From contig CAXXYH010000003.1 in assembly GCA_963677925.2 (NCBI GenBank), positions 512,001-576,000 of the forward strand: a stretch of DNA of 64,000 nt. The letters run 5' to 3'. This document shows positions 1 through 64,000 of the stretch, piece by piece (within the stretch, counting starts at the first letter, position 1; every line of letters starts with the position of its first letter). The notes beneath the pieces were generated by a model. It was given only the letters and a program-made list of their open reading frames with translations. It had not been told where the DNA came from and did not search any database. This DNA is from Spirochaetia bacterium. Lineage in GTDB: Bacteria > Spirochaetota > Spirochaetia > UBA9216. The translations under genes and the position numbers were made by a program.

Positions 1-317
1 GCTTTTTTAGCCCATGAACCGGTAACAACATAATCACAGTTCCCGGCACCCGTAAGCAGATTCATAGGAACCATTGCAAACTGCAGTGTAGCTCCTCCGC
101 CGAGAAACATTACCTTATAGTTATCCGGAAGACCGAGCAGCTCTTTAACAAGACTTACAGCCTCGTTGTGTACTTCATCATAAGCGGCACTTCTGTGACT
201 GTCTTCTATAAGAGAAAGCCCATTGCCGTGATAATCGACGATATTCTCTTTAATCTCTTCAAGTACTTCAACAGGAAGGGTCGAAGGTCCCGCATTGAAA
301 TTTAATTTACGACTCAT
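1..317 (-). CDS. serC: Phosphoserine aminotransferase (5' part; runs off window edge)
   Basis: Hand translation from ATG at 317: MSRKLNFNAGPSTLPVEVLEEI...SHRS...FLGGGATLQFAMVPMNL...VTGSWAKK, classic SerC motifs; GGAGG SD at 323-327. Confidence 0.95.
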   Translation of the reverse strand, partial: MSRKLNFNAGPSTLPVEVLEEIKENIVDYHGNGLSLIEDSHRSAAYDEVHNEAVSLVKELLGLPDNYKVMFLGGGATLQFAMVPMNLLTGAGNCDYVVTGSWAKK

Positions 318-392
318 TATATCCTCCGGAATTTATATCTCTATTTTATCGCATTTTTATAACCGCTTAGCAATACTATTACACTGCGGAAT

Positions 393-423
393 AAAAAAAA
401 GAGGCAGCTAATGGGCTGCCTCT
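393..423 (-). terminator. Rho-independent terminator downstream of rpsU
   Basis: 9-bp stem AGAGGCAGC/GCTGCCTCT (400-408/415-423) followed on the minus strand by a U-tract (plus-strand A run 393-400). Confidence 0.85.
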
Positions 424-453
424 CTGAACAAAACCGCATATAGCGGCGGATTG

Positions 454-663
454 CTAATAGTTCTTCATGTTCTGCAGCTTTCTCTGCTTTTTCATCTGCT
501 TGCGCTGCATAGCTTTTGTCTTTCTATTCTTGATAGTTGAAGGCTTTTCAAAGTATTCGCGTTTTTTCCATTCGCGGATAATACCCTCTTTCTCAACCAT
601 TCTCTTAAAGCGTTTTATAGCCTTTTCGAGCGGCTCGCCTTCATCAATGTTAACATGAGCGAT
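454..663 (-). CDS. rpsU: 30S ribosomal protein bS21 (probable ATC start at 663; ORF track starts at GTG 672)
   Basis: [12 protein letters not shown]...REYFEKPS S21 signature; GTG 672 lies inside the SD sequence, and ATC sits 8 nt after GGGGG. Confidence 0.95.
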
Positions 664-688
664 AGCAATCACCCCCTTTTGTGTATAA

Positions 689-1603
689 TTATTGTTTAAT
701 ATTACTTATTATAAAGTCTTTGTCAATAAGGCTTTCAGTAAGCCAGGTCTCAGGTTCAACAGCAACTCCTGCAACCCTAATCTCCCAGTGAAGGTGGGCT
801 CCGGTAACCAGTCCTGTAGCTCCTACTGTACCGATAAGCTCCCTTTCTTTGAGTATTTTACCAGCCTCCGTGTTTATTTCCTGCATATGATAATAAAGGG
901 AATAGACACCGGGAAGATGCTCTATTACCACAGTATTACCCGTAAGAATTCTCATATCAGAGAAAACAACCTTCCCCGGACCGGGTGAATAAATCGGAGT
1001 TCCAGGGACAGCGGAATAATCAATACCATTATGTAATGATGTTGCAGTTGTTCCGTCATCATAGAGATAGCGTCTTCGGTCACCGAAGAATGAAGTCTGA
1101 CGGAGTGCGGTTACCGGAAGTGATAAATCAGAACTCATATATACAGCATCCGGATCGACCGACGTCAGTATACCATAGAGGATCTTCCATTCTTCGGCTT
1201 TTCTGATATCTTCAGACTGACGAAGCGTAGACATTGATTTTGTCAGAGGAATGTCCTCACTTATGAAATCGCGTTTAATAACATTTAAAACAGCTTCAAT
1301 ATGAAGATTTTCTCCATCGCCTGCAGAGACAGTGTAAATACCCGGCGAGGCGTCCGAGGGAACACCAAGCATTGCTATCACTGCCGTATAACCTTCAAGC
1401 ACAACCTTAAAGCTTTCAGTCTTCGCAATTGTCCGTCCGCTTCTCTTAAGCAGAACTTCCGCACCGGAGTCTCCCGCTCCCTTTAAAACTGCTGTAATCA
1501 CCCCGCCCTGAGGAACATTATCACTAAGAATAAGTTCGGCAGCCGGCAGAAATGCCGCAGTAATTACAAACGCGAAAAATAACGCTGAAACTTTCTTTAT
1601 CAT
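689..1603 (-). CDS. M23 family metallopeptidase, exported
   Basis: Signal peptide; HNGIDY, YYHM and GAHLHWE zinc motifs. Confidence 0.9.
699..726 (-). promoter_or_regulatory. Putative sigma70 promoter for rpsU inside the end of the M23 gene
   Basis: TTGACA (726-721) N16 TAATAT (704-699). Confidence 0.5.
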
Positions 1604-3714
1604 CTTTTCATATCCAATATTGTCAGCTGAAGGGTTTCCTTATTCATAAAATAGTTCCGGCCCAGCCTGAAAACTATATCAATTCTCTCTCCGGTACTGA
1701 AATCCCGGTTGGCTTTTTCAGCTGCGTTCCAGTAGACCGCAGGCCATTTAAACTTATCTGCCTCAAACAGAAGCCTGAGGTGATTCTTTTCATTTTTTCC
1801 CATTATTTCCATATTCAGAATCTTTATATTTCTGGCCAGAAAAACAAGGGGCGGGCTGCTTTCGCCATAGGGTTCGAACATCTCAACAGTTTTTATCAGA
1901 TCAGGATTCAGATATTTAACAGGAAGTTCAGCATCGATATTAAGGCTTGCCTCAGTTGTGTCAGCCCCTTTAAGCCCGGGAGCAAGCTCCTCTATGCGGC
2001 TTGTAAAATCTGCAAAACGTGAAAGCTCCATACTGAAGCCGGCTGCATAATCATGGCCGCCGTAATCTATAAATATATCAGATGCACCTGCAATAAAATC
2101 CTTAACGTTAATATTCATTGCACTTCTTATGGAGCCAACCGCCTTATCTTCCATGATGGAGACGGCCATAGCCGGTACGCCGAAGAAATTTGCAAGCCGA
2201 GAAGCAATTATTCCCGTAATTCCGCGGTTGAGATCCTTATCGGCAACAAGGACCAGTCTGGCCTCAAGGTCCTGATAACTCCGCTTGGCAGAAGGAAGCA
2301 GTTTGTTCCATATATCTTCACCAAGTTTCTTGCGCTGACGGTTGAGTTCCACAACTTCAGATGTAAGGCGGTTAATATCTGCAGGTTCGCTGCTAAGCAG
2401 AAGCTCGGCAGCCCTGGAGGGAACACCCATTCTTCCGGTTGCATTGATTACCGGAGTAATCTGCCAGCCGATATCTGTAGTATTAAGTCTGCGCGCAAGC
2501 ATATTCTGTGCTGAAAGCAGGCTTCTAAGTCCCTCACGCTCTGTCTTTTCAACGACCTTCATTCCCCGCTTAATCAGAATACGGTTCTCGTTCTCTATGG
2601 GCATCAGATCGGCAATAGTTCCAAGTGCAACCAGGTCAAGATCATGCTCTGATTTAAGAACGAAACCCTGGTCCTTCTTCACGATAAAGGTGGTAAACAG
2701 GTTTATAAGAACATCAAGTTCCCCCGGCGGCTTCTCACTGTAGCGGGCAAGGCGGCTGCCGTCCCTCATTTTAAGCAGACTTCTTCCTCTTAGAGACGGG
2801 AATACCTTCCATATTTCGGGAGCCGAATCTATCAAGTGAATATCTGTATTCTGACCGAACACAGATTTAAGCATTCGCAGCTGGGGTTCTGCATCATAGA
2901 CAATTATCTGAAGCGAGAGAAAATCCATCAGTCTTGTGTTCTGCATATCGACAATGCCGGGAGCCAGAGTTTCCGTAATCCGGTCTTCAACAACGAGGTT
3001 TTTCATCCTGACCGCTTCAAGTATGACAGAATCATTCCCGGGACGTACATTCAGCAGGCAGAACTGCTGGTTATATATATCAAGCGATGAAAACCTAAGC
3101 GCCCAGATAACCTTGGATACGACGCCGCAGCCCGCAAGATGGGCAAAGGGATAGCAGCAGTCTTCCATTTTCGGATTTATAATACCGTATGCCGGTGGAA
3201 GGACTTCAGGGCTGTTATGGTGATCAATTACTATTGTATCAATACCCTTTTCATTCGCATATTCAATTTCATTATAGTTGGAAATTCCGCAGTCAACAGT
3301 GATAAGCAGACTTCCGTCAACTTCAGCAAAACTGTCGACTGCCTGCATGGTCAGTCCGTATGGTTCATCACCTGTCGGCAAAGCCCATTCTGCCTCAATG
3401 CCAATCTCTTTAAGGGCATTGTATATAAGCACCGTTGATGTAATTCCGTCGACATCGCGGTCGCCGAAGATCTTAACCCTTTCTTCCTCAGCAGCAGCCT
3501 GCTTAATTCGATCGATAATATCCTCCATTTCTTCGAAAAGAAATGGATTATGCAGATACTGCGAGTCATCTTCAAGATAGAACTTTATATCTTCATTTTC
3601 AATTATACCGCGACGTACAAATATTGATGAGGTAAGAAGATCCAGACCGAAGCGTTCGGATATCTGTCTCACTTTATCTGTGTCGATATCTTTTTTATTC
3701 CATATCATATTCAA
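1600..3714 (-). CDS. recJ: ssDNA-specific exonuclease RecJ with central insertion
   Basis: GDRDVDG, ITVDCG, DHH, GTIAD, INATGR, GGH motifs; C-terminal OB fold. Confidence 0.95.
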   Translation of the reverse strand: MNMIWNKKDIDTDKVRQISERFGLDLLTSSIFVRRGIIENEDIKFYLEDDSQYLHNPFLFEEMEDIIDRIKQAAAEEERVKIFGDRDVDGITSTVLIYNALKEIGIEAEWALPTGDEPYGLTMQAVDSFAEVDGSLLITVDCGISNYNEIEYANEKGIDTIVIDHHNSPEVLPPAYGIINPKMEDCCYPFAHLAGCGVVSKVIWALRFSSLDIYNQQFCLLNVRPGNDSVILEAVRMKNLVVEDRITETLAPGIVDMQNTRLMDFLSLQIIVYDAEPQLRMLKSVFGQNTDIHLIDSAPEIWKVFPSLRGRSLLKMRDGSRLARYSEKPPGELDVLINLFTTFIVKKDQGFVLKSEHDLDLVALGTIADLMPIENENRILIKRGMKVVEKTEREGLRSLLSAQNMLARRLNTTDIGWQITPVINATGRMGVPSRAAELLLSSEPADINRLTSEVVELNRQRKKLGEDIWNKLLPSAKRSYQDLEARLVLVADKDLNRGITGIIASRLANFFGVPAMAVSIMEDKAVGSIRSAMNINVKDFIAGASDIFIDYGGHDYAAGFSMELSRFADFTSRIEELAPGLKGADTTEASLNIDAELPVKYLNPDLIKTVEMFEPYGESSPPLVFLARNIKILNMEIMGKNEKNHLRLLFEADKFKWPAVYWNAAEKANRDFSTGERIDIVFRLGRNYFMNKETLQLTILDMKR

Positions 3715-4447
3715 TAAAACCCAAAGTCTTCAGGGGAACTTCAATAACACTTTTAAGAATTATTATAAGCAGATCCCTTGTTTTTTTCATCAGCTGTAAA
3801 TCTAACCTTTTTTCGAGAGCTTCTTCAAGCTTAAGCTGTGAATAACTTAGAAGATATTCAGCTGCCACGGCTTCAAGCGCCGGCATTCCCGCTGATCGGC
3901 ACCGGCTGCAGATAAAAATATTTTCAACCTGTGAATAGTAGATCGTCTCATGCACAGAGTCTCTACCGCATCGTCCGCATGAACCAAGATCCGATATAAA
4001 CCCGGCATCAAGCAGAAAGCCGTAAAGAAACAGGACAGTAAGCTCTACAGCCTTATCAGGATAACTGTCAAGAAGCCTCAATGCCGATGTAAGCAGACTG
4101 TAAACAGGCAGATAATCTGCTCCGGCTGCATGAGATTTCAAAACAACTTCCGACCATAACGAAGCATTGCACAGAGCTTCCATATTTCCCTTGATTCCGG
4201 AGTTAAGCGAGGCAGATTCACAGCTGTTTATTTTCCAGCTGTCCCGTGTCGGATTATAATATAAATCAAACCTTGAAACGGCAAATATATCGGTTATGCT
4301 GCTCATTCTGCTCTTACCCTTGTACGCCCCATGAGCAACAGCATCAATTATTCCCTGTTCAGGGCTGAGCATCGTAACTGATTTGTGGAAATCACCGAAC
4401 CGTCTTGTTTTAAGTACTACAGCTTCTGTCTGACAATTCCTGTCCAT
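3695..4447 (-). CDS. recO: DNA repair protein RecO
   Basis: N-terminal OB fold (TEAVVLKTRRFGDFHK...AHGA) and CxxC...CxxC zinc finger; adjacent to recJ. Confidence 0.9.
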   Translation of the reverse strand: MDRNCQTEAVVLKTRRFGDFHKSVTMLSPEQGIIDAVAHGAYKGKSRMSSITDIFAVSRFDLYYNPTRDSWKINSCESASLNSGIKGNMEALCNASLWSEVVLKSHAAGADYLPVYSLLTSALRLLDSYPDKAVELTVLFLYGFLLDAGFISDLGSCGRCGRDSVHETIYYSQVENIFICSRCRSAGMPALEAVAAEYLLSYSQLKLEEALEKRLDLQLMKKTRDLLIIILKSVIEVPLKTLGFIEYDME

Positions 4448-4543
4448 TGAAAAATATTATAACATAAAAGCTCATCAATATTTGCCTTTTAGATCATTTT
4501 TGCATATTTTTAAGATAAGTAAACTAAAAGAAGAGGTTCAGCT

Positions 4544-6883
4544 ATGCCAGATAAACAAATTGTGCCCGCGGATCAAATGCTACCTAGCAGGCTGTTTATT
4601 ATTCCGACACTCGGGAAACCGGTCTTTCCCGGGATTTTCACACCCATGATGATAGAGTCGGAAAGTGATATCACTGTTGTGGATCAGGCCCTTAGTCAAA
4701 ACAGTATGATTGGGCTTTTGATGATCAAGGATGAAGAAACAGAGAATCCCGCACCTTCAGACATGTACAACATCGGAACAGTCGGAAAGATTGTCAAGAA
4801 AATCAACCTTCCCGACGGCGGGATAAATATTTTCATATCGACACTTAAACGCTTCAAGATTAAGAAATACCTTTCAGATGAGCAGCCCTATGTTGCTGCG
4901 GTTGATTATCTTGATGATCAGAATGATGACTCCATAGAGGTAAAGGCGCTTACCCGCTCCATAATAAATGAGATGAAGCAGCTTTCAGAGAATAACCCTC
5001 TGTTCTCCGAAGAGATGCGTCTTTCTATGGTAAACATCGATCAGCCGGGTAAAATTGCAGATTTTTTCAGTTCAATCCTGAATATTGATCGTAAAGACCA
5101 GCAGAAGATTCTTGAAACACTAGATGTACAGAAAAGGCTTGAAAACGTCCTTGTATACATTAAGAAGGAACAGGAGCTGATGCGTATTCAGCGCAAGATT
5201 CAGAACCAGATTAATGAAAAGATTGAAAAGAATCAGCGTGAATACTTTCTGAAGGAAGAGCTTAAGGCTATCAAGAAAGAACTTGGGATGCCGGTTGATG
5301 CAAAGAGTGAGGAATACAACCGCTTCAAAGAAGCTGTTGAAGCCTTCAAATTTAAAGGCGAAATTAAGGAACAGGTAAACCAGGAGCTTGAGAAGTTCAA
5401 ACTTATGGATCCCAACTCTTCCGAGTTTGTCGTTACCAGAAACTATCTTGATACAATCGTTTCATTGCCCTGGAAGGATCCGGAGCCTGAGAACTTTGAT
5501 ATGAAAGAAGCCAGGACCATCCTTGATCGTGATCATTACGGACTTGAGGATGTTAAGGAGCGTATTCTTGAGTATCTAGCTGTTAGAAAACTCAAGAAGG
5601 ATTCCAAAGGCTCTATTATCTGTCTGGTAGGAGCTCCGGGTGTGGGGAAAACATCCATCGGTAAATCGATAGCAAGCGCCCTGAACAAGGAATTCTTCAG
5701 ATTCTCAGTCGGCGGTATGCGTGATGAAGCGGAAATCAAAGGCCACAGAAGAACATATGTAGGAGCAATGCCGGGTAAGATCATCCAGGGGCTCAAGATT
5801 GTGAAGGCCAAGGATCCCGTTTTCATGATAGATGAGATCGATAAAATGGGTGCTTCATACCAGGGAGACCCATCCTCAGCCCTGCTTGAAGTTCTTGATC
5901 CTGAACAGAATATCAGCTTCAGAGATCACTACCTTGATCTCCCCTTTGATATCTCAAACATACTGTTCATTGTTACAGCAAATACTCTTGATACAATTCC
6001 GAGACCCCTTCTGGACCGTATGGAAATAATCAGACTCTCAGGATACATCGAACAGGAAAAGATTAAGATAGCCCAGAAATACCTTATACCCAAATCACTT
6101 GCAAAGACGGGACTCAAGCGTAAAGAGGTTAAATACACTACAAAGACCCTTTCAGCAATAGCAGTAAATTATGCCCGTGAAGCCGGAATGCGAAACTATG
6201 AAAAAGCGCTGGATAAGATTCACCGTAAACTTGCACGTAAAATTGTGCTGGATGAGGTAAAAGCTCCTTTCAATATCACTCCTGAAAACCTTGAGGAATA
6301 CCTAGGAAAACCTGTTTTCCGTGAGGATGAGATAAAGGTGGTAACAAGCCCGGGTATGGCTGTAGGACTTGCCTGGACTAACTTCGGCGGAGATACACTA
6401 ATGATCGAAGCTGTGAATATTAAGGGCAAGGAAGGAATCAAGCTTACGGGCCAGATGGGCAAGGTAATGCAGGAATCAGCAGGAATAGCCTACACCTATG
6501 TCCGGCATATAGCTGAAAAGAATGGAGTTGATCCCAAGTTTTTCGCTGAGAATATGATTCACCTGCATATCCCTGAGGGTGCTACTCCCAAGGACGGACC
6601 TTCCGCCGGTATAACAATGGCATCAGCCCTGCTCTCTCTGGCAAAAGGCAAAATGATGAAAAAGAAACTGGCTATGACCGGTGAACTTTCACTTGCAGGA
6701 AAGGTACTGCCGATAGGCGGTCTTAAAGAAAAAACAATTGCCGCAAGACGTGCAGGTATAAAAAATATTATAATACCCAAAGCCAATGAACGCGATCTGG
6801 ATGAGATTCCTGATCATGTTAAAAAAGGCATTGCATTTCACCCTGTTGAAATGATGGATGAGGTAATTGAGAAGATTTTTTAA
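4544..6883 (+). CDS. lon: ATP-dependent protease La (LonA)
   Basis: GAPGVGKT Walker A, DEIDK, GHRRTYVGAMPG, PKDGPSAG catalytic Ser motif. Confidence 0.98.
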   Translation: MPDKQIVPADQMLPSRLFIIPTLGKPVFPGIFTPMMIESESDITVVDQALSQNSMIGLLMIKDEETENPAPSDMYNIGTVGKIVKKINLPDGGINIFISTLKRFKIKKYLSDEQPYVAAVDYLDDQNDDSIEVKALTRSIINEMKQLSENNPLFSEEMRLSMVNIDQPGKIADFFSSILNIDRKDQQKILETLDVQKRLENVLVYIKKEQELMRIQRKIQNQINEKIEKNQREYFLKEELKAIKKELGMPVDAKSEEYNRFKEAVEAFKFKGEIKEQVNQELEKFKLMDPNSSEFVVTRNYLDTIVSLPWKDPEPENFDMKEARTILDRDHYGLEDVKERILEYLAVRKLKKDSKGSIICLVGAPGVGKTSIGKSIASALNKEFFRFSVGGMRDEAEIKGHRRTYVGAMPGKIIQGLKIVKAKDPVFMIDEIDKMGASYQGDPSSALLEVLDPEQNISFRDHYLDLPFDISNILFIVTANTLDTIPRPLLDRMEIIRLSGYIEQEKIKIAQKYLIPKSLAKTGLKRKEVKYTTKTLSAIAVNYAREAGMRNYEKALDKIHRKLARKIVLDEVKAPFNITPENLEEYLGKPVFREDEIKVVTSPGMAVGLAWTNFGGDTLMIEAVNIKGKEGIKLTGQMGKVMQESAGIAYTYVRHIAEKNGVDPKFFAENMIHLHIPEGATPKDGPSAGITMASALLSLAKGKMMKKKLAMTGELSLAGKVLPIGGLKEKTIAARRAGIKNIIIPKANERDLDEIPDHVKKGIAFHPVEMMDEVIEKIF

Positions 6884-8036
6884 ACTGCCGTATATTTTAA
6901 TTGCTCTGGTGATAATATCAGCCGTCCCTGTTTCTGCAATGCAGTACAGGGACGCAGGTATTCAGGCTCCGGCAAAAAAAGAGCCGCTGGTATTAAGCTT
7001 TACCGGCGATATGATGGCCCATGTCATCAACTACAGTATGAAGGATTACTCGCTTATATACCGCGATATAGAATCAATCATGCAGAATGACAGTCTGACC
7101 TTCAGCAATGTTGAGTTTCCTGTCAATCCTGAAATTCCCCAGGCAAGCTACCCTGTTTTCAACATCCATCCAGAATATGTCATGGCCGCCATAGACGCCG
7201 GAGTGGATGTTGTTTCCATTGCAAACAATCATACCGCGGATCAGGGAGTTCCAGGCCTGCAGGCTACAGTAAGTACAATGTACTCTCTTATGAATTATTA
7301 TAAAAAGCAGCAGAACAGGGAACTGCATTTTTCAGGCGCCAAGGACAACCCGGAAACTGATTTCAAACCTGTAACAATATATAAAAACGGATGGAAGATT
7401 GGATATCTGGCTGTTGCGCAGTTCTCAAACCATAACCCCGGCAGGGGCTACATGCAGCTTGTCGATTTCCGTGACAGAGAAGAGACCTCAGCCTTTGTAG
7501 ATTTTATAAAGAAAGTCCGGACGGATTACGATCTCTTTGTTCTTGCATACCACGGGGGCGTTGAATACCTTGCCGAGCCTGTTAAGGCAAAAACCGAATT
7601 TTTTAATGATCTTGTGGCTGCCGGTGTTGATATAATCTGGGGTCACCATCCGCATATAATTCAGCCTGTAGATATCGTCACTACCGAAGGTAGAACCGGC
7701 GTTGTAATGAACTCTTTAGGCAACTTTATCTCTGGTCAGGGCAGGATAATAGATCCTGACCTTCCCGAAGAGGAATGGTCCTATACAGGCGATTCCGCAA
7801 TTATCCAGGTAGAAGCAGCCTTCCGAAACGGCAGAATAGTCTTTGACAGGGTCGAGGCAATTCCCACGGCAAACATGATGACGACCAACAGGGAAGTGGT
7901 TATTACACCGCTTGAACAGCTCACCCACCAGCCTGTTCCGCAGCCATGGAACGACTTTTTCATGCAGCGCTACATGCTGATGCACGATTATTTTAACCGT
8001 AATATCAGACAGATAGATTTAACCGGAAGCAGATAG
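6867..8036 (+). CDS. CapA/PGA_cap family metallophosphoesterase-like exported protein
   Basis: FTGDMM, ANNH, YHGG, GHHPH, NSLGNF motifs; signal peptide. Confidence 0.88.
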   Translation: MRRFFKLPYILIALVIISAVPVSAMQYRDAGIQAPAKKEPLVLSFTGDMMAHVINYSMKDYSLIYRDIESIMQNDSLTFSNVEFPVNPEIPQASYPVFNIHPEYVMAAIDAGVDVVSIANNHTADQGVPGLQATVSTMYSLMNYYKKQQNRELHFSGAKDNPETDFKPVTIYKNGWKIGYLAVAQFSNHNPGRGYMQLVDFRDREETSAFVDFIKKVRTDYDLFVLAYHGGVEYLAEPVKAKTEFFNDLVAAGVDIIWGHHPHIIQPVDIVTTEGRTGVVMNSLGNFISGQGRIIDPDLPEEEWSYTGDSAIIQVEAAFRNGRIVFDRVEAIPTANMMTTNREVVITPLEQLTHQPVPQPWNDFFMQRYMLMHDYFNRNIRQIDLTGSR

Positions 8037-8048
8037 CATAGTACAATG

Positions 8049-9215
8049 TTACTGCCTGTATTTATTAAAGCTGTATTCGATAATTCCGGTTGCTGCACCT
8101 ATCAGATTTTCTGATTCCCTCAAATCGGTTATATAGATATCAATATCAAAAAAGTTTCTGGCTATATACGAATTTTTAAGTTTCTTTCTTAACTCATTAA
8201 TAAACATCTGCGGCTTATATATTATAAAACCTGAAAGAACAATCTTTTTAAGCATTGTAAAATTTATTGCATTTACAACTGCTGTAGAGAAAATGCCTGC
8301 ATAATACTCAATAATATTTATAAAATATTTCTCACCTGCATAAGCCCTGTCTACAATCTCTTCCCAGTTCTTCAAATCAGGGAAATCTTTCCGGACTCTT
8401 TCAAGTATATTCATAAGTCCATAGAATCCGTATAAGCATCCCCTGTTTCCGCAGACACATTTTTCACCTTGAAAATCGATAGAGAGATGTCCGAACTCCG
8501 GAGTTAATCCAAGTTCACCTCCGAATAACTTTCTGTTTCTGATAATTCCGAAGCCCAATCCCACATAAGACATGATACAAATAAAATCGTCAAACTGACG
8601 GCCATATCCGAAATACAGTTCAGCCAGGCTTACTGCGTTTGCATCACGCTCCAGCCTGATTTCATAATCAAAATATTTTTTAAACTCGGTAATGATATTA
8701 AAACCCCGCCATAATTCAAAATCAGGTATTTCATCTATAATCCCGTGTAAGGTATCAACAGGGCCCGGTGTAGTAATACCCAGACCAAGTATTTCATTCA
8801 CGACTCTGATATTCAAAATACTTTTTTTGATATCACTGCAAATTATTTCAACAGCCTGCTGCGGCGATCTGCAGCTGAATATATCGACTTTTTTAGAGAT
8901 AAGCACATTTCCGCCGAAATCCACAAGCCCGATGCTGCAGCCGTCGCGGGCAATATCAACGCAGAGAATATTATACCGGTCGGAAACAATTTCAAGGGTT
9001 GTAGGATTCCGCCCTACGTTTTTGTTGTATAGCTCAAGTCCTGATTCTTTGATAAGTCCCTCATTAATAAGCTCATCAGTAATATTACTTATTGAAGCCT
9101 TTGTAAGTCCGGTCAAACGGGACAGTTCAGCACGTGAATAAGAATTCTTGAAAAGACTTCTTATTACAAGATGACGGTTGAATACCTTATTGTAGGGCGA
9201 ATTCCTTGTGTCCAA
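8049..9215 (-). CDS. ROK family transcriptional repressor (XylR/NagC-like)
   Basis: N-terminal HTH SRAELSRLTGLTKASIS, GRNP linker, EFGH...CVCGNRGCL zinc motif. Confidence 0.92.
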   Translation of the reverse strand: MDTRNSPYNKVFNRHLVIRSLFKNSYSRAELSRLTGLTKASISNITDELINEGLIKESGLELYNKNVGRNPTTLEIVSDRYNILCVDIARDGCSIGLVDFGGNVLISKKVDIFSCRSPQQAVEIICSDIKKSILNIRVVNEILGLGITTPGPVDTLHGIIDEIPDFELWRGFNIITEFKKYFDYEIRLERDANAVSLAELYFGYGRQFDDFICIMSYVGLGFGIIRNRKLFGGELGLTPEFGHLSIDFQGEKCVCGNRGCLYGFYGLMNILERVRKDFPDLKNWEEIVDRAYAGEKYFINIIEYYAGIFSTAVVNAINFTMLKKIVLSGFIIYKPQMFINELRKKLKNSYIARNFFDIDIYITDLRESENLIGAATGIIEYSFNKYRQ

Positions 9216-9241
9216 CTTTCTTCTCCAGTACGAAAATTCTT

Positions 9242-9991
9242 TTATTTATTTGACAGCCATCTAAAACATCTGCTCCAGAATTTTGCATAATTTTTCCAGT
9301 TAATAAATCCCTGGCCCCAGTGCGGAGCTAAATCGGAAGCAAATGCGAGGGTACGTCCGCTTCCATAGTTGTTTACAACCATCATCGGATCTCCATCCCA
9401 TTCTGCAATAATTTTATCTTTGCTTCTTGCTTCAAAACGATTATACCCCAAAAAAAGAAGCGGCGAGCTATCCCATTCCATATCTTTTATAAGCGGATGT
9501 TCCGGTTTTACAGGATTGAATTTTGAACCTTCAGGTATTTCCACTCTATCATCGAATGGACTTACATTAATATCAAGAAGCTCTTCAAAAACAGTATTGT
9601 GATACCGCCCCTGCCCCATCTGTCCTCCGAATCCCATCCAGCCTCCGACTACAGCAAGTCCGCCGCCGTTTTTCACGTAATTCTCTATCAGTTTTAAACG
9701 GTTCGGTCCCATAGGTATTTTAAATCTATCCGGATACATCAGTATTGTATCTGTTCCAAGATCACTTAAAAGTATTACATCATATTTTGAAATTTCCTCG
9801 ATGGTAGATGGAAAGTCCTTTGAGACATTCGGTGTAGGTAAATATGTAATATTTAATTCGGTGTCTGATTTTAGCGGCTCAAGTAAAAAAGCTCTTTCAT
9901 CAAAGAGCTCAGCAAAGGAAAAAGAATTCATCCCCTTATAGAAGGTGGTACTGATTAGGGCGTAATCGCCTGCGTAAAGTACATTAATCAT
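9242..9991 (-). CDS. Glutamine amidotransferase-like (GATase1-like/DUF1355-type) protein
   Basis: YDVILLSD, YVKNGGGLAVVGGW, GSGRTLAFASDLAPHW pattern. Confidence 0.8.
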   Translation of the reverse strand: MINVLYAGDYALISTTFYKGMNSFSFAELFDERAFLLEPLKSDTELNITYLPTPNVSKDFPSTIEEISKYDVILLSDLGTDTILMYPDRFKIPMGPNRLKLIENYVKNGGGLAVVGGWMGFGGQMGQGRYHNTVFEELLDINVSPFDDRVEIPEGSKFNPVKPEHPLIKDMEWDSSPLLFLGYNRFEARSKDKIIAEWDGDPMMVVNNYGSGRTLAFASDLAPHWGQGFINWKNYAKFWSRCFRWLSNK

Positions 9992-10010
9992 AAAAACTCC
10001 TGTTTTAAAG

Positions 10011-10041
10011 ATTTATTAGTTAAATGTTTTAACTAATAAAT
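10011..10041. promoter_or_regulatory. ROK-type operator (14-3-14 perfect palindrome)
   Basis: ATTTATTAGTTAAA-TGT-TTTAACTAATAAAT directly upstream of the cassette containing the ROK gene. Confidence 0.8.
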
Positions 10042-10068
10042 GCTAACACGAGCTAATATTATTGTCAA
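10040..10068 (-). promoter_or_regulatory. sigma70 promoter of the GATase1-like/ROK cassette
   Basis: TTGACA (10068-10063) N17 TAGCAT (10045-10040) with TGn extension; abuts the operator. Confidence 0.7.
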
Positions 10069-10147
10069 TTTTTTAAATTAAAAGAATATTCTTGAATCTT
10101 TGAACAAGTAAGGTTAATTATTTAGTTAAAGGTTTTTACATAAATGG

Positions 10148-11056
10148 TCAATTATAATATTCAATTTCTCGTACAACTGTTGATTCAGGTATAAGGTAAT
10201 TTGAATAAGTGCCGGGCTCTTCCCTGCCGATGATCTTTATAAGCCAGTTATCCTTTTCATCGTATGTATATCCGTAAGCATATACAGCATAAACTATCCC
10301 CCTGTTGTCAGTAAATTCCTTCTTTACAGCCAGATCACGGCTGTTGTATTCGGTAGCAACACTGACTACAAGTACTCCGTCAGGATCATATTTTGTTTCT
10401 TCAACAACCCGGCTTAATTCATCATATTTGCGCTCATCACGCCATAGAAGTTTACTATCCATCCCGAAACCTTCTGTAGCAGTCAACCTGTTCCTGTTGT
10501 CATACTCAAACATGCGGCTGTAAACAAGAATCCACTTCCAGTAACGGTCATATTTACTTGTCAGTACTATTTTCCCATTGCTGTTATAGCTGTTTTTATA
10601 GCGCCAGCCGTAGTTTCCTGTTGAATATATCTTTTCAGCTTCAAGTATTCTGCCGTCAGGTGAATAGGTAAACATCTCACGATCCGGATTTCGAACTTCG
10701 GGGTGCTTTTGTAGTTTCAGGCTGAGGTTTCCGTCGGTATAATCGTATTCAATGGAATTGGCGGAACTGCCGTCCGCATTGAAGTATGCTTCGGACAATA
10801 GATAACCATCTTCGTCATAACTCAAAATCAGGGTGTATTCGAGTTCCTTCGAACTTAGGCCGCCCCCGGCTTTAATACTGAAAGCCTTTTCAGTAACCTG
10901 CTGTACACGGCCTTTAAGCGGCGCTGTCGGAAAGACATTATCAGGCCACTGGTCCGGGTACATAAGACCGCCGGTGATATCCTGTGCCGAAGAGAACACT
11001 AATGATAAAAGAAAAAAAGCCGGTATAAGTATGCACATCCGGAACCTGAACTTCAT
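10148..11056 (-). CDS. Exported protein with YD-like beta-hairpin repeats
   Basis: Signal peptide; repeated Y-D/S-x-x-G-x motifs (YDEDGY, YSPDGR, YDNRNR, YDEKDNW); PLKGRVQQV motif. Confidence 0.7.
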   Translation of the reverse strand: MKFRFRMCILIPAFFLLSLVFSSAQDITGGLMYPDQWPDNVFPTAPLKGRVQQVTEKAFSIKAGGGLSSKELEYTLILSYDEDGYLLSEAYFNADGSSANSIEYDYTDGNLSLKLQKHPEVRNPDREMFTYSPDGRILEAEKIYSTGNYGWRYKNSYNSNGKIVLTSKYDRYWKWILVYSRMFEYDNRNRLTATEGFGMDSKLLWRDERKYDELSRVVEETKYDPDGVLVVSVATEYNSRDLAVKKEFTDNRGIVYAVYAYGYTYDEKDNWLIKIIGREEPGTYSNYLIPESTVVREIEYYN

Positions 11057-11138
11057 TGCTGTATTTTAATAATACTTAATTCGTTTGTATATCCCCCCTG
11101 TGATTGATTCGGGGGCGTTTTCCTGCTATGTTCATGCT

Positions 11139-12341
11139 ATGGAACTTCTTTCTCCGGCAGGAAATATTGAAAAGCTGAAATATGCATACCTTTACGGAGC
11201 CGATGCAGTTTATATCGGCGTCAAGAACTTTTCACTGCGGCAGAAGGCTGATAATTTCAGCAGCCGCGAGTATGAAACAATTAAAAAGATTAAAGGAGAC
11301 CGTAAACTTTACGGTGCTCTCAACATATACTTTCATGAACATGACCTTGATACTCTGGAAAGAGAGATCGATTATCTGAATGAGTACCCCTTTGATGCTT
11401 TTATTATAAGCGACATAGGTGCCGTTCCCGTCCTAAAAAAGCATTTCCCGAATACTGAACTGCACCTGAGTACGCAGGCCAATTGTGTTAACTCTGAAGC
11501 TGTAAAATTCTACCGTGATATGGGTTTTACCAGGATTGTCCTTGGGCGCGAGGTTTCACTTAAAGAAATTGAACGTATTAAGAACAAGGTTCCTGAGGTT
11601 GAAATTGAGTGCTTCATTCACGGTGCTATGTGCCTGGCCTATTCCGGCAGATGTTTTTTAAGCGCATGGATGGCGGATAGAAGCGGAAATAAGGGCCACT
11701 GTTCACATTCATGCAGGTGGGAATATAGGGTACTGGAAGAGGCAGAAAGACCCGGAGAATACTATCCGATTTATGAAGGCGACGGCTTCACGAGTATTCT
11801 CAGCTCACGTGATATCTGTATGATCAACCACCTCGATGATCTCAGGAATGCCGGAGTTGATTCACTGAAGATTGAAGGCAGAATGAAATCGGTTTACTAT
11901 ACTGCTGTTGTAACCCGTGCATACAGGAAGGCAATAGACAGACTTGAAGGCACATTCACCGGCGATACGGACGGATATATTGAAGAGCTTGAAAAAGTCA
12001 GTCACCGTGAGTTTTCAACCGGTTTTTACTACGGTAAGGAAGAAATTGAAAAACCAACCGAAAAATCATATCTGCGGCAGTATATCTTCCTGGGAACAAT
12101 CGGAAAAAATGCAGGTGAAGGAAGATGGAGCATTGATGTTAAAAACCAGATCATTCCCGGAGAAGAGCTGGAATACATAGGCCCTGATATTCTTTTTACA
12201 ACTGACGATTCTTACAGAATTACAGATGAAGAAGGTAATGATGTAAGCCAGGCTGACCATGGAAAAACCTACTTCCTCCATACATCAGCCCAGGTTTCGG
12301 AAGGATTCATAATACGCCGGAAAGCGCCTAATCCATATTAA
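11139..12341 (+). CDS. Peptidase U32 family protein (TrhP/PrtC-like, putative tRNA hydroxylation)
   Basis: MELLSPAG start, GADAVYIG, HGAMCLAYSGRC, CSHSCR, KIEGR; start moved from 11085 to ATG 11139. Confidence 0.92.
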   Translation: MELLSPAGNIEKLKYAYLYGADAVYIGVKNFSLRQKADNFSSREYETIKKIKGDRKLYGALNIYFHEHDLDTLEREIDYLNEYPFDAFIISDIGAVPVLKKHFPNTELHLSTQANCVNSEAVKFYRDMGFTRIVLGREVSLKEIERIKNKVPEVEIECFIHGAMCLAYSGRCFLSAWMADRSGNKGHCSHSCRWEYRVLEEAERPGEYYPIYEGDGFTSILSSRDICMINHLDDLRNAGVDSLKIEGRMKSVYYTAVVTRAYRKAIDRLEGTFTGDTDGYIEELEKVSHREFSTGFYYGKEEIEKPTEKSYLRQYIFLGTIGKNAGEGRWSIDVKNQIIPGEELEYIGPDILFTTDDSYRITDEEGNDVSQADHGKTYFLHTSAQVSEGFIIRRKAPNPY

Positions 12342-12356
12342 AGTGCAGATATGCAC

Positions 12357-12875
12357 TTATAGTGCATATACCTCCCTGGCTGGAATGATAGTTACCAGCT
12401 TATCCTCCCGTCCTCTCAGCAGCGTTTTGAGATGTTCCTTTCTTGCCCGGTTTTCCAGAGAACCTTCAAGTACTGTTCTTGTTATGCCGTCAAGAAACTC
12501 ACGCTGCTCCATAGTAAAGAGGTAGCCTTCTTTCTGAAGAATTTCGACAAGATCTTCATTACTGGTAAATGAAATACGTGCATAATACTGCCGCTGGCCT
12601 ATGACCTTCACATTCATCAGGTCCCTGATTTTGAGAACTATCAGGCCTCCTAGAGAAGAACCGAGCCCAAGAAAAACCAGCAGAGCCGGTTTATCGTTTA
12701 TAAAATTAACAACCATGGCAATCACAGTCACACCGATTATACTTTCAACAAAATTAATTCCGAAAACACCGGCCATTTTACCTCTGTTGAAAAGTTCTAT
12801 TTTCATATTGAAAACAAGATCCTGAAGAATCCTTGCGGCAAAAACAATAATTCCTGAAATTAATAAACTCTGCAT
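12357..12875 (-). CDS. UPF0316/DUF5698-like membrane protein
   Basis: Three hydrophobic helices; VFAARILQD...NRGK...FVES pattern; small soluble C-terminal domain. Confidence 0.65.
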   Translation of the reverse strand: MQSLLISGIIVFAARILQDLVFNMKIELFNRGKMAGVFGINFVESIIGVTVIAMVVNFINDKPALLVFLGLGSSLGGLIVLKIRDLMNVKVIGQRQYYARISFTSNEDLVEILQKEGYLFTMEQREFLDGITRTVLEGSLENRARKEHLKTLLRGREDKLVTIIPAREVYAL

Positions 12876-12980
12876 AAATAAACTCCTGATTTAATAATAG
12901 TAATTTTAATAAGATTAATCATATTTACTCTAATAAATAAGTCAGTCCGCCGACAATAATATGATGAGGAGATGATTAGT

Positions 12981-13127
12981 ATGAATGATGCTATTACGGA
13001 ACTGATTTTTTTTCTTGAAACTTCCATTATGAAAACAAAGGATCCGATTGAAGCTGTTGAACTACAGAACCTTCTTGAAGCAGCGAGGACAATCCAGCAG
13101 CACCGAAAGCAGAGCTGCCGGATCTGA
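12981..13127 (+). CDS. Putative 48-aa small protein (not in ORF track)
   Basis: MNDAITELIFFLETSIMKTKDPIEAVELQNLLEAARTIQQHRKQSCRI; SD GAGGAG at 12966-12971; fills an otherwise empty gap. Confidence 0.6.
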   Translation: MNDAITELIFFLETSIMKTKDPIEAVELQNLLEAARTIQQHRKQSCRI

Positions 13128-13144
13128 TACCCGCTGTTTATCTG

Positions 13145-14980
13145 CTATTCCGGAACTATTCTAACAGCTCCGATGTCTGCAGATGAAGCAAATAACGAGT
13201 AGGCCCGCAGTGCAGCTGATACTTTCCGGTCTCTTGATACCGGAGTAAAAGCCTTATCGCCCCGGGCTTCTTCAGCCTTTCTTCTTTCAGCCAGTTCACT
13301 TTCAGAAACCTCAAGCTGAATTTTTCTTGCAGGAATATCAATTGATATCTTATCGCCGCTTTTAATTAGCCCGATAGCTCCGCCGGCGGCCGCTTCAGGA
13401 GAGACATGTCCGATAGACAGTCCCGATGTTCCGCCTGAGAACCGTCCGTCAGTAAGAAGAGCACATTTTTTATCTATCTTCCGGGATTTTAAGTAGGTGG
13501 TCGGATAAAGCATTTCCTGCATTCCGGGCCCGCCCTTGGGACCTTCATATCTAATGATTACAACATCACCTTCATTTACTGCTCCGTCAAGTATTCCGTC
13601 ACAGGCATCTTCCTGGCTTTCAAAAACTCTCGCAGTTCCTTCAAATTGAAAAATTGAAGAATCTACACCGGCTGTTTTAACAATACAGCCCTTTTCTGCA
13701 ATGTTGCCGAAAAGAACCGCAAGCCCTCCGTCCGGGTAGTAGCAGTTTTCAACACTTCTTATGCATCCGCCGGCTCTGTCCTTATCAAGTTCTTCGTATC
13801 TTGAGTCCTGTGAACCAAGCACAAGGTTTCTTCCCTTTCTTGCCGGCGCACAGTGATAAACCTCTTCGGTCTCAGCAGTACATGTTGGACGCATTATATC
13901 ACAGGCATCAAGTGCATCCCCGAGTGTCGGGTAGTCAAGCCGCTTTACATCGCGGTTCAGCAGCCCTGCCCTGTCGAGTTCGCCGAGAATTCCAAGGATT
14001 CCACCGGCACGGTTGACGTCCTGAATGTGGTAGCTTGAGTTCGGCGCTACTTTTGAAACACATGGAATGCGTCTTGAAAGTGCATCGATATCCTTCATCT
14101 TGAAATCAACTCCGGCTTCAGTGGCAACAGCAAGCAGATGAAGTACAGTATTAGTTGAACCGCCCATTGCAATATCAAGAGACATGGCGTTCATGAAAAC
14201 TTCTTTGGTGAGCATATTAAGCGGAAGAACGCTTTCATCACCGTCACCGTAGTATCGGTATGCAAGATCGACAATCAGATCAGCCGCTTTTTCAAAAAGT
14301 TTGATTCTGTTTTTATGTGTTGCTACAATTGTTCCGTTTCCCGGAAGTGCAAGACCTAGAGCCTCGTTAAGACAGTTCATGGAATTTGCTGTAAACATAC
14401 CCGCACAGGAACCGCAGGTCGGACAGCTGTTAATTTCCATATCCATCAAATCTTCATCACTAACTGAAGGATCCCCGCCCTTTATCATAACATCGATCAA
14501 GTCGGTATCCCGTCCCTGAACATGCCCCGCTTCCATAGGTCCGCCGGAAACAAAGATGACCGGAATATTCAGTCTCATCGCACCGATCATCATGCCCGGG
14601 GTAATCTTGTCGCAGTTGCTTATACAAACCAAAGCATCTACCCTGTGGGCATTGCACATATATTCGACACTGTCAGCAATCAGCTCTCTTGAAGGTAGAG
14701 AATACAGCATTCCTGTATGCCCCATGGCTATACCATCATCGATCGCTATTGTATTGAATTCAGCCGCAAAGCATCCCTTTGCCTCTACAAGTTTCTTAAC
14801 ATGCTGTCCAATCTCATGAAGATGAACATGGCCGGGAACCATCTGAGTAAAAGAGTTGGCAATACCGATTACAGGTTTTCCAAAATGTTCCGGCTTCATG
14901 CCGTTTGCACGCCAGAGGCTTCTGGCTCCAGCCATTCTTCGTCCCTGTGTAGTATCGTCACTTCTCAGAGGTATTTTCAT
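13145..14980 (-). CDS. ilvD: Dihydroxy-acid dehydratase
   Basis: [50 protein letters not shown]. Confidence 0.98.
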
Positions 14981-15064
14981 ATGCAGCTCCTTATTTACTG
15001 TTTAACAGTTTTGATCAGAATAATGATTTTTACGTTTTTTTTCAATAATAAACGGGGTTTTGGA

Positions 15065-15973
15065 CTATGAAATGAGGCCGCATTGAGACAGCCGTATCCC
15101 CGACTGCAGGTAATCTTCTTCGCAGCTTTTCAGAACTGAACGTGAATATGCTTCAAGCCAGTGAATATCAGCAAAACCGGAGCCGGAATCGGATAGTTCC
15201 TCAGATATTTTACTCAACTGCTGAATAGCCCTGCCCATTTCTCTATACAGCATTGAAATATTCTTCCCCTCCGGTGTAATACAGCGTACCCCTGCGGCGT
15301 CTATCGAGATAAGATATCGAAGCTCTGAGGAAAGCAGTGCAATTTTTTTACGTCCGTCTTCAAAATTTTTGAAAGACTGAATGTAACCAGCCGGAACCTC
15401 TTTTCCGGAGAAACCAAGTGAACATCTGCTGCAAAATTGTTCAAAGGGACTCATAACACAATCATTTTTTAGAATCCTCAGCGCAATATCATATTCACCT
15501 ATAATTCCAGCTACAGCCGCATGGTATTCAGGATGCTCTGATGCCTCTGATTCAAGGAGATAAAATGATGATATGTTCTCACAGAGAGCTGTGATATCTT
15601 CAAGTACATCATCCATAAACCGCTTAAAACCTGTAGCTTCAGGATTGATAGTTAGAATATTCTCTTCTTTCCGGAACATCCGGCGGTAACCGGGGATTCT
15701 TAAAAGTCTTCCAAGATCTGAAGCTCCCGGAAACATAAGTGAAAAGGATATCCCCTGCTTATCCAAAAGCTTTACAAGATGCCCCAGAACTTCTTCCGGC
15801 AGAGTACCGCAGGACAGCAGTCTGGATTCAAATGTCCATGGGAAATTATCCAGAAGCCTGATAATAATTTCTGAAATACCATGACTCGAAAGTTCCGAAG
15901 GGAGAAGCAGCAGCCTTTCTGCGGCAGGAGGCTGAAAATCCAGATTTAATACTTGATTCATTTCATTATTCAT
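15065..15973 (-). CDS. Hypothetical protein, degenerate GH20/hexosaminidase-D-like barrel
   Basis: LNLDFQPP...IIIRLLDNFPW...TINP pattern resembles the GH20 HexD N-terminus; start moved to ATG 15973 (track start abuts the divergent gene). Confidence 0.55.
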   Translation of the reverse strand: MNNEMNQVLNLDFQPPAAERLLLLPSELSSHGISEIIIRLLDNFPWTFESRLLSCGTLPEEVLGHLVKLLDKQGISFSLMFPGASDLGRLLRIPGYRRMFRKEENILTINPEATGFKRFMDDVLEDITALCENISSFYLLESEASEHPEYHAAVAGIIGEYDIALRILKNDCVMSPFEQFCSRCSLGFSGKEVPAGYIQSFKNFEDGRKKIALLSSELRYLISIDAAGVRCITPEGKNISMLYREMGRAIQQLSKISEELSDSGSGFADIHWLEAYSRSVLKSCEEDYLQSGIRLSQCGLIS

Positions 15974-16051
15974 CCAGCTTTCAAAATACCAGATCAATTT
16001 TAAGGTGTAAAGGATCTGTTCAATAAACAATGAATCAGGTAAAATCAGCAC

Positions 16052-17389
16052 ATGGAAAAGATTGCAGATATACTGAAGAAGAATGCTGTTGCAGTACCGG
16101 AAATACTCCTGCCTGCAGCTGGAACAGACATGACTAAATGGGCAGTTGTAGCCTGTGACCAGTACACCTCCCAGAAGGAATACTGGACTGGCCTGAAGGA
16201 TTTGATTGCTGACGCACCTTCAACTCTGAACTGTATATTTCCCGAATGCTACCTTGAAGACGGCGATGAGGCTGAACGCATTAAAAGCATCAATTCACAC
16301 ATGAATAACTACATAGACTCAGGAGTTCTTGGAGAACCTGTTCCCGGCTTTATTCTGGTAAAAAGAGAAACACCTTCGTCAGCTCCAAGATGGGGATTGA
16401 TGGTCTCACTTGATCTTGAAATGTATGATTTCAGCGTCGGTTCGGTCAGTGCCATCAGAGCTACCGAAGGAACAATACTTGAACGCATACCGCCAAGGGT
16501 CAGGATTCGTGAAAATGCACCGATTGAACTTCCGCATATCATGGTTTTAATCGATGATCCTGAAAAAAGCCTCATTGAACCTCTTTCTGCTGATACCGAA
16601 TCTCTTGAGAAGGTGTACGATTTCGAACTTAATAATAAAAGCGGACATCTTACAGGATACCGGATAAACAGCCAGGAAAAACTGGAACAGATCGCAGCAG
16701 CATTCGAAAAGCTCGGTTCCGCAGATACAGCAAAGAAGATGTACGGAACAGAAAACAGGCTGCTTTTTGCCATGGGTGACGGAAACCACTCTCTGGCAAC
16801 AGCTAAAACAATCTGGGAAGACTATAAAAAGAATAATGCCTCAGATCCGCAGCTTATGAGCAACCCTGCAAGGTGGGCCCTTGTTGAAATTGAGAATATC
16901 TACTGCGAAGGAATTGAATTTGAAGCCATCCACAGGATTCTTTTCGGTCTTGATTATGATAATTTTGTAAGTGCCGCAACAACTGATGGCAGCTTCAGTG
17001 TTACAGCAGCGTCTGATTTTAATGAAGCGCTCAGCCTTATGACTGAAAATGCTGAAGTCCAGCGCTGCGCTTTTGTGACTGATAAAGGTGCCGGTGTAAT
17101 TACTGCCCGGAAACCGGACTCGTCAATAGCAGCAGGGACTTTTCAGAATTTTCTGGATGCATACCTTGAGAAAAACGCTGATACTAAAATTGACTATGTC
17201 CACGGTCTTGATGTAACCGAAGAAATTGGTAGTAAATCCGGAAATATGGGAATTGCTCTCCCCTCAATAGCAAAAGACAGCTTTTTCAGAACCGTAATAA
17301 ATGACGGAGCCTTTCCCAGAAAGACCTTTTCCATGGGTGAAGCTTTTGAGAAACGATTTTATGTTGAAGCAAGAAAGATTAAAAAGTAA
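16052..17389 (+). CDS. DUF1015 family protein
   Basis: WAVVACDQYTS, RATEGT, ELPH, MGDGNHSLATAK, PRKTFSMG. Confidence 0.9.
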   Translation: MEKIADILKKNAVAVPEILLPAAGTDMTKWAVVACDQYTSQKEYWTGLKDLIADAPSTLNCIFPECYLEDGDEAERIKSINSHMNNYIDSGVLGEPVPGFILVKRETPSSAPRWGLMVSLDLEMYDFSVGSVSAIRATEGTILERIPPRVRIRENAPIELPHIMVLIDDPEKSLIEPLSADTESLEKVYDFELNNKSGHLTGYRINSQEKLEQIAAAFEKLGSADTAKKMYGTENRLLFAMGDGNHSLATAKTIWEDYKKNNASDPQLMSNPARWALVEIENIYCEGIEFEAIHRILFGLDYDNFVSAATTDGSFSVTAASDFNEALSLMTENAEVQRCAFVTDKGAGVITARKPDSSIAAGTFQNFLDAYLEKNADTKIDYVHGLDVTEEIGSKSGNMGIALPSIAKDSFFRTVINDGAFPRKTFSMGEAFEKRFYVEARKIKK

Positions 17390-17496
17390 AACATGGTTGG
17401 TTTTACTTTTTAATTTGAAGAATTTTTGCGTGTTTATATTAATTCAGATGAATAGGACAGCTCTAAGAATTTCAAAATTCTGATTTTCTTCTGGAC

Positions 17497-17551
17497 AAAA
17501 AAATTGCGAACGCGGAAGTTTGCTTCCTGCCAGAAGGACTTCCACGTTCAC
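17497..17551 (-). terminator. Rho-independent terminator downstream of ftsB
   Basis: GTGAACGTGGAAGT / ACTTCCGCGTTCGC stem followed by U7; the G-U pairs fix the strand as minus. Confidence 0.75.
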
Positions 17552-17590
17552 AGGAGAAAGTGTTGCCTACTCTTATTGTAGTAACTGGCG
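17497..17590 (-). ncRNA. Candidate structured sRNA / ftsB 3'-UTR element ending in a long terminator
   Basis: Minus strand: small hairpin, ACUUUCUCCU linker, 14-bp stem with two G-U pairs, inner stem, then AAUUUUUUU. Confidence 0.45.
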
Positions 17591-17621
17591 ATTCATATTT
17601 CCACTGTTATTCAAAAGTTTT

Positions 17622-18065
17622 TTAAGTTTTTTTCGAAAAGGGGCTGTCGAGCAGCATCCAGGACAGGAAAAAAAACAGTATTCCAGTGATTAAGGCTGAT
17701 ATTCTGAATGCGGGGCTGTTATCCTTCTGCTTATAATCGCTGCTTAAGAGCAGGCCCATTGAATACAGACTTCGGCTGTCATTTGAATAGCCTTTAACAA
17801 GAATCATTCCCTCATCCGGGGCAAAATATCCGAGCTCTCTGGCTTTTACCTGTATCTCATCAGAATCAGTCATCAAACGCTGCGATTCTTTCTTTAACCC
17901 GGAATTTATCGAATCAAGCCGCTCAATATTATCCTCCAGCGACACCTTATATTCCTCAAGTTTCCTGTAGGAATTCATTCCATCCTGTCCGGATACAAGT
18001 ATTAGTATTAAAAACACAGCTACGGAGAGCCATACTGATATAGCCAGCCTGATTGAAGTTTTCAT
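17622..18065 (-). CDS. ftsB: Septum formation initiator FtsB/DivIC family protein
   Basis: TM helix, GQDG, coiled coil, ARELGY..PDE motif; extra C-terminal TM. Confidence 0.75.
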   Translation of the reverse strand: MKTSIRLAISVWLSVAVFLILILVSGQDGMNSYRKLEEYKVSLEDNIERLDSINSGLKKESQRLMTDSDEIQVKARELGYFAPDEGMILVKGYSNDSRSLYSMGLLLSSDYKQKDNSPAFRISALITGILFFFLSWMLLDSPFSKKT

Positions 18066-18150
18066 ATTAGTTATTACGGATTGTTTTACATCTTTCTTAA
18101 GTCTTATCGCTTAAACCTGCTTTCTTATTTTATATATTGTGTATTATAAT

Positions 18151-18177
18151 TTATTAATACGTTTTTCTTGCCGATAA
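18151..18177 (+). promoter_or_regulatory. Putative sigma28 (FliA) promoter
   Basis: Perfect -10 GCCGATAA at 18170-18177; weak -35 (TTAT at N15); followed by SD AGGAG and ATG 18210. Confidence 0.55.
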
Positions 18178-18209
18178 TAATTACAGCGTTTTGTATTCAG
18201 GAGTAAAGA

Positions 18210-21200
18210 ATGGCCGCTTTTGATGATATGGATGTTTCTTTTGACGATTTAGACGACGACACCGAAATCCAAGCCGGACTTGAAGACGACAATGATGAAC
18301 TCGAAAAATACGGTGTATGGGTAAAAACAGGCCCGGTAGACGTCGAAGAATCCGAGGATGAAACCGACAGTTCTGATTTTGTACTTGAAGATCTCTCAGG
18401 CGATGATTTTGAAGAGGATTTTGATTCCGATTTTAATTTAGAAGTTGAAGATGATGAACCGGAGTATGAGGAAGAACACGACCTGCTGACTGATGAGGAA
18501 GAAAATCTTCTCAGCTCTTTGGAAGATGAGATGTCCGAAATTGAAGCTGGAATTGACGAGAATGAAGATTTCTCTTTTGACGATATAGATGATACCATTC
18601 CAACGGCTGATGACGAAGCCTCAGTTATTGACGAAGACACCTTTACATTAGAAGAACCCGAAATCGAGCTTCCTGAACTCGATATGGAAGAACCTGAAAT
18701 AGAACCGGATACCGATGCAGAATTTAATGATCTCGATGCTCTGGAAGCTGATTTAACAAATATTGAAGAAGACCTTTCCGGAAGTATGACTGAACTGAGT
18801 GAAACGGTCTCATCTTCTGACGAACTTGACTCTGTAAGCTCAAAATCAATCCTAATGAAGATAGAAGAGGAACTTCTATCCATTAAAAAGGAACTTACAG
18901 ACCTCAAATCAGAACTTTCAACTATCAAATCTGCACCCGGAGCTTCTGCGGCTGAACCGGATGAATCCGGCGGATTTTTCGAAGAAGATGAGGATGAAAC
19001 AATTGCTCTGACAGGCGATGAGCTTGATAATATACTTAACACAGCAGATATTACGGAAGAAAGCGGACAGGAAACTGAAGCCCCCGAAGAATCATATGAT
19101 TCACATACCGATGCAGTGTCCGGTGATGAACTGGATAATATTGAAGATATTGACCTTGACTCAATCAGCGGTCTGGATCTTGATGCTGAACCTGAAGAGC
19201 CCTTTATTTCAGAGGAAATAACAGATACAGATGTGGAATCACTTCTCAACGAAGAGATCCCGGCTTCAGATGACACTTTCAACCAGGATGACACCGAAGA
19301 ATTACTTTCAGGCTTTGACGGGACTGAAATTCCTGAAGAGTCACTTTCAGACACCATTGATTCAGACGATATGCCGAATGAGACTCAGCTTGATGAAAAA
19401 GAACTTGAAATTATCCATGATGAGGAGATTGACCTTTCTTCAGTTGAAGATCTCGAAATGGATGATTTTGACATCAATGAAGAAGAAAGTGACGAACCTT
19501 CTTCAGACAGCTTTGCTGATGACATTATCACAGATGTACCTGACGACATCGATCTTGATGATATAGTTCTTGAAGAACCTGAAACTGAAGAAATAGATCT
19601 TAATGACCTCAATCTGGAAGAAGAGGGACTTATTACCAGTGACGATGCTATTTTGAATAGCATTGAGACAACTGAAGAAACTTCCCCTTCTGAAGAAGAG
19701 CTTGATTTGTCTGAAATAGGCGTTCAGATTGATGATGAAGAGCTGAATCTTGATAACGATATCGAACTTGAAGAAGAGGAACTCGAAATAGACGATGATC
19801 TCTTCCTTGAAGAGATAGAAACCTCACAGGAAGATGAAGAACTGAATCTTGATGAAGTTGCTGCTGAACTTAATAACGGTGAGATTATACTGGATGATGA
19901 ACTTGGGGACACTGAATTAGAGCTCGAGGACACTGAATTAGAGCTCGAGGACACTGAATTAGAGCTCGAGGACACTGAATTAGAGCTCGAGGACACTGAA
20001 TTAGAGCTCGAGGACACTGAATTAGAGCTCGAGGACACTGAATTAGAGCTCGAGGACACTGAATTAGAGCTCGAGGACACTGAATTAGAGCTCGAGGACA
20101 CTGAATTAGAGCTCGAGGACACTGAATTAGAGCTCGAGGACACTGAATTAGAGCTCGAGGACACTGAATTAGAGCTCGAGGACACTGAATTAGAGCTCGA
20201 GGACACTGAATTAGAGCTCGAGGACACTGAATTAGAGCTCGAGGACACTGAATTAGAGCTCGAGGACACTGAATTAGAGCTCGAGGACACTGAATTAGAG
20301 CTCGAGGACACTGAATTAGAGCTCGAGGACACGGAGTTAGAGCTCGAGGACACTGAGTTAGAGCTTGAGGACAATGAATTAGAGCTTGAGGACACTGAGT
20401 TAGAGCTCGAGGACACTGAATTAGAGCTTGAGGACACTGAGTTAGAGCTCGAGGACACTGAATTAGAGCTTGAGGACACTGAGCCGGAAACCGTAGACTC
20501 TGAAATCGTTTTTGAAGATACAGATCTGGAACTTGACGAATCTGCCATTGAACTTGATGGCGAGACAATAAATCTCGAAGAAGATACTGACATCAATCTC
20601 GATGAACTTTCTTTTGAAGACAGTGAAATTTCAGAACCAGAGGAACCAACTGAAGAACCGACAGATGACATTAACCTTGACGAACTCTCTTTTGAAGATG
20701 AAGATGATAGTTTTGCAGATATAGAAGTTGGCACAACGACACTTGAGATTCCTGAAGAGGAAAACAGTCTTACTGATGAAATTGAGCTTGACGGTGAAAA
20801 ATTTGCTATTGAGACTGAATCGGCTGATTCAATGATTGATATCGAAGGCCTTGACGAGCTTGAACACCCAGATGAGACAGTAACCGATGATTTTTCAGGT
20901 GTTTCGATAGAAGAGGAACCTTTTGACGAAATTGCACTTGACGAGGAACTGGACACTGATGACATTGAAGTTTCACCGACAGAAGAATCGCTCATAGAGG
21001 ATCCTGCTCAGGTATCTCTTGTAACGGAAGAAAATATATCAGACATTTCTGAAATATCCGCTGTAGAGGATGATACTATTGCTTCTATACCTGAAGATCT
21101 CAGAGATGACATAAAATCAGTTCTCTCATATATGGATCATCTGCTTGAATCTCTTCCTGATGATAAAATTACTGAATTTGCCAAATCTGAGCATTTCGAG

Positions 21201-21242
21201 GTTTATAAAAAACTTTTTGAGGAACTGGGACTTAAATCATAA
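18210..21242 (+). CDS. Very large Asp/Glu-rich, largely disordered protein with short ordered motifs and internal heptapeptide repeat
   Basis: 1010-aa ORF with SD; YGVWVK motif, coiled coil, GGFF...TIALTGDELDNIL motif, C-terminal helical IKSVLSYMDHLLESLP...YKKLFEELGL. Confidence 0.9.
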   Translation: MAAFDDMDVSFDDLDDDTEIQAGLEDDNDELEKYGVWVKTGPVDVEESEDETDSSDFVLEDLSGDDFEEDFDSDFNLEVEDDEPEYEEEHDLLTDEEENLLSSLEDEMSEIEAGIDENEDFSFDDIDDTIPTADDEASVIDEDTFTLEEPEIELPELDMEEPEIEPDTDAEFNDLDALEADLTNIEEDLSGSMTELSETVSSSDELDSVSSKSILMKIEEELLSIKKELTDLKSELSTIKSAPGASAAEPDESGGFFEEDEDETIALTGDELDNILNTADITEESGQETEAPEESYDSHTDAVSGDELDNIEDIDLDSISGLDLDAEPEEPFISEEITDTDVESLLNEEIPASDDTFNQDDTEELLSGFDGTEIPEESLSDTIDSDDMPNETQLDEKELEIIHDEEIDLSSVEDLEMDDFDINEEESDEPSSDSFADDIITDVPDDIDLDDIVLEEPETEEIDLNDLNLEEEGLITSDDAILNSIETTEETSPSEEELDLSEIGVQIDDEELNLDNDIELEEEELEIDDDLFLEEIETSQEDEELNLDEVAAELNNGEIILDDELGDTELELEDTELELEDTELELEDTELELEDTELELEDTELELEDTELELEDTELELEDTELELEDTELELEDTELELEDTELELEDTELELEDTELELEDTELELEDTELELEDTELELEDTELELEDTELELEDTELELEDTELELEDTELELEDNELELEDTELELEDTELELEDTELELEDTELELEDTEPETVDSEIVFEDTDLELDESAIELDGETINLEEDTDINLDELSFEDSEISEPEEPTEEPTDDINLDELSFEDEDDSFADIEVGTTTLEIPEEENSLTDEIELDGEKFAIETESADSMIDIEGLDELEHPDETVTDDFSGVSIEEEPFDEIALDEELDTDDIEVSPTEESLIEDPAQVSLVTEENISDISEISAVEDDTIASIPEDLRDDIKSVLSYMDHLLESLPDDKITEFAKSEHFEVYKKLFEELGLKS
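19908..20483 (+). repeat. Coding tandem repeat: 27 full copies of a 21-bp unit (DTELELE) plus a partial copy
   Basis: Unit GACACTGAATTAGAGCTCGAG; copies 1-20 (19908-20327) identical, copies 21-27 with mostly synonymous variants. Confidence 0.97.
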
Positions 21243-23053
21243 TGGATGTTCAAACTAATAAGTCCGGCCTGCTCGGCAGGGCTCTGCTTTTAAATGTTAC
21301 TGATTCAATTGAAGATATCAAACTGGATTCAGGTGAATATCATGAAGAAGCCGGTATTAATGATAATATAGAAGATCTTGTTCCAATAAACGGGGATGAT
21401 TTTGAAGATCATATTGACGATTTAATTGAAGAAGTAGATGAAGATGAATTCAATTCAGACATAGACGAAACAGAAACATCAGAATCGTCTGATTCAGAAT
21501 TTACAGAAGTAGAGGAAGAGATCTTTGACGACAGTGAAATTGAAGAGCTCGAAGAAGTAATTGAGGAAATCGAAGAAGTAACTGAAGAACCTGAAGAGGT
21601 AATTGAATTAGAAGAAGATTTTACTGAAGATGAATCGATTGAAGTTATAGAAGAAATTGATGAATTTGAAGATGATTCTGAAATTACAGATCTTGAAGAA
21701 GCCGTAGATGATGAAGAAAGTGTCGAAGAAATCAATGAAGATATAGAAATTTCAATAGGTGAAACCGACATAGAAATAGATGATGACTTTTCCGATTTGG
21801 AAGAGATTGATGATCTTGAAGATGAGGACTCTATAGTTGAGATAGATTCTCCCGATTTTAATGATGATCTGCTACCCTCACCTTCAGAGACGGAAGAAGA
21901 AACTGAAGAAGAAATCTCTGATCTTGACGGTTTAGATGACCTTGAAGATCTAGAAGAACTTCCAGGTGCTGATGATGCTGATGACGATATTGAGGAGCTT
22001 CCCTCATTAAATTTTAAAACTGAAAATGGAAACACCGAAAATCTTCTAAGCATTGACGCACTGCCCGAAAGAAAAATCAATTCTTCGACAAAGACGCTTC
22101 CTGTAGATATCCTTAATTCTGATATTAAATGGAACTATGATCATGATAAACTTAGAACAATGGTTCGAAATCTATCAGGCAGTCTTGAACTTCCCGCTGA
22201 AATATTTAAAGCAGCCCGTGAATATTTTTTAATTAAGTCAGGTATAATGCTTACTTTTGATTCAGAAAATGAAATTCTTCATCCATTCGCTTCAACAGGA
22301 ATTGATCAGACAAGCCTTAGAAGATGCCGTATTAGTTCTGAATTTTTAAAAAAGAAAAACATTCTGATGAATGGCGATTCAATTTTCTTAAATCTCCAGA
22401 AGTCACTTTTTACCGATTTCTTTTCAAAAAGACAGCTTGATATTACTGAATCTTTTAATATTCTCGTATTTATGTATCAGGATAAACTTTCCGGTATAAT
22501 GATAATTCTTGATTCTCCTGCGCTCCGCGACAGTCATTTCCAGGAAGCTGCTTATTTCTTCATTTCAAAAACTTCCGAAATGATGTTCAAAAATCGAGTT
22601 AATCGCATTGCGAAACTTTCATCGGCCGGCAACCTGCCTGCGATAGATTTTAATGATATAACCTCTAATGTTATCGATTTCTATGAAAGAAATGGAATAG
22701 AGCTTCATCAGGAGATTAAATTCACACTGATTGATTATTCAGGAATCATTAAATCTTTTGAATCATCCAACTCTCTTGTAGATACTTTTAATATTGAAAA
22801 GGATATTACGAAACTTCTTTTTTCAATGACAACAGATAAGGACTGCTTTCTAAGGGTCAGAGGCTATCGATTCTTTATCGGATTCTTTTCAGGTTTACGT
22901 GTTACGTCCGATATACTTAGAAATCAGATTAAGACTGCAGTATACTCAGTTTTTGATAAAAACAATATCGATTCTCCTCCTAGTGTTTCTATTTTTCAGT
23001 CTAATATTAATGCTGAAGAACTTGATAACCATATTAAAAATATCACAGAATAA
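21242..23053 (+). CDS. Protein with acidic disordered N-terminal half and folded GAF-like C-terminal region
   Basis: Overlaps the upstream stop (TAATG); GLLGRA motif, D/E-rich to ~aa 255, then alpha/beta region with ASTGIDQTSLRR. Confidence 0.8.
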   Translation: MDVQTNKSGLLGRALLLNVTDSIEDIKLDSGEYHEEAGINDNIEDLVPINGDDFEDHIDDLIEEVDEDEFNSDIDETETSESSDSEFTEVEEEIFDDSEIEELEEVIEEIEEVTEEPEEVIELEEDFTEDESIEVIEEIDEFEDDSEITDLEEAVDDEESVEEINEDIEISIGETDIEIDDDFSDLEEIDDLEDEDSIVEIDSPDFNDDLLPSPSETEEETEEEISDLDGLDDLEDLEELPGADDADDDIEELPSLNFKTENGNTENLLSIDALPERKINSSTKTLPVDILNSDIKWNYDHDKLRTMVRNLSGSLELPAEIFKAAREYFLIKSGIMLTFDSENEILHPFASTGIDQTSLRRCRISSEFLKKKNILMNGDSIFLNLQKSLFTDFFSKRQLDITESFNILVFMYQDKLSGIMIILDSPALRDSHFQEAAYFFISKTSEMMFKNRVNRIAKLSSAGNLPAIDFNDITSNVIDFYERNGIELHQEIKFTLIDYSGIIKSFESSNSLVDTFNIEKDITKLLFSMTTDKDCFLRVRGYRFFIGFFSGLRVTSDILRNQIKTAVYSVFDKNNIDSPPSVSIFQSNINAEELDNHIKNITE

Positions 23054-23055
23054 TA

Positions 23056-24612
23056 ATGTACAATTTCCGTGAAACCAGATCAGGAAATGAAACTGTTGAA
23101 ATAAACGGTCTGTTTCTTCACTCTAGTTTTGACCCTGTCAGAGAAGCAAAACGTTTCGTAAAATCAAATTTTAACAGTAACAGCACAACAGTTGTGTTGA
23201 TCTGTCCTGGGCTGAATTATATTGCCGCAGAAATTCGCAAAGACTGCTGCCATAATATTAAAATAATCTCACTTTATGCCTCCAGTATTTTTGCAGACAA
23301 AGACAATAATAAATCAGATTTTATATGGAATGCAGAGAGTAATTTACCTCTTAAAACTTTCCTAACATCAGTTTTAAATGAATTAGATATTGAAGGTTTT
23401 TCACTGCTTAAATGGTCTGCATCAGAAACCATCTTTAAAAAAGAAACAGCCTCAATTGAAAATGTACTAAGTCAATTTATCCGTGAGCTTCATGGAAACA
23501 TTACTACTATTTCAGGATTCGGTAAAATAATGTTTTCGAACTTTATTCGTAATTACAAGACGATTGAGAAGACCTTCAATATTACCGGAAAATCCGATTT
23601 AATTTTAATAGCAGCCTCAGGGCCTGGTCTTTCTGAAAGCATCAGTATTATTAAAAAAATACGAAAATCAGTTTTCCTGATTGCACTACCCTCTTCAGTT
23701 TCCTGTCTGCTTAATAATGAAATAGTACCTGATCTAATTATCTCTACAGATCCGGGATATTATGCCTCATTGCACCTCAGCAATTTAGAAATCCCGATTG
23801 CAGCACCGCTTACCGGAGCTCACAGCAGTAATATTCATAATATAACAGTTATTTTTACTCAAAATTATTTTCTTGAGAATGAAATCTTAAATAGCGAATC
23901 AGATTTTCTAAAAATTTCTTCGAATGGAACGGTAGCAGGTTCAGCATTAGGGCTTTCAGCGGTACTATCCAATTCATACATTATCTTCTGCGGTCTTGAT
24001 TTATGTTTTTCAGATATACAGGATCACTGCCGTCCTCACACTTTTGACAATCTAATCGAAACTTCGACCAATAGAACAAATCCTCTTCATAACACTTATT
24101 ACAACCGGAATGCATTGAATAGTTTTAAAATCGGTCACGGATTAGATAGACGCAGCCACGCAATGGAAGCTTATTACGGTTGGTTTGTTTCAAACAGCAG
24201 AAGGCTATCTAACAGAGTTTTATTTCATAATCCCCAAAAAAGAGCTCCTTCAGGATATAAAATATTAACTGATGCTCAGTTATTATCTTTATCTGAAAAT
24301 TGCGTTAATAATATTTCATTCACTGATAACAATAGATACAATGACGATTATACTCGAAATTCACTTATACAAGAATATTTAATAAAAGCCCAGGATGAAA
24401 TCAGACTATTTAAATCAGATACCGTCAATTCACTTAAAGATATATTAGCAAACCCTGATAAAAGTATTTTCTTTAATCTGTTTTTACCCCGGCTTCTTGA
24501 AATGAAAACCAGATATAATAAAGTTTCAGTGGACAGTCTTACTGAAATGGGTAATAATCTTGCAGAAGAAGCTGAAATCTTTATTAATAAAACAAGCAGA
24601 TATGTTAACTAA
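23056..24612 (+). CDS. Motility-associated factor (Maf)/DUF115 family protein
   Basis: LHSSFDPVREAKR, IAASGPGL, PDLIISTD, GTVA, GLDL motifs. Confidence 0.8.
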   Translation: MYNFRETRSGNETVEINGLFLHSSFDPVREAKRFVKSNFNSNSTTVVLICPGLNYIAAEIRKDCCHNIKIISLYASSIFADKDNNKSDFIWNAESNLPLKTFLTSVLNELDIEGFSLLKWSASETIFKKETASIENVLSQFIRELHGNITTISGFGKIMFSNFIRNYKTIEKTFNITGKSDLILIAASGPGLSESISIIKKIRKSVFLIALPSSVSCLLNNEIVPDLIISTDPGYYASLHLSNLEIPIAAPLTGAHSSNIHNITVIFTQNYFLENEILNSESDFLKISSNGTVAGSALGLSAVLSNSYIIFCGLDLCFSDIQDHCRPHTFDNLIETSTNRTNPLHNTYYNRNALNSFKIGHGLDRRSHAMEAYYGWFVSNSRRLSNRVLFHNPQKRAPSGYKILTDAQLLSLSENCVNNISFTDNNRYNDDYTRNSLIQEYLIKAQDEIRLFKSDTVNSLKDILANPDKSIFFNLFLPRLLEMKTRYNKVSVDSLTEMGNNLAEEAEIFINKTSRYVN

Positions 24613-26266
24613 TTCATTATTCGAACGAAATCTATTATCGCTTTCACTGCGCCACAAGGATCTGTCTGTAAGATTATCAAATTGTAATAAATCTGATAAT
24701 ACAGAATTTAAGGATTCAAAAACCGGACTGCCTGTTCCCATGATCAAATATAACGGCAGAGATTTTGCTCTTCATAGTCTATTTGACCCCATAAAAGAGG
24801 GTAAACGCTATTCAGAATCGGTACATGGCGGCGGATACATTGTTATATTCGGCATGGGTGCCTGTTATCATATTAAGGGGCTTCTTGACCGTAACGATAT
24901 TAACGGAATCCTTATCATCGACAAGGATATAACTGTTTTAAAGGCAGTCCTGTTATCTATTGATCTTTCTGATATTCTTTCAGATGCCAGAATTACTATT
25001 TTAATTGATGAAACGATAGAGTCAATTAAAGATTTTCTTTTATCAAGTTATCTTCCTGCTGTTATGGGTGATTTCCAGACTATATATCTTCGATCAAGAG
25101 TTGAAACCGAAAAAAATTATTTCAATGCAATAGGTGATTCCATAAAGGATATACTTGATGCACTTTCTGATGACTATACCGTCCAGACATGGTTCGGCAA
25201 AAAATGGTTTATTAACTCACTTGCTAATTTAGAAGCAGCGCAAAATTCAACAACTATAATTCCGCCGGCAAAAAAAGTGCTTATAGCCGCTGCCGGTCCA
25301 TCTCTGGATATTCAGCTTGACGATCTTATTAAAAGACGGAGAGAAAGTTTTTTAATTTCAACCGATACTGCTCTGCCAAGTCTTATGAGTCATTCTATAA
25401 AACCTGACCTTGTAATTTCAATAGATTGCCAGCAGATAACTTATCATCATTTTATGGCCGGATATCCTGAGGATGTTCCCCTGGTACTGGATCTGGCTTC
25501 GCCTTCATTTCTTACAAGACTTACAGATAAAACATTTTTCTTTACAAGCGGACACCCTTTTTCAAAATATATAAACCGTAATTGGAGACAGTTTCCTTTT
25601 ATAGACACATCCGGCGGGAATGTCACACATGCAGCGCTATCACTGGCAGACTCACTTGGCGCTGCTGAGATTTACCTTTACGGAACCGATTTCTCTTATC
25701 CTGAAGGTAAATCATATGCAAGGGGTACATATATCTATCCATATTTCGGCAGCAGGGCTGTTAGAACCTCTGGAATTGATTCAAATTTCTATAACTTCCT
25801 GCATCGTAATGAGAACATCAATCTTGTCAAAACAGATTACGGTTTCCGGTATACTACCAGACCGATGCTAAGCTACCGCGAGAGGCTGGAAAAGTTTTCT
25901 ATTAATGTAAGAGGCAAAATAATTCCTGTTCCGGGACAGGGTGAAAAACTCGAAATAGTTCAGAATACGAACAAACCTGCAGCAAATTTTACCAGCTTTT
26001 TTTCTGCCGGGAAAAGCAGATCCAGCTGGTATGATTTTCTGGAGAACTACAGAAAAAAAATTCTTGAACTGCCGGAACCCGCGGATCCGCTTTCAGTATA
26101 TTTTTCAATGCTGGATTTTACTGTAACAGACATATGGACAACACTTTTTCCAATTGCCGCAGTTTACCGGAAAAAATACCGAAACAGTAATTTCTCATCC
26201 TCGGAGATACTTAGAAAAGTACGTCTATGGGCTCTAGAAGCCACCGGGATTTATCTTAATAAATAA
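24602..26266 (+). CDS. Motility-associated factor (Maf)/DUF115 family glycosyltransferase-like protein
   Basis: LFERNL, LHSLFDPIKEG, AAAGPSL, TDTA, PDLVISID, GGNVTH, GTDFSY; start moved to ATG 24602. Confidence 0.85.
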   Translation: MLTNSLFERNLLSLSLRHKDLSVRLSNCNKSDNTEFKDSKTGLPVPMIKYNGRDFALHSLFDPIKEGKRYSESVHGGGYIVIFGMGACYHIKGLLDRNDINGILIIDKDITVLKAVLLSIDLSDILSDARITILIDETIESIKDFLLSSYLPAVMGDFQTIYLRSRVETEKNYFNAIGDSIKDILDALSDDYTVQTWFGKKWFINSLANLEAAQNSTTIIPPAKKVLIAAAGPSLDIQLDDLIKRRRESFLISTDTALPSLMSHSIKPDLVISIDCQQITYHHFMAGYPEDVPLVLDLASPSFLTRLTDKTFFFTSGHPFSKYINRNWRQFPFIDTSGGNVTHAALSLADSLGAAEIYLYGTDFSYPEGKSYARGTYIYPYFGSRAVRTSGIDSNFYNFLHRNENINLVKTDYGFRYTTRPMLSYRERLEKFSINVRGKIIPVPGQGEKLEIVQNTNKPAANFTSFFSAGKSRSSWYDFLENYRKKILELPEPADPLSVYFSMLDFTVTDIWTTLFPIAAVYRKKYRNSNFSSSEILRKVRLWALEATGIYLNK

Positions 26267-27080
26267 TACCTGCATAACCTACAAAAGATCTTGAAGGCTG
26301 AATATCATAACTGCAGGCATAATCAACAAGCATACCTGATTTAATATTCATAAGGCCTGCAAATACTGCAGCTGCAGCGGCCGCTCCCGGAGAACATGCT
26401 GAGGTCTCACTTAAAGCTGTATTAATAATATTATCAGGATTCATTGCTATCATCGCATCTATCATCCTTTGATCATTTATATTTTTTACCCAGCTTACAG
26501 GGTCATTCAGTGAATCCATAGGTGCAAAACCGTAGTTTGGACCATAGTGAGTCAGATCCGTAGATCCTACTACTGCACCTGAAACTCCCTGGTCATCAAA
26601 AATATTTTTCAGTTTTTCTGCCAATATAATGCTTTTAGAATCTGAAGGTGCACGCAGCCACAGGATCTCTGCATCCGGCGCCATTTGATTAATCATGGGC
26701 AGCAGAACCTCAACTGTGTTATCTGCGTAAACATCTTCTTTAACAGATATTTCCTTCTTTAAACATCCAAGAATACCTGCTGAATTTTTAGCTCTGCCAT
26801 TATCCGGAAGTTCAAAATAATCTTCTGAGGCAACAAGTATCGGATTCCCCGGCGGTAAATGTCCGCCAATTACAGCTATAACATCCTTATTGGAACAAAG
26901 CTTTTTTAATGTCTTTGCTGCTGTTCTTCCTGAAAAATACCATCCAGCATGGGGAACGACTGCAGCAGAAGTCATTTCATCATACTCCACTCCTTCAGTC
27001 CAATTATCTATCATTTTTTTGATATTATCACTTCTGGTTGGATACCATCCTTCAGGAAGCTTTCTGAAACGCATAGACAT
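26256..27080 (-). CDS. MEMO1 family (AmmeMemoRadiSam protein B-like)
   Basis: GWYP, VVPHAGWYFSG, DNTVEV, STDLTHYG, VGYAGI. Confidence 0.88.
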   Translation of the reverse strand: MSMRFRKLPEGWYPTRSDNIKKMIDNWTEGVEYDEMTSAAVVPHAGWYFSGRTAAKTLKKLCSNKDVIAVIGGHLPPGNPILVASEDYFELPDNGRAKNSAGILGCLKKEISVKEDVYADNTVEVLLPMINQMAPDAEILWLRAPSDSKSIILAEKLKNIFDDQGVSGAVVGSTDLTHYGPNYGFAPMDSLNDPVSWVKNINDQRMIDAMIAMNPDNIINTALSETSACSPGAAAAAAVFAGLMNIKSGMLVDYACSYDIQPSRSFVGYAGIIY

Positions 27081-27147
27081 AGTGCAGCCTCTCTTTTTTA
27101 TTAAAAAATAGTATATACATATTTTTTTCTACCGAATATTATTATAT

Positions 27148-28314
27148 ATGGTTAAAACATCGGTTAAAATATATTTTGCGGTAAGTTTGATATTTTTTAT
27201 AGCCCTTGCAGGCTACATATGGTACTCAATAGATGGATTCAAAAAAAACGGTGATACAGCTGCGGCTGATATTATCAATGTTCTGCAGAAAGATGCAGAA
27301 GTTTCTTTTTCGCTTTCGAAAGGCTTTTCCGGAAGCGGGTTCAGCCAGCACGTACGTGAGATCATGAGCAGTTACCCTGAATTATCGGGACTGATTATCT
27401 ATAGTAAACTTGAGGGTCCTGTTTATTTCAGTATTTATGATAAGAAGATTATAAGTTCAGATCCTTCAGAAATTTCGGAATGGAAGGGGCAGCCAGATTT
27501 CAATCTCTATAACCCCTTCTTTACTCAAAGATCTGTCAAATTATCCGTTCCTTCAAGTGATCTTTTTTTAACCATCGTGGTTAATACTTTTACCCGTTCA
27601 TCAATACTTCCGGTACTTAGAAATTCACTTGTGCTCGCCGTACTTTTTCTTCTCGTAACAGGGATATTCCTCAGCATCAACGGCAGTAGAAATCCATCAT
27701 TGACCTCAAATGATCGGCCATATACCGAAAATGGGAAAGTAGATAAGAATGATGGACCTTCTGAAGAAATACTTGATAAGCAGGCAGTTTCGGTTGCTGA
27801 TTCTAAGCAAAAAGCAGATACGGGAAGCCTTTTCTCTCCAAAGAGCGGTCTAGTATGGGAACATCTTTTACCCGAGCGTCTGTCCGCTGAGCTCAAAAGG
27901 GCAGCTTCATTTGATCAGGATGCCTGCTTAAGCTTTATAAGTATAAAGAGTCCCTCCGGATTCATACCTTACAGAAATATTTCCGAACTTATTATTGAGC
28001 ATTTTAATTATAAGGATCTTGCGTTTGAATATGGCAATAGCGGATTCTGCATTATTATACCTGACAAGGATATTGATGAGGGTCATACAGATGTTGAGCG
28101 CTTTAAAAAAAGTATTCTGAATCGTTTTCCGGAATCAGCCTTTAAAATATACGCAGGCCTTACATCACGAAACGGTCGGCTTCTTAACGAGGAACGTATG
28201 ATTCATGAAGCAAAGGTTGCCCTTGCAAAGGCGGAAAAAGAAACAGACAGTTCAACAATAGCTTTCAGAACCGATTTAAAGAAATACAGGCAGTTTATAG
28301 CTACAAAGGTTTAA
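27148..28314 (+). CDS. Two-TM membrane protein with degenerate GGDEF-like C-terminal domain
   Basis: Two TM helices; SPKSGL...RLSAELKRA...DLAFEYGNSGFCIIIPD...GLTSR...EAKVALAKA follows GGDEF topology. Confidence 0.7.
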   Translation: MVKTSVKIYFAVSLIFFIALAGYIWYSIDGFKKNGDTAAADIINVLQKDAEVSFSLSKGFSGSGFSQHVREIMSSYPELSGLIIYSKLEGPVYFSIYDKKIISSDPSEISEWKGQPDFNLYNPFFTQRSVKLSVPSSDLFLTIVVNTFTRSSILPVLRNSLVLAVLFLLVTGIFLSINGSRNPSLTSNDRPYTENGKVDKNDGPSEEILDKQAVSVADSKQKADTGSLFSPKSGLVWEHLLPERLSAELKRAASFDQDACLSFISIKSPSGFIPYRNISELIIEHFNYKDLAFEYGNSGFCIIIPDKDIDEGHTDVERFKKSILNRFPESAFKIYAGLTSRNGRLLNEERMIHEAKVALAKAEKETDSSTIAFRTDLKKYRQFIATKV

Positions 28315-29244
28315 TCAGTCTTCGTTAAGAATTGGAATATACTGTCCGTCTCTTGAGAGAAATGTATCAGGAAATACTGCTGCGGCCTCTTTCAGCATAT
28401 GTTTCAGATCATATTCGGTATATCGTGGACTGTAATGTATAAGCCCCATCTTTTTTACACCGCCTGCCGCCTTGGCAGTTTCAGCAGCTTGTACAGCAGT
28501 CATGTGACGTTTTTCCCAAGCACTATCCTTCAGTTCATCACAGAACATACCTTCACAGATAAGCAGATCTGAATCCTTTACAAATTCGGGCATTTCAGAA
28601 GTAACTGCGGTATCGGTAATAAATGAAAACTTTCTGCCTTTCCTTGCTTCACCAAGAACATCACCGGGCTTGACTGTTACCCCATTTTCAAGAATAACAT
28701 CTTCTCCCCGCTGCAGCTGCGACCAGAGAGGACCTTTGGGAACGCCCGACGCAACAGCTTTTTCAGGAAAAAAGATCCCGGGTCTGTCTTTTTCTACAAG
28801 CGAATAACCGACACAAGGCCTGGTATGATTGAGCTGTATGGTTTTAATGTAAAACTCTTCATTTTCATAAATAACACCGGGCTCAAAAATCTCCTTAACT
28901 ACTATCTCATAATTAATGTACATCTCCAGAACCCTGCGGCTTGTCTCAACATATTCTTTTATTCTTGGCGGTCCGTAAATAAATAGAGGTTCATCACGAT
29001 CAACCTGAGATGAAAGCATCAGAATGCCCGGAAGCCCGGTCACATGGTCTGCATGAGTATGGGAAATAAAAATAGAATTAATCTTTTTCCACTTCAGATT
29101 AAGTTTTCTTAATGAAACCTGTGTAGATTCACCGCAGTCAAAAAGAAATAAATCACCTTCCCTTCTTAAAAGTACGGAAGTCAAAAATCGGTAAGGAAGA
29201 GGCATCATGCCTCCGGTTCCTAGTATAAAAGCTTCAAGATTCAT
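28315..29244 (-). CDS. rnz: Ribonuclease Z
   Basis: LGTGG, FDCGE, HTHADH metallo-beta-lactamase motif, exosite GVPKGP, HYSPRY. Confidence 0.95.
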   Translation of the reverse strand: MNLEAFILGTGGMMPLPYRFLTSVLLRREGDLFLFDCGESTQVSLRKLNLKWKKINSIFISHTHADHVTGLPGILMLSSQVDRDEPLFIYGPPRIKEYVETSRRVLEMYINYEIVVKEIFEPGVIYENEEFYIKTIQLNHTRPCVGYSLVEKDRPGIFFPEKAVASGVPKGPLWSQLQRGEDVILENGVTVKPGDVLGEARKGRKFSFITDTAVTSEMPEFVKDSDLLICEGMFCDELKDSAWEKRHMTAVQAAETAKAAGGVKKMGLIHYSPRYTEYDLKHMLKEAAAVFPDTFLSRDGQYIPILNED

Positions 29245-29266
29245 CGTGAAAAACCTATCACAAAAA

Positions 29267-29866
29267 CTACTTTTTTGAAAGCATTTTCAAAGGATGCCCT
29301 GATAGTTTGAGATAGTCTCTCAGGGTTCTGGTTGATGAGCCGCCTACCTTCTGAAGGCAGACAAGAAAAACTTCCATACATGCTGCGGCATCATCTTCAG
29401 CGCGATGTGCATTTTCAAGGTTAATGCCGAGGTTCATTGCCAGACTTTCAAGAGTGTAACGCTGGTAACCACGCAGATGCCTTCTTGAAAGTGCAAGAGT
29501 ATCAACAAGCGGAAGTTCAGGAACAAGCCAGCCGCAGTCGGAAATACTCTGCCTTAAAAATGCAGCGTCAAAACCTATATTATGCGCAACGAGTACCGAA
29601 TCTTTTATAAAATCAATGAAGTCGGGAAGTATTACATCTATTGAAGGCTTGTCCGCTACCATATCATCAGAGATTCCGTTTACAGCCGAGGCAGCCTCTG
29701 GAATTCCGATTTCCGGATTTATCAGACCGGAAAAACGGTATTCTGCACCGCAGAGATCAAATTTTACCGCCCCTATCTCAATAATTTTATCCTTATCAGG
29801 ATAGAGGCCGGTAGTTTCAAAGTCAAAAGCGACGTAGGAAAGTTCGTTAATTTTTTTGTTCAGCAT
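29267..29866 (-). CDS. DEDDh 3'-5' exonuclease (DnaQ/PolC-like)
   Basis: [22 protein letters not shown]. Confidence 0.92.
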
Positions 29867-32345
29867 GCTCTGTCTGTTCTTTATTGTTTTTCTTTAAACG
29901 GAACTTTATCTTTTCATTTCTGCTTTCAACAAGAATATGATCTCCGCTCTTGAAATTACCCTTCAGAATTTCCATTGACAGCGGATCTTCTATCTCATTC
30001 TGAATAGTTCGTCTTAAAGGTCTTGCTCCGTATTTTACATCATAACCGATTTCTATAAGACGCTCTTTTGCCTTTTTGCTGATTTCAATGAAAATATTAT
30101 TCTCAAACAGTCTTATAGCTACTTCAGACATCATAACATCGAAAATCTCGCTGACATTAGCCTTATCAAGACTGTGGAATACTACAATATCATCAATTCG
30201 GTTCAAAAATTCAGGTCTGAAAACCCTTCTAAGCTCATTCATGGCAGAAGTTTTAATTTCGCCGTGATCCATCAAACCCTCAGAAACCTGAAAACCAAGA
30301 GATGAACCCTTTGATATTTCCCGGGCACCTGCATTACTTGTCATAATCAGAACTGTATTTCTAAATGACACTTTATGTCCAAGGTTATCAGCCAGTTCAC
30401 CTTCTTCGAGAACCTGCAGCAGCAGATTAAAGACATCAGGATGGGCTTTTTCAATTTCATCAAGAAGAATAACACTGTAAGGACGTCTCCTTATCTGTTC
30501 TGTAAGTACACCGCCCTCCTCATAGCCGACATATCCAGGAGGAGCTCCTACCAGCCTTGAAAGGTTGTGTTTTTCCATGTAATCAGACATATCTATTCGG
30601 ATAAGGGAATCCTGATTTCCAAAGAGAAACTCTGCAAGAGTTTTTGCAAGAAGAGTTTTACCAACACCCGTAGGTCCAAGAAAGATAAATGAACCCATCG
30701 GCCTCGTAGGTGAACTGAGACCGGTCCTCGATCTTCTTATCGATGATGCGACTACTTTAATGGCATCATCCTGGCCGATAACTGTCTTGTGAAGTTCTGC
30801 TTCAATTTTAAGAAGCCTTTCAGATTCTGTCTGTACAAGCCGGAACAAGGGAATACCGGTGATATTTGAAATCAGTTCCTGAATATCCTCATCAGTTACT
30901 ACATTTTTCTCATGTCTCAGCGTATCCTGCCAGCCCTTCTTTAGCTCTTCAACTTCAGATTTCATCTGACGGACCTTGTCACGTACAGCGGCAGCCTTTT
31001 CGTAGTTCTGGCTGTTTACCAGCGTGATCTTTTCCTGGGTAAGCTCCTCTATCTTCTTCTCCATATCTGCAAGTTCTTTTGGCCTGATGCTGTTGTTTAT
31101 ACGTTTGTATGAACCTGCTTCATCTATAAGATCGATTGCCTTGTCAGGCAGAAACCTGTCCGGTACGTACTTATCTGAAAGCTTGGCTGCAGCAATAACA
31201 GCCTCATCGGTATATTTAACATTATGATGTTCTTCGTAATTGGCTTTCACTCCATGAAGTATGGCAATGGTATCCTCAACATTCGGTTCTTCGACAAGGA
31301 TGGTCTGAAAGCGTCTTTCAAGTGCCGCATCTTTCTCTATATACTTCTTATATTCGTTCAGGGTGGTGGCACCAACGCACTGAAGCTCTCCGCGGGATAA
31401 TGCCGGCTTTAGCATATTTGATGCGTCTATGGCCCCTTCAGCACCGCCTGCTCCTATAATTGTGTGAAGTTCGTCAATAAACAGAATAACATTTCCAGCC
31501 GCTCGTATTTCTTTCATTACACGCTTAAGTCTCTCCTCGAATTCACCGCGGTATTTTGTACCTGCTATAAGTGAGGCCAGATCAAGGGTAAGAACACGCT
31601 TTCCAATAAGAACCTCCGGGGCTTCTCCATCTACAATTTTCTGGGCAAGTCCTTCAACTATGGCTGTTTTACCAACTCCCGGTTCACCGATAAGTACGGG
31701 GTTGTTTTTATTACGTCTGGCGAGAATCTGAATTACACGCTGGATTTCCTTCTCACGTCCGATTACAGGGTCAAGCTTTTCCTGTCTGGCGTATTCGGTC
31801 AGCTCCCTGGCAAACTCATCCAGAGTAGGTGTGGATTTTTTGCTGTTAATAGGCAGCTTTTTCCTTGCAGGTTCATCAGTCTGGGCAGGTTTCTGCTTAA
31901 CATTCCCGGGTCCTCTGATTTCAATCACTGTATTTCTTAAGTCATCCGGATTAACCGAATACTTGATGAAAAAGCGTGATGCTATACTACCCGCTTCATT
32001 CACTGCAGCAATAATCAGATGCTCGGTACCGATATAGTCATGACCGAGATTTCTAGCTTCCTCGGCTGAATCTTCAAGAATTTTCTTGCCGCGTCTTGAT
32101 GGAGGCACATCGCCAAGTATCAGTCCGCTGTGTTTTTTAGGTATATTGCGCTCTATTTCAAGCTGAAGCTCTATGGGATCGATATTAAGCTTTTTCATAG
32201 CTTTATAACCGATTCCCTCACCTTCCTTTATAATTGCAAGCAGGATATGTTCGGGAAGCAGCTGATCCGAGTGAAACCGCTTAGCTTCTTCCTGGGCAAA
32301 TATTGTCAGTATTCTCTGCGCTCTCTGTGTAAGGCCTTTGAACAT
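29847..32345 (-). CDS. clpC: ATP-dependent Clp protease ATP-binding subunit ClpC
   Basis: Clp-N repeats, [11 protein letters not shown] motif, [21 protein letters not shown]. Confidence 0.96.
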
Positions 32346-32363
32346 TCCGTCCTCCGTATTTTT

Positions 32364-33425
32364 CTACAGTTGTTTTTCCAGTATTACCTTTTTTATAAGT
32401 TCGGCTCTAGTAAAATCTATTAATGAATCATTGGATGCATCTTCATCCTTTCCAAGCATTCTCTGTATATGTGATTTCTGGCTGAGAAATATCAGCGTAC
32501 TGCACACATTCATTGGAAGCTCAAACATTCCAAGCGCGGCTCCAAGCCTCAGCATTGACAGGTTCTGCATTGCTTCGTTTGATCCGAGCAGTCTGCAGTT
32601 TGTAAGCAGACCGTATGCACGGTAGACAGTATCTTCCAGTTCAGTTCTTTTCTTTTCAAACAGTTCTTCACGGGCTTTACGTTCATAAAGGCTGATCTGC
32701 TGTGCAAGATTCTCCAGCTTTTCAATAAGTTCCTGCTCAGAATGACCTATTGTAAACTGATTTGAAATCTGGTACATGCTTCCGAGTGAATGATCTTCAT
32801 CACCCATAAAACCCTTTACAGTAAAACCAATCTGAACAACAGCTTTTAAAGCTTTTTCAATCAGATTTGTTTTAACAAGTGCCGGCAAATGCATCATCAC
32901 AGAAACCTTCATCCCTGTTCCGAGATTTCCGACCTCTGTATTGAGATACCCAAGATCAAAAGAAACCGCATAATCAAGATATTTTTCAAGTTCACGATCT
33001 ATTGCATCAGCTTTCTTATAACACTCTTCGACATCAAGACCGCCCCCGAATACCGACAATCTTATATGGTCTCTTTCGTTTATCATACAGGAGCTCAGGT
33101 TATCTTCGCTCAAAGCGAATTTTCTCGATTGATGAAGTGTAAAGTCCTGGGAAATATGATTTCTTTCAAGCAGAATCTTACGATCAAGCGGATTTATATT
33201 ACCAACTTCGTCAGTTCTGAAAATTGTAGCGCCAGAAATTTTTCCAAAAGAATCAGATATCTCAGCCCCTACCTTATCTTCTTCATCCTGCTCCATCTTT
33301 CCCGGATACATATGTCCGTTCAGATTTCTAGAAAGTCTTATCCGACTTGAGATTACAACATCTTCATGTGCACCGCTTTCAGAAAACCAGCCGGCCTTTT
33401 CCTTTATCAGCAGACTGCTACTCAT
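32364..33425 (-). CDS. mcsB: McsB-like ATP:guanido phosphotransferase (protein arginine kinase homologue)
   Basis: SSRIRLSRN, LLERNHIS, NLGTG, HLPAL, YQISNQ; lies between mcsA and clpC; start moved to ATG 33425. Confidence 0.85.
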   Translation of the reverse strand: MSSSLLIKEKAGWFSESGAHEDVVISSRIRLSRNLNGHMYPGKMEQDEEDKVGAEISDSFGKISGATIFRTDEVGNINPLDRKILLERNHISQDFTLHQSRKFALSEDNLSSCMINERDHIRLSVFGGGLDVEECYKKADAIDRELEKYLDYAVSFDLGYLNTEVGNLGTGMKVSVMMHLPALVKTNLIEKALKAVVQIGFTVKGFMGDEDHSLGSMYQISNQFTIGHSEQELIEKLENLAQQISLYERKAREELFEKKRTELEDTVYRAYGLLTNCRLLGSNEAMQNLSMLRLGAALGMFELPMNVCSTLIFLSQKSHIQRMLGKDEDASNDSLIDFTRAELIKKVILEKQL

Positions 33426-33930
33426 CACCAACCCCCGCTCTTTTTTCAAGAAGCTTTATACGATCTCTGAGGATAGCCGCCTGTTCATAATCTTCGCTGC
33501 TGATTGCGCTGGAAAGCTTTTCACGAAGGCTTTCCTTGTCGACGAGAAGGGTTTTAAGCGTAATTACCTTTTCAGGGAGCTTGCCGGTATGACGGAAATT
33601 CCCGGCTGTATTCTGAAGATAATTCTCTACATCTTTAATAAACACATTATAGCATTCGGGACAGCCTACTGTTCCGTTCTTTCTGAAATCCTTAATATTT
33701 GTACCGCAGTTTCTGCAAACTTCACTGTCCGTTTTTTCGGAAATCTTGTCAGTGATATCGATAAGTCCGGTCAGAAGCTGTGAAAGAGAGAGTTCTATTA
33801 TGTCCTCTTCACCTGAAATTCCTTTTTCACCGGCGCAGGATGTACATAAGTGAAGTTCTTTTACATCATTACCCATTATCTGTTTTACATGTATAACGGC
33901 GTCATTATCGCCGCAAATATCACATTTCAT
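33418..33930 (-). CDS. mcsA: McsA-like protein (CxxC motifs plus UVR domain)
   Basis: Four CxxC motifs, HTGKLP, EDYEQAAILRD. Confidence 0.92.
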   Translation of the reverse strand: MKCDICGDNDAVIHVKQIMGNDVKELHLCTSCAGEKGISGEEDIIELSLSQLLTGLIDITDKISEKTDSEVCRNCGTNIKDFRKNGTVGCPECYNVFIKDVENYLQNTAGNFRHTGKLPEKVITLKTLLVDKESLREKLSSAISSEDYEQAAILRDRIKLLEKRAGVGDE

Positions 33931-33992
33931 TCAGCCACCTTACATATTAGTTTAATAAAATTTGCGATTAAAATAAAGTGATTTAAATTTTG

Positions 33993-35228
33993 TCAATGTT
34001 TACTGATTACTTCCAACGGCTTCAGCTTCTCAGCCTTTCCGGCAGGTATTACTGCTGCAAGCGATGACAGGATCACTGCAGTAATAAAAACTGCAGCTAT
34101 CTGATAAGGCCTGATGATGACCGGAATGTGATCCAGGTAGAAACCGGCCGCTTCGGAAATCCTGTTAAAAAACAGAATAATACGGTTAATATTCAATGAT
34201 ATCAGAAGCCCGGCAGCAATACCTGCGAATGCTCCGGTAATGCCGGTCACCGCCCCTGTAATAATGAAAGCAAGTCTTATCTGTCCCCGGCCGGCACCAC
34301 AGCTTTTTAAAATGGCAATATCCTGCTGTCTGTCCATAATCATAATAATCATTGAAGAGGCAACATTAACCGATGCAACAACTACGATAATAATCATGAT
34401 AAATAAAAGCAGAGTTCTTGTGGTATTCAGCGACTCATACATACTTCTGTTAAGCTGATACCAGGAATATATCATTGAACCTTTACCAGCAGCACGCTGC
34501 AGTTCTGCACTTACAGTCCCGGAATCAGCATACGGATCTTCAACTTTAGTCTCAAGATGCATTTCGCCGCTGCTTCTGAAAAGCATAGCCGCCTTGTCAT
34601 AATTTATATATGCTGAAAGCGCATCCAGCTCGTAATAACCGGTTGAAAATATGCCTGTCACCGTAAAAACTTCGGGGCGCAGAACAGTGCGTCCGCTGGA
34701 CGTCTGCATGGCTGTCAGCAGTTTCACTTCCTCTCCGGGCGATGTATCAAGAAGCTCTGCTATTCCGCTGCTTATCATGATTGAATTATTTTCATGAATA
34801 TCAAAAGTTCCGCTCTCAATTTCAAGATATTCTTTAAGTCCTGAATCTCTTTCATATATATCATCAGGCAGACCTTTCACCTGTATTCCGCTTTTATATG
34901 ACACAGAGTATATAAGCGCACTGCCTGTATAAACCGGATATGCACAAAGCACACCGGAGATATTTTCAGTTTTTTCGAGAGCTTCAGCGATTTCGGTTTT
35001 ATCAGGTTCATCAAAGAATCTTGTCTGATAATGTCCGGTGCCTATTTCAATAAAGCGTCTTGTAATACCCTCAATCATTCCGGTAGAAACTTCAAGTACA
35101 ACAATAAGCGGAATCATTGATAGAGCAATTCCAACAGCAGCTCCCGCCATCGTGCGTCTTTTCCCTCTGTTGAAGGTCATAAAATTTCTAAGTCCGAGAA
35201 ATACTGAAAAAGCCGGAGAATTCATCAT
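33993..35228 (-). CDS. LolC/E family ABC transporter permease
   Basis: MacB/FtsX topology, DIAILKSCGA, LKPLEVI. Confidence 0.88.
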   Translation of the reverse strand: MMNSPAFSVFLGLRNFMTFNRGKRRTMAGAAVGIALSMIPLIVVLEVSTGMIEGITRRFIEIGTGHYQTRFFDEPDKTEIAEALEKTENISGVLCAYPVYTGSALIYSVSYKSGIQVKGLPDDIYERDSGLKEYLEIESGTFDIHENNSIMISSGIAELLDTSPGEEVKLLTAMQTSSGRTVLRPEVFTVTGIFSTGYYELDALSAYINYDKAAMLFRSSGEMHLETKVEDPYADSGTVSAELQRAAGKGSMIYSWYQLNRSMYESLNTTRTLLLFIMIIIVVVASVNVASSMIIMIMDRQQDIAILKSCGAGRGQIRLAFIITGAVTGITGAFAGIAAGLLISLNINRIILFFNRISEAAGFYLDHIPVIIRPYQIAAVFITAVILSSLAAVIPAGKAEKLKPLEVISKH

Positions 35229-35894
35229 AATTTAACCAGCTCACCGGATGTAAGTTTATATTCAATGCTTCCGCGGCCTGCAAGCTCCATGTCGTGAGTA
35301 ACCATGATGAGCGTTTTACCGTATTCGGCCACAAGTCTGAAAAGCAGTTCTTCAACAATTGAAGAAATTTTCCTCATCAAGGTTGCCGGTAGGTTCGTCT
35401 GCAAGAATAAGCTTCGGATCATTGACCAGAGCTCTGGCCATTGCGGCACGCTGCCTTTCCCCGCCTGAAAGCTGTGACGGAAAATGGTTGAGCCGTTCGC
35501 CAAGTTTTACATGCTCAAGCAGTTCCTCAGCTTTTTTCAAAGCTTTTTTCCTGCTTTCACCGGCCATGTAAAGAGGCATCATTACATTTTCCAGACATGT
35601 AAAATCTTTCAGAAGGTAATGAAACTGAAAAATGAACCCAATAGTTTTCTGGCGGTACCTTGCAATTTCATATTCAGTCATGGTGTTGATTTGATTTCCG
35701 TCAATTTCAACCAATCCTTCATCACCGTTATCCAGACCGCCTATGATATTAAGCAGAGTACTTTTACCGCAACCGCTGCCTCCGGTAATCATAACCTTAG
35801 TGCCCTTCTCTATTTTGAGATCAATATTTTTGAGTATCTGAAGATCCTCATTTCCTGTTTTATAGGCCTTTTTAAGACCTTCTATTTTTACCAG
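35225..35894 (-). pseudogene. lolD: LolD-like ABC ATPase interrupted by a +1 frameshift (probable sequence error or lesion)
   Basis: [26 protein letters not shown] in one frame; SSIVEELLF...MVTHD in the other; removing one base at ~35365-35371 restores GNLDEENSSIVEE; no ATG/GTG/TTG at the expected 5' end. Confidence 0.8.
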
Positions 35895-35926
35895 AATAAT
35901 CCTCCCGAAATATTATTAAACCAGGT

Positions 35927-37126
35927 CTACTCATACCGCAGAACTTCCTGCGGCATAATTCTTGAAACCCTAGCAGAGGCAGCAGCAGCAGCGGCTATAC
36001 AGAAAATTACAGCAGCTGAGAATATTATTGTAACCTCGGAAGGGACTACCCTGACCGGAACATCAATAAGAAATCCGGCGGTCCTGAGCGACAGTAATCC
36101 AAGTATATTGTTAATATTGAAGGTGATAAGCAGTCCGAAAACCACACCTATCAGCCCGCCGCCTGCACCGATGATAAAACCGTCAATAATGAATATATTC
36201 CTGATATTAGAAGGAGTTGCTCCTATTGCTCTTAGAATACCGATCTCCTCCTGCTTCTCAAAGACGGTTCTGCGGGTGGAATTAAATATTCCGAATGAAA
36301 CCACAAGAAAAATCAGTCCGAGAAGAATAAACATCATATTTTTTTCAAGCTTGAGAGCTCCGAAAAAAGCTCTGTTGTATTCCTGCCAGCCTGTAACACT
36401 TACGGCATCAGAATTGCCTGCGATGTCTGAAATACTCTGTATAGCTGAATTAGTTCTAAAACGGTTTTTAAGTTTGACCCCGTATTTTATTTTTGTAATA
36501 CCATCAAGTACTTCAATATCTTCAAGATTCGTAATCATCAGACTGGAATCAAAATCACCGTATCCGGATCTGAAAAAACCGCTTATTCTGAAATCGGTTG
36601 TAACAGGTCTCATCGCATTGAACTTTCCGCCGTTAAGAGACATTAAAGAGACTGTATCACCAATATTTACCCCAAGCCGGTATGCCATTGTCCTTCCGAT
36701 AATCACAGAACGGTCGTCCTGTCCAAGCTCACCATCGGTTATGTTAAGCTGATTAGAAAAACCGGGGTCCAGAGTCTTAAAATCGGGAGGAATACCCTTT
36801 ATCAGACAGGGCTCAAGTGAATAATCCGTACTTATTATGCTCTGGGTATCTTTGAAAGGCATTACACTTCTTACAGCGGGAAGTTTTCTGATTTCAGCAG
36901 CACTGTCTGCATCGATCCCCTCAACCATCACATGAAAAGATGATATCTCAAGAATATCCTCTATAAATCCCATTTGAAAACCGTTCATAACCGATATAAC
37001 CGTTATCAATGCCGTTACACCGACAGCTATACCTATTCCCGATAAAAGGGTTGCTGTGAATCTTCTGTTTTTTCGTCCAACCTGCATATATCTGGAGGAA
37101 ATAAAAAGAATCCATTTCCTAATCAT
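35927..37126 (-). CDS. LolC/E family ABC transporter permease
   Basis: GIAVGVTALITVISVMNGF, LKLEK, EIGILRAIGA, PQEVLRYE. Confidence 0.92.
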   Translation of the reverse strand: MIRKWILFISSRYMQVGRKNRRFTATLLSGIGIAVGVTALITVISVMNGFQMGFIEDILEISSFHVMVEGIDADSAAEIRKLPAVRSVMPFKDTQSIISTDYSLEPCLIKGIPPDFKTLDPGFSNQLNITDGELGQDDRSVIIGRTMAYRLGVNIGDTVSLMSLNGGKFNAMRPVTTDFRISGFFRSGYGDFDSSLMITNLEDIEVLDGITKIKYGVKLKNRFRTNSAIQSISDIAGNSDAVSVTGWQEYNRAFFGALKLEKNMMFILLGLIFLVVSFGIFNSTRRTVFEKQEEIGILRAIGATPSNIRNIFIIDGFIIGAGGGLIGVVFGLLITFNINNILGLLSLRTAGFLIDVPVRVVPSEVTIIFSAAVIFCIAAAAAASARVSRIMPQEVLRYE

Positions 37127-38174
37127 TGCTGCTCCCGTCCGAAATCAAATCTATCACCTCGACAGCATCATCATTTTTATATTTTATTTCGACTGAGGGG
37201 CTGCCGTTTCTGTAGAATATTTCTGAATAAGAGTTTTCGTCTGTATAATTTATCTCTCTTATCCGGTTTCCGTTTCTCATATACAATTCTGAAATAAGTA
37301 TACCCTCGTTATCATATGTAAAAAATTCCTTTTCAACCGTTCCCGTTACTGTTCTGATAATTGAGGCAGTTCTGCCATCATTATAGGTAAAATCAACCGT
37401 TTTAATTCTTAATCCATCTGAATCACGCTTATCCTCTCTGATAAGCAAATTCTCGGAATTGAAAGTCAAAGTGGTAACAGTACCGTCAATATTATTTTCT
37501 ATTACTTCCCTGCTTCCGCGGCTGTCCCTGCTTATATGCCGTATTTTTGTAACAGTCTGATCTTTTTTAACCTCTTCCAGCGTAAGCCTGCCTTCATCGT
37601 CATAAACCAGAAGGCTGCTTTTTTTTGCCATACTGATAAGATAGGCTTTGATATTTCCGCCTGTAAAGAGAAAGGACATCAGTGAAGAATCATCACTGTC
37701 AGCAGAGACTCTTTTTACATCAAGAAGTCTGCCGCCTGCAGAATATGTATAACGGTCGGTATACAGCGCTGTTTCATTTTCATACGAAGTAACCTCACTG
37801 ATTTCTGCTCCTGAGTAGCTGTAAACAGTTTTGAGGTCAGTGCCGTCTGAATTTCTGGATTCTTCCGATATCACCAGGCCGTTCTCTCTGACTGATAGTT
37901 CTGTGACATCAGCTTTAATAAGAGTTTCAACTGACTGACTGCCGGAAAAAGAAACAGTTTTTCTGGAGTAAATACGGCCTTCATGATAGAGAATAGAAAC
38001 CTCTGAGTTCTCATCACCATCCATCACTTCAAGATACCACTCAAATCCTGAAGCTTCATCAGCTTCTGCAGGAGCAAGTCTCATTCCGATCATATTCGAT
38101 TTAAAATAGGACTGTGCTGTGAGTATTCCGGGTATAAAAATAATGACTAAGAATAAGAAAACTTTCTTTATCAT
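37119..38174 (-). CDS. Exported hypothetical protein with beta-hairpin (YD/MORN-like) repeats
   Basis: Signal peptide; YSAGGR, YDDEGR, YDNEG repeats. Confidence 0.7.
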   Translation of the reverse strand: MIKKVFLFLVIIFIPGILTAQSYFKSNMIGMRLAPAEADEASGFEWYLEVMDGDENSEVSILYHEGRIYSRKTVSFSGSQSVETLIKADVTELSVRENGLVISEESRNSDGTDLKTVYSYSGAEISEVTSYENETALYTDRYTYSAGGRLLDVKRVSADSDDSSLMSFLFTGGNIKAYLISMAKKSSLLVYDDEGRLTLEEVKKDQTVTKIRHISRDSRGSREVIENNIDGTVTTLTFNSENLLIREDKRDSDGLRIKTVDFTYNDGRTASIIRTVTGTVEKEFFTYDNEGILISELYMRNGNRIREINYTDENSYSEIFYRNGSPSVEIKYKNDDAVEVIDLISDGSSND

Positions 38175-39043
38175 TCCCTGAGCATATTCTCTACAAACTT
38201 TTTCTTATCAAATTCAGCAAAATCGCTGTATTTTTCGCCAGTACCCATAAAAGCAAACGGAATACCCAGTTTTGTGGATATTGATACTGCTGTTCCGGCT
38301 TTTGCAGTAGAATCATACTTGGTCAGCACAATGCTGTCCACCTTTACCGCCTCACTGAAAAGTTCTGCCTGCCTGAAACCGTTCTGACCCGTGGTAGCAT
38401 CAATTACAAGTATTTTCTGGTAGTTTGCGTCTGGAGCCTTGTTCGCAATTATTTTATCAATCTTCTGAAGCTCCTTCACAAGATTGGCCTTATTATGCAT
38501 GCGGCCGGCAGTATCTGCAATTATAAGTTTTTCCCCCTTTGAAACAGCACTTTCAATACTGTCATATATAACAGCTCCCGGATCCGACCCGGGCTGCTGG
38601 TGGATAACCCTTAAATTCAGCCTTTCACCGTGAAGCTTCAGCTGATCAATTGCCGCGGCCCTGAAAGTATCACCTGCACTTAAAACTGCTTCAAGCTCAT
38701 ATTCACGCCGGTAGAAGTCAGCCATTTTAGCTATACTGGTGGTTTTTCCTACACCGTTCACCCCGAGAACAAGGATAATATTAAGTCTGGAAGGATCTAT
38801 TACCGGCATTCCGGTCTTTATCATATCCTGCAGTTTCTCCTGAAGAAAGCCTGTAACCTCATCCTTTGCAGCCCTGCATTTTTTCCCGAATTTATCTTTC
38901 AGCATGTCGCTGAGTTCCATAGCGGTGGAAGCGCCGATATCCCCTTCAATAAGAAGATCCTCAAGATCTTCATAAAACTCCTCATCAGAGCCTGAACCGC
39001 TGAATAGTTTTTTAAGTTTAGCGCCTAGTCCGTTAACTGCCAA
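38171..39043 (-). CDS. ftsY: SRP receptor FtsY (short form, no acidic domain)
   Basis: GVNGVGKTT, DTFRAAA, DTAGR, DATTGQN, TKYD. Confidence 0.97.
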   Translation of the reverse strand: MAVNGLGAKLKKLFSGSGSDEEFYEDLEDLLIEGDIGASTAMELSDMLKDKFGKKCRAAKDEVTGFLQEKLQDMIKTGMPVIDPSRLNIILVLGVNGVGKTTSIAKMADFYRREYELEAVLSAGDTFRAAAIDQLKLHGERLNLRVIHQQPGSDPGAVIYDSIESAVSKGEKLIIADTAGRMHNKANLVKELQKIDKIIANKAPDANYQKILVIDATTGQNGFRQAELFSEAVKVDSIVLTKYDSTAKAGTAVSISTKLGIPFAFMGTGEKYSDFAEFDKKKFVENMLRE

Positions 39044-39054
39044 AATTTACCTCA

Positions 39055-40503
39055 TCACTTAATTGACATTTCAACACTGTTTATATAATCAACAGCTTTA
39101 ATTATTGTATCAAAAATCAGAAAAACATTCAGCCCTGTACAGCCCAGATATACAGCGTACTGCGCATACTCTAGAGCGATGATGTCATTCAGGACAGACT
39201 GATCGGGATTTTCAAGCGCCAGCTCGGTGTTATATGCAAAAGTAGACTGCTCAACCGCTGAATATGACATCATGGTGAGCGGAATTGACAGCAGTGCAGC
39301 ACCGAAACTTCCGTAAAATGCGGACTTTTTCTTCTGTATATGAAGCTCCTCATCTGCGGCAGAAGAATTAAGATTAATATTCATTAGCGACTGATCGTTC
39401 TCATGAACAAAGAAAATCTGATCTTTATACCCCTCTTTTTTTATCATAACAGTAGCTGGAAATTCATTTACGGTTATTTTGACGGGAGATTCACCTGCCC
39501 ATACAGAATTTTTATATATATCAGCATGCTGCGGAAATGTCTGGATTGTAAATTCTTTCTCAAGCTGTTCATTTAGAAACAGATTATACTCAAGTCTTTC
39601 ATCCGGACTGGTATTTATGACTCTCTCTTCAGATTTAAAACCCGGCATTCTAACCTTAAGGTTATGGGCACCCGGCAGGAGCATGACATCTGATACAAAA
39701 GATATCCCGCTGAATTTATCATCGATATAAATCATAGCATTGCTGTTGCTGCGCAGCGTCAGAAGCGACCATTCCCGATCTCGGAGAGCAGAAATAATAC
39801 GATCTGCCTGCCTGTCTATGATATCAAAAATATTCGCAGCCGATACTGCTGTTTTAAAACTGTAAACAGGAGCTTCCGCGTACCGGTACCAAAGAACCAT
39901 TTCAAGGTAGACAAGCTCATCAACAGCCTCTATATTTCCGCTGAGTATAAAATCAAGATCATATTTATCAGCCGTTGTCTCTTCATCAATCCTGAATTCA
40001 TAAAAACTGTGTTCATCAGGCCTTTTAAAATCAAGTTTCAGACCTGCTGTACGGTTATAAACAGACGCTGCTTCAAAAGATTCATATTCCAGGTTAAGAG
40101 ACTTTATTTGTTCGAGTTTTTCACTGATTTTTTCATCTTTTTCGATCAGACTGTTTTTAAAATCAAGCTGAACTGAACCGGAAAAAAGAAGCTGATCCCT
40201 TTGTGAATAGAGAGTCTCAAGTTCTTTCCGGGCAAGTTTAATTTCTTCAGATTTCTCTTCTCGGGCCATTCGCCCAAGTTCAGCAGGACCGGCAAAACGG
40301 CTTTCTGTTATTCTGATTTTCTCATATATCCGTGCAGGAAGAGCAGAAGACAGATACGCATTTCCGGAAGAACCGGTGTAACTGAATTCGGTTATTCCGA
40401 CTGACAGGGCTTGCTCAAGATCAAGGGAATAGGCAGCAGATGCAGAAAACAGTATCAGTAAAACCGTAATAAGTTTTCGTGTTTCAGTTGACTGATTTTT
40501 CAT
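39055..40503 (-). CDS. PEGA domain-containing exported/membrane protein
   Basis: Signal peptide; AMIYID...PGAHNLKVRMPGF and TFPQHADIY...GESP PEGA repeats; C-terminal hydrophobic segments. Confidence 0.8.
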   Translation of the reverse strand: MKNQSTETRKLITVLLILFSASAAYSLDLEQALSVGITEFSYTGSSGNAYLSSALPARIYEKIRITESRFAGPAELGRMAREEKSEEIKLARKELETLYSQRDQLLFSGSVQLDFKNSLIEKDEKISEKLEQIKSLNLEYESFEAASVYNRTAGLKLDFKRPDEHSFYEFRIDEETTADKYDLDFILSGNIEAVDELVYLEMVLWYRYAEAPVYSFKTAVSAANIFDIIDRQADRIISALRDREWSLLTLRSNSNAMIYIDDKFSGISFVSDVMLLPGAHNLKVRMPGFKSEERVINTSPDERLEYNLFLNEQLEKEFTIQTFPQHADIYKNSVWAGESPVKITVNEFPATVMIKKEGYKDQIFFVHENDQSLMNINLNSSAADEELHIQKKKSAFYGSFGAALLSIPLTMMSYSAVEQSTFAYNTELALENPDQSVLNDIIALEYAQYAVYLGCTGLNVFLIFDTIIKAVDYINSVEMSIK

Positions 40504-40903
40504 TATAACCGGCAGCTTTCCTTACTGCAGAAAGGATTCTCTCTGGTTTAAACGGCTTTACTATAAAATCCCTGGCTCCGAGCTGAATCGACTTGATAAT
40601 AAATTTATCCTGTCCCATAGCAGAGCACATTATTACTCTGGCGTTGCCGTCAATTTTCATCAGCTTTTCAAGTGCTTCCAGCCCGTCCATTACGGGCATG
40701 GTTATATCAAGCAGAACGATATCGACCGGATTGCTGTAATACTTCTCAAGGCATTCAAGACCGTTTTCGGCTTCATCAGCAACCGGAATTGATGCCTCTT
40801 CGAGTATTTCACGTATTACGGTTCTCATAAACGACAGATCATCGACTATCATCACTCCGCGTGACAGTAACCCGTCCGTCAGTTTTTCTGCGCCCAGTTC
40901 CAT
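40484..40903 (-). CDS. CheY-like stand-alone response regulator
   Basis: IVDD, LLDITMPVMDG, MCSAMGQ, FIVKPF; SD GAGGA upstream of ATG 40903. Confidence 0.9.
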   Translation of the reverse strand: MELGAEKLTDGLLSRGVMIVDDLSFMRTVIREILEEASIPVADEAENGLECLEKYYSNPVDIVLLDITMPVMDGLEALEKLMKIDGNARVIMCSAMGQDKFIIKSIQLGARDFIVKPFKPERILSAVRKAAGYNEKSVN

Positions 40904-41983
40904 TTAAGAAATTCCTCTATAAACTTTTCGAGGTCTCCATCCATCACCGCCTGAATATTTCCGGTTTCATGCCTGGTTCTGTGATCTTTTACCATGTTGT
41001 AGGGATGAAAGACATATGATCTAATCTGATTTCCCCAGGAAATATCCTTTTTTTCCTGGGCATGCTTTTCATTCTCTTTTTCCTGCTCAGCCTGATAGTG
41101 CTCATAGAGCCTGGAACGCAGAACCTTCATTGCATTAGCCTTATTCTTATGCTGGCTGCGCTCATTCTGACACTGTACGACAATACCGGTAGCAATATGA
41201 GTAATTCTTACCGCAGAATCGGTCTTGTTAACATGCTGACCGCCTGCGCCGGAAGCCCTGTATGTATCAATCCGGATATCATCCGGCTTGATATCAACAT
41301 CAATATCATCTTCAATCACCGGTGATACATATACGGATGCAAATGAGGTATGGCGTCTGGCACTTGAATCGAATGGAGAAATTCTTACAAGCCTGTGTAT
41401 ACCTGATTCGCCCTTGAGGTATCCGTGAGCATAGTCGCCTGAAACCTGAACAGTAACAGACTTTATTCCGCCTTCAGCTTCAAGTAAATCAAGCAGACTG
41501 AACTTAAAATCATGTCTTTCAATCCATCTTGAATACATACGGTAAAGCATATTAACCCAGTCACAAGCTTCGGTACCGCCTGCACCGGAATGTATAGTGA
41601 GAAATGCATTATTTGCATCAAATTTATCGCCAAGGAGCTCAAGTATTTCAAGTTTTTCATATCGGGATGCTATGGCATCTACCGCTGATTTAATTTCAGG
41701 TTCAAGAGATTCATCCTCTTCCTCAACTGCCAGCGTATAAAGTTCTCTTGCGTCTTCCACATCGGTTTTAATCTGCTCCCAGGGTTCAAGTCTTCCCCTG
41801 ATCCGCTTCATATCGCCAAGTACTTTCTCCGCATTTTCACGATCATTCCAGAAATTCTCGTCAGCTGTCTGTTTTTCAAAATCGGCTATCTGTGACTTCA
41901 GCTTATCCGGGTCAAAGATGCCTCCATGTTTCTGATATCTTTTTTTCGAGCTGAACAAGCTCTGAGTCTATATCCTGCAGCAT
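40879..41983 (-). CDS. prfB: Peptide chain release factor 2 (programmed +1 frameshift)
   Basis: ATG 41983 with GGGAGG SD gives MLQDIDSELVQLEKKISETWRHL then CTT-TGA-C; downstream frame has SPF and GGQ motifs. Confidence 0.97.
41911..41925 (-). other. prfB +1 ribosomal frameshift cassette
   Basis: GGAGG-CAT-CTT-TGA-C, canonical internal SD plus slippery stop. Confidence 0.95.
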
Positions 41984-42002
41984 AAAGCCTCCCGTTTGTC
42001 TG

Positions 42003-42275
42003 CTATGTTTTAATAACTGATTTTTTCCACTTCTTTTCGTTGAGAAATGATATTACCATAGTTCCCTCAAAAGGATACTGATAAAACCGGATTTTATCAT
42101 AAAAATCGGTGGATTTATCTATATCCCATTTCAGCCGCTGAAGCGCCTTCTCACTGATTGAAGTACTTTCAAAGGTATTCTCGATTACACTCTTAAAACC
42201 GTATCGGCGGAGATAATCAAAAACCTGATCCCTGTGGCCGCCGTCGGCAATATCACATACTACTGATACGAACAT
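42003..42275 (-). CDS. Orphan Cas2/VapD-like small protein
   Basis: 90 aa; VSVVCDI (cf. Cas2 xVxYDI), LRRYGF, ENTFE (cf. QxSVFE), DKIRFY (cf. DSIRIY); no cas1 or array in window. Confidence 0.7.
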   Translation of the reverse strand: MFVSVVCDIADGGHRDQVFDYLRRYGFKSVIENTFESTSISEKALQRLKWDIDKSTDFYDKIRFYQYPFEGTMVISFLNEKKWKKSVIKT

Positions 42276-42281
42276 TGGTAC

Positions 42282-42310
42282 AGTTTAGAAAGATATTTTT
42301 TTTATGTCAA
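42282..42310 (-). promoter_or_regulatory. sigma70 promoter giving a predicted leaderless cas2-like-prfB transcript
   Basis: TTGACA (42310-42305) N17 TAAACT (42287-42282), 6 nt before ATG 42275. Confidence 0.75.
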
Positions 42311-42362
42311 ACCCTCTTTTTCCTATGGTGTATACCGAATCAGACCGAATATAATAATAGAT

Positions 42363-43598
42363 ATGAAAAAGAGTATTATTCTGCTCAGTTTATTTACAAT
42401 CGCATGTTCCGCTCTATTCAGTCAGGAAAATTCCATCTTTACTCCCTTTGTCTCAAGACTTAAGGCTGAGTCGGGAGATAACAGTATAACACTTACCTGG
42501 AACGATACAGATGATGTGGACGGTCTTTGTATAATCTACAGAAATACTGTTCAGATTACTTCTGAAAATCTGTCTTCTGCGGTTAAAATTGCACGTGTTG
42601 CAAAAGATATTGAATATTATGAAGATTTCCCTCCCTACAGCAGAACTGATTATTATTATGCAGTTTTCATGGAAGAGCCTGACGGAAATTTCAATGAAGT
42701 TTTTATTCCTTTCAGGAATTTGACAACCAAGGGTGCAAGAATAGCTGAAAAAATCAAGGATAACAGTCCTTCTCTCATCACAAGCTTAAAAGCCTGGGCT
42801 ACGGAAGAAGCCATACAGCTTTCATTCCGCTCAAGCAAACCAGCATCGGAACTTTTTGTATACAGAAACACTGAACCTATCGAATCCCGTGATGATCTGC
42901 TTGCAGCCAACCTTATAGCGACTATCCAGGGTTCTGCCAGCTCATATACTGATTATCCGGTTCCGGGGATCGGATACTATTACGGAATCATAGATTCAAA
43001 TCTTATTAAAACCGGTAATTTTATTTTCAAAGCGGGTGAAAACTTCACTTCTGTACCTGTAGAAATTACACTTAAAAGTACTGAACGTGTCGGTCTGCCT
43101 AAAGCCGCAATCTCAAGACCCAGACCACTTCCCTACCTTTCATTAAGCCGCGGATTTCAAACCGGCCGTGAACTTTCCACATCGGCAATTGACATAATTC
43201 CCTACAAGAAAAATATCTCAACATCTACAGAAGCCGCTGTTTCCATGCTTCTTAGAGGAATCAGCCTTCCGGAGGACAAGATAATCGAACCGGTTATCCT
43301 CAAACAGGATAGAAATCCTGCACAGGGAAGTGAACGGGCAATTCTTTCGGCAATTCTAAATTCAGAGTTTTCCGGCGGGGATTATGAAGCTGCAAAACTG
43401 AGACTTATTGATTTTCAGAAGATACGCCGAGACCGTGACATTGAAGCTTCAGCAAGTTTTTATCTTGGTCAGGTCTATTATTTCCTCGAGGACTATAATA
43501 ACTCGTTCAAGGCCTTTCTCAAGGCTCAGGACAAGTTTTATATCGAATCTAGGCCCTGGATTGACAGCCTCTTCATTAAAATGCGCAAAATTGATTAA
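42363..43598 (+). CDS. Exported hypothetical protein, FN3-like repeats plus C-terminal TPR
   Basis: Signal peptide; two ITLTW/IQLSF...IYR...YYY repeats; ASFYLGQVYYFLEDY TPR. Confidence 0.7.
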   Translation: MKKSIILLSLFTIACSALFSQENSIFTPFVSRLKAESGDNSITLTWNDTDDVDGLCIIYRNTVQITSENLSSAVKIARVAKDIEYYEDFPPYSRTDYYYAVFMEEPDGNFNEVFIPFRNLTTKGARIAEKIKDNSPSLITSLKAWATEEAIQLSFRSSKPASELFVYRNTEPIESRDDLLAANLIATIQGSASSYTDYPVPGIGYYYGIIDSNLIKTGNFIFKAGENFTSVPVEITLKSTERVGLPKAAISRPRPLPYLSLSRGFQTGRELSTSAIDIIPYKKNISTSTEAAVSMLLRGISLPEDKIIEPVILKQDRNPAQGSERAILSAILNSEFSGGDYEAAKLRLIDFQKIRRDRDIEASASFYLGQVYYFLEDYNNSFKAFLKAQDKFYIESRPWIDSLFIKMRKID

Positions 43599-45605
43599 TC
43601 AACTTCGTTCAAGCCGCAGCTGAACCCGGTTTTTCCAGCTCTTTCCGGGACTTACGGTAAGTTCCCATTTCTGCAGAAAACAGCATGACTGATACAGCTC
43701 CTCAACTTCTTTACCGGTTCCAGTGCGGGTCTTAACCGGAAAAGCCCAAAGGGAACAGGGGATATCAGGATTCAGCGAAATACCGGTCTTCCTTTTAATA
43801 TCATTTACCTGGATCTCGGTTACTCCGCTGTCGCTGAAAACCTCGCCTTCAGGAACTGATTCACTGTCAGTCTTTAAAAGCTTGAACTCTGCGCCGCAGC
43901 TGTACGGATCGCCGAAGGACAGATTGATTTCTGTTCCGAAAACAGTATTTAAAACATCCTCGGATTTATTGATAATTTCATAGTCAACGATAACGCTGTT
44001 TCGTTTAAAACTGTATTCTTTTTTCAGTATTACTGGAAAACGGTTTTTCTTTGTACTGATATTTCCATTTCGTACAAGAAGGACTGTTTTCTTCTCCCTG
44101 TTATATTTTTCAATCCGGTAGGGCGCCGAAAGAAAATCACCGGCTTCACGGTATTTCATTTCATAGAAATTCTGCAGTTTTTCATCAGGATGAAGGAAAT
44201 GATCAACAAAAGCATTTCTGGTATACCAGTCTTTCACTTCATCAGCACTATGATACCATTCATGATGCCTTGCCATAGTGTCCACATAATTATATGAAAC
44301 CCTGAGGTAATCAAGTTCGAAGATCATTCCTCCGTTCAAATGAATGAAGGCGTTCATTCCCGGCCCGCGGTAAATAAGTTCTTCTACACCATCCAGATCA
44401 AAGTCATCTTTTACAAGACTGGTTTTAAAGACGCCCCGTTCTCTTGAATACTTATCAGCCTCTATCAAAGCAGAATAAGCCTTGGCCCTTGCATCAGATG
44501 AGTAAATACCGGGGTCACCGCCGCCGTGCCAGTAAGCAATATGATTCTGACTCTTCCACAGCTCATTTTCAGCACTTTTCTTTCTCTGTTTATCACCACG
44601 AAGCTGGGAAATAAGATAATGGATGTTAATCATCCTTGAATACAGGTTATTGCTCTCGGGATATTTAGCCAGAAAGTGTCTGAAAAAACTCTGGTTGTTA
44701 ACAGGGTTTATTGCAAGTGAGGTATCTTCATATTTATCAGACCACCCTTCTTCATAATCCAGCCGATCACGGTAAACCGGGCCCGACCAGCGTCCTACAT
44801 CACCGGGCGAAACACATCCGAAATATACTTTTTTAAGATGCCCCAGACTCCTTGTAATTTTACCGGGCAGCTGAACATCAATTTTTCTGCTGTTTTGACC
44901 TATAAGTTCAAAAATGCGTCTTATTTTATCTCCTGCACCCTTTGAAAAATCGAGATCCTCTCCTCTCAGAAGAAAACTGACAATGCGTTCTTCCTTCTCA
45001 CTTCTGCATTCAAGAATTGAGGAAACAATCTCTTCGGGTGTAGATATGGGAAACTGGCTTAGAATTCTGTTGGAAAGGGGTATTACAATTATTTTTTTAC
45101 CCTGATCTTCAGTCATACAGGGCTGATAGAGTTCACCGTTAAATAGACCGGCATCCTCAAAGAATTCTTCATCAAGAAATGTATATTCCATGCCGGCATA
45201 ATTCATCGTCATTGGCATTGAGGGTTCCCAGACTTTTTCTGTTATCCACATGCCCCGGGGACGCTTTCCGAATCTTCGTCTCAACTCGGTAGTCATCAGT
45301 TCAATCTGTCCAACCTTGTCTTTTCTGGGAATTAATGAAAAGAGAGGAGAATAATACCCCCCACCGAGTATTTCGATTTTACGCTCACGGAACAGATCGT
45401 TAAAAAGCATCTGCATACCCGCATGCTTATCAATTATCCAGGAAAGCAGTTCACCGCTGTAATACATAGTTACAGGTATTTTACAGTCGTGGATCAGTTT
45501 GAGAAAAGGGAGGTATGAATTTTCATAAACCTGATTGAGTTTTTCTTCTGTAAAAGATGCGGAACCGTTATTAACGGTTCCTATAATTAATTTGACTTTC
45601 TTCAC
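43599..45605 (-). CDS. GH57 alpha-amylase/4-alpha-glucanotransferase-like protein
   Basis: YENSYLPF, EILGGGYY, PRGMWITEKVWEP, FLAKYPESN, YWHG, DFDLDG, GGMIFELD. Confidence 0.85.
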   Translation of the reverse strand: MKKVKLIIGTVNNGSASFTEEKLNQVYENSYLPFLKLIHDCKIPVTMYYSGELLSWIIDKHAGMQMLFNDLFRERKIEILGGGYYSPLFSLIPRKDKVGQIELMTTELRRRFGKRPRGMWITEKVWEPSMPMTMNYAGMEYTFLDEEFFEDAGLFNGELYQPCMTEDQGKKIIVIPLSNRILSQFPISTPEEIVSSILECRSEKEERIVSFLLRGEDLDFSKGAGDKIRRIFELIGQNSRKIDVQLPGKITRSLGHLKKVYFGCVSPGDVGRWSGPVYRDRLDYEEGWSDKYEDTSLAINPVNNQSFFRHFLAKYPESNNLYSRMINIHYLISQLRGDKQRKKSAENELWKSQNHIAYWHGGGDPGIYSSDARAKAYSALIEADKYSRERGVFKTSLVKDDFDLDGVEELIYRGPGMNAFIHLNGGMIFELDYLRVSYNYVDTMARHHEWYHSADEVKDWYTRNAFVDHFLHPDEKLQNFYEMKYREAGDFLSAPYRIEKYNREKKTVLLVRNGNISTKKNRFPVILKKEYSFKRNSVIVDYEIINKSEDVLNTVFGTEINLSFGDPYSCGAEFKLLKTDSESVPEGEVFSDSGVTEIQVNDIKRKTGISLNPDIPCSLWAFPVKTRTGTGKEVEELYQSCCFLQKWELTVSPGKSWKNRVQLRLERS

Positions 45606-45634
45606 TACCTGTTGTCTCCGGCTACTACCCCTCC

Positions 45635-46444
45635 CTATTCAGCAGCATCCAGATCAATAATACATTTCGCAGGGCACACCTCAACAGCTTCAGACCTGCT
45701 CCCCGCGGATGAATAATCTATAGTAGCCAGAAAATTCTCTACGCGGAATCCCCCTTCGGGAGATTTCTTATCACACATTTTACACCCTATGCAGCCGACT
45801 GAACAGTACTTTCTTACAACTCCGCCTTTATCTGTGGAATTGCAGGCTACAATATGAGAGGCGCTGTATGGTATCATTTTAATGACACCGGTAGGACATA
45901 CATCTACACACTTTTCGCATGAAATGCACTTGTCTTTATCAATATCAAGCCATCCGGCTTCAGTTTTTACTATTGCATCTACAGGACAAACCTTAATGCA
46001 GCTGCCGAGTCCAAGACAGCCGTGGGGACAGGTTTTGTCGCCGCCGAAAGATGAATGCATTGCATTACAGTCATCAAGTCCGTTGTATTCGTATTTCTTG
46101 GTGCTGGTTGCAGCAGTTCCTCTGCAGTGAACCTGAGCAACCATCTTTTCAGCGGAAACATCTGCTGAAACGCCCATAAGCTCACCAATCTTTTTTACAA
46201 CATCGGCTCCTCCGGGACTGCAGCGGGTAATTTCAACATCATCCTTAACTATGGCTTCAGCATATCCCGAACATCCCGGGTATCCGCAGGCACCGCAGTT
46301 AACGCCGGGAAGAATCTCCTCTACCTGTTCGATTCTTTCATCTTTTTTTACTGCAAATATCTTTGCGGCATAGGCAAGCGCAATTCCCAGAAGTCCGCCC
46401 AGAACTCCGACTGATAAAAAGGCGTATATTACTCTGTCGATCAT
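45635..46444 (-). CDS. rnfB: Rnf electron transport complex subunit B
   Basis: LPGVNCGACGYPGC, multiple 4Fe-4S motifs. Confidence 0.95.
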   Translation of the reverse strand: MIDRVIYAFLSVGVLGGLLGIALAYAAKIFAVKKDERIEQVEEILPGVNCGACGYPGCSGYAEAIVKDDVEITRCSPGGADVVKKIGELMGVSADVSAEKMVAQVHCRGTAATSTKKYEYNGLDDCNAMHSSFGGDKTCPHGCLGLGSCIKVCPVDAIVKTEAGWLDIDKDKCISCEKCVDVCPTGVIKMIPYSASHIVACNSTDKGGVVRKYCSVGCIGCKMCDKKSPEGGFRVENFLATIDYSSAGSRSEAVEVCPAKCIIDLDAAE

Positions 46445-46452
46445 ATTCTCTC

Positions 46453-47043
46453 CTAGCCTATAAGATTATTCAGCAGTGCTTTGTCAAAAGCCATAAAAGC
46501 AAGCGCCATCAGTCCGCCGGTAATAAAAGCTATCGGCGTACCTCTAAGCGGTTTTGGGACCCACTCAGAGTCAAGCTTTTCCCTGATTGTAGACATCAGA
46601 AGAATAGCGAGAAGAAAACCAAGACCTGCAGCAAGACCGGCAACAAAGCTCTCAATTGCGTTATAGTTGCTTCGAACTGCTATGAGCGCTATACCGAGTA
46701 CTGCACAGTTTGTTGTTATAAGGGGAAGGTAAATACCAAGCGCCTTGTAAAGAGATGGTGATGATTTCTGAACGAACATCTCAACAAACTGAACAAGAGC
46801 AGCAATCATCAGAATAAATGAAATTGTCTGAAGAAACTCAATATGCAGCGGAACCAGAATGAAATTCTGTATTGCCCATGTTGCAAGAGCCGCTATAGAC
46901 ATAACAAATGTAACAGCAAAACCCATTCCTATGGCAGATTCTACATTCTTTGAAACTCCGATAAAGGGGCAGAGACCCAGAAACTGAGTAAGAATAAAGT
47001 TATTTATAAAAACAAAGGTTATTATTATGCCAACATATGTCAT
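46453..47043 (-). CDS. rnfA: Rnf complex subunit A
   Basis: FLGLCPFIGVSK, LPLITTNCAVLG. Confidence 0.96.
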   Translation of the reverse strand: MTYVGIIITFVFINNFILTQFLGLCPFIGVSKNVESAIGMGFAVTFVMSIAALATWAIQNFILVPLHIEFLQTISFILMIAALVQFVEMFVQKSSPSLYKALGIYLPLITTNCAVLGIALIAVRSNYNAIESFVAGLAAGLGFLLAILLMSTIREKLDSEWVPKPLRGTPIAFITGGLMALAFMAFDKALLNNLIG

Positions 47044-47666
47044 TTTGCAGCTCCTGATTTTTTCATGCCGTACCAGATGAAGAAGGCCTGAAGATATCCC
47101 ATAACAAGCAATGCTCCTGCAGCCAGGGTGAAGACTCTGGCGGGTGATGCTGACAGTCCGGGAATTGAAATAATTCCATCCCAGCCGCCGACAGGTACAA
47201 GGGTTATTGTTCCTGCACCAAGAACCTCACGAACTAGGGCTATTAGAATAAGTGAAAGTGTAAATCCTATTCCCATACCAAGCGCGTCTATAATAGATGC
47301 GCCCACAGTGTTCTTGTTCGCAAAAGCTTCAGCACGTCCGAGAATTACACAGTTTACAACAATAAGAGGAACGAAAACTCCGAGAGCTTCATAGAGTGCC
47401 GGGATAAACGCTTCCATTACCATTTGAACTATTGTAACAAAGGAGGCGATAATTACGATGTACGCAGGAATTCTGACCTTTCCGGGAATAAAGTTCTTCA
47501 GAAGTGCGACAAAGATATTGGAGCCTAGAAGAACGAATATTACTCCGGCGCCCATACCGAGTGCATTAACTACCTTTGAGGTTACACCTAAAGAGGGACA
47601 GAGTCCGAGGGCAAGTACAAATACAGGGTTTTCCTTGAAGATACCCTTGGTGAATTCTTTAAGCAT
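47040..47666 (-). CDS. rnfE: Rnf complex subunit E
   Basis: ENPVFVLALGLCP, PLIVVNCVILGRAEAFA. Confidence 0.96.
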   Translation of the reverse strand: MLKEFTKGIFKENPVFVLALGLCPSLGVTSKVVNALGMGAGVIFVLLGSNIFVALLKNFIPGKVRIPAYIVIIASFVTIVQMVMEAFIPALYEALGVFVPLIVVNCVILGRAEAFANKNTVGASIIDALGMGIGFTLSLILIALVREVLGAGTITLVPVGGWDGIISIPGLSASPARVFTLAAGALLVMGYLQAFFIWYGMKKSGAAK

Positions 47667-48215
47667 CTACATGCCCTCCTTGTTTTTAACATATTCGGAG
47701 CCGCTGATGAGAGCCTTGCCGATTCCGGCAAAAGTAATCGTAGCGCCTGAAATTGTATCGGCATCAGCCTGTGCAAGCTGATTTTTCATTGAAGGAATAT
47801 CATTCCCGCTGAAACCGAGATATTTTTCCATATAAACTGATTTTTCAGCTTCTTTTCCCAGACCGGGAGTTTCCTCATCCTGCATAAGAACGACCCCGTA
47901 GACCGAGCCGTCAGGCTTGTAGCTGGCAAGGATAATCAGGTTGCCGCCGTATCCCGAACCCTTAAGATTGAGGATGTATCCTGTAGGCTCCCCGGCATCT
48001 TCTGTTTTGTAATAGCTCATAACAACAGGATCACCAGCTTCAGTCAGTTCACCGATGGTTCCGCCGGGTGATACCTGCTCCAGAGCAGCCTTCAGCTTTT
48101 CAGCCCTGAATTTTGCAATCTGCGGTTCGGTAATCATGTTTACAATTCCGAGAAGGAATGCTGAAACAGCACAGATAAGAGCGAGTTTGCTTCCAATCTT
48201 CAACATACTATTCAC
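47667..48215 (-). CDS. rnfG: Rnf complex subunit G
   Basis: GYGG, ETPGLG, ISGATIT FMN-binding motif. Confidence 0.93.
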   Translation of the reverse strand: MNSMLKIGSKLALICAVSAFLLGIVNMITEPQIAKFRAEKLKAALEQVSPGGTIGELTEAGDPVVMSYYKTEDAGEPTGYILNLKGSGYGGNLIILASYKPDGSVYGVVLMQDEETPGLGKEAEKSVYMEKYLGFSGNDIPSMKNQLAQADADTISGATITFAGIGKALISGSEYVKNKEGM

Positions 48216-49245
48216 CGCCCTTCTCTTTTTTAACCGTTCCGAATTTAACCGGCTGTGTCAGTCTGTTAATCATCGGAACAAAGATATTCATAAGGATGAT
48301 TGCGAGTGATACGCCTTCAGGGAATGAACCGTAAAAACGGATAAGGAAGGTTAAAAATCCGCATCCGACTGCATATATCATCATACCCTTCTTTGTCACC
48401 GGAGAAGTTACCATATCGGTTGCCATAAAAAAGGCTCCGAGCATTATACCTCCAGTAAGAAGATGAAACAGAACATCTCCGCTGAAAAATCCGTTTCCGA
48501 ATCCAAGACCGCCGAAAATCCATACCAGTACGGAGAAAGAGCCAAGATAGAAAACCGGGATTTCCCAGTCAACGATATGCATAAGTATCAGAAAGACTCC
48601 TCCGAGCAGCAGCAGAAGTGCCGAAACTTCACCGATACAGCCCGGAATTTTTCCTAAAAACAGATCCAGATAGCTGTCGACCGGATAACCCTGTGATGAA
48701 AGAAAGTCCATCGGGCCGGCAGAACCGCCGCTGTAGCTTAAAAGTCCTGTTTTAACAAATCCGAGAGGACTGGCGGATGTTACAGCATCAGCTGCAATCA
48801 TCTTCGGCATTGACCATCTTGTCATACCTCCGGTCCAGGAAAAGAAAACAAATACACGGCCTGCAAGAGCAGGGTTCATCCAGTTTGTTCCAAGACCGCC
48901 GAAAGTCCATTTAACAACTAGAATGGCAAACAGCGACGCCATTACAGCAACATACAGAGGAACCTCTGCAGGCATGTTGTATCCTATAAGAATACCGGTT
49001 AAAAAGGCGCTGCCGTCATTTATTGTACCGCCTTTTTTAAGCAGTTTTACAACAATGAATTCAGCTGCAACAGCTGAAATAATTGAAACAGCCAGTACCA
49101 GCAGAGCCCGGAACCCGAAGGCATAGACTCCCCATAAACCAGAGGGAACAAGAGCCAGAACTACCAGCCACATAATTTTTGATGTTGTTCCCGTTGAATG
49201 TATCTGCGGCGAACTGCCGACAGTAAGATTTAATCCATCAGACAT
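48208..49245 (-). CDS. rnfD: Rnf complex subunit D
   Basis: SSPQI, FGGLGTNWMNPALAGR, GCIGEVS, FFMATDMVTSP, PEGV. Confidence 0.95.
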   Translation of the reverse strand: MSDGLNLTVGSSPQIHSTGTTSKIMWLVVLALVPSGLWGVYAFGFRALLVLAVSIISAVAAEFIVVKLLKKGGTINDGSAFLTGILIGYNMPAEVPLYVAVMASLFAILVVKWTFGGLGTNWMNPALAGRVFVFFSWTGGMTRWSMPKMIAADAVTSASPLGFVKTGLLSYSGGSAGPMDFLSSQGYPVDSYLDLFLGKIPGCIGEVSALLLLLGGVFLILMHIVDWEIPVFYLGSFSVLVWIFGGLGFGNGFFSGDVLFHLLTGGIMLGAFFMATDMVTSPVTKKGMMIYAVGCGFLTFLIRFYGSFPEGVSLAIILMNIFVPMINRLTQPVKFGTVKKEKGGE

Positions 49246-50570
49246 CAGCTAACCTTCTTCTTTCTTGCCATTTTCTTGCCGAGCCGCATCCCCTGAACCA
49301 GCGGGATATGAGCGGGGCAGGTAAAAGAGCAGCAGCCGCACTCTTTACAGTCCATGAGACCTGTATTCATAGCACCCTGGTAATCAGAATGATCTATAAG
49401 CTTGAACATTTTTGTAGGATTAAGACCCATCGGGCATTTCTGAATACATTTCCCGCAGGAGAGACAGTTGGTCCTTCCTGAAGCCTTAACCTCTTTATCT
49501 GTCAGAATCAGAATACCGGAAGTACCCTTTGTGACCGGTGTATCCAGATCGTAAACTGCAAAGCCCATCATAGGCCCGCCTATAACAACTTTAGCCGGAT
49601 TCTCTTTCATTCCGCCGCAGGCTTCAATAAGAGCACTTACAGGAGTCCCTACTCTGGCAAGAAAGTTGCCCGGATTCTGTACACCCAGACCTGTTACGGA
49701 AACGACCCTCTCAAAAACCTTTTTTTCAAGTGCTACAGCTTCGTACACTGCATTTACAGTACCTACATTGGCAACTACACAGCCGACTTCAATTGGAAGA
49801 CCTCCTGAGGGAACTTCGCGTCCGGTAACAGCCTTAATCAGCTGTTTCTCATCACCCTGAGGATATTTTAGCTTTAGCGGTACAATCTCAACATCCATGC
49901 CTGCTGCCTTAACAGCTTCACGCATTTTTTCAATTGCATTAGGTTTATTTATCTCTATACCTACAGCCGTCTTTTCAGGGCTGGTGATCGCACTGATAAT
50001 TCTGATACCTTCCAGCAGCACTTCAGTCTTCTCGAGCATCAGTCTGTGGTCGGCAGAAAGATAGGGTTCACATTCAACACCGTTGATAATCAGGTATTCA
50101 ACCTTTTTACCCTTTGGAACTGAAAACTTTACATTCGCCGGGAATGTAGCTCCGCCCATTCCGACAACCCCAGAGTTTTTAATGATTTCATTAAGCTCTG
50201 CTGACTCTATGGAGGACCAGTCTTTTTTTTGTGAATATTCGCCGGGTTTAAAATCTTCATCAACTGAAATTACAATTGCTGTTGATTTCATTCCATTTGC
50301 AAGGTAAATCTCGGTAATTTCCTTGACAGTACCGTCAGCAGGACTGTGAATAGCTGCTGAAATGAATCCGGTTGCCTCACCGATAATCTGGCCTTCCTTT
50401 ACGGCTTCACCGGCTTCGACAACTGGTTTAGCCGGACTGCCGATATGCTGCCCCATAGGAACGGTAAGCTCTGCAGGTATAGCAGCTCTTACTATTTCTT
50501 TAGAATTGGTGAGATGCTTCCTTCCAGGAGGATGTATACCACCTCTGGGAAACGTCTTTATTCCCTTCAT
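49245..50570 (-). CDS. rnfC: Rnf complex subunit C
   Basis: QHIGSP, GVVGMGGATFP, NGVECEPYL, YPQGDEKQ, two 4Fe-4S motifs. Confidence 0.97.
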   Translation of the reverse strand: MKGIKTFPRGGIHPPGRKHLTNSKEIVRAAIPAELTVPMGQHIGSPAKPVVEAGEAVKEGQIIGEATGFISAAIHSPADGTVKEITEIYLANGMKSTAIVISVDEDFKPGEYSQKKDWSSIESAELNEIIKNSGVVGMGGATFPANVKFSVPKGKKVEYLIINGVECEPYLSADHRLMLEKTEVLLEGIRIISAITSPEKTAVGIEINKPNAIEKMREAVKAAGMDVEIVPLKLKYPQGDEKQLIKAVTGREVPSGGLPIEVGCVVANVGTVNAVYEAVALEKKVFERVVSVTGLGVQNPGNFLARVGTPVSALIEACGGMKENPAKVVIGGPMMGFAVYDLDTPVTKGTSGILILTDKEVKASGRTNCLSCGKCIQKCPMGLNPTKMFKLIDHSDYQGAMNTGLMDCKECGCCSFTCPAHIPLVQGMRLGKKMARKKKVS

Positions 50571-52069
50571 GCTTCCTGACCCTTCCTTTTTAAAGATATA
50601 GATACTCCCGGGATAAATAGGCTTAAAACCGGAAGATAGATAACAACACTTATTATTAAGAATTTCAACAGGATTTGTAAATTTTTCTGGTCTGCTGCTA
50701 TGTATCCCGTTACGGCATTGGCTGACGAGGACTGGGAAATCAGTAATGCAGCAAGTCCTGTTTCTTTGTTCGCGTCGATTATACTTGTATACCAGTCCAG
50801 TGTAAACTGCAGAACAGCATCGTTAACCGTCTGAATTTCATTATTTTCCTGATGATAGCGCCTGATAACAAGCTGTTCATCAGGCTGTGGAAAATGATAT
50901 TCCATCCCGTACATAAAACCTTCCTGATAAGCCTCATGAGCTATCAGATCTGCAGCACCGGTCAATGTTCCTGCTTTACGGCTGTCAAAAACGGTTTTCA
51001 GTTCACTGAAGGAGTAACCTCTTTCGGCTGCTTCAGAATCGGGCAGCGGCATATTCAGCCCCGCCCCCGATGGGATGAAAAGTGTAAAAAACGGCATAAT
51101 AAGCGAAACAGCCAGAGCTGCGGCATAAACAGGAAGCTTTCTGCTTCTTGCCTCATATCCGGTATCAACCATTCTTATGGGGAAAAAAATACGGTGCTCC
51201 TGTCTGCGAACCCGTTCGCTTTTAGTACTGTAATAAACAAAAATCAGAAGAAGATCTCCAATTATCGCTGCAGCTGCAGGCAGTACAGAAAGATGAAAGA
51301 TCAGCCCCAGGGCTGCAGAAGAGGCAATCAGGGCTGCGCCGTAAGTCAGCAGAGCGGGATATGCAGAAGCCTTTATTCTTGTTTCCCTGTAGTTAAGATA
51401 GAAAATAACCTCCGGGTATATCTCCTTGATCGCAATGAGCTGGGATATATAGACAACACAGGCGGCAGAAAGATATCCGCTGCCGGCAGCGGTAACAAGA
51501 AGAAACCAGGGAACTCCGGTAAATACAGACAGCAGTCTGATCTCTCTGAGCATCCAGATTCCAAAGCTCCATATCAAAAGAAAAAGAAAGCCCGAAACAA
51601 TCCTGCCGGCAAGACTGAAATCCGGAAAACTCCAAGTTTCAGGAAAACTGCCGGACAGCACCGGGTTTATATAGAAACTAAGGAAGTGTTTGTCCGATTT
51701 TATGTAGAAAAGACGGTATTCTGAACCGTCCCTGCCCTCTGCACTGAAATAAGCAGCGGCATTACGCATGTATTCATCAACCCGCGGATCGCCTTCAACA
51801 AAACGCTGCTCAAGCTCATCCGGGCTAACTGTGCGGAAGGTACCAAAATCATTATACCGCAGTTCTGTATTAAAAGAGGCGATATACTCAAAACCTTCAA
51901 AATAGGCTTCGGCTGTCCTGCTGTTATAATCTTCCTCCGGCACAGCAACTGTGTAATACCCATTCCAGGCTCTTCCGGAATCTGCTGAACCGTTAAACAT
52001 AACTACTATGGCACAGCACAACACAAAGCAGAGGACAAAAGGAAGATTATGAACATATTTTCTGAGCAT
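50567..52069 (-). CDS. Hypothetical multi-pass membrane protein overlapping the rnfC start
   Basis: 500-aa ORF with several hydrophobic segments; ATGA overlap with rnfC. Confidence 0.7.
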   Translation of the reverse strand: MLRKYVHNLPFVLCFVLCCAIVVMFNGSADSGRAWNGYYTVAVPEEDYNSRTAEAYFEGFEYIASFNTELRYNDFGTFRTVSPDELEQRFVEGDPRVDEYMRNAAAYFSAEGRDGSEYRLFYIKSDKHFLSFYINPVLSGSFPETWSFPDFSLAGRIVSGFLFLLIWSFGIWMLREIRLLSVFTGVPWFLLVTAAGSGYLSAACVVYISQLIAIKEIYPEVIFYLNYRETRIKASAYPALLTYGAALIASSAALGLIFHLSVLPAAAAIIGDLLLIFVYYSTKSERVRRQEHRIFFPIRMVDTGYEARSRKLPVYAAALAVSLIMPFFTLFIPSGAGLNMPLPDSEAAERGYSFSELKTVFDSRKAGTLTGAADLIAHEAYQEGFMYGMEYHFPQPDEQLVIRRYHQENNEIQTVNDAVLQFTLDWYTSIIDANKETGLAALLISQSSSANAVTGYIAADQKNLQILLKFLIISVVIYLPVLSLFIPGVSISLKRKGQEA

Positions 52070-52136
52070 TACTCTCTCGTATTATCAGGTTTAGTAGTGT
52101 GGATATTATAAACCAGCCGTGTTAGTATGACAATCC

Positions 52137-53135
52137 GTGAAAGGCTATATAGTTTTTTATTCAGGACCTGATGATGCAGGCAGAAGAGCAGACAGAGTAA
52201 TCAAGAAATTCATGCCGGAAATCCCGGCAGGCCTTATATACTCTGCCATGCGAAAAAAAAAGATTCTCATTAACGGTAAAAAAATAAAACCCGATTACAG
52301 ACTCTCTGAAAACGACCGGCTTGAGATACATCAGTCAATACGTGAGGCTAATCCTGCAGCAAATTCTTCAGATGGAACAATAGGCCCTGTAAATAAAACC
52401 AATTCTGCTCCGAACAGCTCCCGGCTTGACGCTATGACGGTATTAAGAACTGAAAACCTTATTTTCCTGAATAAACCCAGAGGAATGCTTACCCACGGAG
52501 ATAATTCTGCTGCCGGTCTTCTGAAATCAGAATTAAAACCTCAGCTTGCAGAATCTTTATCCTTCACTCCTGCCCCCCTTCACCGGCTTGACCGGAACAC
52601 ATCGGGGCTGCTTGCCGCCTCATGCTCAATCCAGGGGGCAAGAGAGTTCAGCGAAAGACTGAGATCCGGAGGTATAAGAAAATTCTATATAGGCCTATGC
52701 CTTGGAAACCTTAAAAAAAGTATAGTGCTTGAAGACAGCCTGAAGCGTAGTGAACTTGTCTCTGAAATCGATATAAGCGGTACTTCTGATAAAAAAGCTG
52801 TGACAATAATGCATCCTTTCACCCAAACAAAGGGTTTTACACTCTGCATTTTTGAGATAATTACCGGACAAACACACCAGATACGGGCACAGGCATCGGC
52901 GGCAGGTTATCCGCTTGCCGGTGACTCCAAATATAACGGAGCGGTATCCGGCGTTAAGAGGTACTTTCTTCATTCCTATATGCTTATTAATCCGGAAAAA
53001 ACAACGGTTATGAACTTCGAAAGCGTTAAAGCCGTACCGGATTCGCAATCCTGCAGTTTTCTGGAAAAACATATAGAAAGTAAAATCAGCACTGATTTTT
53101 TCAACCGGATAAGCAGCACGATTATCAGCCTTTAA
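52137..53135 (+). CDS. RluA/RluC family pseudouridine synthase
   Basis: S4-like N-terminus, NKPRG, HRLDRNTSG, TGQTHQIR, GDSKY. Confidence 0.93.
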   Translation: MKGYIVFYSGPDDAGRRADRVIKKFMPEIPAGLIYSAMRKKKILINGKKIKPDYRLSENDRLEIHQSIREANPAANSSDGTIGPVNKTNSAPNSSRLDAMTVLRTENLIFLNKPRGMLTHGDNSAAGLLKSELKPQLAESLSFTPAPLHRLDRNTSGLLAASCSIQGAREFSERLRSGGIRKFYIGLCLGNLKKSIVLEDSLKRSELVSEIDISGTSDKKAVTIMHPFTQTKGFTLCIFEIITGQTHQIRAQASAAGYPLAGDSKYNGAVSGVKRYFLHSYMLINPEKTTVMNFESVKAVPDSQSCSFLEKHIESKISTDFFNRISSTIISL

Positions 53136-53205
53136 ATCTGTCAGTAACAGCAATTATTTCTCTGCAGGTATTGGAAAAACAGCCATACGCAAGTATTATT
53201 ATCTA

Positions 53206-54081
53206 ATGAAGCATTTGTTACTGAACCTCCAGTGGATTCTCAAAGGCGTCAAGGTTTTTGCCCTTGTCGGAAAAAGCGGAACCGGTAAAAGTTTCCGCTC
53301 AAAACTTATTGCCGACAAGTACGGCATTGAACTTCTGATTGATGACGGACTGCTCATCCGCGGCAATAAAATCATCTCAGGCAAATCGGCCAAAAAAGAA
53401 TCAAATTATCTCGGCGCAATAAAAACCGCGCTTTTTGACGACAGAAAACACAGGGAAGCAGTCTGCAAAAAGCTTAAAGAAGAAAAATTCAGAAGAATTC
53501 TAATAATCGGTACATCAGAAAGGATGACAAGAAAAATAGCCGCCAGGCTCGATCTGCCTCCTGTTTCAAAAGTGATACAAATAGAAGATATAGCAACTGA
53601 GGACGAAATAAATACTGCCATAAGATCACGTAAAGAAGGCAAGCATGTTATTCCGGTACCGGCTGTTGAAATAAACCGTAACTATTCTCAGATGGTTTAT
53701 GACTCTGTTAAGGTGTTTATGGAAAAGAAGTTCATGAACTTCCGTAAAAAGGGAAAGTACTTTGAGAAGACCGTAGTTAGACCTGAATTCTCCAAAAAAG
53801 GTCGTGTGAGCATTTCCGAATCGGCACTGACTCAGATGGTCCTTCATTGTGCAGATGAGTTTGACAGCTCGATTGCCATCCTGAAAGTCACTTTCCGTGA
53901 GGAAATAAACGGCTATAAGCTCTCGATCGACATAAGATTGCCCTATGGAGTCGAATTATCAAATATTGTGCACAACTTTAGGGAGTATCTGATCGATAAT
54001 CTAGAAAGGTATTCAGGTATTATGATTGATACCGTTAATATAAATGTAGAGGACTTTTTCACAAAAAAGAAAAAGGTTTGA
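53206..54081 (+). CDS. P-loop protein with C-terminal Asp23/Gls24-like domain
   Basis: VFALVGKSGTGKS, IDDGLLI, GKHVIPVP, EKTVVRPEFS..G...IS...VNINVE. Confidence 0.7.
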   Translation: MKHLLLNLQWILKGVKVFALVGKSGTGKSFRSKLIADKYGIELLIDDGLLIRGNKIISGKSAKKESNYLGAIKTALFDDRKHREAVCKKLKEEKFRRILIIGTSERMTRKIAARLDLPPVSKVIQIEDIATEDEINTAIRSRKEGKHVIPVPAVEINRNYSQMVYDSVKVFMEKKFMNFRKKGKYFEKTVVRPEFSKKGRVSISESALTQMVLHCADEFDSSIAILKVTFREEINGYKLSIDIRLPYGVELSNIVHNFREYLIDNLERYSGIMIDTVNINVEDFFTKKKKV

Positions 54082-54106
54082 CATATTTAAGAGTAGTGCC
54101 TAAAAT
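54078..54106 (+). promoter_or_regulatory. sigma70 promoter
   Basis: TTGACA N17 TAAAAT upstream of SD and ATG 54144. Confidence 0.75.
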
Positions 54107-54143
54107 TTAGAGTCTAATATTCCGGACAAGGAGAAAGGGAGCC

Positions 54144-55424
54144 ATGAAGAAAGTTATATTGACTTTTTGCCTAGTTTTTTTGACTGCCCATGCTTTTTCA
54201 CAGGAAATGAACCTGATAGAGAGCGATTACTACAAAGTATATTCCGAGGTTAGCGTAGGTCACGCAGCGGACACAGCAGAAGTGCTTGACGCATACTTCA
54301 ATTTTTTCAATTCCTACTTTCATTTTGATGCGGCAGAAATCCCGTATCTGATGAGAGTTAAAATTTTTAAGGATAAGGCTTCATTCGATGATTACCTGTC
54401 CGATATAATCCCCGAACAGAAGAATTCTTTTGTATTTCTTCAGTACAACCAGGCAGATAAAAACGAGCTTGTCGGATACTACACCGACGACAGCAGCTAC
54501 AACAGATATCTTGCACACCATGGATTCATGCAGTTTCTGAAAACTTTCATCCCGCAGCCGCCATTATGGCTGCAGAAAGGATTTGCAATTTATTTTGAAA
54601 ACTCATATTACGACCCTGCTATAAAAAAGGTTGTTTATGAAGAAAATCTCAGCTGGCTGTATACCCTTAAAAAATATATAAACAATGCTTCAGAAGGAAC
54701 CGATGGTTCAATTATTCCATTTCCAACTCTTCTTACCATGAATGTTGAAAATGCCAATTCAAGTATTGATGTATTTTATGCACAGTCCTGGGGGCTTGTA
54801 ACCTTCCTCCTTAACAGCAGCAATAATTCCTATAACAGAATTATGTGGGATTCAATCAAGAGTCTTTCAGCTTCTGCAGACAGAAAGGCTAATGAAAATT
54901 CAACAATTAAAAATGCCTTCGAATGGGTCGGAAAAAATGATTTCTCCCGTGATTTTGTAAGCTACATTGAAAGAATAAAAACTTTTCCGGACCTTGTTGA
55001 GGACGGCATGGACCAGTACAATGCAGGCGATCTGAGCCTTGCTGAGCGGACTTTTATAAATGCTGTCAGCATGCGTGAAGATCATCCGGTACCCTACTAC
55101 TACCTTGGTCTTATCTATTATGCCGAACATGATTACGGCATGGCTGAATACTACTACCAGACAGCTATTCAGATGGGCGGAGAACAGGGTATTTCCTTCT
55201 ACGCCCTCGGCGTTAACGCCTATGCGGACGAGCGCTATGAAGCAGCTGTTGAATTCCTTGTAGAGTCCTATAATGCTGATCCCGGTTTTTATGGAGCAAA
55301 GGCTGTCAGCCTTCTTGAACAGATGGAAGAGGAAAAACCCGGTACAGTAACATCCTATCTTAAAGAAATGGGTGTAAGTGATGAGGAAATCGAAGCAGCT
55401 ACCGCAGGGGCCGCCAGAGGCTGA
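54144..55424 (+). CDS. Exported protein: gluzincin-like (DUF1570-like) domain plus TPR repeats
   Basis: Signal peptide; LAHHGFMQF...PLWLQKGFAIYFE; FYAQSWGLV; PYYYLGLIYY TPRs. Confidence 0.7.
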   Translation: MKKVILTFCLVFLTAHAFSQEMNLIESDYYKVYSEVSVGHAADTAEVLDAYFNFFNSYFHFDAAEIPYLMRVKIFKDKASFDDYLSDIIPEQKNSFVFLQYNQADKNELVGYYTDDSSYNRYLAHHGFMQFLKTFIPQPPLWLQKGFAIYFENSYYDPAIKKVVYEENLSWLYTLKKYINNASEGTDGSIIPFPTLLTMNVENANSSIDVFYAQSWGLVTFLLNSSNNSYNRIMWDSIKSLSASADRKANENSTIKNAFEWVGKNDFSRDFVSYIERIKTFPDLVEDGMDQYNAGDLSLAERTFINAVSMREDHPVPYYYLGLIYYAEHDYGMAEYYYQTAIQMGGEQGISFYALGVNAYADERYEAAVEFLVESYNADPGFYGAKAVSLLEQMEEEKPGTVTSYLKEMGVSDEEIEAATAGAARG

Positions 55425-55438
55425 TAAAACTGATTAAA

Positions 55439-56566
55439 CTAATTATTACGGGCCGGTTTCTCTGAAGCCGGCTCTTTTTTTCGTCTCGGGTACTTGCGTT
55501 TACGATTATGCTGACGCTGCCGTGAATTATGACTTGATGTGTTTTTAATCTTTATACCCTTCTCTTTGAAGTAAAAGGCTACAGCTTTGTCCACTTCAAT
55601 GTTCGGAGGAGTAAGCGGGCTGATGATTTCTTTTATCTGCTTGAACACCTCGCGCTGGGCAGTCTTTGTTTTTATCATAAGTTCCGTGGGCGGAGTGAGA
55701 AATGATCTTGTTAACATGTAGATCATATGCTCACGGTTACATTCTCTATCTGAATTAACCAATTCATCAAGTTTTTTCAAATCATCAAGGATACAATCAT
55801 TTATATTTCGTGATATATAGGGAACTATATGTACCAGCATGTTATAATCGATCAGATAACGTACTATCTGCTCGGAAGCTCCAGAAGCCAGGATTTTCAT
55901 CAGTTCTTCTGTAAGCCTTGATAAAGCAGCCCGTGAAAGTTCCCCTGAGTATTTTTTAAGCGCTTTTTTAATTTTACCCGGCAGCATGAAGCCGGTGGTT
56001 GCCGCATACTTTACAGTTCTAATCAGTCTTACGGGATCTTCCTTGAATGTAATATCCAGAGGAATAAGAGAGTTAATTCTGGCCTGCCGGACATCTTCAT
56101 ATCCGCCGATATAATCTATTATTTGTTCATCATAGGGTGAGTAATACAGGGCGTTGAAGGTGAAATCGCGTCGTTTTACATCGTCTTCAATGGTGCCGTA
56201 TATATTCTGTTCATCACCGGGATTTGAGCCTCTGAATGTTGAGACTTCAAAGATTTTATCCTGATAGTGAATATGTACAAGACGAAACCTGCGTCCTATA
56301 ACCTTGGAATTCCAGAAAAGCTTTCTAATCTGCCGCGGGTGGGCATCAGTAACTATGTCAAAATCTTTAGGATGCTTGCCAATAAGCAGATCACGGACTG
56401 CCCCACCGACCACATAGGACTGGAAACCTGCCTGCCTGAGCTTCTTAATAACTTTCAGAGCATCACTGTCTATCATTCCGGTAGAAATTCGATGCTCATC
56501 AATTGTGTAGATATTTGCAAGCTTTATCCGCTTGCCCTTTTTAGTTGTTCCGTATCTGATTAGCAA
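55439..56566 (-). CDS. pcnB: Poly(A) polymerase PcnB-like nucleotidyltransferase
   Basis: VGGAVRDLL, PKDFD, PAP-specific IGRRFRLVHI, RRDFTFNAL, EDPVR. Confidence 0.9.
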   Translation of the reverse strand: MLIRYGTTKKGKRIKLANIYTIDEHRISTGMIDSDALKVIKKLRQAGFQSYVVGGAVRDLLIGKHPKDFDIVTDAHPRQIRKLFWNSKVIGRRFRLVHIHYQDKIFEVSTFRGSNPGDEQNIYGTIEDDVKRRDFTFNALYYSPYDEQIIDYIGGYEDVRQARINSLIPLDITFKEDPVRLIRTVKYAATTGFMLPGKIKKALKKYSGELSRAALSRLTEELMKILASGASEQIVRYLIDYNMLVHIVPYISRNINDCILDDLKKLDELVNSDRECNREHMIYMLTRSFLTPPTELMIKTKTAQREVFKQIKEIISPLTPPNIEVDKAVAFYFKEKGIKIKNTSSHNSRQRQHNRKRKYPRRKKEPASEKPARNN

Positions 56567-56637
56567 TTCTACATCCGTGTAAGTTTTGTTAAATTTATAA
56601 ATGTAATGCTAAAGAATTTCAAGTACATTATTTTCTA

Positions 56638-56666
56638 TTGATACTCATAACCTTTTTTATTAGAAT
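56638..56666 (+). promoter_or_regulatory. sigma70 promoter for hisS
   Basis: TTGATA N17 TAGAAT; SD AGGAG before ATG 56712. Confidence 0.65.
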
Positions 56667-56711
56667 CTCATAACGCCTTTTTGACAGAAACCCACACATC
56701 AGGAGCATATA

Positions 56712-58022
56712 ATGGCCAAATTAGTCGACCCCAGAATACTCAAAGGTTTTCGTGATTTTCTTCCCGAATCCGAAATTCTGAGATCCGATATTAGAAATAC
56801 ACTCGAAAACACCTTCAAATCATTCGGGCTCGTACCTATTGATACGCCTGTTCTTGAATATACAGAAGTCCTTCTGGGCAAGGGCAGCGGAGAAACTGAC
56901 AAGCAGATTTACCGCTTTAACGATCACGGGAAACGCGATGTTGCCATGCGCTTTGATCTGACAGTTCCCTTTGCACGCTTTATGGCTGCGCACCGGAACG
57001 AGTTATACCTTCCTTTCAAACGCTATCACATATCAAAGGTCTGGCGCGGAGAAAATACTCAGAGAGGCCGCTACAGGGAGTTTACTCAATGCGATTTTGA
57101 TATTGTAGGGATCGACAGCGCTGAGGCTGACTTTGAAATACTCTCTATAATGCATGATTCACTGAAGGCGCTAGGTGTAGACGGCATTCACATTCACGTT
57201 TCTCACAGAGGAATTTTCAACCGCTTCCTCGAAAAACTTGAACTGTCAGAGGCTTCAGCTGATGTACTCAGGACAGTTGATAAGCTTGCAAAGATCGGCG
57301 AGGAGCAGGTTTTAACTCTTCTTGATGACATTACCGGTCGTGAAAAGGGACAGCTAATTCTTGAATACATAAAAGCCTCAGGAAGCTTTGAGGAAATACT
57401 CGATAAAATTGAAGGTCTTGCCGGGGGAGAAAACCCCGATTCAGCAAGACTCAGGCAGCTTCGCGGAATGATGGTTGATACCGGAATGGCGGACCTTTTT
57501 GTCTTAAACCCCTCAATCACAAGGGGACTGGATTACTATACAGGAATTGTCTTTGAAACATTTCTTGATGAACTGCCCGGAATAGGTTCTGTATGTTCCG
57601 GGGGAAGATACAACAACCTCGCGTCCATCTATTCCAAGGAGGAAATGCCCGGAGTCGGTTCTTCAATCGGTCTGGACAGACTGCTCGCAGCCCTTGAAGA
57701 GCTGGGAAAGATTTCCAGCCGTAAAAGCAATACCGACGTACTTATACTGAATATGGATAACAAACTGAAAAGCCATTATTTTTCGATGGCTGCAAAACTG
57801 AGACAGGCGGGACTTAAAGCTGAGGTCTACCTTGACACCAAAAAGCTTAAAAATCAGTTCAGTTTTGCGGATAATAAGAATATTCCTGCTCTTCTGATAT
57901 GCGGAGAGGACGAATACGCTCAAAACAAGGTAAATGTTAAAGATTCAATTAAGCGAGAGAATTATGACAAGATAAGTCTTGAAGAAGCTATTGAAAGAAT
58001 AAGAGAAATAGCCCGCGGTTAA
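56712..58022 (+). CDS. hisS: Histidine--tRNA ligase
   Basis: KGFRDF, RFDLTVP, GRYREFTQCDFD, RGLDYYTG, GGRY. Confidence 0.98.
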   Translation: MAKLVDPRILKGFRDFLPESEILRSDIRNTLENTFKSFGLVPIDTPVLEYTEVLLGKGSGETDKQIYRFNDHGKRDVAMRFDLTVPFARFMAAHRNELYLPFKRYHISKVWRGENTQRGRYREFTQCDFDIVGIDSAEADFEILSIMHDSLKALGVDGIHIHVSHRGIFNRFLEKLELSEASADVLRTVDKLAKIGEEQVLTLLDDITGREKGQLILEYIKASGSFEEILDKIEGLAGGENPDSARLRQLRGMMVDTGMADLFVLNPSITRGLDYYTGIVFETFLDELPGIGSVCSGGRYNNLASIYSKEEMPGVGSSIGLDRLLAALEELGKISSRKSNTDVLILNMDNKLKSHYFSMAAKLRQAGLKAEVYLDTKKLKNQFSFADNKNIPALLICGEDEYAQNKVNVKDSIKRENYDKISLEEAIERIREIARG

Positions 58023-58363
58023 ACCGAAGCGGGCTGTTTTTTATTTTTACTGTCTTTTGAGGCCGGTTTACTGCTTTCGGTCTTTTTAGCAGCTGTTTCA
58101 GTTTTCTTTTCTGTCTTTGAATCTGATGATGCATCAGTCGATGAACTTTCGCTTTTTGAAACTGTTGAAGAGGTTGAAGATTTACCCTTTGTGTCAGTTA
58201 CATAAAATCCGCTGCCTTTAAAAATAACTCCGGTCCCTCCGAAGATAAGTCGTTTTACAGCTCCGCCGCATTCTTCGCATTTATCAAGCGGTTCATCGGA
58301 CATGTTCTGAAAAACCTCGAACCTGTTGCCGCATTCTCTGCATTCATATTCGTAAGTAGGCAT
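58019..58363 (-). CDS. FmdB family zinc-ribbon protein with S/K-rich tail
   Basis: MPTYEYECRECG...CEECGG...FKGSGFYVTD. Confidence 0.93.
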   Translation of the reverse strand: MPTYEYECRECGNRFEVFQNMSDEPLDKCEECGGAVKRLIFGGTGVIFKGSGFYVTDTKGKSSTSSTVSKSESSSTDASSDSKTEKKTETAAKKTESSKPASKDSKNKKQPASV

Positions 58364-58430
58364 AATATCTCCATATCAGTAATTGGGGCATCTCTGATAA
58401 TCCTGATTCAGGAAAAATAGAGATGACTTA

Positions 58431-58459
58431 AATATAATAATTTTGATCCGCAGGGTCAA
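58431..58459 (-). promoter_or_regulatory. sigma70 promoter for the FmdB-family gene
   Basis: TTGACC (58459-58454) N17 TATATT (58436-58431). Confidence 0.6.
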
Positions 58460-58470
58460 TAATTTATATA

Positions 58471-58496
58471 ACACAGGAAACAGATGTTTCCTGTGT
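58471..58496 (-). terminator. Hairpin after hisF, probable terminator
   Basis: 12-bp inverted repeat ACACAGGAAACA-GA-TGTTTCCTGTGT with AT-rich flanks, 5 nt after the hisF stop. Confidence 0.6.
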
Positions 58497-58501
58497 ATTT
58501 A

Positions 58502-59269
58502 TCAAACTCTGCGTACAGGTATATCCTTTCCGTCAAGAAAGTCTTTGATACCAGGAACTGTATAACCGCCGAAATGCACCATAGAGGCAATAAGAGCAGC
58601 ATCGGCCTTTCCATCTGTAAGGACCTCCGCAAGATGGTCTGAAGTACCGGCGCCGCCTGAAGCAACTACCGGAACTCCTACAGCCTCGGAGATCATTCTT
58701 GTCAGATTGATTTCGTATCCGTCCTGAGTACCGTCTGCATCAATAGAATTAAGAACTATCTCACCTGCACCCAGTGCCTCCGCCTTAAGCGCCCATTCAA
58801 GGGCATCAAGATCAGTTGCTGTACGGCCTCCGTTTATAACAACCCTGTAACCCGAAGGCATGGAACTGTCCGCTGCAGCATCCATCCCCAGAACTATGCA
58901 CTGGCGTCCGAAAAGAGCTGCACCCTCAGAGATAATATCAGGATTTTTCACAGCCTGAGAATTGACGCTTATCTTCTCAGCTCCGGCAAGTAGAACCGCA
59001 CGCATATCTGCAGCTGATCCTATACCTCCGCCTACACAGAATGGAATAAATATCTGTTCGGCAACACGGGAAACTACATCAATCATAATCCCCCGCTTCT
59101 CTGCCGATGCAGTTATATCATAAAAAACCAGTTCATCGACTCCCTGTCGGTAATACTCGGCAGCCATCTCTACAGGATCACCTATATCGACATTGCCCTT
59201 GAACTTGATTCCTTTGGTCGTTTTTCCGTCTCTTACATCGAGACATATAATAATTCTTTTCTGAAGCAT
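58502..59269 (-). CDS. hisF: Imidazole glycerol phosphate synthase subunit HisF
   Basis: [41 protein letters not shown]. Confidence 0.97.
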
Positions 59270-59278
59270 ACTACCCTC

Positions 59279-59881
59279 TTATACAGCTATAAAATTCGAC
59301 AGGAGTTTCAAACCGACTTCGCCTGATTTTTCAGGGTGGAACTGGGTAATAAAAACATTATCCTTAAATGCGGCACTGCTGAATTCGATACCGTATTCGG
59401 TATATCCTGCAATATTCTCTTCTTTTTCAGCATCCGGATAAAATGAATGTACGAAATAGAAAGAAGAGTTCTCGGGCACACCATTAAACATAGGGTGGAT
59501 ACCCTCATGCCTTACCTGATTCCAGCCCATGTGAGGCACTTTAAGCCCCATATCCTTTGAGAACTCGCGTACTCGGCCTGGAATAATACCAAGACATTCG
59601 GTATCTCTTTCTTCTGAAAAATCAAAGAAAATCTGACATCCCAGACATATGCCGAAAGCAGGTTTGCCCTGACTGACAAATTCCTTCACAGCATCATCAA
59701 GCCCTGTTTTCTTCAGGACTGCCATTGATGAATAAGCTTCACCAACTCCGGGAAATATCATCTTGTCAGCCTTTAGAAGTTCTTCAGGTTTGTTGCTGAT
59801 AAAAAAATCTGCAGAGAGGTGCTTAAGAGCAAGCTCTACACTTCTCAGGTTTCCTGCTTCATAATCTACTACACAAATCAT
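59279..59881 (-). CDS. hisH: Imidazole glycerol phosphate synthase subunit HisH
   Basis: GNLRSV, FPGVG, GICLG, PHMGWN, YFVHS, QFHPEKS. Confidence 0.97.
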   Translation of the reverse strand: MICVVDYEAGNLRSVELALKHLSADFFISNKPEELLKADKMIFPGVGEAYSSMAVLKKTGLDDAVKEFVSQGKPAFGICLGCQIFFDFSEERDTECLGIIPGRVREFSKDMGLKVPHMGWNQVRHEGIHPMFNGVPENSSFYFVHSFYPDAEKEENIAGYTEYGIEFSSAAFKDNVFITQFHPEKSGEVGLKLLSNFIAV

Positions 59882-59884
59882 ATT

Positions 59885-60889
59885 CTACTCCTGGGGCCAC
59901 TGCATTACCCCAATCCAGTTCTTTCCGGTATCTACAAGTACGGAAACGGGCAGCTTCATTCCTTTAAGTTTGACTGCGGCTCCGTCTTTCACTATTTCTA
60001 TTTCACGCGGATTTTCAAACATCCGGCTTCCATCAGGATTTTTGGAAGCGATAACCGAAGCTCTCATCATGACAGAGAACAGAAAAGCATTAACTTCACT
60101 GTTCATATAAAAACTGCCTGAAATAAGGTATTCGTCTCCGCTTCTTTTAAGTCTAAGCTGTACGGTTTCAATCGGCAGCTTTTTAAACTCCGGAATGAAT
60201 ACCGCATATTCTTCGGGAAGCATGCCTCCGGTCTGAATAACAACATCAGATGAGGTTTCGGCTTCAAGCCAGCCATAGCCGGGAACAGAACCGCCATTAC
60301 TCCAGGAATCAGCCATCTCACTAATTTTACCGCTGGAAGCAAGAATCAGACTTTTTTCGGGAATTGAAATCTGCTGTGCGGTGTGTTTACTCTGCCAGTA
60401 ACTGAAGGCAGAGCTGCCGGTGTCAGATTTCAGTTTGTTCTGTTTCCAGTCAGGGCTGATTCCGAGACTGAAGCCTATGGTAGATGACGGATAATCACCT
60501 GAAGCCACCATACTGAACCCGGGTTCCTGAATAATTTCAGCATTTTCAGGTTCTGCTGAGGACACAGGGACTATTCCGGCCCATATGCTGTCCGTCCTGT
60601 CAAGGAATTCCTCCCTCAGATCTTCAGGCAGTTCCGAACCTAAAATATCCATTGCAGGCTCTATCAGCTCCCGGTTCTCTTCGATTGAGGCATAGATTAT
60701 AACCTTGGCCCCTGAAGGAAGAAGCTGGACATTGCTGACAGATTCAGCCCTTTCAGGTATACCGGCACATCCGCTCAGTATAAACAATAAAACCAGAACG
60801 GCGGCTGCCGCTCCGGTTTTTAAAAATCTCTTACGCTTTTTTAAGAGCGATGCTGCATTCATCATCACCGCATTCCACCTTTTGTGCAT
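59885..60889 (-). CDS. Putative lipoprotein (start uncertain)
   Basis: Basic N-region, hydrophobic stretch and lipobox ILSG-C. Confidence 0.75.
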   Translation of the reverse strand: MHKRWNAVMMNAASLLKKRKRFLKTGAAAAVLVLLFILSGCAGIPERAESVSNVQLLPSGAKVIIYASIEENRELIEPAMDILGSELPEDLREEFLDRTDSIWAGIVPVSSAEPENAEIIQEPGFSMVASGDYPSSTIGFSLGISPDWKQNKLKSDTGSSAFSYWQSKHTAQQISIPEKSLILASSGKISEMADSWSNGGSVPGYGWLEAETSSDVVIQTGGMLPEEYAVFIPEFKKLPIETVQLRLKRSGDEYLISGSFYMNSEVNAFLFSVMMRASVIASKNPDGSRMFENPREIEIVKDGAAVKLKGMKLPVSVLVDTGKNWIGVMQWPQE

Positions 60890-63800
60890 TCGGAACTACC
60901 TCCCAGACCCAGCTTTCAGCGAGGGTTTCAGCTGAAAGATAATCCTGAAAGGCTTCAACTGCTGCTTTAATCGAATCAGATCCGCTGATTGAAAGAACAA
61001 TACGGTCGGTTACATCAAAGTCGGCTTCCTTCCTCATGTTCTGGATACTTCTGACAATATCCCTGATTACACCTTCCTGCCTTAACTCTTCAGTGATTTC
61101 CGAATCAAGAGCTATAGTCAGGGAGCCTTCATTAAGAACCTTCATGTTCTCTTTCTCATTTCTCTGAATAACTACAGACTCCTCAGTAAGTTCAAGAGTT
61201 CCGAAGTCCAGGTCGAGTGAGAGTGTGGCTCCGTCAAGAAGTGACTGAATTTCACCGGGTGTAAGTTCTTCAATAGCTGCTGCAGCTGCCTTCATATTCT
61301 TTCCGAGTGTTTTACCAAGAACCTTGAAGTTAGCTTTTGCACTGTATTCAACGAGTTCTTCTTCATTCTCGCGGAAGATGACATCCTTAACATTCAGCTC
61401 TTCAGCAATTATATCCGCCATCTCTCTAAGAACCAGCTTTTCCTTCTGGTCCCTGGTAACAAGGTTGAGAGCCTTCAGAGGCTGCCTTGTCTTCAGGGAA
61501 TGCATAGAACGAAGTGCCCGCCCCATTGACACGGCCTGGCGGGTAACAGCCATCTTTATTTCAAGATCTTCATCACGCTTGGTCTGATCGGCAACCGGCC
61601 AGTCTGCAAGATGTATTGAATCTGCATATCCTTCGGGTTTCAGATTCTGGTAAATCTCTTCAGTCACAAACGGAATAAAGGGACATGCAACAGTAATCAG
61701 CTTCATAAGAACTGAATAGAGAGTTTCATATGCCTGATTCTTATCAGAATCGTTCTCTGAACGCCAGAACCTTCTTCTGGACCTTCTGATGTACCAGTTA
61801 TTCAGGAGATCGATAAAATTGAGTATCGGGCTGATAGCCTTCTGAAGCTCAAGAGCATCAAGCTGTTCTGTAACATCAGCAATGAGTCTTTCTGCTTCCG
61901 ATAGAATCCACCTGTCAAGCGGATTCTCCGGATTTTCCGGGGCTGAAACCGGTTTTGCTTCATCAATGTTGGCATATGTCACAAAAAAGCTGTATGCATT
62001 CCACAGCGGTATAATTATGCTTTTAAGAATCTCAAGAACCCCGTCATCGGAGTATTTCAGATCTTCCGCTCTTACTACGGCCGAGTTCATAAGAAAAAGT
62101 CTTAGTGCATCTGCACCGAACTTGTTTATAACTTCAACAGGATCGGAATAGTTTCTTGCCGACTTTGACATCTTCTTGCCGTCTTCAGCCAGAACCAGAC
62201 CGTTTACTACTACACTCTGGAATGCAGGCTTGTCAAAAAGCGCTGCAGCCAGAATTGTTAATGTATAAAACCAGCCTCTGGTCTGATCAAGTCCTTCGGA
62301 TATAAAATGAGCAGGGAAGTTCTTTTCAAAATGCTCCTTGTTCTCAAAGGGATAGTGATTCTGAGCATAGGGCATAGAGCCTGACTCAAACCAGCAGTCG
62401 AGAACATCCGGTATTCTTTTCATCTTCGAACCGCATTTACAGTCAATCTCAATATGATCCACATAATGCTTGTGAAGATCGGTAACTTTAATACCTGATT
62501 TTTCCTCAAGTTCTTCGCGTGAACCTATACAGATCATTTCATTACAATCAGGACACTTCCAGACAGGAATCGGATTGCCCCAGTATCGGTTTCGTGATAT
62601 AGCCCAGTCCCTGGCGCCTTCAAGCCATTTGCCGAAACGGCCTTTTTTGAGGTGTCCGGGAACCCAGTAAACGGTATCGTTTGATTTAAGCATTTTGGCC
62701 TTTACCTTGCCTATATCAACAAACCATGATGATATAGCCCGGTAGATAAGCGGACTCTCACAGCGCCAGCAGTGGGGGTATGAGTGAAGGTAGTTTTCGC
62801 GTTTTACGAGCTTACCCTCTTCCTTTAGCCTTGCAATTATATCCTTATCGCATTCCTTTACGAAGCGGCCTTCATAATCTGATACCTCTGAGGTAAATTT
62901 ACACTCTGCGTCAATCGGGCAGACTGTAGGGATATCTGTTGCCTTTAGAGTGTTATAGTCATCTTCACCGAAACCGGGAGCTGTGTGAACAATACCGGTA
63001 CCGTCTTCCGTTGTTACATAGTCAGCAGGGAAGACTCTGAAAGCACCCTTCTCCGCCGCGTCAGCAAAATACGGCAGAAGCGGTTCATATTCCTTGCCTA
63101 CAAGTGCAGAGCCGGGCATGGTTCCCAGCAGTTCATATTCTTCAGCGCTCTTGTAATAGGAAGCCAGTCTTTCTTCAGCAAGTATATAGCATTCGTCGCC
63201 GTCCTTAACTTTCACATATGTAATTTCCTCACCTACTGCAAGTGCAAGGTTGGACGGAAGAGTCCATGGAGTAGTCGTCCATGCAAGAAAGAAAGTTGAA
63301 GGATCTTCCTTGGTTTTAAATTTAACGGTGATAGCAGGATCATGAACATCCTTGTATCCGCCCAGATTGAGTTCATGGTTTGAAAGAACAGTTGAACATC
63401 TTGGGCAGTACGGAAGGATGTAGTGGCCTTCATACATCAGGCCTTTTTTCCAGAGCTCGCTAACGACCCACCAGATTGATTCCATGTAATCCGGTTCCAT
63501 TGTCTTGTAGTCATTCTCAAAATCAACCCATCGGCCGAGTCTTGTAATAATAGTTTCCCACTCTTTTGTATATCTGAGTACGATGGAACGGCAGGATTCA
63601 TTAAATTCAGCAACTCCGTAATCCTCAATCTCTTTTTTCCCCGAGATTCCAAGTTCCTTTTCCATCTCATATTCTACAGGAAGTCCGTGACAGTCCCAGC
63701 CGAAGCGGCGGCCGACCTTCTTGCCTTTCATTGTCTGATAGCGGGGGATAATATCTTTAATAGTTCCAGGTACAAAATGTCCGAAATGAGGAAGACCGGT

Positions 63801-63950
63801 TGCAAATGGCGGGCCGTCGTAGAAGACAAACTCCTCGTTGCCATCGCGCTGATCTATTGATCTTTTGAAGATGTCATTCTTCTTCCAGAATTCAAGTATT
63901 CGCTCCTCCATACCGGGAAAGCTGACTTTCGGATCGACAGAATTATACAA
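60831..63950 (-). CDS. ileS: Isoleucine--tRNA ligase, type 2
   Basis: DGPPFATGLPHFGH, GWDCHGLP, WTTTPWTLPSN, EGLDQTRGWF, KMSKS; TTG start at 63950 behind GGAGG. Confidence 0.97.
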   Translation of the reverse strand: MYNSVDPKVSFPGMEERILEFWKKNDIFKRSIDQRDGNEEFVFYDGPPFATGLPHFGHFVPGTIKDIIPRYQTMKGKKVGRRFGWDCHGLPVEYEMEKELGISGKKEIEDYGVAEFNESCRSIVLRYTKEWETIITRLGRWVDFENDYKTMEPDYMESIWWVVSELWKKGLMYEGHYILPYCPRCSTVLSNHELNLGGYKDVHDPAITVKFKTKEDPSTFFLAWTTTPWTLPSNLALAVGEEITYVKVKDGDECYILAEERLASYYKSAEEYELLGTMPGSALVGKEYEPLLPYFADAAEKGAFRVFPADYVTTEDGTGIVHTAPGFGEDDYNTLKATDIPTVCPIDAECKFTSEVSDYEGRFVKECDKDIIARLKEEGKLVKRENYLHSYPHCWRCESPLIYRAISSWFVDIGKVKAKMLKSNDTVYWVPGHLKKGRFGKWLEGARDWAISRNRYWGNPIPVWKCPDCNEMICIGSREELEEKSGIKVTDLHKHYVDHIEIDCKCGSKMKRIPDVLDCWFESGSMPYAQNHYPFENKEHFEKNFPAHFISEGLDQTRGWFYTLTILAAALFDKPAFQSVVVNGLVLAEDGKKMSKSARNYSDPVEVINKFGADALRLFLMNSAVVRAEDLKYSDDGVLEILKSIIIPLWNAYSFFVTYANIDEAKPVSAPENPENPLDRWILSEAERLIADVTEQLDALELQKAISPILNFIDLLNNWYIRRSRRRFWRSENDSDKNQAYETLYSVLMKLITVACPFIPFVTEEIYQNLKPEGYADSIHLADWPVADQTKRDEDLEIKMAVTRQAVSMGRALRSMHSLKTRQPLKALNLVTRDQKEKLVLREMADIIAEELNVKDVIFRENEEELVEYSAKANFKVLGKTLGKNMKAAAAAIEELTPGEIQSLLDGATLSLDLDFGTLELTEESVVIQRNEKENMKVLNEGSLTIALDSEITEELRQEGVIRDIVRSIQNMRKEADFDVTDRIVLSISGSDSIKAAVEAFQDYLSAETLAESWVWEVVPNAQKVECGDDECSIALKKA

Positions 63951-64000
63951 AATTTCCTCCACTGAAATGTGCAATTTAAAAGTTAAATCATTCTATGGAA

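Follow-up and report, generated by a model that had tools for sequence, protein, structure and literature searches.

The window, by which we mean the whole stretch of 64,000 nucleotides that was analysed, carries on its minus strand the gene rpsU for ribosomal protein bS21, where positions 680..652 read AAAAGGGGGTGATTGCT ATC GCT CAT GTT (Table 1). The product matches the Pfam family Ribosomal_S21 (PF01165) with 71.6 bits against a cut-off of 27, beginning at residue 6 of the form that starts at an upstream GTG, and as the sole match to this family in the 5.04-Mb genome it identifies rpsU as a single-copy gene. Counted from an ATC codon the protein has 69 residues, of which residues 3-68 align with residues 3-68 of PDB 8fmw chain U, a 69-aa spirochaete bS21 (E = 6e-22); with the 71-aa bS21 chains of solved ribosomes the alignment runs from residue 4 to residue 4.

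Table 1. Positions of rpsU, its putative signals and its neighbours in the window.
Feature	Positions	Strand	Basis or remark
rpsU coding sequence, bS21, 69 codons from ATC	457..663	minus	Pfam PF01165; alignment with PDB 8fmw chain U
Very probable start codon ATC, near-cognate	661..663	minus	aligned-codon comparison with relatives
Stop codon TAG	454..456	minus	sequence and ORF list
Spacer TGCT, 4 nt	664..667	minus	T667 could add a U.G pair
Extended Shine-Dalgarno AAAGGGGGTGAT	668..679	minus	12 contiguous pairs with the 16S tail, one G.U
In-frame GTG inside the Shine-Dalgarno	670..672	minus	rejected as start
ORF from GTG, 72 aa	454..672	minus	ORF list
Predicted sigma-70-like promoter, TTGACA 726-721, 16 nt, TAATAT 704-699	699..726	minus	10/12 matches
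Two terminator-like hairpins 3' of rpsU, 447-433 and 425-398 with T run	398..447	minus	sequence
Upstream M23-peptidase gene (ORF)	689..1603	minus
704-aa ORF	1600..3714	minus	overlaps the start of the M23-peptidase ORF by 4 nt (1600-1603)

The predicted promoter of rpsU sits in the last codons of the upstream M23-peptidase gene and would give a leader of ~28-30 nt. With this promoter on one side and the terminator-like hairpins on the other, rpsU appears to be a monocistronic unit with its own predicted promoter and terminator. Further upstream, the 4-nt overlap of the 704-aa ORF with the M23-peptidase ORF suggests one operon preceding rpsU. Relatives from several family codes (the analysis tool's own groupings) have a -35 region of the form TTGACAAAG upstream of rpsU as well. 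No special fold of the leader was found when 101 nt were compared with shuffled controls (z = -0.87). Several lineages (e.g. L024, L027, L066, L069, L079) carry a short hairpin-like inverted repeat, CCC(A)...(T)GGG, directly 5' of the Shine-Dalgarno (SD) sequence; this repeat is absent from the window's rpsU.

The start codon of rpsU

The ORF list opens rpsU at GTG 672-670, the sole canonical in-frame start codon of the gene in the window. A preliminary description of this DNA had instead favoured ATC 663, which stands 8 nt from the GGGGG core of a long SD and yields 69 aa, and had pointed out that the GTG falls within that SD. Its reading of the minus strand and its 8-nt distance are correct, and the position of the only in-frame standard start inside the SD is confirmed by the ORF list and by the pairing of positions 679-668 with the 16S tail. 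To weigh ATC against GTG, we compared the aligned codon in relatives.

An rpsU match was obtained in 40 of 41 genomes of a first sample of relatives, the missing one being 69% complete, and the aligned start codon was ATC or ATA in 36 of the 40, ATG in three and TTG in one (the window's own locus was fetched twice). Species genomes, for the most part assembled from metagenomes, supplied 80 named loci, of which 79 were usable and gave ATC 34, ATA 21, ATG 23 and GTG 1, that is ATC/ATA in 55/79. After pooling and de-duplication by exact sequence, 177 unique loci remained of 190: 60 with ATC, 27 with ATA, 57 with ATG, 22 with TTG and 6 with GTG, while 5 were misaligned (3 with ATG one codon upstream and 2 unresolved). 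ATC and ATA thus account for 87 of the 177 unique spirochaete rpsU loci, with the start codons of distant loci resting on the tblastn register. The preliminary description had proposed an alignment across Spirochaetota in search of ATC, ATT or ATA behind a conserved extended SD: the first and the last did recur, at those 87 loci, and ATT was found at the aligned start in none of the 177. AUU is the classic near-cognate start codon of bacteria; its absence here may reflect ancestry or selection.

ATC/ATA starts are spread over 29 of the 34 family codes of class Spirochaetia that gave a match. The family codes without them are f10, f17 and f27 (ATG), f26 (TTG, Borrelia-like) and f32 (ATG/TTG/GTG, Treponema-like), and relatives with a canonical start carry their ATG, TTG or GTG at exactly the aligned codon. 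Of the 168 genomes with a match that belong to other classes, 43 were chosen for a wide coverage of family codes and contributed one locus each. None of these 43 loci has ATC or ATA at the rpsU start; counted by hand they comprise 16 TTG, 4 GTG, 21 ATG and 2 unresolved, the most distant alignments being rough. A weakly supported rpsU tree of 130 loci, built from codons 2-65, requires a minimum of 7 switches between ATC/ATA and a canonical start, and 21 changes when the five start codons are counted separately. Several lineages have therefore swapped ATC/ATA for ATG, TTG or GTG, which indicates that the weak codon is dispensable.

Could the ATC be an artefact of sequencing, or an ATG of this assembly that mutated recently? 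Only the rarity of ATC starts speaks for such a reading, and we regard it as already refuted and next to impossible, since the window's own family code comprises 11 genomes, from independent assemblies, every one of which keeps ATC, and the sister genome is identical. The preliminary description had considered that relatives might carry ATG at this position; they do so only in the distant Sphaerochaeta-like and Treponema-like lineages.

The GTG at 672-670 deserves more attention as the possible start of a 72-aa protein beginning MIAIAH: besides being the only canonical in-frame codon in the window, a GTG is in frame at -9 in 63 of the 87 ATC/ATA-start loci, and 72-aa forms are common in public gene calls. 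Yet, lying inside the SD, it has no SD of its own upstream, and its frame is not maintained among relatives. Of the 87 ATC/ATA-start loci, 85 contain GGTGA, at a distance from the start of 5 nt in 63, 6 nt in 17 and 4 nt in 5, so that the GTG is out of frame in 22/85; at the 17 loci with the 6-nt distance a TGA stands in frame directly upstream of the start. Going upstream in frame from the start, 23/87 loci reach a stop without passing any canonical codon. Looking downstream, the next canonical codon is residue 22 in 60/87 loci, and its use would cost the protein its conserved N-terminus. Codon 2 is Ala in 83/87 loci, whereas codon -1 would encode 14 different residues, and this contrast between a near-constant and a variable codon indicates that constraint at the protein level begins at the ATC/ATA codon. 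The three extra residues of the GTG form are accordingly not conserved, and solved bS21 proteins align from the ATC position. We therefore consider a GTG start highly improbable. A further in-frame candidate, ATT 669-667, was rejected as well, being 2 nt from the core and in a frame that is not conserved.

The genome encodes one ordinary initiator tRNA, with a CAU anticodon and three G-C pairs in the anticodon stem; its remaining CAU tRNAs are one elongator Met and one Ile2-like. With this inventory, a special initiator tRNA for AUH codons was rejected. As there is one ordinary initiator and no unusual one, AUC must be read with a third-position mismatch, presumably by the ordinary initiator tRNA-CAU. 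Taking the aligned codons of relatives together with the alignment to the 69-aa spirochaete bS21, we consider it very probable that rpsU is translated, as a monocistronic message, from AUC 663-661 by the ordinary initiator tRNA, as far as comparison of sequences can tell; the ATC start and the 69-aa protein of the preliminary description are in this sense upheld.

Public annotation is divided on this point. NCBI entries for these spirochaetes have 69 aa and begin M-A-H/Q/Y/N, with the ATC/ATA codon taken as Met, so the AUC/AUA start is implicit in some NCBI annotation; entry P0071, for instance, equals the translation of named locus L048 except for the first residue, and at L048 an in-frame TGA occupies position -9. 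In JGI, ENA and Logan, the calls mostly give 72 aa (GTG start), 71 aa or 81 aa, and the GenBank entry of Sediminispirochaeta smaragdinae DSM 11293 has 72 aa. Overall, automatic calls disagree among 69, 71, 72, 77 and 81 aa (entries P0001, P0003, P0021, P0028, P0103 and others). The longer calls use as start either the SD-embedded GTG or some other codon upstream, and as a practical consequence many automatic 72-, 71- and 81-aa products of rpsU probably carry a wrong N-terminus. In the full texts covered, which came mostly from outside the subscription journals, neither an AUC/AUA start nor an extended SD is described for the rpsU of spirochaetes; the rpsU pairing-energy trees that supplement PMC9976891 (Figures S8-S13) may hold data on these bacteria.

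The extended Shine-Dalgarno sequence

The 16S tail of the window's genome, present in 3 copies, is GGATCACCTCCTTTCA. With this tail, positions 679-668 form 12 contiguous pairs, one of them G.U, to which T667 adds a terminal U.G; the preliminary description had recognized the long match and its single G.U, but had counted 11 nt. The helix ends 4 nt upstream of the ATC, and the start-proximal GAU of the SD pairs with 16S positions 1533-1531 (E. coli numbering, by an indexing made in this analysis).

Complementarity of this length is rare in the genome and goes far beyond chance. Over ~10.09 million positions on both strands, runs of at least 13 positions complementary to the antiSD occur only at rpsU, at the 3 antisense 16S copies and at one other site. 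This last run, TTGAGGGGGTGATTT, lies on the minus strand at about G000:C4 1475823, and no ORF of at least 50 codons opens 3-7 nt downstream of it.

In terms of duplex energy, the 20-nt window upstream of rpsU reaches -19.6 kcal/mol, compared with -18.7 kcal/mol for the best rival among 15,942 candidate starts of 6,386 ORFs of at least 100 aa and -19.2 kcal/mol for the best rival when up to four starts were taken from each of 18,352 ORFs of at least 50 aa. These rankings used mechanical ORF lists instead of curated gene calls, and spurious ORFs in such lists only make the comparison harder for rpsU. The SD pairing of rpsU is the strongest at any candidate start in the genome. It stands out from a background in which SD sequences are in general use, as pairing of -10 kcal/mol or lower is found in 1,053 SD windows versus 529 mock windows.

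The combination with an AUH codon seems equally particular to rpsU. Among 43 GG[AG]GGTGAT sites in the genome, only that of rpsU is followed after 3-7 nt by an AUH codon that begins a reading frame extended only briefly upstream, and a looser genome scan for the AUH-plus-SD architecture returned only matches internal to long ORFs.

Coupling of start codon and Shine-Dalgarno

Across the relatives, the identity of the start codon goes along with the length and placement of the SD. The mean pairing run is 12.8 at ATC and 14.1 at ATA loci, versus about 10 at ATG/TTG/GTG starts, computed for all loci with the tail of the window's genome on the assumption that the 16S tails of the other genomes are equal to it. 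For the spacing we compared the ATC/ATA-start loci with canonical-start loci of the class that have 60% identity or more. A T comes next after GGTGA in 82/85 ATC/ATA-start loci, versus 22/42 canonical-start loci (A in 12, G in 8). All 85 of the former have 4-6 nt between GGTGA and the start, and the latter range over 4-10 nt. Tight spacing was scored in 82/86 ATC/ATA-start and 12/44 canonical loci, counts in which relatives are not independent and which include only 1 phylogenetically independent pair on supported branches. The longer runs and tighter spacing at ATC/ATA loci indicate that the weak codon goes with a longer, more tightly placed SD, and this near-cognate start with its tightly spaced, extended SD is retained in most of class Spirochaetia.

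Before TTG or GTG starts, GAGAGGGGGTGA is found in other classes of the phylum, so that the strong SD is older and wider in distribution than the weak start codon. The ATG lineages within the sample keep a strong SD of the GGGGGTGA type that stands farther off, 6-10 nt from the ATG, and stops in frame often intervene; such lineages are represented by Sphaerochaeta-like (L071, L077-L080, L083-L086, L089-L090, L094, L096-L100, L104, L108, L110, L113, L115, L121) and Treponema-like loci (L126, L129, L131, L134-L140).

Discussion

To our knowledge, conserved AUH start codons are very rare in bacteria. The known ones, in infC, pcnB and ccpN, are regulatory handles, and E. coli infC, which encodes IF3, is autoregulated through its AUU start. 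Here, an AUH start would mark a ribosomal protein gene in the greater part of a bacterial class, invariably accompanied by an SD of exceptional length and tight spacing. As in sites of the infC, pcnB and ccpN type, the AUH codon stands at the position of the homologues' initiator Met, and no usable canonical start would keep the N-terminus. An AUC/AUA codon behind the strongest SD of the genome looks like a built-in control on the amount of bS21.

How could such a control operate? A helix of 12-13 bp between SD and antiSD that ends 4 nt upstream would make initiation at the weak AUC possible, and the combination of near-cognate start and extended SD could tie the synthesis of bS21 to the condition of the 30S subunit. 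With bS21 placed beside the SD helix, subunits that are free of bS21 might form the full helix and/or might proofread the start codon less strictly. Unfinished 30S subunits that lack bS21 would then translate rpsU, which complete subunits would do poorly, and the outcome would be a feedback that matches bS21 to the number of 30S subunits. The arrangement would resemble a lock with two keys, a helix that is sterically blocked by bS21 and a near-cognate start, and would sense unfinished small subunits. The long 69-aa bS21, the exact start-proximal GAU extension and the published precedents make feedback by bS21-free 30S subunits on rpsU the most economical reading in our analysis, although a tentative one, which we would place between merely possible and evenly poised. 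For the statement in its entirety, comprising the AUC start, the compensating helix and the proposed bS21 feedback, we see the chances as balanced between right and wrong. We also put forward, as a possibility that falls short of probable, that 30S subunits without bS21 act as specialized ribosomes for a single mRNA in a phylum that uses SD sequences, in that they alone would form the full 12-13 bp helix and accept AUC/AUA; bS21 autoregulation would thereby be extended from Bacteroidota to Spirochaetia by a different logic.

Several observations weigh against feedback. The residues that sequester the antiSD are, by the definition given in the accessible part of PMC7797042, unique to Bacteroidetes, the weak codon has been lost in several lineages, and the leader has no special fold. 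Moreover, the window's genome is an SD user, with SD-like pairing about twice as frequent as in mock windows, in keeping with the account of spirochaetes in the same source, and complete ribosomes should therefore also see the SD of rpsU, unlike in Flavobacterium. An alternative is a static arrangement in which a strong SD compensates a weak AUC, or the reverse, to set a fixed output without feedback, and in which the pair would persist since a change in either part alone does harm. All evidence for the AUC start site applies equally to such tuning; the ATG lineages retain a strong SD at looser spacing, as compensation predicts; and in S. aureus AUA/AUU starts behind extended SDs give ~10% of AUG output (PMC13009471, in the part available). 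A ribosomal protein is needed in the amount of the ribosome, however, which makes a weak codon an odd choice for high fixed output, and the rank of the rpsU SD as the strongest of its genome is, following the accessible text of PMC9976891, a mark of autoregulated rpsU in Bacteroidota. On balance we think static tuning rather unlikely.

Sensing of IF3 offers another explanation, in which AUC and AUA would be discriminated against by IF3 and translation of rpsU would rise whenever IF3 is scarce relative to 30S subunits, with no role for bS21 occupancy. Such discrimination against AUH is known for E. coli infC and pcnB (also cited in the available part of PMC13009471), and in E. coli, late defects in assembly let 30S subunits evade scrutiny by IF3 and begin translation more often at AUA, CUG and AGG (PMC6868393, in the portion consulted). 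An IF3 loop is nevertheless not visible in this genome: infC (G000:C4 about 2353045-2353090, minus; locus L122) starts at ATG or an adjacent TTG behind AAAGGAG, and its start region, when examined, contained no AUU/AUA start like those of E. coli and S. aureus. The IF3 level, which the preliminary description had offered next to bS21-deficient subunits as a possible signal, thus has no infC-type AUU loop to be tied to, and IF3 sensing would leave the fixed start-proximal GAU pairs and the 4-6 nt spacing unexplained. We hold it to be improbable. Feedback by bS21-free 30S subunits, in the tentative form given above, is the reading with which we approach the known systems.

The closest of these is rpsU of Flavobacterium johnsoniae and other Bacteroidota, whose autoregulation through an extended SD, cited in the preliminary description, is indeed documented in the accessible parts of PMC9976891 and PMC13000457. 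In F. johnsoniae, a 13-bp SD helix on the rpsU mRNA and bS21 are mutually exclusive in cryo-EM, since the former clashes with the C-terminal helix of the latter (Arpin 2026, PMC13000457), and ribosomes without bS21 translate rpsU better (McNutt 2023, PMC9976891). The criterion used there for rpsU of Bacteroidota, 9-13 consecutive SD pairs with dG below -13 kcal/mol, describes the window's rpsU as well, with its 12 pairs plus U.G at -19.6 kcal/mol. The two systems share the gene, an extended SD of 12-13 bp with one G.U that is the strongest in the genome (here by mechanical ORF lists of at least 100 aa and at least 50 aa), and a short leader, of 25 nt in F. johnsoniae and the predicted ~28-30 nt here. 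They differ in the start codon, AUG in F. johnsoniae and AUC/AUA in Spirochaetia, and the end of the helix seems to lie nearer the start codon here than in Flavobacterium, by the indexing made in our analysis. They differ above all in their setting. Apart from rpsU, the Flavobacterium genome is without SDs because its antiSD is sequestered by bS21, bS18 and bS6, whereas the window's genome uses SDs and shows neither antiSD sequestration nor an SD-poor genome in the sense of the accessible part of PMC7797042 (1,053 vs 529 windows), where Jha et al. place spirochaetes with the groups in which SDs are highly prevalent and, by definition, restrict the occluding residues to Bacteroidetes. In their available parts, PMC9976891 and PMC13000457 name Bacteroidia and Chlorobia only, and Spirochaetota only for bS21 paralogues of Borrelia. 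The spirochaete rpsU would thus work like rpsU autoregulation in Bacteroidota and yet not be a member of that system as defined, because antiSD sequestration is missing and the start codon differs as well. If the feedback is true, control of bS21 by the composition of the ribosome would not be peculiar to SD-blind Bacteroidota and would represent a wider principle with more than one construction.

The weak start finds its nearest counterpart in S. aureus, where every AUA/AUU start found (infC, ccpN, cvfC1 and citZ) lies behind an SD extended by start-proximal A-U pairs, according to the part of PMC13009471 at hand. An AUH start with a start-proximal A-U extension of the SD (GGAGGUGAU type), conserved among relatives, is common to both, and in S. 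aureus the output is below that of AUG. The genes are different, and rpsU has 0 occurrences in the text of PMC13009471. The authors consider there that an E. coli-type bS21 would sterically hinder the extended helix; the bS21 of Firmicutes is short and was not seen in the S. aureus map, as described in the same part of that article, in contrast to the long 69-aa form encoded in the window. With E. coli infC, finally, rpsU of Spirochaetia would share the principle of a translation-machinery gene whose conserved near-cognate AUH start provides a handle for feedback via start-codon proofreading, while the gene and the sensor differ and infC of the window's genome itself has a canonical start.

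Follow-up and report, generated by a model that had tools for sequence, protein, structure and literature searches.

A sigma-28-type operon recurrent in spirochaetes pairs two Maf-type proteins with two candidate flagellar partners

Four coupled genes, here called A1, A2, M1 and M2, form an operon at positions 18210-26266 on the forward strand of the window (the whole 64,000-nt stretch of spirochaete DNA that was analysed). Our preferred reading, to which we give a probability of about one half, is that this is a late-flagellar sigma-28 operon, ancient in spirochaetes, in which the Maf pair (M1 and M2) would glycosylate the flagellin FlaB while A1 and A2 would serve as a pair of partners. Comparison of sequences confirms that the recurrence of gene order and promoter box across many families is more than chance.

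A1 (18210-21242) and A2 (21242-23053) meet in a TAATG junction with a 1-nt overlap; M1 (23056-24612) follows after a gap of 2 nt and itself overlaps M2 (24602-26266) by 11 nt if the M2 start is the ATG at 24602. The longest M2 open reading frame begins at an alternative TTG (24560), but alignments of orthologues start at query residue 13-17, which favours the ATG. Divergent from A1, and outside the operon, lies a conserved neighbour of the FtsB/DivIC family (17622-18065, reverse strand; PF04977, E 6.7e-10); pattern counts put an FtsB match in divergent orientation to A1 at 54 of 96 loci. The other neighbours are DUF1015, Memo, RNase Z, DnaQ, ClpB and g388 (27148-28314, forward strand), a conserved gene with a weakly GGDEF-like C-terminus (TIGR00254, E 0.0034) whose tblastn matches adjoin the operon in most loci and stand directly after M2, on the operon strand, in two small-genome relatives (L096 and L097). 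No flagellin or sugar-biosynthesis gene was found among the profile matches of the operon's neighbours; genes for NeuB and a cytidylyltransferase are encoded elsewhere in the genome. The sequence-only reading had proposed precisely this arrangement – four tightly coupled genes, divergent from ftsB, with neither sugar-biosynthesis nor flagellin genes adjacent – and the junctions, the PF04977 match and the neighbour annotation all bear it out.

The sequence upstream of A1 supports a promoter of the sigma-28 (FliA) type. The predicted promoter (18150-18177, forward strand) has a perfect -10 box, (T)GCCGATAA, at 18169-18177, with GCCGATAA at 18170-18177 lying 32 nt 5′ of the A1 ATG; its -35 element, TTTA at 18150-18153, agrees with the TTAA consensus at three of four positions, and AGGAG follows at 18199-18203. 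The consensus, derived from 50 promoter strings, is tTAA-N15-(T)GCCGATAA. The hexamer CCGATA precedes A1 in 50 of the 68 distinct orthologous windows; in the controls its frequency was 5.8% for 13,600 windows drawn at random, 3 in 68 for the antisense strand and 2.3 in 68 after shuffling. A matrix built from 47 promoter strings, leaving out this genome and its close relative, reaches its maximum in this genome (21.4) 31 nt upstream of flgM and also matches before two MCP genes; the operon box scores 18.8 of the possible 21.4, tied fifth among all positions of the genome, which encodes FliA (295 bits). The operon promoter further matches the elements of the Treponema denticola flaB2 sigma-28 promoter, for which the available part of PMC9481697 gives a mapped transcription start, a -10 of CCGATAA and a -35 of TTAA. 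The FliA-type box singled out in the earlier reading thus stands, being perfect, conserved, recovered by a matrix that picks flgM, and like PflaB2. A sigma-70-like match (9/12) overlaps the operon box, and no perfect box was found before the three flaB genes of this genome.

The four genes are syntenic elsewhere, as had been supposed: 74 of 96 loci show the order A1-A2-M1-M2, with A1, M1 and M2 scored as separate matches (the 96 include at least four duplicates, e.g., L004 = L016 and L002 = L021), and 18 more loci end within 2 kb of the last match. Of 91 loci, 84 have an A2-like open reading frame (200 aa or more) separating A1 from M1; in seven Treponema-type loci none of A2 size was found. 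In four Alkalispirochaeta loci a separate M2 was not found, despite 6.9 kb of sequence after M1. All four genes, together with a NeuB synthase, are kept in a minimal genome of 1.1 Mb (G141).

The distribution of the operon was tallied across 200 genomes of the class for flagellin, the A1 C-terminus, M2-like proteins (at E≤1e-20, which can take in paralogous Mafs) and NeuB. Six families (f1, f2, f5, f8, f9 and f24) are positive for all four in all or nearly all genomes. Four families lack all four (0/6 in f6, 0/5 in f19, 0/7 in f20 and 0/1 in f25); a fifth, f12, scores 0/10 for flagellin, A1 and M2-like proteins and 3/10 for NeuB; and f26 has flagellin in 9/9 genomes with 0/9 for each of the others. 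The expectation that A1 and M2 relatives would be absent where flagella are absent accordingly finds agreement in the five flagellin-less families, where none was found, and the NeuB sugar synthase is missing from five of the six families without A1 and M2 relatives. As the genomes share ancestry, what the tally shows may come down to about six independent losses; the co-distribution with NeuB holds only at the level of families. In a wider sample of the phylum the A1 C-terminal domain was matched in 209 of 251 genomes. Since f26 is flagellated, with flagellin, in the absence of A1, spirochaete motility as such does not require A1; nor can A1 be only a Maf helper, since it occurs without any Maf gene: it stands alone in f92, where no MptE-like gene was found in genome G327. 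In G153, a genome of another class, A1 is followed by a 757-aa protein with a GAF match and an MBOAT gene, and Mafs are not adjacent.

Profile matches make M1 and M2 Maf-type (MptE-like) proteins, paralogues from an ancient duplication, in keeping with the two Maf/DUF115 proteins first described: both exceed the PF01973 cut-off of 34.6 bits (M1 77 bits, residues 162-320; M2 99.6 bits), and both keep invariant core residues. M2, a putative Maf-type nonulosonic-acid transferase, scores just above the cut-off for Maf_flag10_N (PF20157; 25 against 23.5 bits) and matches the Maf of PDB 5MU5 (E 4.6e-7, residues 89-385). M1 is on the same evidence the more divergent paralogue: it has no PF20157 match and no match to solved Mafs among PDB sequences, its nearest PDB entry being the near-threshold 8SD5 (E 0.011), a 6-hydroxymethylpterin diphosphokinase; across 81 orthologues, 27 of its columns are at least 85% identical, including fully conserved D, G and H. 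Neither protein reaches the PseD equivalog NF050051, M2 scoring 67.3 and M1 19.7 bits, far below the cut-off of 670. This genome (G000) and two small-genome relatives (G141 and G055) each hold four MptE-like genes, that is, two besides M1 and M2, and one of the further copies in this genome (C4:2312296) lies ∼7 kb from fliA in the main flagellar region. The two further genes of this genome could be the true flagellin transferases, an observation that counts against the FlaB reading.

The MptE-like/DUF115 core is common to M1, M2 and the Mafs of the known flagellin O-sialylation systems (Maf-1, and Maf-2 with GlfM; Shewanella, Campylobacter, Magnetospirillum and Geobacillus), which act in the cytoplasm and modify flagellin with CMP-nonulosonic acids; for M1 and M2 the same is predicted. 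We infer that M1 and M2 most likely transfer a nonulosonic-acid sugar onto FlaB flagellins, and would do so in the cytoplasm, before export. Unlike the known systems, the operon has two diverged Mafs one after the other, and neither flagellin nor sugar genes lie nearby. According to the available part of a preprint (10.1101/2023.12.03.569772), a Maf can need the cis-encoded specificity factor GlfM for flagellin recognition; GlfM, however, is an 89-aa four-helix bundle, unrelated to either A1 or A2.

A1 is a protein of 1010 aa with 42.8% D+E and 1.7% K+R, and is mostly disordered (AF2 mean pLDDT 44; 783 of 1010 residues below 50). No membrane segment, hydrophobic stretch or signal peptide is visible by eye in the translation, the N-terminus being acidic. 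Although A1 had no match at E≤0.01 in a local copy of Pfam that lacks PF27359, its C-terminus points to membership of this uncharacterised TP_0179 family: PF27359 is carried by 120 of 120 relatives of residues 940-1010 among the matches listed, and the Atlas clusters nearest residues 900-1010 are named ‘TP_0179 domain-containing’ (scores 0.91-0.92). The system is therefore not wholly undescribed, as had been claimed, the more so as NCBI already labels M2 orthologues ‘motility associated factor glycosyltransferase family protein’. The C-terminal domain (residues about 961-1008; 21090-21233) has 17 invariant columns in the orthologue alignment and three predicted helices (962-981, 984-992 and 994-1005; pLDDT 84-88). 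It is shared with Treponema pallidum TP0179, annotated as a hypothetical protein, which the A1 orthologue of G141 matches in length (1884 nt) and also in coordinates, spanning 198,040-198,428. TP0179 has 627 aa against the 1010 of A1, and in the literature found it is treated as a recombinant or selected locus rather than functionally (PMC8789261, in the part available).

Two further modules of A1 are conserved: the N-terminal LEKYGVWVK (residues 30-39; 18297-18326), whose G35, W37 and K39 are invariant across 64 aligned orthologues, and a helix, probably a coiled coil (residues 209-241; 18834-18932; pLDDT 79-91), with the consensus LxxIExELxxIKxELxxLKxEL. Between these and the C-terminus runs a 21-bp tandem repeat encoding DTELELE (19907-20482; 27.4 copies, 97% matches, TRF score 1082), a 27-copy array that sets A1 apart from TP0179 and is variable, lineage-specific filler; a relative 90% identical (L001) has an A1 of 940 aa.

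A2 comprises an N-terminal GLLxRA motif, an acidic insert (residues about 20-255), a GAF domain (about 317-430) and a degenerate GGDEF-like domain (about 470-602). The claim of two hyper-acidic proteins consequently holds for A1 and fails for A2 as a family: residues 1-255 have 46.7% D+E, the C-terminal 348 residues are charge-balanced, and the insert is specific to this lineage. With this architecture A2 is ruled out as an acidic scaffold by family. The AF2 model of residues 256-603 (pLDDT 87.8, pTM 0.83) recovers GAF-GGDEF cyclases, GAF domains and PelD in Foldseek, and the Atlas agrees; as in these proteins, the C-terminal 290 residues of A2 are predicted to fold as a GAF domain, followed by a long helix and then by an alpha/beta domain resembling GGDEF. 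An active cyclase is ruled out by RGYRF in place of GG[DE]EF at the predicted hairpin, and in the segment of the GGDEF site no column is conserved at 50% or more in orthologues. A2 departs from PelD and the cyclases in other respects too: TDKD lies where a PelD-type RxxD would be, the conserved residues D259, R262 and D266 belong to a different helix, the MGLLxKA-type N-terminus is conserved, there is no membrane segment, and the best-conserved residues are concentrated in the GAF domain. The conserved GAF pocket suggests that A2 senses a small ligand or a partner.

We envisage A1 and A2 as partners rather than enzymes. A1 would be a long, acidic, disordered tether with three conserved docking modules: the N-terminal YGVWVK, the coiled coil with, after it, the FliM-like helix IALTGDELDNIL, and the three-helix domain at the C-terminus. 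A2 would be a GAF protein with a catalytically dead GGDEF domain. Together they may form a flagellum-linked regulatory or targeting pair that times or places the Mafs, or flagellin handling generally; this is the weakest step of the proposal.

The IALTGDELDNIL motif of A1 (residues 265-276; 19002-19037) is near-invariant and the best-conserved stretch of the disordered protein. The strict pattern occurs in 56 of 75 distinct A1 orthologues, and with a looser one variants were recovered in 16 of 18 orthologues rechecked; in AF2 it is a short helix (269-279). It resembles the N-terminal CheY-binding (EIDAL-type) peptide of FliM and FliY: against LSQDEIDQLL (FliM) and LSQDEIDALL (FliY) of this genome, LTGDELDNIL of A1 is identical at 5 of 10 positions and conservatively changed at 3 more. 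The common pattern L-[ST]-x-[DE]-E-[LI]-D-x-[LI]-L, written after the sequences had been seen, matches only A1, FliM and FliY among 4481 open reading frames, and was found in 53 of 20,000 shuffles of A1. The A1 motif differs in having G in place of the FliM/FliY Q, and in treponemes N in place of the second D, that of ELD; and whereas the FliM motif is N-terminal, that of A1 is internal to a disordered, non-switch protein. Binding by A1 is putative.

This motif speaks for an alternative that we regard as unlikely, namely that A1 and A2 are a flagellar regulatory module in their own right, merely co-transcribed with the Mafs. The A1 helix would then bind CheY-P or the MinD-like ATPase FlhG, with A1 as a sink, tether or placement factor and A2 sensing a nucleotide or other ligand. 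The EIDAL peptide of FliM and FliY docks FlhG in addition to CheY. For CheY, binding to the FliM motif is described in the available part of PMC6946799. Beyond the conservation, predicted helicity and specificity of the A1 motif, the module draws support from G153, where A1 has four copies of the motif (the window's A1 has one) and keeps its pairing with a GAF-type protein without adjacent Mafs. Against it stand the post hoc pattern, the D to N change in Treponema, the internal position of the motif, the failure to find it in the short versions of A1 in f92 and g21, and f26, flagellated yet without A1. A bolder version, which we hold to be a long shot, makes A1 a multivalent imitation of the flagellar switch, timed by sigma-28: a disordered, acidic tether that would catch CheY-P or FlhG with its FliM-like helix and hold A2 and the Mafs through its other modules. 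Were it true, chemotaxis signalling or the control of flagellar number would be coupled to flagellin glycosylation and export in very long cells.

Doubtful, too, is the view that M1 and M2 glycosylate a target different from FlaB (candidates are the Ser/Thr-rich A1, a protein of the sheath or hook, and some other late substrate) and leave flagellin to the other two Mafs. The four MptE-like genes per genome, the paralogue within the main flagellar region and the lack of an adjacent flagellin gene would all fit. However, characterised Mafs act on flagellin (10.1101/2023.12.03.569772, in the part available), the sigma-28 timing and co-distribution with flagellin and NeuB fit flagellin, and the FlaBs of T. 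denticola carry several distinct glycan sites (2026 structure paper), which could need several enzymes.

HubP and FimV are very large, acidic, repeat-rich proteins whose conserved terminal modules recruit flagellar and chemotaxis partners, and A1, which is likewise giant, acidic and repetitive and has conserved ends, is alike in its possible way of working, without homology. That the operon is such an organiser of the cell pole or division site, with A1 an acidic landmark linked to ftsB and only indirectly to the flagellum, would accord with the conserved divergent FtsB neighbour, with the JGI label ‘pilus assembly protein FimV’ on 4 of 120 A1 relatives among the matches listed, and with the coupling of spirochaete flagellation to division through FlhG (PMC13712777, in the part available). 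We consider it improbable: of the features expected in HubP/FimV proteins, a LysM or peptidoglycan-binding domain, a membrane anchor and a FimV C-terminal domain, none appears in A1 (Pfam at E≤0.01; translation by eye, which likewise reveals no signal peptide); the flagellin-less families in the sample yielded no A1, though their cells divide; and the promoter is of the sigma-28 type. That M1 and M2 are instead MptE-like kinases or pyrophosphokinases of a small molecule, as the name of their Pfam family (after the archaeal 6-hydroxymethylpterin diphosphokinase) and the 8SD5 match of M1 might hint, is scarcely credible given the Maf N-terminal domain and Maf structure matched by M2, their Maf-like size (500-570 aa, against a kinase chain of 241 residues) and a distribution that follows flagellin and NeuB.

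No paper naming the transferases of the FlaB glycan was found, although the first description of the glycan, from 2017, may name candidates; the word Maf is absent from the 2026 structure paper, and only passing mentions of Maf or DUF115 together with spirochaetes were found in the literature. On the FlaB reading, the operon supplies a pair of candidate enzymes along with two unstudied partners, and the full set is kept in a 1.1-Mb genome with a TP0179-like A1. Motility is central to spirochaete invasiveness, and a phylum-wide late-flagellar module for that reason gives genetic work on tractable treponemes something definite to aim at. A further lead, new and cheap to test, is the FliM-like peptide embedded in the disordered, acidic A1, which could show how long cells connect chemotaxis or flagellar placement with the building of the filament.

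The four genes of the operon lie on the + strand: A1 (18210-21242, 1010 aa) encodes a hyper-acidic protein, probably of the TP_0179 family, A2 (21242-23053, 603 aa) a protein with a GAF domain and a dead GGDEF domain, and the paralogues M1 (23056-24612, 518 aa) and M2 (24602-26266, 554 aa; longest ORF from a TTG at 24560) encode Maf-type (MptE-like/DUF115) proteins. The sequence-only reading had proposed a motility or polarity system behind a sigma-28-like promoter, and what it observed in the window is confirmed: the ORFs, the TAATG overlap of A1 and A2, the 2-nt gap between A2 and M1, the 11-nt overlap of M1 and M2, the promoter box, the divergent FtsB gene, the acidity and the Maf-type matches. 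The DivIC/FtsB gene (17622-18065, - strand; E 6.7e-10) diverges from A1; a DUF1015 gene on the far side of the promoter region (16052-17389, + strand) and a 328-aa ORF without a family match (15065-16051, - strand) travel with it in many loci. At the other end, the Memo gene (AmmeMemoRadiSam system protein B; 26256-27080, - strand) converges on M2, overlapping its end by 11 nt, and beyond it lies g388 (27148-28314, + strand), a 388-aa gene whose product weakly resembles GGDEF at its C-terminus (TIGR00254, E 0.0034). None of the genes adjoining the operon in the window is a flagellin or sugar gene.

The arrangement recurs elsewhere, as the proposal of a module implied. We compared 96 loci – 15 stretches from relatives found via A2, 80 contigs found with the A1 C-terminus (every title Spirochaetota) and the window, with at least four duplicates – and in 74 the order A1, M1, M2 is present as separate matches. 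In 18 further loci the sequence ends less than 2 kb past the last match; four Alkalispirochaeta loci have no separate M2 despite 6.9 kb of sequence beyond M1. Of the 91 loci holding both A1 and M1, 84 have an ORF of 200 aa or more between them, and the seven without an A2-sized ORF all bear Treponema or Treponemataceae titles. By hit pattern, FtsB is divergent upstream of A1 in 54 of the 96.

Downstream of the operon there is usually Memo, then g388. The position of Memo after M2 is kept in many loci, not in those of Treponema type; g388 adjoins the operon in most (one relative's copy is at L096:4565-5980, - strand). Because g388 lies on the same strand and directly 3′ of M2 in two small-genome relatives, G141 and G055, it may be a fifth operon member there. 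Comparison of A2 with g388 by hhalign was not significant.

The -10 box upstream of A1, GCCGATAA (18170-18177, + strand), is perfect, and the -35 matches at three of four positions; an AGGAG (18199-18203, + strand) precedes the ATG at 18210. Upstream regions of relatives were anchored on the A1 N-terminal motif [YF]G[VI]W[VI]K and the box sought 50-230 nt upstream. CCGATA is present in 50 of 68 distinct regions, against 5.8% of 13,600 random 180-nt windows from the same loci, 3 of 68 antisense regions and 2.3 of 68 shuffled ones. Aligned on the box, the 50 strings give the consensus T(78%) T/C A(70%) A(74%)-N15-T(86%) G(78%) CCGATA A(70%); spacing of the type tTAA-N15-CCGATA is the classical sigma-28 spacing. 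In T. denticola the flaB2 sigma-28 promoter, with mapped start site and reporter test, has CCGATAA at -10 and TTAA at -35 (PMC9481697). The box persists as TCAA-N15-GCCGATAC before A1 of locus L099 (genome G327), and no CCGATA occurs within 200 nt upstream of A1 in L098, from a genome of another class (G153).

A matrix was built from 47 of these strings, excluding G000 (the genome carrying the window) and its 90%-identical relative, and both strands of the 5.04-Mb G000 genome were scanned. The maximum (21.4) falls 31 nt upstream of the start of a 94-aa protein, FlgM by Pfam (contig C3:2055823-2056135, - strand), the TTAA-N16-TGCCGATAA there being the top-ranking sigma-28-type box of the genome. 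The window box, at 18.8, is tied fifth genome-wide, and good boxes precede two MCP genes (C3:670519 and C3:1931980). Most other high scores are intragenic and probably arise by chance. The 20 annotated ORFs, out of 24 downstream of the top 45 positions (the ORF of the window and three with lower scores being excluded), comprise one FlgM, two MCPs and a remainder that is unrelated or consists of pieces of larger genes. The flgM and the two MCP genes are first candidates for the FliA regulon of G000, which encodes FliA itself (295 bits against a cut-off of 189.6). Two observations count against a sigma-28 reading: a sigma-70-like match (9/12) overlaps the window box, and no perfect box precedes the flaB genes of G000. 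Searching strictly for GCCGATA[AT] on the basis of crude gene calls turned up just 12 candidates between genes, none of them before flaB; by eye, one flaB gene has TAAA-N15-aCCGAcca upstream. Scans for sigma-70 promoters (40 against 33.6±5.5) and terminators (10 against 6.8±3.2) were at chance level.

One 200-genome sample of the class was searched for flagellin, the A1 C-terminus, M2-like proteins and NeuB, counting genomes with a match. The expected absence from flagellin-less lineages was borne out. Families f6 (six genomes), f19 (five), f20 (seven) and f25 (one) gave no match to any of the four, and f12 none apart from NeuB in 3 of 10; in f17 each of the four is found in 4 of 9. Family f26, small, multi-contig genomes that are probably the Lyme and relapsing-fever group, has flagellin in 9 of 9 and the other three in 0 of 9. 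With G000 included, the totals of 201 are 163 for flagellin, 129 for the A1 C-terminus, 140 for M2-like and 150 for NeuB, where related genomes are not independent, incomplete ones can miss genes (A1 adjoins assembly-breaking repeats) and the M2-like tally can include paralogues. Many relatives' contigs break off within A1 or next to it; draft assemblies therefore probably often lack the gene or hold only part of it, which lowers its tallies. Across a sample of the phylum the A1 C-terminus was found in 209 of 251 genomes and 113 of 116 genera. Five genomes are exceptions, G327, G347, G367 and G385 of family f92 and G322 of f17 (genus g21): FlhA is present and a short A1 is kept, and none gave a match to M2. 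Flagellin_N had no match in G327 or G322, nor was an MptE-like gene found in G327, the sole f92 genome searched. At the G153 locus (L098:5142-13049), just downstream of ATP synthase genes, a 988-aa A1 precedes a 757-aa protein with matches to GAF, an MBOAT acyltransferase and a 396-aa ORF.

A1 consists of 42.8% Asp+Glu and 1.7% Lys+Arg, and includes a 21-bp array (19907-20482, + strand; 27.4 copies, 97% identical) encoding DTELELE. Searches against local Pfam and NCBIfam gave nothing beyond low-complexity noise; the 120 relatives listed for its last 71 residues have PF27359 without exception, a family that the Atlas names TP_0179. The orthologue in G141, a 1.14-Mb single-contig genome, is 1884 nt long (197,782-199,665) and agrees in size and position with the tabulated T. 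pallidum TP0179, a 'hypothetical protein' (1495+389 nt, position 198,040-198,428; PMC8789261). From gene order only, we infer that TP0176-TP0178 are the numbers of M2, M1 and A2. Rajagopala 2007 (PMC1943423) names no TP017x or TP018x in its main text. Membership of HubP/FimV was rejected because the defining domains are missing. T. pallidum Arp has a SPOR domain, and on that ground was dropped as a counterpart.

Among 64 orthologues conservation of A1 is confined to four islands: LExYGVWVK, with invariant G35, W37 and K39; a heptad-like helix; GFFxEDEDETIALTGDELDNILNTAxFTEE; and the C-terminal domain. In the AF2 model from this alignment pLDDT averages 44 and is below 50 at 783 of the 1010 residues. 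Confident helices are predicted at 209-241, 703-754 and in three C-terminal segments within 962-1005; a short helix over island 3 (269-279) is less confident, its 10-residue blocks averaging 54-64.

Island 3, the best-conserved stretch, holds a FliM-like peptide, ETIALTGDELDNILNTAD. Of 75 distinct orthologues, 56 have it under a strict pattern, and a looser one finds variants in 16 of 18 rechecked, as well as in G141 (ETIALTNDELNNIL) and G055; A1 of G153 has four copies, and with the looser pattern the peptide is absent from the short forms of f92 and g21. In G000, FliM starts ...VLSQDEIDQLL and FliY ...SLSQDEIDALL, and among 4481 crude ORFs L[ST].[DE]E[LI]D.[LI]L has just three matches, namely A1, FliM and FliY; it also occurs in 53 of 20,000 A1 shuffles; since the pattern was written after the sequences had been seen, the match is a lead, not a test. 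FlhG uses the EIDAL motif of FliM. This N-terminal motif is also CheY-binding (PMC6946799), and the CheY of G000 is encoded in a cheA-cheW-cheX-cheY row.

Two hyper-acidic proteins had been proposed; the description fits A1, but A2 is acidic in residues 1-255 only (46.7% D+E), the charges of its last 348 residues being balanced. Folded with 78 orthologues, residues 256-603 (pLDDT 87.8, pTM 0.83) are predicted to form a GAF domain, a long helix and a GGDEF-like domain with RGYRF at the GGDEF hairpin. The best Foldseek matches are GAF-GGDEF cyclases, isolated GAF domains and PelD, and the Atlas agrees. Conservation peaks in the GAF domain (G98, D100, T102, T/S103, R106, F139, S140, R142 and E143 in model numbering, the invariant S140 being A2 residue 395). 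The orthologues mostly have 300-440 aa and start MGLLxKA, and the acidic insert is therefore peculiar to this genus. A word-based homologue search with the C-domain found no relatives; they came from whole-genome search and synteny. Of 36 loci whose GAF ORF has no MGL-type start, 25 carry a run of 10 to 12 A within 600 nt upstream, and many have a short MGLL...KKK ORF upstream in another frame (for example L005:1634-2800, L006:8352-9450 and L031:6589-7713). This pattern points to frameshifting or slippage at a conserved site in A2 of relatives; the window A2 is in a single frame, with no such A-run.

M1 and M2 are both above the MptE-like/DUF115 cut-off. M2 is barely above that for Maf_flag10_N, aligns with a solved Magnetospirillum Maf (5MU5, E 4.6e-7), and has orthologues that NCBI names Maf-family, DUF115 or MptE-like proteins. 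M1 is the more diverged. Simple regexes for the Maf core motifs being uninformative, alignment was used (81 and 71 orthologues): invariant core residues are kept in both, which therefore do not look decayed. Each of three genomes checked has two further Maf paralogues.

The FlaBs of T. denticola are modified at four or five sites with an O-linked nonulosonic-acid derivative, a glycan needed for filament assembly (PMC13439194). Mafs are known flagellin nonulosonic-acid transferases, one class of which needs a cis-encoded adaptor (10.1101/2023.12.03.569772). We infer that M1 and M2 are flagellin transferases, which would be expressed with the late genes. The co-distribution of operon, NeuB synthase and flagellin fits this, as does the retention of all three in a 1.1-Mb genome; the extra Maf paralogues and the want of an adjacent flagellin or sugar gene speak against it. 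We found no functional study of spirochaete Maf/DUF115 flagellin glycosylation, TP0176 to TP0179 or PF27359, though a 2017 glycan paper may name candidates; both protein families are catalogued and uncharacterised.

The conserved core consists of A1 and A2. A1 is paired with a GAF-type partner in another class (G153) with no adjacent Mafs, and stands alone in f92, so the two must do more than serve as a Maf adaptor. The two proteins would form a flagellum-linked tether and sensor pair and, in the boldest version of this proposal, which builds on the island-3 peptide, CheY-P or FlhG would dock on A1.

Follow-up and report, generated by a model that had tools for sequence, protein, structure and literature searches.

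CRISPR systems have two universal proteins, and for one of them, Cas2, neither the origin nor the purpose of the nuclease activity is settled. The locus described here raises the question of what a Cas2-like gene does directly ahead of prfB, which encodes release factor 2 (RF2), in a spirochete genome where a search for CRISPR partners found none. The gene lies on the minus strand of a 64,000-nucleotide stretch of DNA (the window, whose positions are used throughout). An earlier note, made from these letters alone, had read it as a vertically inherited, non-CRISPR relative of Cas2, domesticated as the first gene of a prfB-cheY-PEGA-ftsY-lolCDE operon and engaged in RNA turnover or translation. 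The details of that reading that were checked against the nucleotides (a 90-aa open reading frame, a β1 Asp within CDI, a KKWKK tail, and a 19-nt gap to prfB) were all correct. The features on which the analysis turns are the following:

42003..42275, minus strand: Cas2-family gene without a CRISPR partner; ATG start, 90 aa plus the stop codon TAG (42005-42003)
41984..42002, minus strand: 19-nt spacer between the stop codon of the Cas2-like gene and the prfB ATG, holding GGGAGG, the prfB Shine-Dalgarno sequence
40879..41983, minus strand: prfB (release factor 2), with PCRF and RF-1 domains; ATG at 41983-41981
42282..42310, minus strand: near-consensus promoter of the sigma-70 type, TTGACA (42310-42305), 17 nt, TAAACT (42287-42282)
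42363..43598, plus strand: divergent neighbour of 411 aa, matching no Pfam family and conserved on the promoter side

Cas2 family membership and predicted fold

The translated protein carries D8 within the motif CDI, and its residues 81-85 read KKWKK. Its match to the Pfam profile PF09827 (CRISPR_Cas2) scored 31.0 bits (E 3e-7), above the curated threshold of 23.8, and aligned residues 1-66 to positions 1-65 of the 74 in the profile. Twelve PADLOC Cas2 models gave weak matches of 12.9-31.7 bits, and no NCBIfam Cas2 model matched. At E ≤ 0.01 the same Pfam profile detected 16 of 26 prfB-linked orthologues. When PDB sequences were searched with a profile, Cas2 chains ranked first (6k2e, 3exc, and 1zpw), and the Asp in the Y-D-[VI] motif of solved Cas2 chains aligned to position 8 of the window protein.

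An AlphaFold2 model built from an alignment of 29 sequences reached a mean pLDDT of 95.8 and a pTM of 0.85. Its predicted elements are β1 (residues 2-8), α1 (12-24), β2 (28-31), β3 (34-37), α2 (42-55), and β4 (61-69), and this β1-α1-β2-β3-α2-β4 core is followed at the C-terminus by a hairpin of β5 (72-79) and β6 (82-88). In a Foldseek comparison of the model with the PDB, 35 of the 37 rows listed were Cas2 chains or Cas2 domains, with TM-scores of 0.44-0.71; at E ≤ 0.001 there was no match, the best E being 1.7e-3. The top superpositions (2i0x, 3exc, 1zpw, and 4es2) gave an rmsd of 1.6-2.2 Å over about 70 residues with 21-26% identity; these four entries, whose PDB titles say hypothetical proteins, we take to be Cas2. 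Thus, the earlier note would have fallen had the protein lacked a Cas2/VapD fold, and the predicted fold in fact matches solved Cas2 best.

A two-copy fold prediction scored 0.51, as opposed to 0.00 for the best of three controls, and so passed a mark that 20 of 30 proteins solved as same-chain pairs attain, against 1 of 23 single-chain structures. Separate prediction runs shared at least 54% of their contacts, with a partner pLDDT of at least 84. The predicted interface takes in residues 4, 6, 8, 30-34, 61-68, and 70-78, and sets β5 of one subunit against β4 of the other. Because solved structures of Cas2 dimers exist, this pass may mirror likeness to known structures and is no proof of dimerisation. 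As modelled, the window protein most likely forms a Cas2-type homodimer with the acidic residues of β1 at its interface.

Conservation across 108 distinct family sequences follows the same pattern of a shared core with additions of its own. E36, K49, D57, Q66, P68, and W83 are invariant, with F2, G26, D60, R63, and Y65 almost as strictly kept; at positions 29-31 the usual residues are K/Q, V/I, and Q/H, and the median pI is 8.7. The general Cas2 signature is kept (FE-S, L-K in α2, and D-x-[IVL]-R-x-Y), while Q66, P68, W83, and the hairpin ending in KKWKR are specific to this family. Position 8 is Asp in 93 sequences, Glu in 14, and Gly in 1, a variation that appears looser than would be expected of an indispensable catalytic Asp. 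Some members among the orthologues P0047 and P0056 and the loci L068-L076 bear short C-terminal extensions, rich in Lys, Arg, and Pro and probably disordered, that run past the KKWKR hairpin.

The Cas2 hallmarks that the earlier note had picked out by eye were, accordingly, borne out by the profile match, the predicted fold, and the predicted dimer. By sequence and modelled fold the window gene is a member of the Cas2 superfamily, and the part of the usual description that fails for it is the words "CRISPR-associated".

Separation from CRISPR-Cas, distribution, and descent

The earlier note had reported no cas1, other cas gene, or array within 64 kb, and within the profiles and the repeat scan used this absence holds genome-wide (an assembly of 5,044,142 bases, 4 contigs, and 99.63% completeness). 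The window gene is its sole PF09827 match, and a whole-genome profile search gave 0 matches each for Cas1 (PF01867), RAMP (PF03787), and Cas5 (PF09704). A scan of the genome for at least three exact 18-mers spaced 40-100 nt apart, a design that arrays of degenerate repeats would escape, returned no CRISPR-like array; its two candidates were simple tandem repeats of 27-nt and 21-nt period. The repeat with the 21-nt period is a long one at about 19917-20480 of the window, with 22 exact copies of one 18-mer, and the repeat with the 27-nt period lies on contig C1 at about 41.8-42.3 kb.

To these data can be added those for 40 relatives from the same class. Cas1 was found in 13 of the 41 genomes, which divide as follows:

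Cas2-like gene present, Cas1 present: 8 genomes
Cas2-like gene present, Cas1 absent: 18 genomes
Cas2-like gene absent, Cas1 present: 5 genomes
Cas2-like gene absent, Cas1 absent: 10 genomes

This cross-table indicates that presence of the Cas2-like gene is unrelated to CRISPR. Six of the 8 carriers with Cas1 have a high-scoring Cas2 beside it, and in the other two (G004 and G008) the prfB-linked copy is the only one found. The two kinds of gene also differ in score and location: canonical Cas2 adjacent to Cas1 scored 52-99 bits against PF09827, and the prfB-linked copies, located elsewhere, scored 24-42 bits; in one genome (G007) the two lie 0.8 Mb apart. The independence from CRISPR claimed by the earlier note is thus upheld both in the window's own genome and in the 18 of 26 carrier genomes that lack Cas1.

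In the same 41 genomes the gene is single-copy wherever it occurs, namely in 26, comprising 10 of 10 from the window's own family and 15 of 30 from other families of the class. It is absent from 15 of the 40 class relatives, many of them with small genomes, so it is dispensable in those; there, prfB is directly preceded by a 411-aa-like, a GH57-like, or another gene. When the 2.7-3.2 kb 5′ of prfB in these 15 genomes were searched for remnants with a family HMM and tblastn, only noise was returned (best E 0.35 and 0.043). One of the small genomes without a prfB-linked gene (G011) has two VapD-like open reading frames of 108 and 130 aa (L054 and L056) that match PF09827 below its cut-off.

A wider phylum sample of 401 genomes contained 61 with a match, 56 of them full-length at E ≤ 1e-21; these 56 are the window genome, 41 others of its class, and 14 of other classes. 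Carriage is uneven among families, at 37 of 50 genomes in one family with genomes of 2-3 Mb and at 0 of 75, 0 of 17, and 0 of 8 in three others. The statement in the earlier note that similar small genes precede prfB in treponemes fits these 37 carriers, as well as loci L070-L072, L075, and L076 of the same family and L164, which is titled Treponemataceae.

Beyond the phylum, a family profile run against 1.84 billion representative proteins gave 64 matches at E ≤ 0.001, of which 35 reach E ≤ 1e-10, and a scan of 185,579 species, one genome each, gave 279 matching stretches. Of the best 80 of these 279, 78 are titled as spirochetes; the other two are an "uncultured bacterium" and a metagenome bin with the label Borreliella. 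The last (L155) is titled Borreliella garinii, and since 8 of 8 sampled genomes from the family with genomes of about 1.0-1.8 Mb lack the gene, its label looks doubtful. No family match was found in 72,556 plasmid records or 50,697 phage records. Nor were fused or longer forms found at 159-2000 aa; the few longer representatives were rejected as true long forms, as they look like wrong start calls or chimeric contigs. The family is therefore narrow, and in the searches made, with the species scan judged on its best 80 of 279 matches, the branch is found almost only in the Spirochaetota.

A maximum-likelihood tree of 68 rows and 94 columns was used to place this branch. Its rows were 46 family members (including the fragment P0099), 13 CRISPR-linked Cas2 proteins from the same relatives, 7 weak matches, and 2 VapD-like sequences; the tree is unrooted and samples canonical Cas2 thinly. 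A branch of length 1.05, supported at 100/99, separates the 46 family rows from all the others, and the 11 from other classes group together as a clade (support 100/100). The two VapD-like open reading frames of the relative G011 lie on the canonical Cas2 side. An AU test of a single clade for 45 rows, from which P0099 was left out (it had been counted among the weak matches), gave an uninformative p-AU of 0.316. Hence, in this unrooted tree the family stands apart from CRISPR-linked Cas2 on a long branch; the sporadic gene nested in CRISPR clades, which the earlier note had named as the outcome that would overturn it, was not what was found.

Distances and substitution rates agree with this placement. 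Over the same 34 loci, the Cas2-like protein and RF2 have correlated pairwise distances (Pearson 0.67, Spearman 0.53), a correlation matched in 0 of 2000 Mantel permutations. For the six closest species, the Cas2-like gene has a dN of 0.065-0.137 and prfB one of 0.096-0.166. The dN/dS of the Cas2-like gene is 0.035-0.067 in 6 of 21 pairs, dS being saturated and the ratio undefined in the other 15; where defined (about 0.04-0.07) it is similar to that of prfB. In all 46 loci read, the frame of about 90 aa is intact. From the separate clade, the correlation with RF2, and the low dN/dS, vertical inheritance of the Cas2-like gene under purifying selection, as proposed in the earlier note, is well supported.

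Operon context and promoter

The position of the gene relative to prfB is a constant of the class. All 26 relatives' loci have prfB directly downstream on the same strand, 1-61 nt away, as do 9 of 9 other class loci and 80 of 80 loci from the species scan, the last being a set that overlaps the other two through shared species representatives. In every class-level locus examined, the Cas2-like gene is promoter-proximal and ahead of prfB, in line with the earlier description of it as the first gene. On the other side, a divergently encoded homologue of the 411-aa protein precedes the gene in all 26 relatives' loci and in 55 of the 80 from the species scan. The synteny with prfB that the earlier note had envisaged across the phylum thus holds in the window's class and fails in other classes, where adjacency to prfB was seen in 0 of 11 loci. 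Neighbours at those 11 loci are unrelated housekeeping genes (for PGK, OTCase, PurT-like, GGDEF, peptidase M3, TPR, glycosyltransferase, and other proteins) with no common theme, and none belongs to a cas, defence, or antitoxin family. Homology of the 411-aa neighbour to divergent TPR proteins at three of these loci was considered and rejected, the BLASTP comparison not being significant (best E 0.036).

Downstream of prfB, the operon continues with genes for a CheY-like receiver, a PEGA protein, FtsY, a 351-aa protein, and LolC/D/E-like proteins, which is the content given in the earlier note with the 351-aa protein added between FtsY and the Lol-like genes. The gene for the LolD-like ABC ATPase (35225-35912, minus strand) is read in two overlapping frames, 35352..35912 and 35225..35506, and has no ATG, GTG, or TTG near the expected N-terminus, pointing to a frameshift or a sequencing error. 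Just 3′ of the lol-like genes, a cluster of mcsA-like (UVR motif), mcsB-like (ATP:guanido phosphotransferase), and clpC-like genes occupies 29847-33930 on the minus strand.

The prfB gene of the window has the classic form of the +1 frameshift site, CTTTGA at 41917-41912 (minus strand) preceded at 3 nt by GGAGG. All 26 relatives' loci share this pair of motifs in prfB, and near the prfB start CTTTGA is also seen in 14 of the 15 class genomes without the Cas2-like gene.

Upstream of the Cas2-like gene, the candidate promoter fits 10 of 12 consensus positions and is the top one among three promoter-like sites in 40800-42700, where shuffled sequences average 4.0. Its -10 box ends 6 nt 5′ of the ATG, and a Shine-Dalgarno sequence is absent. 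Terminator-like sites were sought in 40800-42700, including the gap between the Cas2-like frame and prfB, and none was found. The layout was then scored in other genomes as TTGACA (one mismatch allowed), TAnnnT after a spacer of 16-18 nt, and a start codon 4-10 nt further on. Among class loci it is present in 30 of 34, with a Shine-Dalgarno-like core in 1 of 34; all other ATG triplets in the same loci, taken as a control, have it at 14 of 4700. The overlapping set of 80 loci gave the layout in 74 and a Shine-Dalgarno-like core in 1, as against 18 of 7110 control ATGs; here the start codon is ATG in 79 of 80, and the commonest distance from the -10 box to it is 6 nt. The conserved form can be written TTGACA-17/18-TAnnnT, ending 5-10 nt ahead of the ATG. 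In loci of other classes the situation is reversed, with the promoter layout in 0 of 11 and a Shine-Dalgarno sequence in 11 of 11.

The spacing usual for bacterial start sites would put the 5′ end of the transcript at or next to the AUG here. From 30 of 34 loci as opposed to 14 of 4700 controls, we soundly infer by comparison that the mRNA of the Cas2-like gene would be leaderless in the class. The near-consensus promoter and leaderless message that the earlier note had predicted from one sequence thus find their counterpart in a layout conserved across the class. The divergent 411-aa gene has TATAAT 7 nt ahead of its ATG (42350-42365, plus strand) and also lacks a Shine-Dalgarno sequence, so that the 87-nt intergenic region may fire two opposite leaderless transcripts.

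Candidate roles and relation to known Cas2 proteins

That the window gene represents a distinct branch of the Cas2 superfamily outside CRISPR, identity and evolutionary history taken jointly, can be held with high confidence. What the branch does is a matter of more graded judgement. The best explanation overall, which we consider somewhat more probable than its competitors combined, is that of a CRISPR-free Cas2 branch whose product acts on nucleic acid as a homodimer and is encoded at the head of the prfB operon. In such a dimer, D8 of each subunit would be paired at the interface, and the basic C-terminal hairpin (KKWKR, with its invariant Trp) would be exposed; the dimer would bind nucleic acid, most likely RNA, and would probably cut it, without the help of Cas1. 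As the first gene of the prfB operon in the window's class, read from a conserved strong promoter into an mRNA that would start at or next to the AUG, it would be co-transcribed with release factor 2, and its action might be tied to translation or to mRNA quality control. The mechanistic part taken by itself, a homodimer of the Cas2 type that would bind or cleave nucleic acid, with a possible link to translation, is put forward tentatively. Gene order in one class suggests the link to a housekeeping role in translation or RNA turnover, and this link is weakened because prfB linkage is absent in other classes and the gene is missing in 15 of 40 class relatives. A still more specific version, in which an exapted Cas2 older than the split of the spirochete classes is translated from a leaderless message and works as a homodimeric RNA nuclease or RNA binder with the termination machinery, seems to us rather improbable. 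Its candidate targets would be stalled or stop-codon-paused ribosome-mRNA complexes, or else the control of the prfB frameshift, and, if true, it would provide the first Cas2 with a cellular, non-defence role.

A serious rival, for which we would claim no more than a modest chance, is that the fold has become non-catalytic, so that the protein serves as a scaffold or regulator, for instance by binding RNA, DNA, RF2, or the ribosome without cleavage or by autoregulating the operon. Position 8 varies (Asp in 93, Glu in 14, Gly in 1) while the strictest invariants lie elsewhere, at K49, D57, Q66, P68, and W83, and the family-specific β5-β6 hairpin bears the basic KKWKR. In addition, Cas2 is described as having a scaffold role within the adaptation complex, and nuclease activity as missing from some Cas2 proteins (PMC8987985). 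This rival has to accommodate an acidic position 8 in 107 of 108 sequences and the retention of canonical Cas2 motifs (FE-S and D-x-[IVL]-R-x-Y).

The other readings return the gene to mobile elements or to CRISPR and are poorly supported. Since Cas2 and VapD are homologous, and since antitoxin-less Cas2 homologues are known on mobile elements (PMC3506569), a VapD-like toxin of an addiction or toxin-antitoxin module with an unrecognised antitoxin might be imagined. Yet the gene has no conserved small partner frame, being flanked by prfB and, at its promoter end, by the divergent 411-aa gene; it is single-copy at a fixed chromosomal site, with distances that track those of RF2, and has no match in the plasmid or phage collections. 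The two VapD-like frames of the relative G011 fall on the canonical side of the tree, and a strong, constitutive-looking promoter would be odd for an unopposed toxin, all of which makes this reading very unlikely. Service in CRISPR adaptation in trans, as the Cas2 partner of a distant Cas1, could draw on the 8 of 26 carrier genomes that have Cas1, but 18 of 26 do not, 6 of those 8 keep their own high-scoring Cas2 beside Cas1 (G004 and G008 having none but the prfB-linked copy), and the C-terminus is unlike that of canonical Cas2, whose C-terminal strand is said to matter for Cas1 binding (PMC10491678); we give it hardly any credence. Descent as a decaying remnant of a lost CRISPR-Cas locus would account for a genome without Cas1, RAMP, Cas5, or a CRISPR-like array and for the low Pfam Cas2 score; it is contradicted by a frame of about 90 aa intact in 46 of 46 loci, a dN/dS of about 0.04-0.07, the same position across many families of the class, and a clade of its own with support 100/99, and its probability is close to nil.

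What sets the prfB-linked family apart is best seen against CRISPR-associated Cas2 (6k2e, 3exc, 1zpw, 2i0x, and 4es2). The two share the β1-α1-β2-β3-α2-β4 core with an acidic residue ending β1, the FE-S and D-x-[IVL]-R-x-Y motifs, and, as predicted for the window protein, a dimer with the acidic residue at its interface. In contrast to CRISPR Cas2, the window family has no cas1, array, or cas genes nearby, and most carriers have none genome-wide; it holds a fixed prfB-side position in the class and a separate long branch in the tree; and it adds the invariant Q66, P68, and W83, the β5-β6 hairpin ending in KKWKR, and a promoter of the leaderless type. The label "CRISPR-associated protein Cas2", which databases place on genes of this family, is thus misleading, because carrier genomes without a CRISPR system get flagged by it.

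To our knowledge, the non-CRISPR relatives of Cas2 known so far are toxins, mobile-element genes, and one Burkholderia family. A Cas2 long maintained by purifying selection in the absence of Cas1, as the leading gene of a translation-factor operon, therefore offers a clean system for finding out what the Cas2 fold does alone and, if the family were rooted outside CRISPR Cas2 (the present tree is unrooted), a living model of the pre-CRISPR ancestor. A literature search over open-access full text and bioRxiv brought up no prfB linkage, no leaderless promoter, and no vertically inherited solo Cas2 of a spirochete. VapD toxins and the Cas2 homologues of mobile elements belong to the same superfamily and likewise lack Cas1, and they are described on mobile elements with an antitoxin, resolvase, or relaxase (PMC3506569). 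The window family is unlike them in being chromosomal, single-copy, and syntenic, with no plasmid or phage match.

A nearer parallel is BPSL1038 of Burkholderia pseudomallei, which was proposed as a Cas2/VapD nuclease sub-family and whose physiological role is given as unknown (PMC10491678). Both are Cas2-fold homodimers that pair Asp residues at the interface, those of the window family being predicted, and both stand outside CRISPR and are conserved within a lineage (PMC10491678). They differ in that BPSL1038 is not recognisable as Cas2 by sequence (PMC10491678), which the window family is. They differ also in motif and C-terminus: BPSL1038 is described there with D11(X20)SST and a C-terminal helix (PMC10491678), whereas the window family has no SST 20 residues past D8 and ends in a predicted β hairpin. 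BPSL1038 is the closest known precedent for a lineage-conserved Cas2 fold outside CRISPR (PMC10491678).
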